In this document: positions 1 to 64,000 of the stretch, one piece after another
Layout: the number at the start of each line of letters is the position of its first letter
Numbering within the stretch: position 1 is the first letter of the stretch
Source: Bugula neritina
Lineage: Eukaryota; Animalia; Bryozoa
Assembly: GCA_964035545.1 (NCBI GenBank)
Contig: OZ037772.1
Span: forward strand, 5,398,233-5,462,232
Length of the DNA: 64,000 bases
Direction of reading: 5' to 3'
Program-made: the position numbers and the translations under genes
Notes under the pieces: model-generated
Seen by the model: the letters and a program-made list of their open reading frames with translations, nothing else
Databases searched by the model: none
What the model was told of the DNA's origin: nothing

Positions 1-53
1 TTAGCAGTTTGTACTTGTGACATTGGCACCTTTAATGCTCCAGATGTGAGTAA

Positions 54-96
<43 letters not shown>

Positions 97-130
97 ATTG
101 TTTACAGTATTATACTGAGAACCTAAAAAC

Positions 131-1579
131 CTGAAATAGATTATTTGCATCTGTTCCAAATTTTGACACCGTATACAAAGTGATGAGTATGGAGATCCAC
201 TTGTATCCATGGAGATAACTCTCTGTCTGTGTGAGCTATGCTTGTGTGTTCAGGATGATTATGCTGAGATGGCAGATAAAAGCCGTCAATAGCTTTCTCA
301 CCAAGGTAGTAAGCACTAAATTCAGTGGACAGATCAACTTTGTTACCTAAAATGCAGCCATAAGCAAGTCTAGTAAAACTTTAGTTTTGTAATTTGTTGC
401 ATTATCAAACTTTTGAATTATTAATAAAAACTTTTATAGCTTTTCTCTAAAAAAACCTTTATATACTTTTATACTTCAGTTATATGTTGTTTATTTTAAG
501 GTAGCTATCTTTATTTATTTTCCTTGGCCTTCAATTAGTGGAGGAAGATAACAAACTCTGAAATTATTTTGATTGACTTGCTAATTAATAATGGGTGCAG
601 GCAAAAGTTTTTTGCAATTCAACATTTTGTAGTATGCCTTAAAGCACCCTGCATGTTCTTAGAGTCAGTCTGACTATCAACCCTTGAACCTATGTAAGCT
701 TTTTTATGTTATTTTAGATAGCAGCAAATATAATAAAGACTTTCAAGCATCAATTTTTTTTACAAACTCACAGCATATATATATTTGTTTCTAAAATGAG
801 TCTGTAAATTCATTGTCTAGATTGTCTGTCTCTCACCTCTAGCAAGCAACATTGAGAACTCATAAATCTCAATGTCATCAGAGTGAATCAGTTTGACAGA
901 TGCTATTTCCTTAGTGTCAGTTGAGTTTACAATCACATTTGATGTTCTTGACATCTTGCAGGTGCTTGTAGCTCTCTCATATGACACAGCAGCACATGAT
1001 GTGTTGATTGCACAAACAAACAGACAGTGTTGGTGTGTGGGAAGGTATTTTGTGTTGTGTATTTCCAGTAAGGACGAATAGTTCTGGTTAGTGTACACAC
1101 CTATTGCTGAAACAGATGTAACATAATTATAACATATGAAATAAGTTTTATAATGATCATAATTCAAAGTCCAACTTTTATGGTAAACTAAATGTAATAA
1201 TGCAAACTCAATAAGGAAACAGTATGTCTTGCAGGTTTTTTTTAAATATAACTCTGCGCAAACAAAGAAACAGAAATTACAATCTGGCAACTAACATAAA
1301 CAAATAAAATTACCTCAAATTGTAAACTGCTTTATGTGCAGGAAAATAGCAATACATTGAGTAACGGAGTTATGTTGGTCATAGAATTTAACACAGCTGA
1401 GCTCGACAAATATTAACTGACATTATGTAGTTAAAAAAGAAACATGCTATAGTGAATTTCATTTTTTGTCTAGTTTGTTTTTTTTCAGTATTATTAAATT
1501 AAGCAAACTTACTGCATGAACAACTAGCCTGAACAACCGTGAGCAACAAAACCAGAATTTCATTTATCCAACCCATCAT
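131..1579 (-). pseudogene. PAN/apple + F-type lectin paralogue A; last exon lies off the window; premature stop in exon 3
   Basis: Exons: 1579-1513 (signal peptide MMGWINEILVLLLTVVQASCSC), 1106-837 (270 bp PAN, C-x3-C-x5-C-x11-C) and 346-131 (F-type N-half, ...AIDGFYLPSQHNHPEHTSIAHTDRELSPWIQVDL...KIWNRCK*). All introns are GT-AG phase 1. TAA at 143-141 falls where paralogues B, E and F have H. Confidence 0.8.
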
Positions 1580-1743
1580 TGTCTAGCTCTAGTAATCTTG
1601 TGTCCAGGTACATCTGTTGATTGCAGAATGTATGAACTGTCTCGCATTACAGCTGCAACTTAATTGGCAACCATTAATATTTAATAAACTTTTTTCCCAC
1701 TGGGTAACTTAACAGTTTTTGTATAATCCTTTGCAATAGGTAT

Positions 1744-2194
1744 TGTATCGGTTTGTGTTTGTGTCTGGTTGCAAGATATGCTTTAACTACTAGCCAACTT
1801 GGCAACAGGTTTTCGAGTTTATTAACTGTCAAATCGTACCCTATAAAATGGGAAACATTAGAAATTGTATAAATAAGTAGTCACAATATAAATCAAAATT
1901 CAGAGGAACACTATGAATATTACAGAACCAAAAAATTGACATGAACTATTGTAATTCTAATAAACTTACAATATTGATGCGTGGATAAAAATCTTAGCCA
2001 TCACAATACCGAAACCGATAGTTTATTCATACAAAGAGTGTAAATATGGCGGTTTGATCATGATACACTGACTCATGCAGTACAGTGAATGAACTAGCTC
2101 TGCCAGCTAATAGTAGCTTTGGTGAAAGCTTTTGAAGCTTGAAAGCTTTAATGATTGGCTGCCTGCCAATACTTCTGGGTGGCATACCAATACA
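1744..2194 (-). repeat. 3' LTR of BEL/Pao element
   Basis: 451 bp, TG...CA termini, no difference from 7471-7921 found by eye. Confidence 0.95.
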
Positions 2195-2423
2195 TCGGTG
2201 GGGTCGAATTGTTTGGCAGATACTATTCTGACAAATATTGATAAATTATGTAAATCAAAACAAACAAAACAAACAAAACAAAATAGGATCAGTCACAGAC
2301 CATGAAATTCTTGCACCAATCCGCTGACCCCTCCGCGCACCAGCCCGTCCCCCGAAAAATGGTTGAATGCAGACCCCTCCAGCGACACGAGCGTACACGC
2401 GGCCAAGAAGGTAGATCAGTCAT

Positions 2424-5400
2424 TTATGGGTTCACTTCAGTTAATAAAGCCAACCTATGCACGCTGCGGGTTATGATATTGTCTTTACAGCCTACATAGT
2501 CCCTCAGTTTCCCTGCTACCTTATAGTTTTTGTAGGAAAAGGCTACTTTTCTTACTACGCCATCCTTGCTCGGATATACTTGATGTACTCGAGCTAGTTT
2601 ATACTGATTACGCAGCTGATTTGGATCCATAACCACTACAACATCTCCCACCTGAAAGTTTCGTCTTGGGGTATGCCACTTTTGGTGATGAATCAGTGTG
2701 GGTGCATACAATTCGGTCCACTTCCGCCAGAAGTCATCTGAGACTGTATTTACCAAAGCCAGTCGCCCCCTTAAGGAGTAGTCTGTATTCCAGTTGCCAG
2801 GATTCTTGATGAAGGGTCGTCCAATAAGTTGACAGTTAGGTGTTAATATGTTGATCTCAGAGTCTGAATCTGGCAGTAATCCCAATGGCCTTTCATTTAG
2901 TGTGTTTGCAGCTTCAGTGCAGATTGTGAGAAATTCTGTAGGTGAAAGCCGGCGGTTGCTCTTTGAAAATGTGAAACATCTCTTGACAGCCTTTATGAGT
3001 GATTCAGCAGCGCCCTGATACCAGGGGCTGTCACCAGGTCCAAATTCCCATTGCAACCCATTTTCTGCACTGGTTTTCTTGATAGAATCTTTGTCCATGC
3101 GTCTCCACATATCTTTGAGTTCTTTTTCTGCTCCAGCTAACTGTGTTCCAGGATCAGAATAAATCTTGGATGGCCAGCCACGAATGTTGACGAATCGAGT
3201 TAATGCCAACAGGAAAGAATCACTGTCATATCCGAAAACTGCTTCGATGTGTGCTGCTCGTGAACTGATGTCTGTGAATATTACTTCATAAGCTTTGCTC
3301 GAAGTTCTAGTCTGTTTTTCTCCTCTCACAATATACGGACCAAAAAGATCTATCATTACATTGTTGAATGGCGGTCCGGTCGTTAGTCGTTCTGTAGGAA
3401 GACTTCCCATCAGTTGATCAGTAAAGCGAGGTTGTTTGAGTCGACACATTTGGCATGATGTTACTATGCCCCTAGCAACCTTAGATCCTTGCATAGTCCA
3501 AAACTCTTCTCGGAATCTTGCGAGTGTTGCATCTCGGCCACGGTGATAGCTGTTTATGTGTGCCTGCCGCATTGCCAAGTAAGTAAAGTAGTGAGAGGTG
3601 GGAAAGATTGATTGCGTGTGCGTTTTAATCGCTGTCATGGGGTTATGCCTTAGGAGTCTACTGCCTACTATCCATACTTCACTCTCTGTCTTAATGGGGT
3701 GAAGCCTTGTGTATTTCTCTTTAATCTTGCTCAACTCAGAATCTATAGTGCGTTGTACCTGCTTCAGTAAGTAGAGTTTGGTCTGCCGTAGATCTTCCAC
3801 GGTGATGAGATCAGATTGGATTCCCTTAAAACTTTTGTATTTGAAGATGTTGCAAACTCGAGCTATTGTCCATGTTAGACTCTTGAGGCTGCTGAAATTT
3901 TCATATTTAATAAATGATTGGACTTCTGTTGATGCAGTGACGGTGTAAACTATTTTCTTCTCTCCAAAGACAAGCTCATTCGAGTCAGATGGCGATTTTA
4001 TATCCCATTGATCCTCAGGCAGATAGAGAAAATTTGGGCCTCTCCACCATTCACTCTCAGGTCCAATGTCATTGACAGGCTTCCCTCTTGTAAGCCAATC
4101 TGCTGTGTTTTCCTTGCCACTTACCCAGTGCCAGCAGCTCATATCCCCATTGGTTGCTCCCTGAATTTCTCCAATGCGTACACCTTCGTAAACATGAAAC
4201 CTTGTTGACTTCTTTTGGAACATCTTGAGCACCGTTTTAGAATTGATAAGCTGATAAACTTTCTCAAACTCATAGCGCATTTCAGTCTTAATAACTTGTC
4301 TGCCTCTCTTTGACCATACGGCCGCATTGAGTTCTAGTTGAGGAATCTTGAGTTGTTGTTTTATGGGTGCTATACGACATTTAGCTGTAGCTTTGTTTAC
4401 CCCTTTAGCAGTCGCTTTAGATTCTGCCCTCTCATTGGCCGGAACAGGCGTGGATTGTGTGATAGAGGTACTGCTAGTAAATTCATACTTTCTTTTAATC
4501 TCTACAGACATGGACATAGAGTCATTGACTTCTAAAGATCTGTTCAACTGTCCAGAACCGATTTGTCCTGCAGACTCAGTGTCTGGGTCTCCCGGGCTCT
4601 GTAAAGGGTCGGAATCATCGGCTGACTCAATCATACCACATTCAGTGGCTATAGTATGTGATTCACCATAATTTATAATAGTCTGAGGTCTTGAAAATGA
4701 CTTTGCAAACTGACTGGGAGATGCGTCGGGACTATTGACACTGTAAGTTGGCGTAGAAACTGTAGACAATTCAAAATCACAACTGTTGAGCGTGTCGTTG
4801 TGTATGCTTTGAGTGAATTCAACTTCCTCTAACTTCTCATGCGCCATGGTAGCCTGTACATGAAAAGATGAGGATGGAAGTGTAGAAAAGTTGCTAAGGG
4901 TAGGGTGTGATCCCTGCACACACAGTCCAAAGGGTCCGGAATATACATAGAGGTGAGGTCCTGCTTGATCAACTTGGTGTTTTGGATGCAATCCAAGAAG
5001 ATCGTTACCAATTAGCAGGTCGATGGGTCCCGTCTTCTTCAATAGCTTGTGAGTATCTACTTTCGGGAAGAGAGATTTGAGGATGTTTGCATCAAGTGGC
5101 CTGTTGATAGCCCCTGTGAGTTTCCGAAGGCTGTAAGCTAAAATCGAAAAGGTCCTTCCCTTTGGAGTTTGTAACTTTACTTCATAAATAGTAGAAGTTT
5201 CGCTAACTTCATGTTCACCAAGTGTGTTCATTTCCAAATTCACCTTATCTATCTGTCGCGCACCCCACGCTTTAGCGGCTCTCTCCGATATGAATGAAGC
5301 ATTGGATCCGCCGTCAAAGAATATAATAGCTGTATGAGATGTACCCACTACTTGGGCCTGCTGAATGGCAAATACTGTAGCATTTCCTGGATGATTGTGC

Positions 5401-7448
5401 GCTCCATGATTGGGAGACACACGGACCGTGGTGCTAACAGCAGACGCTTCAGAATTCTCGTTACTCTTGTGCTTAATTTGATTAGCTCTTGCTTTATTCT
5501 TGTTGGTATTACAATTGGTATGTGTATTAGTTTCAGCTGATTTGATGCACAATAATACATGGTGGGTTGTTTTATCACAGACTGAACAAGGGGTTCGGAA
5601 ATTTGGACAGCACTTGGGCTTATGGGCACCCAAGCACCTAGCACATAGAGAATTAGTTTTTATTAACTTGTATCTTTCATCTACAGACAACGCCAAGAAA
5701 TTTCTGCACTCAACAAGACAATGACGCTCACTGCGATGAATAAAACAGTAATTCTCACTATCAATGGTTTTGCTATTATTAGTAGACCTGTTACTACTAG
5801 ACTTTGGGCCACTGCTTTCAGTGTGGAACGCTTTCACCTTCTGTTTATGCATACTGGAGGACTGCGGGTTTACGGTTTCTATGCGTCTGAGGGCTATCTG
5901 CCGTTCTTGCTCTAGAAACCTCATGAGGTGTGGGAATGGCTTGATTCTCTCCTCGTGAGTAAGTATGTGAAAGTGTCTATCCCAGTCCCGTCTAATGCTT
6001 GTAGGTAATAGGTTTGCAAGAGTATCGACCTGTGGCAGCATAACAGTTTGCAACAGTCCCACTTCACCGAGTTGGCTGTACGAACTTTCTACTGCATTGG
6101 CCATTTTGACGAGTTCTCGTGCATCGCCTTCTTTTACTGGCTTTAGTTCTTGTAGATTGTTGAAGACTGCTTGCACACTCATGCTAGGATCATTGTAGAC
6201 CTCTTCTAATCTACACATCATTCTCTCATAAGCTTGAGGCTGAGTTGCAAAGATTGGCTGAACCATCTCCAGAGCTTCGCCTGTGAGAAATTTTTTTAAT
6301 TCACAAGCCCTATCGACATCATCGTAAAACATAGTGGCATACCTTAGCCACACTGACCTAAATTCCGGCCAATGGTATCTAGTGCCGTTAAATGGATTGG
6401 GTTGTGAATGAGTTTTATGTATAGATGAATTGAAGTTATTTCCACCTGTATGTCTAGAGTCATAACTTATTTGACTAGTTCCATTAGGGTAGCTATCATA
6501 TGCATTGACAACCGAGGAAGTTGCACCGCGAATCAAAAATTCAGAATGAGCTGCACGATCAGTACTACCATGTAGATCACGTACTGAGAATGTAGAAGAA
6601 CGAACATCTCTGACATTGGTACTTGCTATGACACCTGGATTTGACGCCAAAGCTTCACCGGATGTGTGATCTTCCCATAGTACCTGCCTATCACTACCGC
6701 TTGCTGTGACACCTGGATTTGGTGCAAGAGTAGCCTCATGTGTGCTAGGGTGTGATCTAGAAGAAAACAACCGACTCGACGCGACCATAGTCGGTGCATG
6801 ACTCGCGCCGTCTGAAGGTGACTCCCCACCCACACCACTCTCCGCAAGACCGGACCGGACTACGGACGGATCAGATTCACGGTGTTCGAAATTCATGTTC
6901 TGTGACTGAGCCTTTGACATAAGAGTAAACTTAGACATACAATAATCTAAAGATAAAATAACTTCATCTAGTTCTAATAATAAATCAGAAAAACCTATGG
7001 TATCTGCCAAACTTTCTGAAAGAGCTACACATTTCCTATGATGTTCAGTGATAAGAGTATTGTCAGTACAATCAGCAACTAATCCATTGGCTTTCTTAAT
7101 TGCTAAAATAAGGCTGTGCTTGATTTTATAGAATTTGCTATGCCAAGTATTACAGTCAGAAATAGCTTTGTCATAACTAGCCTTTACAGCTTGATAGTAC
7201 TCTACTGGACTCATCTTATTAACATAAGCAATGTCTTCCATAGATTCATCTGATGAAACGTATTCCAAAAAGTCATAATGGATAGTTAGAAACTCTTGAT
7301 ATGTAGATTCAAGCTGAGATCGCAGGCATTCCACTTGTGTAGAGTTGCTACTAGAGATTGCTGATTCTATGAGATTAGTTAGCATTGTTACCTTAGACCT
7401 CAGAGTAGTACGTTGCTTCTTGAGATTAACTATGTCCTGTCGGTCCAT
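2424..7448 (-). CDS. BEL/Pao gag-pol polyprotein (Gag, 3 zinc knuckles, aspartic protease, RNase H C-terminal part, integrase); RT absent
   Basis: 1674-aa ORF: Gag region (FNGTRYHWPEF...LKKFLTGEA), knuckles CFIH..H...C / CARCL.AH....C / CSVC...HHVLLC, protease FFDGGSNASFIS, Pao RNase H AKCRIAP...IPQLELNAA...ENTADWLTRG, integrase HHCC plus DLFGP / SDPG / WYQGAAESLIK. No YxDD-type RT motif lies between protease and RNase H. Confidence 0.93.
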   Translation of the reverse strand: MDRQDIVNLKKQRTTLRSKVTMLTNLIESAISSSNSTQVECLRSQLESTYQEFLTIHYDFLEYVSSDESMEDIAYVNKMSPVEYYQAVKASYDKAISDCNTWHSKFYKIKHSLILAIKKANGLVADCTDNTLITEHHRKCVALSESLADTIGFSDLLLELDEVILSLDYCMSKFTLMSKAQSQNMNFEHRESDPSVVRSGLAESGVGGESPSDGASHAPTMVASSRLFSSRSHPSTHEATLAPNPGVTASGSDRQVLWEDHTSGEALASNPGVIASTNVRDVRSSTFSVRDLHGSTDRAAHSEFLIRGATSSVVNAYDSYPNGTSQISYDSRHTGGNNFNSSIHKTHSQPNPFNGTRYHWPEFRSVWLRYATMFYDDVDRACELKKFLTGEALEMVQPIFATQPQAYERMMCRLEEVYNDPSMSVQAVFNNLQELKPVKEGDARELVKMANAVESSYSQLGEVGLLQTVMLPQVDTLANLLPTSIRRDWDRHFHILTHEERIKPFPHLMRFLEQERQIALRRIETVNPQSSSMHKQKVKAFHTESSGPKSSSNRSTNNSKTIDSENYCFIHRSERHCLVECRNFLALSVDERYKLIKTNSLCARCLGAHKPKCCPNFRTPCSVCDKTTHHVLLCIKSAETNTHTNCNTNKNKARANQIKHKSNENSEASAVSTTVRVSPNHGAHNHPGNATVFAIQQAQVVGTSHTAIIFFDGGSNASFISERAAKAWGARQIDKVNLEMNTLGEHEVSETSTIYEVKLQTPKGRTFSILAYSLRKLTGAINRPLDANILKSLFPKVDTHKLLKKTGPIDLLIGNDLLGLHPKHQVDQAGPHLYVYSGPFGLCVQGSHPTLSNFSTLPSSSFHVQATMAHEKLEEVEFTQSIHNDTLNSCDFELSTVSTPTYSVNSPDASPSQFAKSFSRPQTIINYGESHTIATECGMIESADDSDPLQSPGDPDTESAGQIGSGQLNRSLEVNDSMSMSVEIKRKYEFTSSTSITQSTPVPANERAESKATAKGVNKATAKCRIAPIKQQLKIPQLELNAAVWSKRGRQVIKTEMRYEFEKVYQLINSKTVLKMFQKKSTRFHVYEGVRIGEIQGATNGDMSCWHWVSGKENTADWLTRGKPVNDIGPESEWWRGPNFLYLPEDQWDIKSPSDSNELVFGEKKIVYTVTASTEVQSFIKYENFSSLKSLTWTIARVCNIFKYKSFKGIQSDLITVEDLRQTKLYLLKQVQRTIDSELSKIKEKYTRLHPIKTESEVWIVGSRLLRHNPMTAIKTHTQSIFPTSHYFTYLAMRQAHINSYHRGRDATLARFREEFWTMQGSKVARGIVTSCQMCRLKQPRFTDQLMGSLPTERLTTGPPFNNVMIDLFGPYIVRGEKQTRTSSKAYEVIFTDISSRAAHIEAVFGYDSDSFLLALTRFVNIRGWPSKIYSDPGTQLAGAEKELKDMWRRMDKDSIKKTSAENGLQWEFGPGDSPWYQGAAESLIKAVKRCFTFSKSNRRLSPTEFLTICTEAANTLNERPLGLLPDSDSEINILTPNCQLIGRPFIKNPGNWNTDYSLRGRLALVNTVSDDFWRKWTELYAPTLIHHQKWHTPRRNFQVGDVVVVMDPNQLRNQYKLARVHQVYPSKDGVVRKVAFSYKNYKVAGKLRDYVGCKDNIITRSVHRLALLTEVNP

Positions 7449-7470
7449 GTCGCCTCAGCAATATTGGTAC

Positions 7471-7921
7471 TGTATCGGTTTGTGTTTGTGTCTGGTTGCA
7501 AGATATGCTTTAACTACTAGCCAACTTGGCAACAGGTTTTCGAGTTTATTAACTGTCAAATCGTACCCTATAAAATGGGAAACATTAGAAATTGTATAAA
7601 TAAGTAGTCACAATATAAATCAAAATTCAGAGGAACACTATGAATATTACAGAACCAAAAAATTGACATGAACTATTGTAATTCTAATAAACTTACAATA
7701 TTGATGCGTGGATAAAAATCTTAGCCATCACAATACCGAAACCGATAGTTTATTCATACAAAGAGTGTAAATATGGCGGTTTGATCATGATACACTGACT
7801 CATGCAGTACAGTGAATGAACTAGCTCTGCCAGCTAATAGTAGCTTTGGTGAAAGCTTTTGAAGCTTGAAAGCTTTAATGATTGGCTGCCTGCCAATACT
7901 TCTGGGTGGCATACCAATACA
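7471..7921 (-). repeat. 5' LTR of BEL/Pao element
   Basis: 451 bp, TG...CA termini, followed by TSD GGTAT. Confidence 0.95.
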
Positions 7922-9291
7922 GGTATAATGAGGTTTTAAAATTTTCATCAAAAGGAATTTAGAATAATTTTATTGATTTTCCTTTATAGTGATAATTATA
8001 TGTAACTCTATGAGTTTTGGTCTCGCAAAATAAAATCTGTTGGGCAAAATGGACTAACTGAACTAATTGTTGTAGTATTAGTTACTGAGCAATACTCAGT
8101 GTCACTTCAACATGGCTTAGTAACCAAAACCAGATAAATGTTTTCAAGTTCATGTTGATCAAAATTATTTATGAGAAATCATTATAAAAAAAAGTGTTTA
8201 TACCAAAATATCTATCTCCTAAAATGACAATTCTATTGCATATAATTCGACTTTCAAGTACCAGCCAAATGGCAAATTTTTAAAGAGTTTGCTCTCTATA
8301 TACAAAATTTCAACCTATTCACATTGAGAGGAAATAACTCTCAATTATAAAGAGGATATCGAAGACCTCTGAAATGTCATCACGTGCAGCGAAATGCTCT
8401 AAATATATTGAAACAAATAATTTAGCTTTAGGCAGCTAATAAAACAGTAAAATACATGCATGTCACATATTTTGCATACTTGCTAATTATGGACTGTGTG
8501 TTAGTATAATTATGTAGAGTGAAGGTCAGTACAAATTTACATTGTGTTATAATATATTTGGTGCTTAAAGTTTTGTGTTTTATAGTTTATAATATGTACT
8601 TGATATTTTGCACCCACTATTATAATTTGCATTTTACACCCTATATACATTTTTTAAAACCTCATCCATGTGAGTGATTTTACCTAATTTAATACACATT
8701 TGAAATCTCCAATTTTAGCTATTTTTTACAATTTAGCTGCTAATGAACATGGAATTTTGCCCAGAAATAGCAAAGTAATAGTGAAGGCACCTAAATAGTT
8801 CGTTTAATTTTGCTTGAATTCCCATGCTTTTTCCTAATTATTCAACTACTTTTGATTGCGGACCATTACAAAAGAACGTAAGTTCTTTCATCTAATGCAT
8901 GCAGTTAAAAATATATATCCAGTATAAAGTTCCATGATATAACCTGCGTAGTAAAATTTCTACAGTAAAATTTGATATAACTGCAAAGAATAAGCAAACG
9001 CTCCAAAAGAATCATGATTACCGAAATTAAATTTTGTACAGGTCAAAGTTGTACACAGCTGCAAAAAAAGTTATAAATAAAATAGTCGTATGTTTGGAAT
9101 TTTCATATAAACTAAAAGGGTCATTGTTCACTTCACACCTTGCCCAGGTTATTTCTTTCAAATGTTTGGCATATTATAGTTTTTTTTCACTGGGTTATTA
9201 TTTGTTGTAAATATATTATATTAACAGTGACTGAGAAAACATAAAAAGGTTTCTACTATCATTGTATTTTATTATCTATATGTAAATGATA

Positions 9292-9345
<54 letters not shown>

Positions 9346-9415
9346 CAATTATCTATCTAAATTATGATGAAATTTTTTTTTCGCATTTGGCAACATAAAA
9401 TAATTTACAAGAACT

Positions 9416-11762
9416 TTATTCCAATAATTTGAGACCGTGAATTTCTAACTCATAGATATTGAGAAACTTATTCACTTCAACAGCTGTTACTCTCACATAT
9501 CTACCATACATTCTAGTACGACATGTAACCAGAAATATATCTGCAGGCTGTGGTTGTCCAGGAAGGTAGTCACAGATCTCATCTTCTGATGGATCATCAA
9601 AGTTAGTGTCAGTTTCACCAACCGTAACTCTTACATTAGCCAGTCTTCTAATAACCCCTTTTAAAAAATTATTGAATGCGGTTGAACGATCATCGACAAG
9701 TATCTCAAACAAACTAATAAAAAAAATCAATGTCTTTTACTCCTTAACACATTTGTATTACTAATATTTGAGGGTTACTTTATTACTCAGCTTAACACAC
9801 CTCTCAAACTTGCACTTTCTGTCATGTGTGTTATGCCACATAACATGAGGTTACCTTTGGTCACATTTCACTGCTATGGTAGCAGAAAAAAACATACTTA
9901 AGTTTATAGTCGCTCTCCCTGTGAGACACCCCTGATGGAAAGTGTTTTTGTTAAAGCAGGCTAAGAAGTTATTTAAATAAGGCACAGGAGCAATTATGAC
10001 TGGATGCTCTTCCTAACATCATCGTGCTTAGTATAGTAAGGCAAATGCTCTATATTTTTTTAGACCACAGCTGCTCTATGTGTCATGTTTGAAATGTGAC
10101 ATGAGTCAATTATGAAACATTCTCTCTGGGACCAATCAGATGTGCCATATGTATCATATATCATGTGTCATGTGTCGTGTTTCAAACAAGATGTGTCACA
10201 TGCATGTCATGCCTCATGTATCATGTGCTATATGTCATCTAAAATATGTCATGTTAGATGATTTATTTGACATGGCTCAGGTGACATGTGTAATAGGGGC
10301 GGATATAATATCATTCACACATGCTATATTTTTTATGTGTAATACTCATGTAAAAGTGACAAAAACTATTTTCTCACACTTGAATAATTACAAGACATTT
10401 ATAGTTTTCTAATTCTTTAACACAGCAATTCTCAACAAACCAGGATTTGGGTGTTCAGATCTGTTCCAGATTTTGACACCATACACAAAGTGATCAGTGA
10501 GAAGATCAATCTGTATCCATGGAGACAGTTCCCAGGTTGTGTGGGCCATGCTATCACGCTCAGAAATATCCCACTGAGAAGGAAGATAAATCCCATCAAT
10601 AGCCTGACCACCATCAAAGTTTCTAAGCCTAGTAGATAGAGTGACAGATTTTCCTGTAGCAAACATTCATAACAACAAACATTGACATCATTTTACATTT
10701 TTAATAAATCTTAAGAGTTTCAACTACAATTGTTAAAATGCTTGAACTATATTTGCTAATATTTTTAGTTTTAGAAGTTTCAGGAACCATGCAGGCCATA
10801 AAGTATAACTAAATTAAACTTTTTAACACATTTTACTAGTGTAGCAAACCAGTTTTTTAGCCTTTATCATAAACTGTGAACTTTAAAGTTGAAGCAAATA
10901 TTTTTTTTTAAACAAATTTAACAAACTGCATAGAACAAAGCTTTTCTCACCGCTAGCAAGCAGCGTTGAGAACTCATAAACCTGAGTGTCATCAGAGTGA
11001 ATCTGTTTGACAGATGTTGTTTTCTTGGTGTCAGTTGAGTTGACAATCACACTAGGTGTTTCTGACATCTTGCAGGTGCTTGTAACTTTATCATATGACA
11101 CAGCAACACATGATTGGTCAATTGCACAAACAGCCAAACAGTAATTGTGAGTGGGAAGGTATTTTATGGTGTGCATCTCCAAGATGGATGAATAGTTTTG
11201 GTTGGTGTACACACCTATTGCTACAACAGACATAGCCTATAATGTATATAGTATTGACAATTTTTTAAAAATCAAACAATTACTAATTTGATGTAGTATA
11301 AAATAGTTCACTTTGACCCAGAGCAACAATTTGCAAACAAAATTATAAATTGACATGCAATATGACAAACCCGATGTCCTTAAAAAATTTATAATTCTAT
11401 GTTTTAAGACTATATCAAAATTGCGCAGTATCAAAAAAAAAGTATGCATGCATAATATATAAAATATATGATATATAGAAACAGTTTTGGTATTACTTAA
11501 AAACACTAACTAAACAAGTTTGAAATGCAATGAATTATTGAGCAAAGATGCTATAGTAGAGTTTTGAACACTTGTCAGTGGTATACACAGTAAATGACTT
11601 GGTAAATATATAGGGTGACAGTTTTTTTTTTTTTAATTTTTATAAAAGTTTGGTTTTGACTATATTTTTACATTACAAAATAAAGTAAACAAACTTACAG
11701 CATAAACAGTCAGCTTGAGAAACTAAAAGAACTAAAACCAGAATTGCATTTATCCAAACCAT
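9416..11762 (-). CDS. Secreted PAN/apple + F-type lectin, paralogue B (intact, ~262 aa)
   Basis: Exons 11762-11699 (MVWINAILVLVLLVSQADCLC), 11220-10951, 10653-10441, 9657-9416; GT-AG phase-1 introns; total 789 nt in frame. Motifs AIDG, AHT, PWIQIDL, H-x26-R, GRYVRV, LNIYELEI. Confidence 0.88.
9899..10077 (-). mobile_element. SINE copy (same family as 33171 and 34267) in intron 3 of lectin B
   Basis: Reverse complement aligns with 33171-33374 (GATGTTAGGAAGAGCATCCAGTCATAATT...CCTGTGCC...TCACAGGGA...TATAAACTT). Confidence 0.65.
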
Positions 11763-14700
11763 AACTGTGTAGCTCTAGTAGCAGTGTGAAGGCACATCTG
11801 GTGATCGGAGACCATATAAACATATTTCTATAATCACAGCTGTTTTGATAGCTTTATAAGCAACATTATTATTTATTTAATTTCAATAGTCAATGTATAG
11901 TTGAGAATCAGCAGCAGAATATTTGAGAAAGTAATATTTGAATGTATCAAAGGATTATTGACTTTCACCTTCCACGAATTCTGTGAAACCTCATGAATTA
12001 CTGATGAAACTGTGGTTCAACATTACTCCCTGTTGAGTATTGGATAGTTCTATAGGTTCATGAACTCATGAATTAAACATCATAACTTTGATAATAAAAT
12101 AAAGTCTTTTAACATATTAATATAAAACAGCAGATAACTAAAAGCTATGAGGAGGGGCCCTACGTCAACATAGTATATTATCCCCCAGCACATGTGTAAC
12201 CTAGTTTGTTTGCGATTTACTCTTTATCAATGTTAATTTTTTTTATATAATATCTATGTTCTGCACACAAAGATTTAATATTTATTATTCAACAGAATGC
12301 ATAACCTACATGTATAGACTCAAGACTTGTGCTTGTTGACTTGGTTTTTTTATAAATATTTGGTTCAACTGACAAGTTTCACCAAATTTTTTGTTCCAGC
12401 TAGGAAATAATTAGGCAAGTAAACTCTCTTACCTCCTTATATTGTTGGCAAGTATAACTATATAGATGTTTTAATGATTTTGGAAACCTTACAGTTATTT
12501 GATTTCAACCCATTTACAAATATTTTGGCTCTCCACTAAATACAACTCGAGGGCTTTTTTGTGTATACACAGCTTGATATAGTTTCAGATGGTGGGTCGC
12601 TTGCTGACGATGCTGTCGTTACACTGAGCATCAGCGCATTATAAAACTGATACTAATTGTTGCTGCCTTCTATTGGTAACTGTAACGCGTTATAGAGCTG
12701 CCGGCACTGTTCACTAAGCTGGCTTAACTGAGCTAAAACAAAAGCCATGGGTGCAGCTTAGTACTTAGGATGGAGTCAAACTAAATGGGTTTATGTTCTT
12801 AAGCCATGAATTTATTGTATACATTCTTGCATTGAAACAAAATAAGCTGATTCCAAAAGATAAATCAAATTAACATAATATAGCAACCGATAACTTGAAT
12901 TATTAAGTGGCAAACTAAAAATTTCCTTTATAATCAATAACCTGGCTGATTAAACCCACAGCATGTTTTATAGCTACTTTTCCTTACTAATCAGTATGCA
13001 ATAATTATACTGAAACATGCACATATGACTCCTCCTTGTTATCAGGACTGGGAATCATATTATGCTAATGTTTTGTGTCTTAGTAAAACATTGCTAAGAA
13101 AGAAATAGTTGTTTACAGAAGTCATAAATGGTAAAAAAGTAAATTGTTACTTTAAAGAAGTAATCCCTAATTATATGTTTTATGAGTATGGAAATGCAGC
13201 AGACTTAACTATAATAATTATATTAAAAGCTAAAATGAACCATGTGTTATCACTCACTTATAAGTATTTTATATTATGGGCGTCATATAAGCACCAGGTG
13301 AAACTTTTATCACCAGTGGTCAACATTGGACATGGTAGTGATTTCATTTTAGAAATATACATTATAATACATTATTCAAAAGGAAGCTGGCCTCATAAGT
13401 TGCCTTACACTATGTTATAAATATCGATGTCAGATAATTTCTTTTCTCACAGAAGGTGATTTCTTTATGTAAAAAACTCAGTTTCACAGAGCTTGATATA
13501 ATCACAGTCTCTTACCAGATATTTTACATCATCTCTAATCCTTGTTTAGCAGGGCTGCAGCAAAATCTGGTGTTTAATTTTGCATGTATAATGGTTTTTA
13601 TACTCAAAACAATATGTCAAACTGTGAAAAACTATTAGATACATATTTAAAAAGATAAATACTGGAGTCCTTCATGGTTGAGATGGTAAGATGCCACACA
13701 AAGTTTATGACCTTGACAATTCGCGATGTCATGGCCATGTTACATGTATTTTATAACAGTCCTAAATGCCAGATGACTCTTATCACACTGGTAAACATTA
13801 CACAAACTTAAAGCAAATAAGGCCTTATAGGGGAGCAATGAAATTCCCTAATTAAAGTTTTTGGGCAAACCAAATAATAAGAGTGATAGGACTACAATTA
13901 TGGTCAAGTTGGTAATTGTGCCCCACATAGTCAACGTAAAAACAAATGTGTTATAGCCCAAAGAAATTGTATTATAGCATTTTCTATTATACTAGGTAAT
14001 TAAGGCAGATACAAGCAATGATAACAATATTAGTAAAAAACTAGGCGTGTAACCTTTGAGCATAGAAAGTTAAAAGTTTGGATGACATCTTAAAAAATTG
14101 CAAAAGTTGTTAAAATCAGATTTGGACTCGCTTCTTCAACATGTAAGTTCTCCAAGAGCTGAAAAGACAATGGCTGAAAAGTTGTATGAAATTTTTATGA
14201 AGAAAAAATCACATACTGAATCGATAATTTCTTTTACAATTTGAATGACTTTTTATACCAATATGACCGATGTTCCCCAGTTATTCTTACTTTCTAATTT
14301 GACATTTGTGCTTTTTAATATTTACGTTCTTGCATTAATTATGCATTTCTATATGTTTATGTATGTGGTTTTTAGATTTCAATTGTGAAGGTGAATAGTT
14401 AATACAATAAAGTAAACAATCAGCAGTAATAAAAAATCCTAGCATCTGGTTGAATCAATTTTTTGAGTAGTTACTAACAGAAGGTATTTTAAGAATAAAT
14501 TCAACTGTCGGGCATTCATAGTTCTTTTCGAAAACTTTTCAATTTATTGTATATAATTTTACAACTTCAAGAAGAAAGACTTCTGAAATATAGTTTGCAA
14601 ACTTTGCTGTGTGCTTCATATGATTTTACTCATTCAATCATTATATTCAAATTAGCTTTTTGTTACCACGAAATAGGCATAATGGCTTCAGTCATACTAA

Positions 14701-15299
14701 CAAACAACAGCTGAAACCTTGTATATTTATTCAGCTCTAAAAGCAATCTCAACACACTAACTCTTTGAAAAGGTTATCACCAACCTAAGTGTATTTTGCA
14801 GGTATCATAAACACCAAGTGATCTTTTATCACACTCGGTAAACATTAGACATGGCTTTAAAGCAGATAAGGCTAAAAAGGGGAGCAGTAAAATTCCCTCA
14901 GTAACATTTTCAAGTTTCCACTGCGGAGCAGTTTCTACTTGAATAATCAATTTCAGTTTGGAGTTGTTAGGGGAAACTTGTAGAAAATCATTTACTTTCA
15001 AATTTGACAGTCATCTATATTCACTCAACTCAATTTAAATCAACTAACTTGAGTTTATAAGTGATTACTAACTTCTGGTGAGTTTTACAGTTCTAGTTAA
15101 AGCAACTGCATGGTATTGTTAATCTTTATTTGCCAAAGTTTCACAGTTAATTTCCTTTCATCATTATTTTGACTTGTGAAGAGTATCAGTAACTACTTAA
15201 AACTAGCACCACTGTTGTATGTTTGCTGGCCACTACAGGTGTGGGTTATAGTGTGTGTTTTAATGCACTGCTATAGAACATAACTCTGATAATTAGGGT

Positions 15300-15708
15300 T
15301 GTGGGTGAGAAGCGAGTATTAGTTATGGTTGAAAGAAAATATATATTTAAAACACTAAAAACAACTACATCAAGGTGAAAAGTACAACAAGACAGAGATT
15401 TATACGGGAATGAGCTTTGTAACAAGTCTAAATATAGAGTTAGTCTGGGCGCACCAAAGGTCCTTCTTATAAGAGCAAGCTGTGCTCTGATTGGCCGGTA
15501 GGTTCCGGCCTTATAGAGACTGTGACAGCTGTCGTGGTACCCTGCACAACTTTTTACAGAGAGTGTGGTATTTTACAGAGTTAGCTCAAGCATAACGAAC
15601 GGGTGTCATAGTAGATTTATGGCTATAATACAGTTACACCTATGCATAGACATATTTCATTATATATGTGCCTATTGGAAGGGGGGGGGTAACAAAACAT
15701 GTCCCACA
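15300..15708 (-). mobile_element. Possible solo LTR just upstream of the first TRIM coding exon
   Basis: ~410 bp bounded by inverted TGTGGG/CCCACA; minus strand has CCAATCAG followed by TATAAG; higher GC than flanks; no TSD recognised. Confidence 0.4.
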
Positions 15709-15928
15709 GCTATCACACTACAATTCCAAAGCTAAAAAATATTAAATAATAACTCACCAACAGTGTGGTTGTGAACGGGAACTACAGTTGTGTTATCAAA
15801 TTCACGTTTTAGTTAAACCATATCAGAAACTTGTTTATTTCTAAGTTCATCATTGTGATTATATTATTATGATGATTCTTACCAATATAAATTTGATTGT
15901 GTCAGCTTTTTGTAATATTTATAGAAAA

Positions 15929-25280
<9,352 letters not shown>

Positions 25281-26556
25281 ACAGTAGACTAATAAGCTGA
25301 GATATTCCAATAATGATCAGTAATTATTGTAGGGACTAGCTACCTTCCTACCTATCTACTGTAACAAGCTTTGAATTGTTTTTCCTCTACTCACACACTC
25401 ATTACGCCACATTCAATGCCATTATGTCATATCTGATGTTTTATTCTAGTAAAACCTATCCTATTAAGTGAACATCACATCTAAACCCTGTGAATGTCTA
25501 TAAGCCATCCAATGTTAAATTTATTTTCAACTTACTCAGATTTCTTCAAAATTCAGTTTTCCTGATACTTAAAAGTATTGCAAGCAAATTGTAACATATG
25601 GAGAAATGATTATTTCCAGTATTGTATTGATGCAAACACCATATTAATGGCATGCTTTTTAATGTCTAAATAATTGATTTTTCCTAAAACTATGAAAGGT
25701 CGAGGCCCTCCCTACCTCTAGTCAGATGTGTGGTAGAATTTGGTGCACATATGTATTATGTATCATTTCTACACATCGCAGGCTTCATATATTGATTTAC
25801 ACAAATTAGTTTATTTTGTTAAATGTATATTGTTAAAACTTTTAATGTACAATTTATAGGATATGCTAAAGGGATTTTCATCTCTACAAACTATCTATAG
25901 TTATAGACCATTAGCTGAATTTATCCCTTCACTACATAATAACTGCTCATTTCAACCTCTTGTTCACCAATTGACTTGGAACTCAGACTATAATTTAATT
26001 GCTTCTAACAGAATATTATGCAGCATGTTGTGTCTCATTAATTCCTAATTTCACACTTCTTTATTCTGGCACATTGCGTATAATCAAAGAATTTAGTCTA
26101 TTTTGTGAGCTACATATTTCCAGTGTGAATGGCACTTTTTAATTATACAAAATTTTGTTGATTTACATAATTTACTAGTATAGTACATGTTTCCGGGTGT
26201 TGCTTAGGAAATAGATGTAGCAATCTGCATGCCTATTACTATTGATCAAATAAAAGTGTTATGGTGTGAACTCAAAATAATAGTCTCTTTATTTTCTTCT
26301 TAATGTATTTTGGACGTAGTCAACTGAACAACACAGTGAGCTCACTCTCTAATATACTAGCAAAAAATTCCCACCAAAAGTTCATCTGATATTCGACCGA
26401 AATTCAGAGGAAATGGCAGAGTTCCAGTGCCAAAATTGTCCGATGTTCGGCTCGCATAAAGTATGCTATAAACAAACAGAAAATAGGAAGGGCAATGCAC
26501 AAATCACCACCTTATTCACTACGCTAAGAGCTTAGCTATAATTATACATTTTAAGT

Positions 26557-26866
<310 letters not shown>

Positions 26867-26908
26867 TAGCAGGATGGAATCAGGCTGAAATGGCTATTAT
26901 TCACTTAC

Positions 26909-27082
26909 TGGTGGTTAAAGATAACTTCATGAAGTAAATCGTCTCCTCAAAGTTTCCTTCTTTCAGCTCTACTACAGGTTCATCAAAGAGTCTGCAGGTC
27001 CTGTTTTTAAATTCAAAAGCACCAGGCAGATACTGACTGTAGAAATCACTGCATTGAGTCATACATTCTAGACTAGACCGAG
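26909..27082 (-). pseudogene. Orphan duplicate of the PAN half-exon of lectin C
   Basis: 174 bp, same length and splice sites (ttgcag / gtaagt) as 30828-30655. Reads CMTQCSDFYSQYLPG vs CMTQCSDLHSQCLSG (one Cys changed to Tyr). No partner exons recognised. Confidence 0.65.
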
Positions 27083-29105
27083 CTGCAATAAAATCAAGGC
27101 TCATTTAGCTGATGGGTTGTTATTTCTAATATTGGATGAACTTTATGATAATTATTTCATAACCAAAGCTCACGTTGAACATATTATTATTACACCAACC
27201 ACCTTTTTTAACACAATGACCCAATAGTCAACATAAATAGCATTCTGGAAATTGCCTAACACAACATAGAGTAAATTTAGATGTGACGGAATATTTAATG
27301 AAATACTTTGTCTAAAATTATAACTTGCATAGACTTTGAATTCTGACAATCAGTTTAAAGCAACATATTGCATCATTTGGCAGACTATTAATTTTTTTTT
27401 TGTAATACAGTCATAGTTACAAGATATACTTGTTAGAAAATACATGGAGTTTGTTTTTCAAGTTATAAGCTCGCTCTCAAATAGGCTATGTAAATTCGCT
27501 GCAAAACGACTCTAAAATGTGTTACATAGAGAGACAACTCCATTAAATAGCAGATAGAAAAATTTCTAAAATGTGTTACATAGAAAGACAACTCCATTAA
27601 ATAGTAGATAGAAAACAACTTTAAAATATTATGTTACATAGAATTAAAGCCAAAGCACTTATGAATTTGTATACTTGTATACTACTAAATAAATTACAGT
27701 CTGTCCTTTTGACACTTTCTATTCCTTAAGAGAGTTGAAGCTATTATATTTACTTCACAAATTTTACTATATAAGGCTGGAAATATCAATCAAAGTATTT
27801 CTTTCAATAAATAATAGCAAAAACGTTAGCTGGGGATTGAAAGCCAATTGTAACATATACTTTAAAAATGTATAGCAAGCTTTCAAGATTCAACCTTTAT
27901 ATTTCTCTTATTATATTTGTATAACTTTCAACAAATGTAGATAATGCAGACTTTGCAAGTTACAAATCTTGTCATAATAAAAGCAAGCATTACCAAAGTG
28001 TATGTGTTTTAAAACATAGGATAAGTAGTTTTAAACTTTAAAAAATTTTTCCTCACAGTTTTAGATTGCTAAACTTAAAGACTGTATGTAAAAAATAAAC
28101 ATTGACATTAACATAAGCACTTCTTATTACTGACTATTTATGTAGATTATTCTATGTTATAAATTCAGTGCAAACTCTGTTATTTAGAAATTCAATTATT
28201 ATATAACTTTAATAAATGAAATGCTTCCAAAACCTGTATACTTGAAACATCTTTAATTGCAAAACTCACTTTCTTAAGTCAAACCTAACTGTCTCTCATA
28301 TAAGATCAGAACCTGTTAAATATATATAGGTTGCAGTTATCCTATTATGGTATTTTAATTTGACAATTCAAAATTTGAATTCAAAGCTTAATTTCAATAA
28401 CCAGTTTTTTTTCAGTTTGGTATTGATTAATGACCCAACTTGTACCTTTATGAGTGTTCTTCAAACCTCATGTTTGTAAGTGATGGACTTCTTCACCTCT
28501 ATAAGCAAGGTTATTAGAGTTGTCAAAACAAAGACAAAATATAAAAAACAGTTTTTCTATCTATCACTAAAGTCCGTTCACTTTCACGCACTGTATAATT
28601 GCTACCAGATGATGGTATTTTATAATGCTGCATGTATATAGAAATGCTTTTAATCCTAAAATCAATTAGAATTTCATAGCATTGTATCACCAGACTTTAT
28701 TTGTAGAGAGCACTTCACTATTTGCCACAAAATAATGATAAATAATTTTAACCTATTGAATCAAAAACATTGAAAAAACTTTGTGCATGAAAATAAAATA
28801 TCAGATCGCTGAATCATAAATAAAAAAAATTGTTTTGTATGAAGCAGTGACTGAACATTACCTATAGTACCCTTCCTTGGCTAAAAACAATATCAGCCCA
28901 GGGTTTGCTTCAGATCTGAAATATAATATAATAGCCATGCAGACGGTGAAACTAATATTCGAGTAATACCAAAGAGTGAAATGCGTAATGGTTATATTGA
29001 GTTAACTATGTTTGGACATCTAAACAATTTATTCAAAAATATTTAATATTGTCTCGCAGACTAACATTTTAAACATTGTACTACTGTTTGTTTATTATTC
29101 CAAGT

Positions 29106-31415
29106 TTAGAAAATGTACAGTCCGTGAATCTCTAACTCATAGATGTTGAGAGCTTCATCCACTTCCACAGCTGTTACTCTCACGTATCTACCGTACATTC
29201 TAGTAGGACATGTAACCAGAAATATATCTGCAGGCGGTTGTCCAGGAAGGTAGTCACATATCTCATCTTCTGGTGGATTATCAAAGTTAGTGTCAGTTTC
29301 ACCAACTGCTACCCTCACATTCGCCAGTCTGTCATTGACTGCTATAATACAAGGCAAGTTATTAAACTAACTGTATTATTGAGCTAACTTCTGCATGTAA
29401 TACAACTATATGAAGTAAAGTAAAACCGTTATAGAAGTTTGATTTTTTCTGGCAAATACTAGACACCAGTTCCAACAATTTTTGGGTCTGTATAGCCCTA
29501 TTTAGCAAAAAACTTTCTACAGACGTTTCAGCACAAAGATAGTGACTATAAATGAGCGTAAGAGTTAGAGTTCAAACAGTTGTTGGATTAGTGCCAAACC
29601 ATTTTACTTATTAAAATAAAAGAGATTTTATGCAACATTTTACATGATAGAGACAAATATGTTGGATAGTTATACCAGTGTTGTCTTTTTTAGATCTGTC
29701 CCAGATCTTGACACCCTCAACATAGTGGTTGGTGGTCAGATCCACTTGTATCCATGGAGACAGTTCTTGTTCCGTATGTGCCAAACTTTCAATATGGTCC
29801 TTTTGAATGTTAGAAGGAACATAAATACCATCGATAGCTTTAGATACTGAGTATAATTCAGAGTTGCGAACGCTACTTAAAGCAGCTTGTTTGTCTGCAA
29901 TTCAAGCATTAAAACACAATTTTTTTAGTTGTTAAGACTAATGATAAAAAGTTGCTTGTAAATAGTACATGATATTTTGTTCAAAAACCTTGCTTTTTTA
30001 TTTTAGCGACAAAAAAAAATTTGACGTATATTTTTATAAAATAAAATGTTCAGTTTAGAACAGTGCCGAAAAATGATTTATCTTTACTATTAGCAAGATC
30101 AGTAGAGAATCCATAAACTACCATCTTATCAGAGACCACCTTCTAAACAGAACACAGTCTACTAGTCTGCTCTGTGTTGATTATCACTTCTGGTTTATCA
30201 GACAGGAAACAGGTTGATATATTCTTGTCATATGACACAGCAACACATGATTGGTTACAGGAGCAGAGAGACAGACAGAACTCATGACTGGACGTTATTC
30301 TCTGCTGGTAATGTATTAGCACATCAGAAAATGTCTGGTTCAAAAGTAGTCTTTCATCTAAGAAATTGTTTTTAAACAGATGCTTGTAATCAACTAGCAT
30401 ATTATTGTTATATATAGTTTTGCTTAAACCTGATTTCGTTTAATAACTTAATAGGTTTATATGCAGGTTTTTTCTGATCAATAATTATATGAATTTACAT
30501 GTAAGTAAAAAAATGAGATAAAAGTTTTTTGTAGCAAAAATAAAATGTTTAAACCAATGACTTGCTGGACCTAGCTATTGCCAATTTTTTTCCGCATTTA
30601 TACCAAGCTTACGGCTTTTGACTAATTGCATGGATGATAGTCATTTGTACTTACAGGCCACGTAAGATATCTTCATGAAGTAAACCATCTCCTCCGAGTT
30701 TCCTTCTTTCAGCTCTACTAGAGGTTCATCAAATAGTCTACAAGTTCTGTTTGCTGATTCAAAGACACCAGACAGACACTGACTGTGGAGATCACTGCAC
30801 TGAGTCATACACTCGAGAGTCGAGCTAGCTAAAACCAATTTGTTTCATAATGTATTTATAAATGGTATTTCGCTGTTCTAATTAAAGGTTAAGTTTATAA
30901 TGAGCATTTTATAAAGTCACAATATCAATAGCCTATATTATCACATTGATCAAAATGTTAAATGTCAAAATGATTATAGGTAATCGAAAGCAGCATGCGC
31001 TGTCAGCTGTGAATACACCCTGATCAAATCACTTTGGATATATAACTGTGTGTTTACAGTATATTGTATTATCTATGTATTTCTAAGGTGTGCATGAACT
31101 TCACATTCCTTACAAGAATCCACTATGAGGCATTGCACATTACACCGGAGAGTCACCTAAAAAACTGTTGCAGTTGCAGTGTTCTTTTAAATGTCTTTTC
31201 TATTTGTGTCATCTTGTAATGTGCTGCGGCAAAAATATTCACACTTCCTTACCTTTCCCAGCTTGTGTTGGTTCAGTCTCTTGAAGCTGCGAATAGTTCT
31301 GTACGTTGGATATATCTTGCATGCAGTACATGCTTTGAATTTCATTTTCTATAGCTGAGATTAGAGCCAAATACAAATTAACAAGAGGAATTATTTTATC
31401 AAGATGCAGCGCCAT
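29106..31415 (-). pseudogene. PAN-PAN-F-type lectin paralogue C with in-frame TAG in second PAN exon
   Basis: Exons 31415-31253, 30828-30655, 30357-30088 (270 bp, as in paralogues; TAG at 30145-30143 in CSV*KVVSD where paralogues read SVK), 29894-29676, 29341-29106; all phase 1. Confidence 0.75.
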
Positions 31416-33170
31416 GTTTACATGAGAAATGGTGTGTAATAACTGAAAATGTATGCACATACTATTTACTCCTAGAAAACATAATATGGCATATCCTGAT
31501 GTTGTATGCCACTATTTTTATAGATCAATAATACCCTGGGGACATGGAATGGAATTGATTGAACTGTTCAAATGATGGTACTAACTTCACATTCAACTAA
31601 GTTTATTTTAGCTAACTTATTAACAAAACATCATAACATATGCCAATTGAGTAAACATACAGCAAATTAATCTTTGCAATTATTTTCTTTTCCCTACGTT
31701 TTGTAATTTGATATGTTTAATTCTTTAAACAGTTCCAATAAATATCACTTGGCTTTTTTGTTTGAGCCAACTTTATTAATTAAACAAATCGCTGCTGACT
31801 TTATGTTACAATTGATCAGCAACATTACTGTAGTCAAATGCTATTCTTGGTACTGTAAAGAATTATTGATTAAAATCTTTGAAAAATATTCTGTCAGCAG
31901 AGCAAACTAAAATACTACTTTAACTGAGCTGAGTATCTGAAAGTCTGGAACCGTAAAACAATTATTAGAACTTTTTACTGAGCAAAGTTTCTATAATAAA
32001 CTGAGCTTTAAACGATGAATTGAAAAAACACTTCAAATATGAAACATTGCATGTAGAGGCATTTTCATGACTTGAAGTTTAAAATGCAATGGCCATACAA
32101 AAGCAATTTTTAATGCATCAGCTTTATTTGCTATCATTGCCTATTCCGTTAAACTAATTGAAACACTGGCACATGTACAGTTGTGGTGACTCACTCAATA
32201 TAAGGAACTTGAATGAATTAGAAAAGAGATGCAATGTTTATAAGATTACAAGGTACTGAATTACAACTTTTTATTAAAAGTGAACAAGTGTTACACCAGT
32301 TGGCATCTAGCAGTAAATCACTTTGTGTGTACTTCCTTTTAAAAGTTTGTCACATTATGCAAAGAACACTATGATCTAGGATACAGTTATTAATGGCATT
32401 GATCAATATAAATAATGTAATTGTAGAAATGCTAAAATATAGAATATAAAATGAAAACTAAGATGCCATGCTGCATGTTCCTAAACAAGCTAATTATATT
32501 ACTACACAGATTGATTTGCATATAATGAACTGAAACATGAAACATTAGTATGCTCATAACTCTGTATTTTCATGATTTCTTGTCTTCTGATATCAAAAAC
32601 AAACATCAATTATATTTTAGTCATTCACCAATCTATTACAGTGCATTACCATACAAGCACTAGAGATCAGCATTGATTAGCGGAAATTCCAATTTGCAAA
32701 CTTTAGATTAAATTTCTGAAAGCGTATACTAAGCATCATTTAAAATGTTTGCTATGTACTTCATTACACAAGATCGCAGTTATATATTTACGAATGATTG
32801 ATTTATGAAATGAGACAGTCAAATAATACCAGAATAATAGTAGCCTATATAGAAGCCGCTTAGTAAAACCATGCAATAAGAGCAAAGTTTTTATCTGGTA
32901 TTGTTGAGTCTGAAGAACTTAGGTATACCGAAACACATACATATTGACTAATATATACTGAATTAATGTTTTATACTTAAGTTTAATATATATTCTAAAA
33001 ATAGTAGTGCCATGAAGCAGTGCTCAATGTATGTTATCTATCATAATATAATATTTTAGATTTCGATTTGCATGTCGTCACTGATAGTAAAATGAAAACA
33101 ATTAGACCTAGAAGTTCCTGCTGAGTAAGTGAAAACCCAATTTGCAACTACGATAAAGTATTTAAAAAAA

Positions 33171-33374
33171 GGAGCAGTTGTAGTCCAGGGATTAAAGCGT
33201 TTGCCTAGTAAACATGAAGTCATGGCTTCAAACCCGGACAAAGGCTATTGGTGATGTTAGGAAGAGCATCCAGTCATAATTAATCCTGTGCCTCATTTAA
33301 ATAAGTACTCAACTCCCTTTAACAAAAACCCTTCCCGTCAGAAGTTTTTTCACAGGGATAGCAACCATACACTT
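33171..33374 (+). mobile_element. tRNA-derived SINE
   Basis: Degenerate A/B-box-like head (TAGTCCAGGGATTAAAGCG...GGCTTCAAACCC) plus GGAAGAGCATCCAG core; three related copies in the window. Confidence 0.65.
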
Positions 33375-33720
33375 GCATGAAACAAAATATTGAACAGATG
33401 CTAAACATCATCTGCAATGGTTTGGCAGCTAACCACATAAGATGCATCTGTTTGCAATTGAGGGACTAAATGTATTTTTTTTGAAGACTATAAAAACAAT
33501 TTGCCGTCCATGCAAAATAATTGGAGTCACATAAACAAATCAAGTTTGTTTAGTGTTTTCTTTTATATTAAATTAATACTTTTTAGGATATGTTCTGTTG
33601 AATATGCATTTCATGTCATACAATTGTTTAATTTTTTTTACAACATTAGTCTTCTATTATTGTTGTAAATAGTTTTTTCTATTACATATTTAGAATAGCA
33701 ATTTTTACTAATCCATGTTG

Positions 33721-33893
<173 letters not shown>

Positions 33894-34266
33894 ATATATC
33901 TCACCTTTTTGTATTGCATAATATAATAACAAATTATAGAGTATTGAGTTATAATGTACAACCTAATAGGTATACTATATATATTCCAATGTGCATCATT
34001 ATAATTAACCCTATTATTTTGTTAAAATATATAGTGTACAATGGTAATAGAATAGAGTGAATAATAATTAACATAATATTATTTCTGTCTTAATATTAAA
34101 ATGTTATGCATATTACACATTTAAAAGTTCAACAGTTTATGTTAAATTTTGAAGTATGATTAACACATAAAATTATTATAAAACTTTTACAGCATGAAAA
34201 TATATGTTGAAACAATATTACAGTGTTGCTACAGTGCTAAAAGTAAACTATAATAAACTACTACAG

Positions 34267-34470
34267 AGAGCAACCGTTGTCTAGGGGTTAGAGTGTTTGC
34301 GTAGTAAGCTTAAAGCCATGGGTTTGAGCCCAGACAAAGGCCATTGGTGACGTTTGAAAGGGTATCCAGTCACAATTGCTTCTCTGCCTTATTTCAATAA
34401 GTTCTTGGCACAGTTTTACAAAAACCCTTTTCATTAGGGGTTTTCTCACAGGAATGGTGACTATAAACTT
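34267..34470 (+). mobile_element. tRNA-derived SINE (same family)
   Basis: Colinear with 33171-33374 (GGTTTGAGCCCAGACAAAGGCCATTGGTGA...GGTATCCAGTCACAATT...TATAAACTTGCATGA). Confidence 0.65.
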
Positions 34471-35194
34471 GCATGAGTTTTTGATGATAAACTACTACAT
34501 TGCAAACTGAATGAGGAAACATATATAACTGCTACAAATGTCAGTGATAAAAATACACGTTGATATAGGTTTACTGTAAGACCTTGCCTGCAATTTTTTT
34601 TAATTACAGAAAATATATGCTGCTCAAATAGAAAAAGACTACTATATAATAACATTTAGTTTTTCAATTCAGCTTAATATTAGTTCTTTGATTTTGTACA
34701 TATAATATACAATATTACATTAGGTCACAAAAATTAAAGATGTTCTAATTCTGTTTAAAAAAGATGACAACTGATTTACATTTATTCTCCAAGTGTTTGA
34801 AATTAGTCATATTTTTTCAAAACTATCCACACTTTTGCGCAATTACTAAATACTGCCAAAATGATTTAGGTATTTTGATAGCTTTTAGTAATCTTCAATA
34901 AATGAATTTCTACAAAAAAGAAGATTACATAACAAGACACTTAATAATTATTTCTTTATAAAAATTTTTACTTCTTTGAGATTTTTGCATTTGTTGTAAT
35001 AATCTTTATTTTCTAGCTGAAACGAATGCAAAATAAAAATTTTTGAAATCGGACCAATATTATAATATTGGTCCGATTTCAAAAATTTTAACTGCAAATC
35101 AATCAGTATAGAGAAGCAAATAAGATTAAAGCATTAACTAAAAATGTGAATTTTGTCACAAAGTGCTTTTCTGACTGCCTGGGTCACATATTAT

Positions 35195-35695
35195 CCAAGC
35201 AGCACGCTCAGATCAAAGATCAGACTGATGCGATCACTGGTCATCTCCATATTCCTGTACGCCTGTGAGTCATGGACACTGAAAGCAGATTTGGAGAGAA
35301 GAATACAGGCAACTAAAATGAGATGCTACCGCAGGCTCCTAGGCATCTCCTACAAAGAACACGTCACAAATGTTGAGGTACCGAACAGAGTCACAAACGC
35401 ATCGAAAAGATCTTTTGACTACTGTGAAGAGATAGAAACTGAAGTAGTCTGGGCATGTCACAAGATCCACAGAACTTGCCAAGACATTCCTACAAGGAAC
35501 TGTTCAAAGAGGGAGAAGGAGAGGCAGGCAGAGATAGAATGGGAGGACAACATCACAGACTGAACCGGAAAGACACTGAGCGACAACTTGATGAGGACAG
35601 AGAACAGAACGGGATAGAGAGAGCTGGTTGCAAAGATCAACAGCGGTGCCCCAACAATCGTTCCGACCAAGGGATAGATACAGGTACAGGTACAG
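35195..35695 (+). mobile_element. 5'-truncated, frameshifted RTE-clade LINE fragment
   Basis: KIRLMRSLVISIFLYACESWTL...RCYRRLLGISYKEHVTNVEV, then after frameshifts GHVTR...LQGTV...RGRQR...WEDNI. This is the typical post-RT C-terminus of RTE elements. Short tandem tail (GGTACA)n. Confidence 0.85.
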
Positions 35696-38068
35696 TTGAA
35701 GAAAACATGACATTTGCTTACTTTTAGATTTTGTATCATCTTCATTTTCTGACAAGCTGTTGGATGTCGAGTTGATTCTAAAATGAAGCAAGCTGAGACC
35801 ATTAAATGTAGAAGTTTCGGTAATATGAGTTGAAGGTTTTGTTGTCTGATGACCAGCTGCCACTGCAGTAGAAGGAGTTTCTTGAGTCGAGTCAATCCAT
35901 ATAACTGTGACCGTGTTTGAAGGAAACTCTTGAGAATCTAAAGCAAGAGAGAGTTGCAAAATGTCTTTAGAAAGTCTAAAGCAGCTAGCTTCAGTTTACA
36001 AACATGCTGGAAGAAAAGATTCTCTTTGTCCTAAAGTGATCATGTTTGACATGCTATAGTAGGTGGGTAGCATCTTACTTATTTACCATTTTTATTGGCT
36101 CTCTTAACTCCACACCTTAAAGTTGATAGGTCAGAATGACCTTGAGTTGTGTCGAGGTCATATTCATTGCCAAGAACCACTTCTTGGCTAAGTCCAATCC
36201 AATACATCTGCACATTGTCTGGGAATAGCTCAGAGCGCATGTTGCAGTACAACTTTCTAATGATTGAGTTCTTTCTGACTTTTATTTTTGGGTTATACCT
36301 CCCAGATGGCTGGAAGTCTGGAATAAAACACGTCATTCAGTTTTTTCAACACATCAATTTGAAAAGTTTAACAATAGAGTTTTTAAAAAATAAAACTCTT
36401 TTAAACCATTTAAAATAGTACGACAGATTATTTTTTATAATTTTTAATAGGAAAACCCAACAATAACAAAAATAGCACTGTGCAATATTTGACATTATAA
36501 CTATTTTATTAACAGAATGCTGAGGCATAAAAAGTTTTATGATTATTACGATTTATAGTTGAATAACTATCAACTCCTAAGCAAATAACTTCAATATTGC
36601 ACTCACACACAGTGGGAGGAAGAGAGAGAAAGGCAGAGTCATAGATGCCTCTGGAAGAAGAATCTTTGCACGTTATATTCAAGCCTAGCCTGTGTTTCTG
36701 AGTCAGAGTATATATAAGTAGAGTCCCACCAACGTGATGCATTACATCAGGAGTTGCGATGCCTTCACTCTCAATTACTATTCAACATTATTTTTGATGA
36801 CATTTTTTTTTCGATATGTTGGCTTGATTTTAGAAATTTATCTGTAATATGTGTTAGCTACGCAGACTTGTAAAACAAGCAAGACTCACTTTTAGTATTA
36901 TGGGTATATTCGAGAACAAAATTTTGTTAAGGATTTGAACTGAATTCAATTAAAGTTTACAAAAAGTCAGCAATAATATGAAAAGACCACATCAACTTAG
37001 CTGGTTTCATTCAAATTGCTGCACATCACATGCACATCATATTTTTTCAATACTTTATGTATTAATGTTGTAGATGGTATTACCATCACTCTTAATTAAT
37101 TAAAAAAGGTGTAATAAAGTGTCCTATATATGCACTTGTTTAAACAGTATTATTTTCAAACTAATAAGTTGCTACTGATATATTTTTAATTTATAGCTTA
37201 CTAAGTGACACATGTATAGCCACCCTCAAAGCAAAACATTAGACTCTAGTTGAAGCAACTATATGCACAATAAAAAATGTAGATGTAAATACATTAAAAA
37301 ATTATATATAGGTATATGGTATAAAACAAATAACCAATTTTATCATAACAGTTTCAGACTGCATGAAATTTAGGCATTGGTTTGGCTAGTTAGAAGCTAT
37401 GTTATGTTATGAAATTACCACAAACACTATGATTACTATTCACCCTTTAACAATTATCTGCGTCTAGCTGTATTATTGGCTTGAACATTTTCATTGAAAA
37501 CATTTTATACTCACTGATGTCAGCATAAAAGTTTGACTTGTTTGCTGCCAATGGCTTACAGCTGATCTCCAGTTTTTCTCCTTCAAACAAGAAATTGCTG
37601 AAGTTTGTTGAAAGATTCAGGGCTGGTGAGTTTAGAAATTAAAAATTGTTATTATATTTTATAAAATACTTTACTAGTCACTAGCTCAATGTTTGGCAGA
37701 AGTTTTTTACTTTATAAAATGTTCTTGACACAAAGTTGCATATAATAATGTTAGTAATTATGTTAGTAAACAGTATTATTCGTACCAAGTGTGAGGTGTT
37801 TTTGTATATTTAAAAGTGTAAATATTCGTATCGCCTGTTGTATTTGCATTGCCATTAGAATCTAGAGAGATTACTTTCAAGGTTTTGCAATGAGAGTGAC
37901 ATTATGCTTTAATGAAATTCCAAAAATGTTGCAGAACAATGAGCAGAAAAGAAGACCTCTTTTTTAATTGTTTTACATTTAAGTTGACATAACACACATT
38001 GACTCTGGGTTATGTTGCCTAATCAGTCGTATGGTTACATTTTAATACAAAGTAGTTAGTACTAATTA

Positions 38069-38166
38069 GACACACACACACACACAATCACACACACACA
38101 CGCACACGCACACGCACGCACGAACGCACGCACGAACGCACGAACGCACGCATGCACGCACGCACA
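38069..38166. repeat. (CA)n/(GCAC)n compound microsatellite
   Basis: Direct inspection. Confidence 0.9.
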
Positions 38167-38877
38167 TGTAATTTTCTAATATTAGTGTATATATACCCTA
38201 TGTCTGATGAAACCTAATGCGAGTAAAAAAAATTAATGCTTTTAAATACCAATTCAGAGAATATGGTTAAATTAGCCCATTTGTTTGTTAGAAACTATAT
38301 ATACTTATAGAATGTGACATAGCAAAACATTTTAGTGCTTTAGAAGTTGAGTGTTTTATTTAGAAATTAAAGCTTTTGTCATGATAAAATGCAGCTACAT
38401 TTATATAATATACATAGAAATACAAGTATGAATACGAATAATAATATATTCCTTTTCTTATTCATATTCATATATGAATATGAATAAGAAACTAAACATA
38501 AATATACAGCAAATATATATATCAGCATAAGTATAAATATAAATATTCAGAAGCAAGGTTAAACTTTGTATATAAATTTAACTAATGATAATGATGCTTT
38601 TAGACATTATTGCATAAATATTGGAAACTTTCAAGTATATATTTTATTCATCATCTGCCTGGTTCTATCAATAAAATATCTGACCTTTTCTGTGTTTCAA
38701 AAGAATAAAGCACGTGCATTAGCGACAGTTTAACTCTATGATAAAGATTGAAGCAATAGTAAATTAAAAGCTCAGTATCATTAATTTTAATTTTTTAAAG
38801 TTACATTTGAAGCCAATTTTTCTAAGCCAATTTTTTATAAATAAATAAAGGTGTTCTGACTGTATAAAAAGTGTTTT

Positions 38878-41484
38878 TCAAGTAAGTTGTATCAGTATCT
38901 CCAGTCCATGAATCTCTAACTCATAGATATTGAGCACGTCATTTACTCCTACAGCTGTTACTCTCACGTATCTACCATACATTCTAGTACGACATGTAGC
39001 CAAAAATATATCTGCAGGTGGTCGTCCAGGAAGGTAGTCACAGATCTCATTTTCTGGTGGATCATCAAAGTTAGCGTCAGTTTCACCAACTGTTACTCTC
39101 ACGTTTGCCAATCGTTCAATAGCAGCTGTAAAAAGATTATTTTAGTTTCCATAACTCTAAGTTTCTTAGATCTGCTGGAATAAAAATTTTTCTAGATTTA
39201 CGATATAGTATTTTTATATACTGTCTAAGTGCAGCCTTTCATTAATTAAATATTAATTCAAATCATCTTATAAAAGTTAGCAAAAAGTACATCTTAATTA
39301 TGACAAAAAGGAGCTTCACAATCTTCACTCCTAGATTCTGTATTAATGACAAATTTGCTAGCTGTAGTTGTATTAGTCTAAAGATAGGTTTTGAGTAGTT
39401 CAGTTGGAAGAATACATGCAAGTAAATTTGCAAATAAAACTTTGAATTGAGTTTGTTGGAAAATATACTCGAAATAAACTTAATTCAAATCATTGGGCCT
39501 CCCAAGTGCATCTGTACGGTCCTCATGTCATGTGTCATATGTCATGTGTCATATGTCATGTGACATATGTCATGTGTCATATGTCATGTGTCATATGTCA
39601 TGTGACATATGTCATGTGTCATATGTCACGTGTCAGAGATGATGTGTCATATGTCATGTGTCATATGTCATGTGTCATATGTCATATGTCATGTGTCAGA
39701 GATGATGTGTCATATGTCATGTGTCATATGTCATGTGTCAGAGATGATGTGTCATATGCCATGTGTCATATGTCATGTGTCAGAGATGATGTGCAATATA
39801 TGTGACATGCATTCTAGTGGCTATATGTGACGAATATCACTTGCAACATGACATGTTCTACAAGTATTTTGTGGCCATTCACAAAACTATTTTTTTTAAG
39901 AATACAATGTTTTTTCAATTTACTGCAATATAGATGTTTAGATTACTAGTTGATGTTTATATTTTATATATACGTCATTTGCCACTAGAAAGACAATTGT
40001 TTTTTTAAATTATATAATCATTTCTTTTTCAAATTTAAAAGACCTTGAGTTGAAGTTTCTGATCTGTTCCAGATTTTGACACCATAAACAAAGTGCTTAG
40101 TGAGAAGATCAATCTGTATCCATGGAGACCGTTCCCATTTTGTGTGGGCAAGGCTATTGTCCTCAGGTATGTTCCACTGAGAAGGAAGATAAATTCCATC
40201 AATGGCATGATCACCAGCGTACTTTGAGTGTGTTGAGGATAACTTGGCAAACTTTCCTGCCAAAAAACATAGCACGATGACAAAATACTTTCCATAATTT
40301 TAAAACATTCTAATTTTTTTTGAAACAAGTTTTTACACTTACTGAAAAGCTTTAGTTTTAAAATTCATTATATTTTGATGTCGATAACTACTTATAAAAA
40401 ACATATAATTGAAGTCGACCATGCTTATATAACTGAACTCATTTAGATTTTCAAGTAGCACAAATACTGTTAAACTTTTTAGTCGCCTCACAATATTTTG
40501 TGCCTTGGGTCACCAATTCTTTTTTAAATTTACATAGTAAATAATTTCGAAAGCCTCTTACAGTTTTCCAGTTGTAAGGATACAACATATCTCGTACCTC
40601 TTGTGAGTGAAGTTGAGAATGCATAAACCTGAATGTCTTCAAAGTGAATCCGTTTGACAGATGTTTGTTTCTCAATGTCAATTGAGTTGTCAATTACTGT
40701 CGGTGTTTCTGACATCTTGCAGGTGCTCGTGACTTCATCATATGACACAGCAGCACATGATTGGTTGACTGCACAAACAGACAGACAGTGTTTGTGAGTG
40801 GGAAGGTATTTTACGTTGTGTGTCTCCAAGATAGAAGAGTAGTTTTGGTTGGTGTACACACCTGTTGCTAAAACATGTGTGACATGTGATATCCAATATG
40901 CACACTTTTTTTAAGATTTAGACTCAAGCAGACAGAAGGTTCAAGTATATCAAGTATCTTATGATAACAATATTTCAAACACTGTATGTATACAATTCAA
41001 CCCAATATATAGTTTCCAAAAGTATTTTATCTCACTTTAATGTTTGTAATAAAGATCCGCTATTTATACATATAAAACTGTATGACCAGAAAAAATTATT
41101 ATATTATTTATTTTGTAGCTATCTAAATTTGCCCCAGAAAGGAGGGATTGTATGTTTAAAATAAGAAATATGCAATGTATGCATACAAAACAAATCCTTG
41201 AACTCAGTTGTCTAGGAGCACCAACTTAAGAATGTTTAATTGAAATCTATTTAATTCTTGCTGCGCAAGCTTTGAGAGTTTTAAAAAAAACTTTGATACA
41301 GCTAGTCATGCACAGGTGACAATCTGCTAAATACACATGTATACAGTTTTCAAATATAAATCTTATCTATTTTTCAAAAGTTTACTTTACATTCCATGAT
41401 ATATTAAACAAACTTACAGCATGAGCAGTCCACCTGAACGACTACAGAAAATAAAACTAGAATTACATTTGTCCGAACCATCAT
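38878..41484 (-). CDS. Secreted PAN/apple + F-type lectin, paralogue D (intact, ~265 aa)
   Basis: Exons 41484-41418 (MMVRTNVILVLFSVVVQVDCSC), 40867-40598, 40256-40044, 39125-38878; total 798 nt in frame. Confidence 0.88.
39525..39810. repeat. (ATGTCAT/GTGTCAT)n minisatellite in lectin intron 3; degenerate homologues at ~10080-10290 and ~45900-46080
   Basis: Direct inspection; same intron position in copies B, D and E. Confidence 0.85.
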
Positions 41485-42056
41485 TGTGTAGCTCTAGTGA
41501 TGATATGGCAACTGCATGGTACATCTGCTCACTATGAAGTATAAACAGATTTGTAACACAGCTGCTATAGTTAGTTCAATGACGTTAATATTTTATAGAT
41601 AATTTTTAAACTAGATTCAGTGGTTGCCAAAACATGCTTAAAATCAATAGTAGGGTGATTGAAAACATTCACACTGTAACAGTAACAAATGGAGTGATAT
41701 TTTGACAAAACTTATAAGACTTTATCAATTACTGATGAGACTGTCGTTTATTATGATTCTCAATTGGCCATTTGATAACCCAAGGCTGATTTATAAACCA
41801 ATAAAATAGAAACTGTTTCAAACCAAACAAATTGCATGTCTCCCTGGGATATACATTGAAGCATCGGAGAGCAAGCAATCTTTGTTTGAAAAAAAAAACC
41901 AATAACTTGTTTTCTAATATTATTAAAAATAAGTCAACATTTTATTGAATATAAAATTGTGCAGTGTAGCAACTAACATATCTTTGCACTAGATGACATT
42001 GCCTTGCACTCATTGTGATAAATGCATTAACTGCTGGTCTAAGTGCAATCTACTTG

Positions 42057-42191
<135 letters not shown>

Positions 42192-42236
42192 TATATATAT
42201 ATAAAAGTAATGAACGATAAAATTTGGTTTAAAACA

Positions 42237-42289
42237 CTTTATTACTACTAGTTTCATGTGCATTGAATGTACACAATCTTCAGATAAAA
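42237..42289 (-). ncRNA. Degenerate minimal hammerhead motif (same family as 23870)
   Basis: TTTTAT-CTGAAGA-TTGTGTA cattcaa TGCACAT-GAA-ACTA G TAGT-A-ATAAAG; the first stem II pair is U.U instead of R-Y. Confidence 0.5.
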
Positions 42290-42296
42290 TGTTAAG

Positions 42297-42388
<92 letters not shown>

Positions 42389-42393
42389 CTCAA

Positions 42394-42440
42394 TCTGTGG
42401 ACAGCAGCTGTCTCGGGGTTTGTCCCCTCATCAGCACAGA
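42394..42440 (-). ncRNA. Hammerhead ribozyme copy with core mutation (GAAA to GAGA), likely inactive
   Basis: TCTGTG-CTGATGA-GGGG acaaa CCCC-GAGA-CAGC T GCTG-TC-CACAGA. Confidence 0.75.
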
Positions 42441-42665
42441 ACAGAGTACCATGGCCCACACCTTGGCAATAGTAGAAACTTATGTTTCTACTAAAGCATA
42501 TTTAAAAGGTGTGTAAACTCAAGCCAGAGAACTCAAGTGACTCTAGGGGTCACCTAGGAATCACGAGCCTTGCAAAATGCTAGCAGCTTGAGTTTGTGAC
42601 CATGGTGAGAGAGCTCAATCACTGAATGTCATTGCTGAGCATTAAGTGAGAGCATAATACCTCAA

Positions 42666-42712
42666 TCTGTGGACAGCAGCTGTTTCGGGGTTTGTCCCCT
42701 CATCAGCACAGA
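42666..42712 (-). ncRNA. Type I minimal hammerhead ribozyme (intact core)
   Basis: TCTGTG-CTGATGA-GGGG acaaa CCCC-GAAA-CAGC T GCTG-TC^CACAGA: 6-bp stem I, 4-bp stem II, palindromic stem III, GUC cleavage triplet. Confidence 0.88.
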
Positions 42713-42937
42713 ACAGAGTACCATGGCCCACACCTTGGCAATAGTAGAAACTTATGTTTCTACTAAAGCATATTTAAAAGGTGTGTAAACTCAAGCCAGA
42801 GAACTCAAGTGACTCTAGGGGTCACCTAGGAATCACGAGCCTTGCAAAATGCTAGGAGCTTGAGTTTGTGACCATGGTGAGAGAGCTCAATCACTGAATG
42901 TCATTGCTGAGCATTAAGTGAGAGCATAATACCTCAA

Positions 42938-42984
42938 TCTGTGGACAGCAGCTGTTTCGGGGTTTGTCCCCTCATCAGCACAGA
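42938..42984 (-). ncRNA. Type I minimal hammerhead ribozyme (intact core)
   Basis: Identical to 42666-42712. Confidence 0.88.
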
Positions 42985-43436
42985 ACAGAGTACCATGGCC
43001 CACACCTTGGCAATAGTAGAAACTTATGTTTCTACTAAAGCATATTTAAAAGGTGTGTAAACTCAAGCCATATATATATGTGTGTGAGTAATTATTATGA
43101 TAAACAATATATTACTCATAACTGTTTTATATTCTGTCATTAGATGAAAAATAGTATTGTTGAGATAAAAATTGAATGTTTTGCTTCTAATCAAATAATA
43201 ACAGGAATTGCTGCATAGAAGCTAAGTATCTTATCTGAGTAAACTAGCTATACACATTGTACTTCAAACCTGAAATTGCTAGTGAAAAATAAATGAAAAA
43301 TATACTACGCCTTCTGAGATGAATGCTGTCCTATCCTACTATATACTGTGTTTACTTTACTATACAACACTAAACTGCACTAGGCCATACTCCGCTACAC
43401 TAAACTATGTTATACGATAATAATTATGTGTAGCTA

Positions 43437-43582
43437 TGCATTGCACTGCATTGCACTGCACTGCACCGCACCGCACCGCACCGCACCGCACCGCACCGCA
43501 CCGCACCGCACCGCACCGCACCGCACCGCACCGCACCGCACCGCACCGCACCGCACCGCACCGCACTGCACCGCACTGCACT
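43437..43582. repeat. (GCACC/GCACT)n pentanucleotide repeat
   Basis: Direct inspection; a degenerate (CTATA/CTACA)n counterpart lies at ~49280-49880. Confidence 0.93.
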
Positions 43583-45038
43583 ATACCATACTGTAATACA
43601 TACTGCACCATGCTAGAATTATGCTGTTGTAAATTGAGTAAACTACCTGACAAACATCATGTCCTAACCAACTGCCCTGTGAAAGTGTTGCTGTAATTGC
43701 TTATCTGACAAAAAATGAGTCAGCCACCAACAAGTTGGTCTGAATGCATTAGCCGTTAGATCCTAAACCTTTTCTTCAATAAGTCATTAGTGTTGCCGTG
43801 TTGTTGTGATTCTTATATATATTAAAATTTTGTCCGCTTTGTTTATAGTCAAAGAGTTCTGCTTTGCAATATTATCAAATGCCTTAGAACATCCGATGAC
43901 TCAAAATGTTTCTATGCAACCACTTGATGGCGAGACTGCATACGTTATAGCAAAACCATAAAGTAATTTGATATAACATATGTCACCAAAGTCATATACA
44001 TGTAGAGAAAGCTCCAAATATTTTCTAGCACTGATTTACCAGTTGTAAGTTGAAAATATTTCAGTCAAGCTAGTAGTCAGTCAACATTATTTATGAAGAC
44101 TTCAGGGAAAGAGAGTAACAGAAATCCATTTGTCTTGCAAAATTATTTTAATGCTAACCATAAAAATGACAAAAAAAATCAACTATCTATTATTAAAGCA
44201 GTTCTGGCTCTTGCACTGGCCTCTTTATTTAATGCTAGGTAGATGTCAGAACTTATATTATTTGATGTGTTTTTGAAATACACATTTATTTAATAACTCT
44301 TTTGACTAAATAACATAAGGGAAGCTGCTAATGCCAGCAACGCGTTACTGTTTTAACTTATAACTAAAAGTTTTCTAAATAAAAAGTTGCAGTTATAAAG
44401 GTGAAGTGATTATTTAAATTAAAAGCAAAAACTTACAAAGAAAGTTTACCAATCAGCATGACACCTTTACTTGTTCTTCAATAACAAAAAATCAGTGAAC
44501 CTCAATAACCTCTGACCTAATAAATTCAATCTGGTCACACTGGAACAGAAATTTATCTTCATCTTGTTATTTACAAGCTAAAAGCTTTTTGTGCACTCAA
44601 AGCAGGTTTTCAGAGTTGAAAAGCATATTGCTGATAAAGAAGCAGTTGCTGCATTATTTACATTACAAAGAGCATTTGAAATGGAAAATAATTATTTTTC
44701 TACATTCAAAGTTATGAGTATTTTTTATGACAGAGAAACAGGTTAACTGATAACTGGTAACAAACTTTAAAACAATATTTAAACTGGAACTTTGCAAATG
44801 TTAGAAAGGTTAAAAACCAGAAGTAGAGACTTTAGTCTTTAATTCTTCATTTTTCTGCGATTAAAGTATGTACTTCAAAGATTTGTTCAGCATTTGGTCA
44901 ATTCTAACAGTGACAAGCTTTATCCCTTGAATTCGCCTAACAGAAAAGTTTAATAGCTTATCTTCCAAAGCAGCTCCATCTAACATAAAACAGTAAATAT
45001 CCTGTTTTACATAGCTGTAAAAAGCATTGTCGATAAAT

Positions 45039-47602
45039 TCATTCCAATAATTCGAGTCCATGAACTTCAAGCTCATAGATATTTAGGTTGGTATTCACTT
45101 CTACAGCTGTTACTCTCACATATCTACCATACATTCTAGTATGACATGTAACCAGAAATATACCTGCAGGTGGTTGTCCAGGAAGGTAGTCACAGATCTC
45201 ATCTTCTGGTGGATTATCAAAGTTAGTGTCAGTTTCACCAACTGCTACTCTCACATTGGCCAGTCTGTCATTGACCGCTGTAAAATAATTTATTCTTTTC
45301 ATAAATTCTTATTAAACAACCAGAGTAAACTGTTGGCTGTATGCTGTTTTATATTGCTTTAATGCAGAAATATGATATGACTATTCATCTAGATAACTTG
45401 GTAGCATGCTGGAATAAAGTGTATTAGCGCTACAGACTTTTCGCTTGCCACAAACCTTTTTATGATTTCCATTTTATAAGTATTTATTTATTTCAATCGA
45501 CTTTGCGTTGCAATGGCACAGGTTATAGTAATGGCACAGGCAACAATTTGACACAGGTAACAATCGCAAGGTGACAATAGGACAGATAATAATGGCACAG
45601 GTGATAATAGCACAGGCAACAATGACACAGGTAATGTGGGTAAGGCGACAATTGAACAGGTTTTAATTGAACAGTTAACAATGACATGGATAACAATGAC
45701 AGAGGTAACAATAGGAAGGTTACAATGGCACAGATAGTAATGGCACATGTGATAAAAGCACAAATGGAAAAGTAGGTAAACCTATAACAGTGCCACTTTC
45801 ACCTGTGCCATAATCGCCTGTGCCAATATTGCCTGGCAGCAGCTCAATCAAAGCCTGCAGCGGCCTTCACATATGAAAATCGGCTAATATTCTGTGTGTT
45901 GCCATAAGTGAAATGTGCTATATATGTAGCATGCAATACATGCTATGTATATGTGTAATAGACATTGTGACACGGGTGACATGTGTCATATATGTCACAT
46001 GTCACTACACCGGATTATGTGACATATGTCATTATAAGTGACAGATCTCACATATGTAACATGTAATACTTGTGCCATGAATATAGTGAGTCAAGTAAAA
46101 ACACATTTTGCCAATCATGAGACTTGTTCTCGCACTAACAATTTTTTCTCAAATAATAACAATCAGACGATCTCATGGTTTCTAGTTCTACTAAACTGAA
46201 TGTTCATACAATTTACCCGAATTTGCATGTTCAGATCTATCCCAGATTTTGACACCATACACAAAGTGATTAGTGAAAAGATCAATTTGTATCCATGGAG
46301 ACAACTCTTTATCTGTGTGCGCAACGCTCTCTCTCTCTCTCAAGCATGCCTATAGCCAAGAAGGCACATAAATTCCACCAATAGCGCTGTTACCAGAGAA
46401 TGACTTATACTGTGAAGATAGCCTGACAGAGTTCCCTGTAATAAATAGTTCCTGTCACTCTAATTTTCAAAAAAACAGTTGTACTACGTCAGCCTATTTG
46501 CTTGCTGGGTAATCTCAATATCGTTTCATATCTATTCAAAAACACAGTTTATAATGTGTGACTGAATTCAAATATATTTATAAATACACATTCAAATATT
46601 GCAGACAAGAGAGCATATTAAAGATGTTCATTTTTTTCCGAACGTGTTGCCTTTGGTCTTGTTACATATTTCAAACTTATACATTAAAATTTTTTGTAGG
46701 AAAACTGTTGCAAATTACTATTCATGTAAAGTTGTGTCTCTTACCTCTAGCAAGCAACGCTGAGAACTCATATACATCAATTTTATCCGAGTGAATCAGT
46801 TTGACAGATGCTGTTTCCTCAGTGTCAGTTGAGTTGTCAATCACACTGGGTGTTTCTGACATCTCGCAGGTGCTTGTAACTCTATCATATGACACAGCAG
46901 CACATGATTGGTTGATAGCACAAACAGCCAAACAGTGCCTGTGAGTGGGAAGGTATTTTATGTTGTGTGTCTCCAAGATGGATGAATAGTTTTGGTTGGT
47001 GTACACATCAATTGCTGGAACAAGCAAAACATACAGTATAGTGTCCACCAAACACACTTTCCCAAAAAAACATGTTTAAACAGACATAATATATAATGAC
47101 ACGCAGTATAGCCCTATTTAAAGCACTGTACGTTTGTAGAAAATTTTGATTTATTCTTAAACAATTAATTCGTATCACTTTTCGGGTCTACAATAGATTA
47201 GATATAATAATTTTGTACAATAATGCGGATTTTATGACATTGTTATCATTGATTGTTTGAAAATGTACATACATTGAGAATATAAAAAACACATCAGACA
47301 CAAAAAATTAAGCAGTGCCTGCATTTTGTTATACTTAGAATAACCATACAAGTTATATATATATATATAAGTTCAATTACTCCTAACAGAAGTTCTTTAA
47401 GATGTTTTCCAACACGTTTTACAATGCAGTTAATTATACAGAGAATAGTCTGGTAAAGGTCAAGGGTAGTTTAAGAATGGAAAACTTATTTTTGGTTAAT
47501 TTTTGAGAAAAGAGACATAATAGATGAAACAAACTTACAGCATGAACAGTCAGCCTGAACAACTAAAAGAAATAAAACCGTAATAACATTTATCCACACC
47601 AT
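45039..47602 (-). pseudogene. PAN/apple + F-type lectin paralogue E with in-frame TAG in exon 3
   Basis: Exons 47602-47539, 47014-46745, 46435-46217 (AIGGIYVPSWL*ACLRERESVAHT; TAG at 46352-46350), 45277-45039. Confidence 0.8.
45510..45837. repeat. GGCACAGG-subrepeat element with inverted right end (possible small foldback/MITE)
   Basis: Multiple ~15-bp TGGCACAGG-containing units on the left and CCTGTGCCA units at 45802-45825. Confidence 0.5.
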
Positions 47603-48517
47603 ATTGTGTATATCTTTAGTAATAGTATGTCAATGTACAGCTACTGACTACAGAACATGAAAACAAATTTGTAACTCAGTTGCGCATAGTGGGCTCAATA
47701 ACATTATTAATTAGTTGAAGAAATTATGCAATTGCCAAGTTGTGTTTAGAAATCAATAACAGAGTTTTTGAAATGAAATGAAAATGAAAGAGCTGTGTGT
47801 ATTGGTTGTTATTTTGTGAGAATTCCACAGGGTATCAATAAAAACACATGAAGCTGATATTCATCAGAAAATCAAATAAAAGATGTTTTAAAACAATCTA
47901 AACCAACCAAACAAATTTTTTTTAAACAACACCAACTGTCCCCAAGAGCAGAATAGAATCAATAGATAACATGCTACAGCTAGTTTACAATCAATAATCT
48001 GAATATAAACTAAATCATGCCGTATAGCTATAGTATATCTAACCATCTGTAAACTACAATAACCTAGCTTTCACCTAAAATGCTTCAATGATCACAACTG
48101 AAACAAACATAAAACTTGTCCTTGTTGTTTACAAGCCAATATATTCTTCTTTTCATTCAAAGCAAGTTTTTTAGGCTTTCTATATACATATTACGCTAGT
48201 TGTTAAATTTATTTACCAATTGAGCATATAAAATTGAAAATAGTGTAAACATCTCTCAGAATTAGGATAAATACAATCAATAGATGACAAGCTGACACGG
48301 TTTTAGAATCAGCAGTCCAACTAAACCTTTATAGCATGTCATATAACTACTAGTAATTTTAAGCAATCTGGGAACCTCAATGAATTTTGACTTGATAGTT
48401 TTCATAACGTTACACACTGAAACAAACCTGAAACTTGCTCATTAAATTTATGAAAAGGCTATAATTGCCTGTTTTATATTTAGCAAAAAATCTTCTGTCC
48501 TTAACGACTGCATATAT

Positions 48518-48601
<84 letters not shown>

Positions 48602-50782
48602 ACAGTTAGCTCTTTGACTGAAATTCTCATAAGCTTGATTGAAAACCATCATGGTGATTATGGTCCGGCGATTAAGTCATATTTAGGCTTTTTACAACTT
48701 CAAGTGCTATTGCTCAAACATTTGACGCAAGCATATTTTATTATATAAAAGGTAAAAAAAAATCCGCTGTTGGGAAAATCTTGTTGAAATGAATTATTAT
48801 ATCATCAGTTTTGGGATTTTCCCCTTCATATGGAAGAAGGAATTTTAAAGTTGAGCGACTCACTTGATCTTGCATTCGATTCCATTGCTTTGCACTTATT
48901 ACTCTCACCACTATTATGGTTGAGTGTAATCTACTTGTGTATATGTAACAAATATAATAAACAACATATTACTCATAAGCAGTTTGCTATCCAATAATCT
49001 GATGAGTATAATACTGTTACCACATTGAAAATTACATGTCATGCTTTTGACGAAAGAATTATAATCAAAAATATCATGTAACTGCTGTACAGAAACTGGA
49101 TGTTTTATGTCAGTGAAATAGCTATGCCATCATGCTATAAGATGCTATATATAACATATGCTGTACTAAGCTGTGGTGCTTTGAGCCAATTTAAACTGTG
49201 TTATGCAATCCTAAGCTGTGATACACTATGCTATGCATTACAATAAGCTATATATATACATTGTATTAGGCTATCTTCTGAACTACACTACACTGCACTA
49301 ATTACACTACACTACATTACAGTATACGCTATACTATGTACACTGCACTACATTACACTAAACTATGTACACCGTATACTACACTACACTCTACCATAAT
49401 GTACAATGCCATACTATACTATGCTATGCTATATGTTATGCTATGCTTTTCTATGCTATGTTTTATTATGCTATGCGATATTATGCTATGCTATATGATG
49501 TATTATATAATACTATACCATAAGAATACTATGCTATACTACAATATGCTGTATATGATACTATATATACTATATTCTACACTGTACTATACTATACTGC
49601 ACTATGATATGCTATGCTGTGCTATACTATAACAAAATATACTATACTATACTATAAGCTATACTTTTCTATACTATACCATGCGATACGATACTATATA
49701 TAATATAGTGTATACTATACTACACTACACAACACTATACATATAACATAAGATACTTTACTATATTATCCCATACTATTCTATACTATGCTATACTAGA
49801 TACTGATCTACGCTATACTCTTCTATACTCTTCTATACTACAGTATACTATACTATGCTACACTATAACACCATACTATAATATCTATCCTTGAATAATG
49901 CTTTCAACTATAATGCTTGGTAAACAGTCAGTTTGCAGCAACATAGCATGAAGCTATTGCTGTTGAGAAACAATCAATAGTAAAAAATGCAAACTATATA
50001 CAAAAAGAGATCTTTCACTCCTGCCAAATTGTCTTCCTTCCCATAGGATAAAAAGCTCCTATATGTGTTTTGTATACATTAAAAATTAACTCCTTAATCA
50101 TTTGTATTCACTGCATCTTTCATCTTTTCATTTTGTTGTTGCTTAGTTCTTGTGCAAACACTTTTTCTAATTTAATATTGATTACCAACTTTCCCTTAGC
50201 AATGCAAGCAAACTTTTTGAAAATTTCCAATGACTCAACACCGTCAGTTGACAAAGGAAATATATATCTAGATCAATAAAGTATTTCTGACACATCAGTA
50301 ATGTGACGGTTACTAGAAACTTCTATTTAAACTCTTATAACCGTAACTGCTCAGTTCTTTACTGAACATTTTCTGGACAGAGCAAAGCTCATAATATTCT
50401 ACATCGTGGCTTCACCAAATGTAAGTTGCACAGACTTATTAATATTTTGAAACCCATTTTGACACCACTGGTTGCTGGCAGAAACGGATAGAAACGAAAA
50501 AGGTAATTTTCACAAAATTCACAAAATTGTTCAGTTTATTTGGGTGTACTTTAATGCACCAGTATTTGCATGCTATGGGCTAAAGTAGATCTAAGAACTT
50601 AGTTTATAAGCATAACAGATACACAATAATATAAGTGTCTTTGTGCTGAAAATAAATTTTTGAGCTAATTATATAGAGTGATCTGTTAATGTTATTATGA
50701 TTTACAATTACTGAAGGCAATATAATATTTTTAACTTTTCAAATATTTTCAAATGGTGAGCTGTTATAATAGCTATGGTTGT

Positions 50783-51068
50783 TAGGGTGGGTACAGGTGT
50801 ATTATAGGGGTGGGTACAGGTGTATTATAGGGGTGGGTAAAAGTGTATTATAGGGGTGGGTACAGGTGTATTATAGGAGTGGGTACAGGCGTATTATAGG
50901 GGTGGATACAGGTGCATTATAGGGGCGGGTACAGGTGTATTATAGGAGTGGGTACAGGTGTATTATAGGGGTAGGTACAGGCGTATTATAGGGGTGGATA
51001 AAGGTGTATTATAGGGGTGGGTGCAGGTGTATTATAGGGGTGGATACAGGTGTCTTATAGGGGTGGAT
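50783..51068. repeat. 23-bp G-rich minisatellite (ATTATAGGGGTGGGTACAGGTGT) x ~12
   Basis: Direct inspection. Confidence 0.92.
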
Positions 51069-53138
51069 ATGGATGTAGACTAAGGTAAGAGTGGGGATGT
51101 GTATAAAGCTGGAGTAAGTTTTTGTGAGCTGTATGAGAGTGAGAAACAATGTAAATGAGAAGAGGGATGGGTGAAAGTGTAGGTAAGGGCACAAATGAGA
51201 ACATGACTTTCGGTGTCATATATAGTGAACTTGGTGGCTATAAACTATCTCTGCATATACACTATCATCTCATATACTGAAGATATTCTAATTATAGATT
51301 TAGTTTTACATTAAATCACTGCGTGTTATTAGCAAAAATGTGATTGTATGAAAATACTGCTGCGCTTAAGTTTTTTATTTCTGTAGGTAGGTCCAAAAAA
51401 TCTTTCTATAAACTAACATAAAAAAATAGCACTTTTCTTGAAAAATGTTTCTTTTAAACCCACAAATTTACGCTTTCAACATCTCCTCTTTGTACTATTG
51501 TATGTCTCCCATAAAACATAAGTAGTTGAGTTGTAAAGTTTGTATAGCAATCTTTATCATTTTGATAACTGTGCATTTTTGTTTTTTGACATTGGATGTC
51601 CTAGCTTTTGAAATAAGTTGTCTATTTTGTAACTATTGGAATTCTGGTTTGTTATGACAATATATTGATTGTTATCTAGCAACTGCTAACTCTATAATAT
51701 TCACATTTCATAATGCATTTACATTTGCATAATGCATTAGATAACGTGACGTGAAAACTTGAAACCAGAATTTCAATTGTTAGTATATTTACATACAATA
51801 AATGATAATTCCAACAGCTTTCAATTACCTTTATCGCATTCGTATAGTTATTTGAGAAAATTATTACCTAAAAACTGTAAGCACATGTAATTCTTGTAAG
51901 TTAGTGGCCAGAGAGCAGATCAACTATAAAATGTTGTGATTTTAAGGAATTGTATAATAAATATCTCCAGTTTACAGATATGCAGCAGAACTACTATATT
52001 ACTTTTTGATCTAGTTGATTCTCTGATTATTATCTCTCAATCTTCATCTACTTTGATATTATAACAATGACCTATTCAACGCTGAATCTTGCTATTCAAA
52101 ATACTGGCGCTAGAATGTGGTCGAGTTTTTATAATTGTATTGCTGTAAGGAACCGTATTATAGCAAAAAATAAATATGTTGTGTGGTGGTATAGTTGAGG
52201 CATGTGACGTCACTATTGCATTTTACAAAAGAATTCTACTCCCATGACATGTTAAACCAGATCCATGTTACTTTTTCGAATTCTTGAGTTCCTCATTTTG
52301 TGCTTTCAGCTATGTAAGAAATGGTAGCTTGGCTCCATACAACTAGGTAAATTGCATAGGAAACTGAAATCTTATCAGAGAACATTGATAACCCACTGAC
52401 ACCGGTTCTTCAACATTACTTGATACAAGAAACTGATTGTAACGCTGTTAAAGCGATTATTTCAATGATATAGTCTACCAGTGCAAAATAAAGGCTTGTG
52501 TATTTTACATCTATAGAGTTTTGACTATTGTAGTGATTTTAATAAATAGCTTAGGCTGTGAATTGGAGTATAAAGAGTTTTGAGCTGGGCTAAATGAATT
52601 TGGGAAAACTGCAATCTAATCTATGCATTCCATGATCTAATTGTATAACTTGCACAATCACAACACATTATATTTAGGAAAATAAGTTCAACATAGTGAC
52701 TGAGTAGGTGAGTCATCATATCATGCACGTGCCTGAGAATGTTTTCTTCACTGGATTTATAACATAGTAACTTTTCATTTAATCAGATTTAGAAAACTCT
52801 GTGATGTTTTGTCTTGACTTGACAATCATGAAAGAAAAAAACTTTGCATGACATATATATGAACAAATTATCTTTCTATTTGATTTTATTTTAAACATTA
52901 TTACATAACTATATATATATTTTTTCTCCTGCTGAAAAGACATTAAACTGTAATCTTGATGCGGTTGCAGTTTTGCGAGATGTAAGGAGTAAATGTCACT
53001 ACGTGACTGTGAGAATAATATTAAATCTGTTGTGTTTTATAGATTCCGCAGACAAGCATCAGTAAGAAGAAAATACTCTTGAAAAAAAGTCAAAAGTCCA
53101 AATACAAGACTAGCCACTTCTAATGCTCAAGCTTTGGC

Positions 53139-56100
53139 ATGAGTAATAACCAATCGGATAAAGCTAATCCAACTTTAACCAACCAGATGTGTGCCTTAGT
53201 GAGTGAAAAAAGTCGAAGAAGTACCCATGACAAAAGTTTCTTAGGAGATCAAAGAAAATGTGGACTGAGTCATGATGGAGTAACAGCAGCCTCTATTGAG
53301 ATGTTACCAGCTGTTGGAGTTTCAACTTCTACAGTTGGAGTCTCTATGGCAGTCTTTGACCCAAGGTTAAATACCAACACCACTCCTTTTGCTAACACAT
53401 CCGAAAACAGTATTGCTCTTGCACATAGGCATACGGAAAAAGAAATTAAAGCTCCATTTTTAGAAATTGGGGACAAATATGCCTCTGGTTCATTTGGAAC
53501 TAGCTTTGAGCTTAATTTTGAGCAGGCAGTCAGGGCTTCAGAGCTAATATATTTAGAGTCAGACGTAAATTTGTACATAAAAGTTTTAGGTTTAGTAAAT
53601 TTACCATCTTTGCTAGCAGAAAACTCGCGCACCTTCAGTGCAGTCTCTATGGCTAGCAGCGGCTTTGTCATATGTAATAGTCCAAGCAGCGCAAGCTGCC
53701 CAACCTGTAAGTTAGAAATAGAGTTACCTTTACAGTATACAAATTTGCTTGCTGCTCATTTAGTATTGAGTCCTTTATGTCGCTTAGCCTCAGCTCTCTA
53801 TGATGAACAAACAATGATATCTTCACTCTCAGGCAGCCGAAACTCAGCAGGAAGTGGTAAGTCATACGTTTGCTAAAGTTTGCGTGCCTTAACTTGAAAG
53901 GTTTAAGCCTTTTGCCTCCACTGCAGTTATAACCCAATACTTTTAGCTTACACCCAGGCGCACTGTAACCTACTCAATCATACATCCGACCCAGATCTCT
54001 ATAACTCTTTTGCATGTTCCCTTCTTACTCCTTTAATCTTCAGTTTTGGGTGCTTTAACTTTAAGGGTTTAAACCATTTTGCCCCATGGGATTCAAACTC
54101 AATACCCTTTTTTTGTCAACTGGCAAGCTATACCCACTACACTACACTACTGGGTGAACTCAACACTCAATCTCACCCAGGTCCCTAGAGCTTCTTTGGC
54201 CCCTTTACTACTCCTACCCTCCCCCAACACCGGTGAAGTAACACTATTACACTGCATTAATTGCCAAAATAAAACTTTTACCCTTTACCGAGATTACATA
54301 GAAGAGGGAGTTTAAAGAAATTACAGCCCACGAATAAATTGAATCGTTATTACTATTACTATTTTAAGGCAATAATTATGTGCTTTGTGTTTATCCAACC
54401 AGAAGCTGGCAAGGATGACATCTCAGAATATGTGGTACGAGCTATGTCGGAAGAAACAGGAAATAGAAGGAACAGAAGTTGCTACACTGACGAAATGCAT
54501 GAAAAAGTTCAGCTGATGCATCTGATAGAAAAACTGTATGCTTATACTTTAATAAATACAACTATTCTAAATAGAATTACCCTATACATTGTCATTGATA
54601 ATTTTTTCGTATATAATCTGTTCTTTCAAATGGATAATGTGTAGCTGTAATTAATTATATAACTTGTTTCTTAAATATGTTGATAGCTGTTTACACTCGT
54701 TGCATCTCACACACCATGTATGGCAACAAATACATAAAATATCAAAGAGTACTTTTACACTACAACTGACTGCATTGTTGATTTATCACTGCAACTGACA
54801 GGCCTATTTATTTTTCTCTAACTTTTTGTTGCAGAGAAACGGGCAATATCGAGTCTCTTCAATTTCCAACTAATAAAAACCGAATGGAAAACCCTTACTT
54901 CAGTGAAAGTTTCAGGAAACAGAGTTTCATTGAGAACGGTTTTTCTAATAGTCCAAGATTACAGCTGCTTGTATCAAGGGGACTGTATTTGAGTGGTGAG
55001 TTTCAGGATCTCAGCATATGATTGCTTTGAAAATATATTTTAAATTAGATATAACTGTGTATTACTCTGAATAATTATCAAAAAAATTGAACCGTTGTGT
55101 TTTTGAAAACAAATAATTTTCTAATTTTCTTGTATTTAATTTGCAATCCTATAAAGATTACTAATATTTAGGTTTACTCTATGATTGAAGGTCATTCATT
55201 GCCTTGCACTGTATATAGGCATTGTCAGAAAACTGATTCTTCCTATCAGTTTACCCAAAAGAACTTTTCAGTGTTTTATATTTATCAACAAGTTTTATAG
55301 AAACAGTATTATTTTTTTGAGAACCAGATTTTTTATTCACCTGCGAAGTTTTATATTTAGTGCAATTTGCTGTATTTATTAGCTAATGAAAAGAAACAAG
55401 AAATTAGGTGCTTTCATTGTAACCTCCGAAAAGACTTCAGACCAGAAATGTTGCTTGAAGTTGAAGCAGCCTCTTCTCTAGACAAAAATCACTTCAACAA
55501 CAACTGTGGTCACATTATTGGTGAGCTGTGCTTCTTTATTAAACCTGAGTTTTTCAAACACTGCTAATTTTATTGACACATAATACTTTACTTGTAACTC
55601 ATACAAATGCTTTAAGTGAATATAGCACACCCTTTTGTCTATACCTGTAGGGTCTCTATTGACAGGCAACATACCAGACGTCTGCATCCTACTAGCTTAC
55701 AAATACGACAGACAAACAGATGCCAGCAATCTGCTGACACAGGCAGACACACTGAAAGAATTCCAAGGTCTTGGAATCAACATGATTCTGTCAAAACACC
55801 CAGAAATGGCTGTGATATCAAGGAGAATGGCTTCTTTTCTGACCTACCCATACAAGTCAGCAAAACACCCTGAGCAGCTAGCAGAAGGGGGTTACTTCTA
55901 TTTTGGTATCTGATCAGCCCTAACTCTATAAATTGTGTGCAATGTTTATGAAAGAGCAGACTAGCACTTTACAATATGTGCTCAGGTTTATCATTTCCTG
56001 AAGTCGTGAATGTTTTTAATGTAATAGTTGCCAATATAGTTTTTCCTGACCCTTGATATGTTGTAATTAGCTTGTGTCAACAGAAATGCAACCTTTGGCA

Positions 56101-59100
56101 TATTGTGGCATTCAATTCAGTAGAATGCTTGTCAGTTGGGTGTTATTTGACTTCCGACTGCCAAAATTTTAGCTAAACACCAAGCACATAGGCTTGTGAC
56201 TAATATGAATGTTTATGAGGAAGTAGTGGGTCTGAAGACTCCATCTAGAGAATGACATATATTCATAGTTTGAAATGATGATGCTCACATGTGCTGAGTC
56301 TAGTACAGTAATTAAAGTTATTTATGGATGATTGCATAGTGTATATCTAGAAGTTAAATTGAAAATTTTCCCATTGGATAGTTTGAGTAGTAACTCATGT
56401 AATGTCAATATAAGTCATTTAATCAATTTCATTTTAATAGTGCTTTTTCTCATTGTTTCTCACCGTATCAGTTTTAATCCCTGCGGTAAAAACGTGGTTC
56501 TGCATAGCCAACGCAATTAGTGATTTCTATCTGATACTATCATTCTTGTCTTTGCTATTTAATCTCTACGGGTTCACATCAAATATGTTGGTGTCCATCC
56601 ATCAATGTTTACGTTTTCCTCTCTTTCTCTTGCCTTTAGTCAGTGTAATAATGTTAGGATTGCTAGCCTCAGTTTTGTGGTTTGCGTTGAACCTAAGCTG
56701 CCGCTGTGCGTTGATTTTACAGGGTGTTGTCCTATTTATCACTGATTGTGTGTTGGTTGTCCGCATGATTGTCTATGATACAGGGTTTTTAAGGCCGGAT
56801 GCTCTTCCTGACATCAAGCCCTCTGTTATTTTTGGGCTTAAAACCCTCTGCAAGATTTGGTAGCTTGTCCAGGTCCAAGTTACGTTGCTGCTTTTTCTTA
56901 GCATGCAAGTTAAATTAAAACATGTTAGAACTGAGGAGCCAAAATATTTATGTTTTTTTTTTAATTAAAAATATGAGTTATATACTGAAAAAACTTTTTG
57001 TTCTCACAGGAAATGGTGAAAGTGTGACATGTTACTCCTGCGGAATAGTGTCATCTAATTGGACACGCAGATGTGATGTGTTTACGCGTCACGCCAGAAG
57101 TTATCCCACCTGTCCTTACGTCATCTCTACTAGAGGGCAGCAGTTTGTTGATGACGTCTTGGCAGAGTTTGGTTCTTACCATTCCATACCACCGGAAAAC
57201 AAAATCACTGTGGGTGTTAGATACTGTATGATGTTTTATTGCAAGCTAGTATATATATTATACTATATTATATTAAATTCTTAAATCATGTTTTTTATAA
57301 TATTATTAAAAAGGCATAATTTAAAAGTTTAATATAATATAGTATAATATATATACTGCAATAAAACACCATACAGTATATTGTAGCGTAATACAGTATA
57401 TAACGAACTGTAGTGTAGTAAAATATAGCATGTAACATGAAATACTGCTATATAGCACAGTAATATGTAATAAAATGTAAACAAATATAGTGAAATGTAA
57501 TATAATGCAATCAAATATAATAAACCCACACTTTTTAAGCTATATAAAAAACACTGAAGGTATTTAATGCAGCTAAGAAGTTTTGTAATTGTGACAGTAA
57601 AGTAATTGTGATCAATGGCCTTTACTAGGAATAGAACCACTAATAAGCTTGTACTCAACAACGAGTCAGTGCTCTAACCACTACACCACGGCTGCACTTC
57701 CTATACCATGATATGAGAGAATATTAATTGTTAGATAATCATAGTTATATTCCTTGTTTTAGGTGGTTTCAAATAGAATGCTCAGGCCTCGAATGGACTC
57801 AATACCACTTCAGAAAGCACTGGATATGGGAATGCCAAGTCAGGCACTCAAAACCGTAGTTCAGCGAAGAATTATGGTTGGTTTTACTCAGAAGCTTGGT
57901 GTTGTTTTATTCTAGTCATAGCTGTTGAGCTTTATGTCCAATCTATTTCTCACTGATCAAATAAATTTGTAAAATAGAGCTACGCTTTACCAGTATGCTA
58001 CACAAATTGTTGCAAATCACTATAGTATATTTATCTTTACTGAGCATTTAATGATCTGTCTGGTTTTCTCAGAAAGGAGCGCCAGATTTCAAGTACATCT
58101 CTGAGATAGCAAAGGAAGTACAAGAATTGAACGTTCCAGAAGTCCAGTTGCAAGAAGCCAATGCTACATCTATTGTGTTACCTAAAGTAATAAATCTACC
58201 AGAATCTGAGAGTAACATGGAAGAGGAAGTGATGTCATCAGCGGAGGGTCAGATAGATGACACAGTAGAACAGAGCAGTGGCCATGTTGAAAACAGAACA
58301 AATCTCTCTCTAGAGACGAATAAGATAGAAGGTACTAATAGTTTTCAAAATATTTTAATTGAATTCAAACATACATTAGATCCCTATTGTATCTTTTTTA
58401 AAATTGTTTGTATGTTTTATATAATATTTTGTTGTATACCTAATAGAATAGAAATATATGTTACGAAACGCACGGCGCTACATGCATTAAAAAAACAAGT
58501 TTCTGCTCTTATATAATAAAAATCAATTGGAGTTTATTTGTGTGCTGACCACAAACATCGCACCCATACAGTATGATAAATTCTTATACTGTACTTTTAT
58601 ACTTTATTTATTTAGTATTCACGTTTTGATCCTGAGATAAAACATGATGACTTATTTAGGTAAGGATTTAGCTGTTCCAGGTAGCCCAGTGTTTCCACAG
58701 CACTAACAAGATTATTTGAATTTTAGTTGTTGCAGACGTCAGAACTGAGGCGACTGAACTCAAGTCCGAACTTCTCTGTAAAGTTTGTATGACAGAACCT
58801 GTGTCTATGATATTCCTGCCTTGCTCACATCTCAGTAAGCTTTTAGACATCTTTGAGTTTTATCCATTTTTCTAGCAATAGCTTTGTAATACAATATGTG
58901 AATACCGGTTTGTTGTCCCAAAGTCATTACAAAACATTTTCTCAACTATTTATTGCAAAGTGTAACTTGGTTACAGCAAAACGAAACTGAAAATTAGCAA
59001 TGAGTTTTGTTATATCTCAAAGCACCTGTTGATTGGATTATTTAGATCTATAGGTCCAGTCACATGACTTTATGTTTACATTCTCTATACACTGTTGTGC

Positions 59101-59930
59101 GTTCCCATAATCTATGAATCAAGTTTTATGGCTTGATATTTACATTCTTGTACACAATAATGTGTTCCCATGGCATAGGGTAACCGTAGAGTAATATAAA
59201 CAATTGTGCAAACTATGATCACCTGAAAAATGTCGCATTGCAACAAGATATAAACAGGTCTACAAATAAAGAGATGTTTGTTTTGCCAATTCTTTGCTTT
59301 TTCTGGATGACAAATATAAAATAAATGCAAAAATATAATTGTTTTAAATGCTATGTCACCTATAGTAACTATTATTTCATGGTCTACCTCATTCCATGAG
59401 TCTTTCGTTTTTATTATTTTGCTTTATTTTTTTATTATAGTATAGCAACTGGATCTTTTTCAATATGAAGTTGCTTGAATAAATAGTATTATGAGATTAT
59501 TTATAGACATATTATTCTTCATAAAAAAGTAATTTGCATTTTAACTCAATGTTTTTCTTCTATCTATACAATTGATTCGTAATTGTAAACCTTCCTTGAT
59601 ATAAGCATTCAATTTCGTACCTGCTCTTTTTACTGACATTCTACTAAGTTTTTTTCTAGCCTAAAGATGGGGCTTAGTAAAACTTTCTTCCATATAAAAC
59701 TACAAAAGAAATATGTGCATGAGTATTGAATAATTTAAAATTTTTGCTTTTCAAAAACTCGACCAACGTCTGCAATAGCATAGAGTTGTGTTGAGTCAAT
59801 GAATTGATTTTAAATCATGATTCCTTTGTTTACAGCCTGCTGCTCTGTTTGCTCGGCTGTCATGGTGAACTGCCCGCTGTGTAGAAAGGATGTAGTGGGA
59901 ACCATCAAGATCAAGTTTTGTACTGGATGA
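53139..59930 (+). CDS. Inhibitor of apoptosis (IAP/BIRC-family) protein: BIR-BIR(atypical)-BIR-UBA-RING (~723 aa)
   Basis: Exons 53139-53856 (BIR CPTC-x16-H-x6-C), 54403-54535, 54835-54995, 55383-55520 (CFHC-x23-H-x4-C), 55651-55905 (RMASF...LAEGGYFYFG), 57010-57209 (CYSC-x16-H-x6-C), 57763-57876 (UBA-like QKALDMG), 58073-58331, 58736-58834 (alternative acceptor 58727; CKVCM..FLPCSH), 59836-59930 (CSVC..CPLCR). GT-AG throughout, total 2172 nt in frame. Confidence 0.9.
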
Positions 59931-62070
59931 CCTTAATATAATCAATGAATATCAATTATTTCAACAAGCTGAGTGAATATGAATGTTGGCAGGAAAGGAT
60001 GTCAGATATATTACAACATCAGTAAGAGTGAATGGATTATGAAAGTTGACACATCTGCCAATCAACTTAAATTAATTTTGCCTAACTGCCTTATTATTTC
60101 AAAATTAGAAGTTATTGTCTTGACTCACAATCATCACCCAACAATATTGTATTATTACAAAAAAAATCTTGATGATATATTTTGAGAAATTACTTACATC
60201 TTGCAACCCACAGTTTTGAAATGGCAAAGGTTTCACAAAATGAAGCTTCATACAAACAGAATGTTGTATTAAAAGCTATATAAAAAGTACAAAATACTAT
60301 GTAATCTAAATTCCATCGAGACACTGTGCTAAGGGTTTTGGGGACATTAGACTAAACTTGTTGTTTTGCTGATGCTTAGGCTATTAGTACTGCAACTGAT
60401 CTACATCCTCACGTTTTTGGCAGAGTCCATAAGTTGAGAATACTTTGAACAAATAGCTTTAGTAATTTTGCTACAGAGTGTTTATGATTTTATACTTTGA
60501 TGGACAAAAATTTAGGTTTAGTTCAGTGAGCAATAAAATAAATATATGTGCTGTGTGGTAAAAAAATTTTCATGAAGTAATCTTGTCTTATTGTATTGCT
60601 CATATTCTACATGTTATAATAATATCATATTCATATTATATTAGTTTCTGAACTGCTCAGACATTTATTATATGTTAGAAAATCTTTGAATACCTCTATT
60701 AAATTCTTTCAAGTGCTCCTTAAGTACCTTTCATGAACGCTGATGCAAGAGCATAAAGCCTTTTTGTTAATATAGTACTTTACTTTCAAGTTTAGTCTTA
60801 TCAATGAAATATATTTGTTATCTGTATCTATATTGAACCTACAAACTCTATAGATAGATAATAATAGCTTTATTACATCTTTGCATGGTGGGTTAGATGA
60901 TATGCATATTCAAGGGAAGATAATAACTACTCAATAAAATATCACATATTATAATGATACCTACTGGACTTTGTAACATTTTAAAGAATGCCAGTTAAAT
61001 TAGTTGATAATTCTTAAATTGCAGTTTTATCAGTTTTATTTTGCTTCATATTATTTATGGTTAAAATAGGAGCCTAATTAAAAAGAGCAATGAAAGGAAA
61101 TTATTCAACAAGGTTCTGGGAATTAATCTTTCAAGTCTGATTCTTGAATCATGCAGTCATTAGCTAACTAAAAGAAATGTTAAGAGGTGCCTTCTGAAGA
61201 GCATGCATGTGTTGTTTTATTGTGAACATTTTGTATAGTTAGCAGTTAATTGCACGCTGAAGGATCGGATTTTGTGTATTTCTCTAAGTATTTGAGAGTG
61301 AATAATGTATAGCCATGTAGAAACGTATGACACTTTAAGTATTCATGTGCTATAGAATGAGTTTACTTCAATCAGCTGCCCAAGTGATTCTCCCCATAGA
61401 GCTATATTTGCTACAACAATCAACTTCACATTTATGTTAGACTCAGATACAGCTGTGTTTTATTTCAGCGTTATTTATTTTGTACAATTGGTAACATTTT
61501 GTCCTTAATAATAACAATAATTACTAAAAAGTATGGTTCAATTAAGATAGACAACAAGTTTAAAGCTTAAAGAAATGTATTAGAATGCAGGAAATTACAT
61601 AATTACAATGAAGAACATTTTAAAATAAAAACAAACCAGTTAAAATGCAAGAAAGTGTGATACTGAAAGAGTCAAGAAATTATATAGTATGTTGATTAAA
61701 ATCTATATTGCACAGAGTTGCAGACGTGTGCAAAAGTATAATCATGATTAAAAAGGACTGTCGACACGGCTGCCTTAACGTTTATTAAAACAGTGACGGT
61801 TGAATTTTATTATAACCATATTTGTTGATTAATCAACATTTCAATAATTTTCCTTCATTCAATTTTTTAACAATCCGTTCTTTGTTTGAATACTTGTTTA
61901 AATTTTATAAACTAAAAACTAAAGATAACTATGTTTATATGCAAAAGGTGTCATCATTAAACATACTATTTTATCATCTATTTCTAAAAGTTATAGCTAA
62001 ACAAATTTTAAACCAAGTTATACCATGACAATTTATTTGCAAATTTGTCTTAAAAAATTCTATCAGAAAT

Positions 62071-64000
62071 TTATTCTGATAATTCGAGTCCATGAACTTC
62101 CAACTCATAAATATTGAGAGATTTACCCACTTCTACAGCCGTTACTCTCACATATCTACCATACATTCTAATATGACATGTAACTAGAAATATATCTGCA
62201 GGTGGTTGTCCAGGAAGGTAGTCACAGATCTCATCTTCTGGCGGATTACCAAAGTTAGTGTAAGTTTCACCAACTGTTACTCTCACATTGGCCAGGCGTT
62301 TAATTACACCTGCAAAAAACATGAATGCAGTTATTAATCAATGAAGTCATTAATGAAAATAATCATTAAAAGTTAATGCAAACAACATTAAAAAAGGACT
62401 CAATATCTTTTACTATATTTAGCACTTCCGGATCCCTTCTACTTGAGGGTTACCCTAGTTCAGTCACGATTAGGATGTATTTCTATAAATCTATTGTATT
62501 TCTACATGAAAAGATATTAAAGATACAAATTGTAAAATAAAGATTTACTAAACAATACAATTAGACCAGTGGTTCCCAACCTGAGGGGAATTCCTCCCTA
62601 GGGAAGAATTTGGACATTTTAGGGGGAGTGGGATTTTGAAAAATTCACGCAATTTGTTGACGGTTTTTGAGCTTTTGCAAGTTACATGTATATGCATATC
62701 TATAAATCTTCAGCTTAGTTCATCTATATTTAACCAAACCATATTTTGCAATCTCGGTTTACTTGTACATGAATTTGTTTATTAATTGCTATACTCTAAC
62801 TGCTCTTTACACTAATTGAAATAAAAGGCAAAAATATGCAAAAACCAGGTAAGATTCTCATTAATTCAAAGAGAAGAGAAACTAACTGCCTTTACTTGCA
62901 AAGTAATTTAAGTTGGGCCTGGGTAAACACAGAGACAGGCTTAAGCATGCTGGCACAAAAGCACCAACTGAAGCCATAACATTATTAACTGAACTGCTCT
63001 GTGTCTTGTAATATAAAAATAACGGCATTATTACTATTTTAATAATTGCATTATATGCAAATATATTAGAACAAATTGTATTGCATTGTATCATATATTC
63101 CCATTCAGTAAATCATAAAATATTTTCGCTCTTCGAAAGGGGGAATTTAATAATCATCATTTATGAAGGGGAGGAATAGTATGAACAAGGTTGGGAACCA
63201 CTGAGTTAGACCATGGCAAAATCAAAATCTCTTTTCTCAAATGTTTAGGATAAGACTGTTGAAGTGTTCTAGTCCTACTATGAGGAAGGTTAACAGAACC
63301 TGAATTTGGATGTTCAGATCTGTTCCAGATTTTGATACCATACACAAAGTGATTAGTGAGAAGATCAATCTGTATCCATGGAGACAGTTCTGTTTTTGTG
63401 TGGGCAAGGCTATCATGCTCAGATATGTTCCACTGAGAAGGAAGATAAATCCCATCAATAGCCTTGACACCAGCACGGTCCTTATACATGGTGGATAGGT
63501 CGGCAGATTTTCCTGTAATAAAACTTCATGATGTACAGAAGATATATTTTACATGATTGCAGATCTTTAATAGTTTTAGAGAAAATTTTTAAAACGGATT
63601 CTATCTTTACTTACAAATATCTAATTTGGAGACTTTTAATTAAGCAGGTAACAAAGTATAACAAAGATCTACTATTTCAGCAGATTATAGCATTAGCAAT
63701 AAAAAAACCATAATAAAGTGCTTCTGTCATTAAAGACATTATCGGCATTTTTTTGAAGCTGCAAATTTCAAACTTATATAATAGCAAATAAGTTTGTTGT
63801 TAAAAGATATCCCATAAAAAACATAATTGGAAACAAAACTTCCCTTACCTCTAGCAAGCAATTTTGAAAACTGGTACATTTGAATGTAATCAGAGTGAAT
63901 TAGTTTGAGGGATGTGGTTTTCTCAGTGTCAGTTGAGTTGTCAATCACACTTGGAGTTTCTGACATCTTGCAGGTGCTTGTAACTCTATCATATGACACA
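62071..64000 (-). CDS. PAN/apple + F-type lectin paralogue F (5' part off the window; visible exons open)
   Basis: Exons >64000-63849 (PAN C-terminal part), 63512-63300, 62309-62071; same motifs as B and D. Confidence 0.85.
62567..63203. mobile_element. hAT (Charlie-like) MITE in intron 3 of lectin F
   Basis: 16-bp perfect TIR CAGTGGTTCCCAACCT / AGGTTGGGAACCACTG; 8-bp TSD AATTAGAC / AGTTAGAC (7 of 8 match). Confidence 0.85.

What the first reader, a model, noticed from the sequence alone, without database searches (positions are those of the whole stretch)
42386..43070. Tandem hammerhead-ribozyme repeat (retrozyme-like) predicted to release a 272-nt, possibly circular, RNA
Seen: a 272-bp unit repeated 2.5 times. 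On the minus strand each unit has a type I hammerhead (stem I UCUGUG/CACAGA, core CUGAUGA, stem II GGGG-ACAAA-CCCC, GAAA, palindromic stem III ACAGC-U-GCUGU, GUC^). The rest of the unit is self-complementary (TAGTAGAAAC-ttat-GTTTCTACTA hairpin, AAACTCAAGC/GCTTGAGTTT, GTGAC/GTCAC, two CCATGG palindromes). Known: animal non-LTR retrozymes and Penelope pseudo-LTRs are head-to-tail repeats of a few hundred bp with minimal hammerheads. Their palindromic stem III favours dimeric cleavage, and retrozyme monomers can circularise. Inference: cleavage at 42944/42943 and 42672/42671 would free a 272-nt monomer, so this may be an undescribed retrozyme family mobilised in trans by a Penelope-like RT.
Basis: partly seen in the sequence, partly recalled or inferred. 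Interest (0 to 1): 0.85.

Follow-up and report, generated by a model that had tools for sequence, protein, structure and literature searches.

The report
Hammerhead retrozyme copy in (TA)n repeat
This is a real, young copy of a small non-coding mobile element that carries a self-cutting hammerhead RNA; the kind (animal "retrozymes") is already known, but hundreds of sister copies in this genome show clearly how such elements are pasted into (TA)n repeats.

Summary
Window 42386-43070 is a 272-bp unit repeated 2.5 times at 99% identity. Each unit has a full type I hammerhead on the minus strand. Two cores are intact; the third has an A14-to-G change in the GAAA core and is probably dead. The predicted cuts at 42944|42943 and 42672|42671 are correct and bound a 272-nt, highly structured RNA (z = -6.9).

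It is one insertion of a dispersed family. At least 326 copies share the same 3' junction, and 397 sites (vs 21 in the control) match a hammerhead pattern, nearly all with this core. All sampled copies lie in (TA)n microsatellites. They end at one fixed point 15 nt past the cut site and start at variable points, with a sharp peak at exact unit length. There is no ORF, and no Penelope coding sequence in the 1.5-kb flanks fetched or in the window.

An abundant young Penelope-like family in the same genome has the same (TA)n target and fixed-3'-end logic, but no DNA similarity to the unit.

Verdict: a new member of the known non-LTR retrozyme class (Cervera & de la Peña 2020). Self-cleavage, expression and circularity are not shown. 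Rfam does not call the motif. The scan had already found this family on other DNA of this genome (s1-437835 and others).

The parts
42386..43070 (-). Whole insertion: 2.5 head-to-tail units of the 272-bp retrozyme. It is 5'-truncated at unit position 1 and has the canonical 3' end at unit position 141.
42799..43070 (-). Unit 1 (5'-most on the RNA strand), full 272 bp. One private change (unit position 215).
42527..42798 (-). Unit 2, full 272 bp.
42386..42526 (-). Unit 3, partial (unit positions 1-141). It ends at the family's fixed 3' terminus ..CCACAGATTGAGGTA.
42938..42984 (-). Hammerhead 1 (helix I to helix I). Core intact. Predicted cut between 42944 and 42943.
42666..42712 (-). Hammerhead 2. 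Core intact. Predicted cut between 42672 and 42671.
42394..42440 (-). Hammerhead 3. The core GAAA reads GAGA (A14 to G at 42412), so it is probably inactive. The cut would fall at 42400|42399.
42672..42943 (-). The 272-nt monomer RNA that double cleavage would release. Folded as a linear RNA: -103.6 kcal/mol, z = -6.9. Folded as a circle: -97.2 kcal/mol, 71% paired.
42057..42384 (.). (TA)n microsatellite, the target tract, directly abutting the element's 3' end.
43071..43079 (.). Short (TA)4 remnant of the target at the 5' junction. The junction TATA|TGGCTTGAG recurs in at least 5 independent loci.

Best explanation
The array is one 5'-truncated insertion of a non-autonomous, non-coding retroelement of the animal non-LTR retrozyme class.

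Proposed life cycle:
1. (Inferred) A transcript through two or more units folds its type I hammerheads, alone or as a double hammerhead through the near-palindromic helix III.
2. (Inferred) It cuts after GUC and releases a 272-nt, strongly base-paired monomer. A host RNA ligase can close this into a circle.
3. (Shown by the junctions) New copies arise by target-primed reverse transcription at a nick in a (TA)n microsatellite. Synthesis always starts at the A/U patch UAUUAY right after hammerhead helix I, 15 nt past the cut site. The template must therefore be uncut or re-ligated across that site.
4. (Shown) The cDNA runs for 0.2 to 5 units. It is joined back to the (TA)n tract at AT/TA microhomologies, most often at the same patch, which gives exact unit-length copies.
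5. (Inferred from variants shared by all units of an array) Multi-unit arrays are copied from a single monomer template. This means rolling-circle reverse transcription of the circle, or repeated monomer-to-monomer template jumps.
6. (Inferred) The enzyme is supplied in trans by a resident Penelope-like element with a GIY-YIG nuclease that targets (TA)n.

At this locus two ribozymes are intact and one is mutated. If the locus is transcribed it can release exactly one monomer.
For: Hammerhead:
- All invariant core positions and three helices are present in 2 of 3 units.
- The catalytic fold lies only 2.4 kcal/mol above the MFE. Two motifs cofold into a double hammerhead at -47.1 kcal/mol against 2 x -19.4.

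Family:
- 746 BLAST candidates on contigs C1-C9.
- 397 hammerhead pattern hits against 21 in the control, nearly all with this core.
- 326 exact canonical 3' junctions into (TA)n against 0 in the control.

Junctions:
- In 24 sampled arrays the 3' end is fixed at unit position 141-145. All 24 run into TA repeats; 23 pass the strict (TA)4 test. The 5' starts are scattered.
- Genome-wide 5'-start counts per 30-nt bin, in order of increasing distance from the 3' end, fall 22, 13, 15, 4, 7. They then jump to 44 at unit length.

Single-monomer template: variants shared by all units of one array. Examples are 164G>T 3/3, 154T>C 3/3, 97T>G 3/3, and in the window 62G>C 3/3 plus 239 and 268 at 2/2.

Non-autonomous: no stop-free run over 49 aa even as a concatemer, and no Penelope-like coding sequence in the fetched flanks or the window.

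Candidate partner:
- A 775-aa ORF with RVT_1 and a GIY-YIG-type C-terminus. Its nearest Atlas clusters combine RVT_1 with GIY-YIG.
- 399 candidates at about 97-99% identity, 5'-truncated.
- The 17 3' ends listed stop within 5 nt of one another, and 16 of them run straight into (TA)n.
- Copies of both elements sit in the same (TA)n tract.

The published model predicts exactly this: a DNA-target-primed circRNA giving tandem cDNA copies, with PLEs as mobilisers (PMC7229834; bioRxiv 10.64898/2026.07.22.740005).
Against: - No Rfam hammerhead model reaches its gathering score.
- Self-cleavage was not assayed.
- RNA evidence is inconclusive. Two polyA RNA runs gave 0 reads, but they are from a differently labelled organism, so this is no test.
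- The run with high word depth (1000-3800) is only guessed to be RNA and could be DNA of a multi-copy repeat.
- Contigs that join unit end to unit start fit multimers as well as circles.
- The unit shares no sequence with the one Penelope-like family examined. Other retroelements could supply the RT.
- The unit-length peak can be explained by TA microhomology alone, without a circular template.
- The family is too uniform (94-100% identity) to give covariation support for the helices.
- Junction counts rest on exact patterns and on a BLAST-ranked sample of 24 arrays. Further loci could not be fetched.
Confidence: 0.8

Rival explanations
1. Same element and same integration, but the template is a linear, uncleaved multimeric read-through transcript, or linear monomers linked by end-to-end template jumps. 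No circular RNA is involved.
For: - The 3' boundary lies past the cut site, which an uncleaved linear RNA explains as well as a circle does.
- One array's 5' end shows a jump at a CAC microhomology coinciding with the first bases after the cut site.
- One array is chimeric between subfamilies, which fits template switching.
- The unit-length peak can come from TA microhomology alone.
Against: - Array-wide private variants need a step that turns one mutated unit into all units of a daughter array. A plain copy of a parental multimer does not provide this.
- Published retrozymes accumulate mainly as circles (PMC7229834).
Confidence: 0.3
2. The repeat is a pseudo-LTR remnant of an autonomous Penelope-like element, left after 5' truncation or deletion of the ORF. 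It is not an independent element.
For: - Penelope-like elements carry hammerheads near their 3' ends and form partial tandems (PMC8557442).
- This genome has abundant such elements in (TA)n.
- In Xenopus, retrozymes are sequence relatives of pLTRs (bioRxiv 10.64898/2026.07.22.740005).
Against: - No Penelope-like coding sequence in the fetched flanks of the sampled arrays or in the window.
- No DNA similarity to the resident family's termini, and a different hammerhead sequence.
- The full-length class is exactly one 272-bp unit, with a sharp peak.
- Where the two elements are neighbours, about 100 bp of (TA)n separates them.
Confidence: 0.05
3. An ordinary minisatellite or satellite amplified by unequal crossing-over. 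The hammerhead-like motif is incidental and has no role.
For: Rfam does not call the motif at its gathering score. There is no direct evidence of cleavage.
Against: - At least 326 dispersed insertions with an identical 3' terminus and variable 5' ends, all in (TA)n. This is a retrotransposition signature, not local amplification.
- Sampled arrays are 5 units or shorter.
- The complete 11-position core plus three helices is kept in 397 sites against 21 in the control.
Confidence: 0.03
4. A retrozyme as described, but mobilised by a LINE or other non-Penelope reverse transcriptase.
For: - No sequence is shared with the Penelope-like family examined.
- Active LINEs exist in this genome according to an earlier scan note (not checked by me).
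Against: - The (TA)n target and a fixed 3' end at an A/U patch are shared with two Penelope-like families here.
- (TA)n bias is a described property of several Penelope-like clades (PMC8557442).
- There is no poly(A) or LINE-type tail.
Confidence: 0.1

Closest known systems
Metazoan non-LTR retrozymes (Cervera & de la Peña, NAR 2020, PMC7229834)
   Same: - Short tandem repeats (150-450 bp) of low GC, each with a type I hammerhead.
- No ORF, LTR, PBS or PPT.
- Dispersed in many copies, with a strongly self-paired monomer.
- Co-exists with hammerhead-bearing Penelope-like elements.
- Species-specific sequence.
   Different: - Expression and circles are not shown here.
- The hammerhead has a 4-bp helix III with a near-palindromic sequence. 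No loop-loop contact could be verified.
- The strict (TA)n target, the fixed start point next to helix I and the unit-length peak are not mentioned in the passages I retrieved from the papers I consulted.
Penelope-like elements and their pseudo-LTR hammerheads (Cervera & de la Peña 2014; Craig et al. 2021, PMC8557442)
   Same: - Hammerhead close to the 3' end.
- 5' truncation and tandem arrangement.
- Insertion bias for (TA)n.
- The 3' boundary lies downstream of the ribozyme cut site.
   Different: - No RT/GIY-YIG ORF.
- The unit is 272 bp.
- No sequence similarity to the resident family examined.
- The hammerhead differs in core (CUGAUGA against CUGAAGA) and in helices.
Newt satellite 2, axolotl retrozymes and Schistosoma Sm-alpha hammerhead repeats
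   Same: Repeats of about 270-350 bp, transcribed in those species into monomers and multimers. Type I hammerheads with a weak or palindromic helix III that can act as dimers.
   Different: Those form very large copy numbers or long arrays. Here there are hundreds of short (5 units or fewer) insertions at a defined target. Helix III is longer here, so activity as a monomer is plausible.
Plant LTR retrozymes (Cervera et al. 2016, PMC4918200)
   Same: Non-autonomous elements with hammerhead-delimited RNA that circularises and is thought to be the template for reverse transcription.
   Different: The plant elements have type III hammerheads inside LTRs, PBS/PPT, 4-bp TSDs and Gypsy machinery. None of these is present here.

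Membership tests
Hammerhead ribozyme, type I | Invariant core C3 U4 G5 A6 N7 G8 A9 / G12 A13 A14 / A15.1-U16.1 / H17 | tested here: met
   Present in units 1 and 2. Unit 3 has A14 to G.
Hammerhead ribozyme, type I | Three helices around the core, with helix I open (5' and 3' ends in helix I) | tested here: met
   - Helix I is 6 bp plus an outer extension, helix II 4 bp with a 5-nt loop, helix III 4 bp with a 3-nt loop.
- The Rfam alignment lays it out this way.
- The catalytic fold is -17.0 kcal/mol against an MFE of -19.4.
Hammerhead ribozyme, type I | Score at or above the gathering threshold of an Rfam hammerhead covariance model | tested here: not met
   No hit at gathering. The best are RAGATH-1-hammerhead at 15-16 bits (cut-off 56.3) and Hammerhead_3 at 14.9 bits (cut-off 48.5).
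Hammerhead ribozyme, type I | Covariation supporting the helices | tested here: inconclusive
   The family is 94-100% identical. The only subfamily change inside a helix, at unit position 109 in helix II (C to U), keeps a G-U pair.
Hammerhead ribozyme, type I | Site-specific self-cleavage | not testable with these tools
   Needs in vitro transcription and a cleavage assay.
Metazoan non-LTR retrozyme | Tandem repeats of 150-450 bp, each carrying a type I hammerhead, with GC below 50% | tested here: met
   272 bp, 2.5 units, GC 44.9%.
Metazoan non-LTR retrozyme | Non-coding, with no LTR/PBS/PPT | tested here: met
   The longest stop-free run in the concatemer is 49 aa. The flanks are (TA)n only.
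Metazoan non-LTR retrozyme | Dispersed multicopy family with retrotransposition signatures | tested here: met
   At least 326 canonical 3' junctions. Fixed 3' end and variable 5' end.
Metazoan non-LTR retrozyme | Highly self-paired monomer RNA | tested here: met
   z = -6.9. The circular fold is 71% paired.
Metazoan non-LTR retrozyme | Expressed as linear and circular RNA of unit length | tested here: inconclusive
   
- Contigs of one RNA-labelled run and one oligo-dT metatranscriptome cover the unit and its end-to-start joint.
- RNA cannot be told from DNA, nor circle from multimer.
- The raw-read runs gave 0 reads, which is no test.
Metazoan non-LTR retrozyme | Co-existence with autonomous Penelope-like elements | tested here: met
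   An abundant young RT + GIY-YIG-type family. A second family is seen in L066.
Penelope-like element pseudo-LTR remnant | Physical continuity with, or sequence homology to, a Penelope-like element's terminus | tested here: not met
   tblastn finds nothing in the fetched flanks of the sampled arrays or in the window. blastn of the unit against 30+ Penelope-like loci finds only separate retrozyme insertions. Other Penelope-like families were not tested.
Classical satellite DNA | Long local arrays grown by unequal crossing-over, without defined insertion termini | tested here: not met
   Sampled arrays are 5 units or shorter, at hundreds of sites, with one fixed 3' terminus.

The most novel reading that the evidence does not exclude
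The family may be a natural record of how animal retrozymes are mobilised.
- A circular 272-nt RNA is primed by the nicked (TA)n target at one fixed A/U patch, directly after hammerhead helix I.
- It is copied by rolling-circle reverse transcription. This would explain arrays whose units all share private variants.
- Synthesis is terminated or captured at the same patch, which would explain the sharp unit-length class.
- The enzyme would be a (TA)n-specific Penelope-like RT/GIY-YIG protein that shares no sequence with its passenger.

If so, recognition would rest on structure or on the A/U patch. This would be the first junction-level evidence for the so far hypothetical mobilisation step, and it would define a minimal cis element.
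Probability: 0.4. Interest if true: 0.6.

Novelty: new member of a known kind. Interest (0 to 1): 0.4.

Why it matters
Retrozymes are a recognised source of abundant small circular RNAs in animals. How they are copied back into DNA, and by which enzyme, is still a hypothesis.

This young and uniform family offers three things:
- a fixed start point for cDNA synthesis;
- a single simple target, (TA)n;
- a co-resident Penelope-like family of similar within-family identity and the same junction logic.

Together these form a compact system for testing the mobilisation step by experiment. For genome annotation, it shows that these 272-bp repeats in (TA)n tracts are transposon insertions. They are neither satellites nor parts of Penelope elements.

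Tried and rejected
- **Rfam.** I ran it at gathering score on the whole window and at permissive E-values on 851 nt and 76 nt. No hammerhead family passes. The top rows are artefacts of the (TA)n tract.
- **GIY-YIG searches.** Pfam GIY-YIG over the whole genome gave one unrelated hit. Pfam on the Penelope-like C-terminus gave nothing. A PDB sequence search with that protein gave nothing. Its nuclease assignment therefore rests on motifs read by eye and on the Atlas neighbours.
- **Sequence link to the partner.** blastn of the unit against the Penelope-like loci found no homology.
- **Selection on the hammerhead.** Per-site diversity is flat, 0.020 in the hammerhead against 0.018 elsewhere, so this is uninformative.
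- **RNA evidence.** I laid reads on one monomer. The two raw-read polyA runs gave zero reads and carry a different organism label, so this is no test. The contig-based runs cannot separate RNA from DNA or circle from multimer.
- **Unbiased sample of loci.** I used anchored pattern counts instead. On the forward strand these count overlapping matches, so only the reverse-strand counts (one per locus) were used.
- **Species.** The species is coded and I did not identify it. I therefore could not check whether this particular family has been named before.

Full report
**1. Observation**

Tandem Repeats Finder reports 42386-43070 as a 272-bp period, 2.5 copies, 99% matches. Aligned on the minus strand, the two full units differ at one base. 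The partial third unit differs from them at one other base.

Each unit reads, 5' to 3' on the minus strand: UCUGUG, CUGAUGA, GGGG-ACAAA-CCCC, GAAA, CAG-CUG-CUG, UC, then CACAGA. This is a complete type I hammerhead:
- core C3-A9 and G12-A14;
- the A15.1-U16.1 pair;
- C17 as the cleaved nucleotide;
- helix I open.

A 25-nt core pattern occurs 3 times in the window and never in 100 dinucleotide-preserving shuffles.

In unit coordinates the cut lies between 127 and 128. The third motif (42410-42434) reads GAGA for GAAA, an A14-to-G change at 42412. A14 is one of the invariant core positions (established mutational work on the hammerhead, from my own knowledge). That copy is therefore probably inactive.

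**2. Strength of the ribozyme call**

Rfam does not support it formally. There is no hit at gathering score. With permissive settings there are only sub-threshold matches: RAGATH-1-hammerhead at 15-16 bits and Hammerhead_3 at 14.9 bits. The printed alignment nevertheless places helix I, CUGAUGAG, helix II, CGAAAC, helix III and GUC as expected.

Energetics:
- The catalytic three-way junction of the 68-nt motif costs -17.0 kcal/mol, against -19.4 for the MFE.
- The MFE uses a competing GCUG/CAGC pairing.
- Two motifs cofold into a double hammerhead with an extended helix III at -47.1 kcal/mol.

But helix III can form 4 bp with a 3-nt loop. That is longer than the invertebrate retrozyme helices reported to cleave well as monomers (PMC7229834).

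The family is too uniform for covariation. The one subfamily change inside a helix, at unit position 109 in helix II, keeps a G-U pair.

The 272-nt monomer folds at -103.6 kcal/mol, z = -6.9. The opposite strand gives z = -4.4. As a circle it gives -97.2 kcal/mol with 71% of bases paired.

**3. A dispersed family**

The genome is 216 Mb in 321 contigs. The unit has 746 BLAST candidates on contigs C1-C9, in two subfamilies at about 99% and 94% identity to the window copy.

- A hammerhead pattern finds 397 sites against 21 for the reversed control, and nearly all carry this core.
- The exact 3' junction GTCCACAGATTGAGRTATATATAT occurs 326 times against 0 in the control.

The window's own junction has one mismatch and is not counted, so 326 is a lower bound on the number of insertions.

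**4. Anatomy of the insertions**

In 24 independent arrays of 62 to 1385 bp:
- The 3' end is always at unit position 141-145 (..CCACAGATTGAGGTA) and runs into TA repeats. 23 of 24 pass a strict (TA)4 test and the last has a shorter TA run.
- The 5' ends are scattered over the unit. 17 of them abut (TA)n by the same strict test, and 20 by my reading once three BLAST boundary effects are allowed for.

Genome-wide, I counted 5' junctions with patterns of (AT)5, a gap of 0-30 nt, and an anchor in the unit. I used the reverse-strand counts, which are one per locus.

| 5' start (unit position) | Loci |
|---|---|
| 86-116 | 22 |
| 48-78 | 13 |
| 252-10 | 15 |
| 184-214 | 4 |
| 158-188 | 7 |
| 116-146 | 44 |

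The frequency of truncated copies falls with distance from the 3' end. It then rises sharply at exactly one unit.

Most junctions in that peak read (TA)n|TATTAYGCTC, which is the same A/U patch where the element ends. Truncated 5' ends sit at AT, TA or TG microhomologies. The window's junction, TATA|TGGCTTGAG, recurs in at least five loci.

This is the signature of target-primed reverse transcription with a fixed initiation point and variable completion.

The initiation point is 15 nt downstream of the ribozyme cut site. The template therefore cannot be a cleaved linear monomer. It must be uncleaved, or re-ligated as a circle.

**5. One monomer as template**

Many arrays carry variants that are present in every unit of that array:

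| Array | Variant | Units carrying it |
|---|---|---|
| C5:5783789 | 164G>T | 3/3 |
| C5:8343357 | 154T>C | 3/3 |
| C6:10670686 | 97T>G | 3/3 |
| C9:2739386 | 157A>T | 2/2 |
| C5:9208675 | 55C>G | 2/2 |
| C6:10755397 | 69T>C | 2/2 |
| Window | 62G>C | 3/3 |
| Window | 239C>T and 268C>T | 2/2 each |

Most were seen in no other sampled array; a few (62G>C, for example) recur in one other. Other differences are private to single units.

Turning one mutated unit into every unit of a daughter array needs a monomer-to-multimer step. That means rolling-circle reverse transcription of a circular monomer, or repeated jumps between monomers. This fits the published but untested model of a DNA-target-primed circRNA giving tandem cDNA (PMC7229834, discussion). 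It is an inference, not a demonstration.

In the window array, the two private changes (unit position 215 in unit 1, and the A14G in unit 3) would then be errors made during or after insertion.

**6. Not a Penelope remnant, but probably a Penelope passenger**

The unit has no stop-free run over 49 aa, even as a concatemer. tblastn with the resident Penelope-like protein finds nothing in the 1.5-kb flanks fetched for the sampled arrays or in the whole 64-kb window.

An earlier scan note (s1-444337) pointed me to a locus on the same contig. Features of the element found there:
- It has a 775-aa ORF with RVT_1.
- Its C-terminus reads as a Penelope-type GIY-YIG nuclease with the CCHH pattern. This is read by eye, since Pfam gives no hit.
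- The nearest ESM Atlas clusters combine HTH_animal, RVT_1 and DUF8422, and some carry GIY-YIG, at score 0.97.
- The element has a pseudo-LTR, because the start of the ORF recurs at the 3' end.
- It carries its own minimal hammerhead, CUGAAGA...GAAAUAUC.
- It has 399 candidates, most at 97-99% identity, most of them 5'-truncated.
- The copy examined has a premature stop in the nuclease region. Another copy is open through it.

The 17 3' ends listed stop within 5 nt of one another, at an A/U patch, and 16 of them run straight into (TA)n. A second Penelope-like family, with a different hammerhead that has a palindromic helix III, also ends in (TA)n.

The retrozyme shares no DNA similarity with the first family. 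Where the two lie side by side, (TA)n separates them.

The (TA)n bias of several Penelope-like clades is described in PMC8557442. The derivation of animal retrozymes from such elements is argued in bioRxiv 10.64898/2026.07.22.740005. A shared target, shared junction logic and similar within-family identity make trans-mobilisation the best reading. The partner has not been proven.

**7. Expression**

The run search returned mostly contig-only runs. I laid four runs on one monomer.
- The two raw-read polyA RNA runs gave 0 reads. They carry a different organism label, so this is no test.
- A 2016 run labelled RNA-Seq random, where RNA is only a guess, has word depth of about 1000-3800 across the unit and contigs that join unit end to unit start.
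- An oligo-dT metatranscriptome has depth of about 10, with the same joint, mostly at 90-95% identity.

A repeat with hundreds of genomic copies could give such depth from DNA. The joint fits multimers as well as circles. Expression and circularity are therefore open.

**8. Context of this copy**

The insertion sits at the edge of a 328-bp (TA)n tract (42057-42384), with a (TA)4 remnant on the other side (43071-79). Three other long (TA)n tracts in the window are empty. I did not establish whether the locus lies in a gene or is transcribed.

**9. Comparison and novelty**

All sequence-level criteria of metazoan non-LTR retrozymes are met. The RNA criteria are untested. The pLTR-remnant and satellite readings fail their defining tests.

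The class, the circRNA life cycle and the Penelope link are all published, so this is a new family of a known kind.

I did not find three points in the passages I retrieved from the papers I consulted:
- the strict (TA)n target;
- the fixed cDNA start next to helix I;
- the discrete unit-length class together with array-wide variants.

The scan had already met this family on other DNA of this genome (s1-437835, followed up with the same verdict; also s1-441605, s1-445843, s1-442867, s1-445936). My tests agree with those notes.

Noticed in passing
window 2424-7448 (-): A 1674-aa open frame of a BEL/Pao-type element with DUF1759, Peptidase_A17, Integrase_H2C2 and DUF5641 but no reverse-transcriptase hit. 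Only about 225 aa lie between protease and integrase. Earlier scan notes describe similar RT-less BEL/Pao copies elsewhere in this genome.
   Followed up: partly
L032:6880-10000 (G000:C8:1951880-1954999), and L034-L063: An abundant, young Penelope-like family.
- It has a 775-aa RT + GIY-YIG-type ORF, a pseudo-LTR and its own minimal hammerhead.
- Its 3' ends are fixed within 5 nt and nearly all run into (TA)n.
- There are 399 candidates, most at 97-99% identity.
   Followed up: yes
L066:4300-4900 (G000:C8:457800-458400): The 3' end of a second retroelement family. It has a different hammerhead (CUGACGAG..CGAAAC, palindromic helix III ACUAUAUAGU) and also ends in (TA)n. A similar motif lies at G000:C2:5124953.
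   Followed up: no
G000:C8:2722300-2722717 and 2722890-2723307 (L008/L009): Two identical 418-bp retrozyme insertions 590 bp apart with identical flanks. This looks like a local duplication of an insertion together with its (TA)n context.
   Followed up: no
G000:C1:19014110-19014715 (L019): An array chimeric between the two subfamilies: the 3' unit is subfamily 1, the 5' unit subfamily 2, and the middle unit mixed. All three share 121T>C. The cause could be template switching or recombination.
   Followed up: no
G000:C9:3146058-3147442 (L003): The longest sampled array, about 5 units. At its 5' end, unit positions 133-153 are joined to 131 onward through a CAC microhomology that coincides with the first three bases after the ribozyme cut site. 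This is a single case.
   Followed up: no
window 18074-18173, 26557-26868, 33724-33899: Three further long (TA)n tracts in the window carry no insertion. (TA)n is a common and mostly unoccupied target in this genome.
   Followed up: no
window 43453-43581: A (GCACC)n microsatellite about 400 bp from the array. It has no evident link to the element.
   Followed up: no
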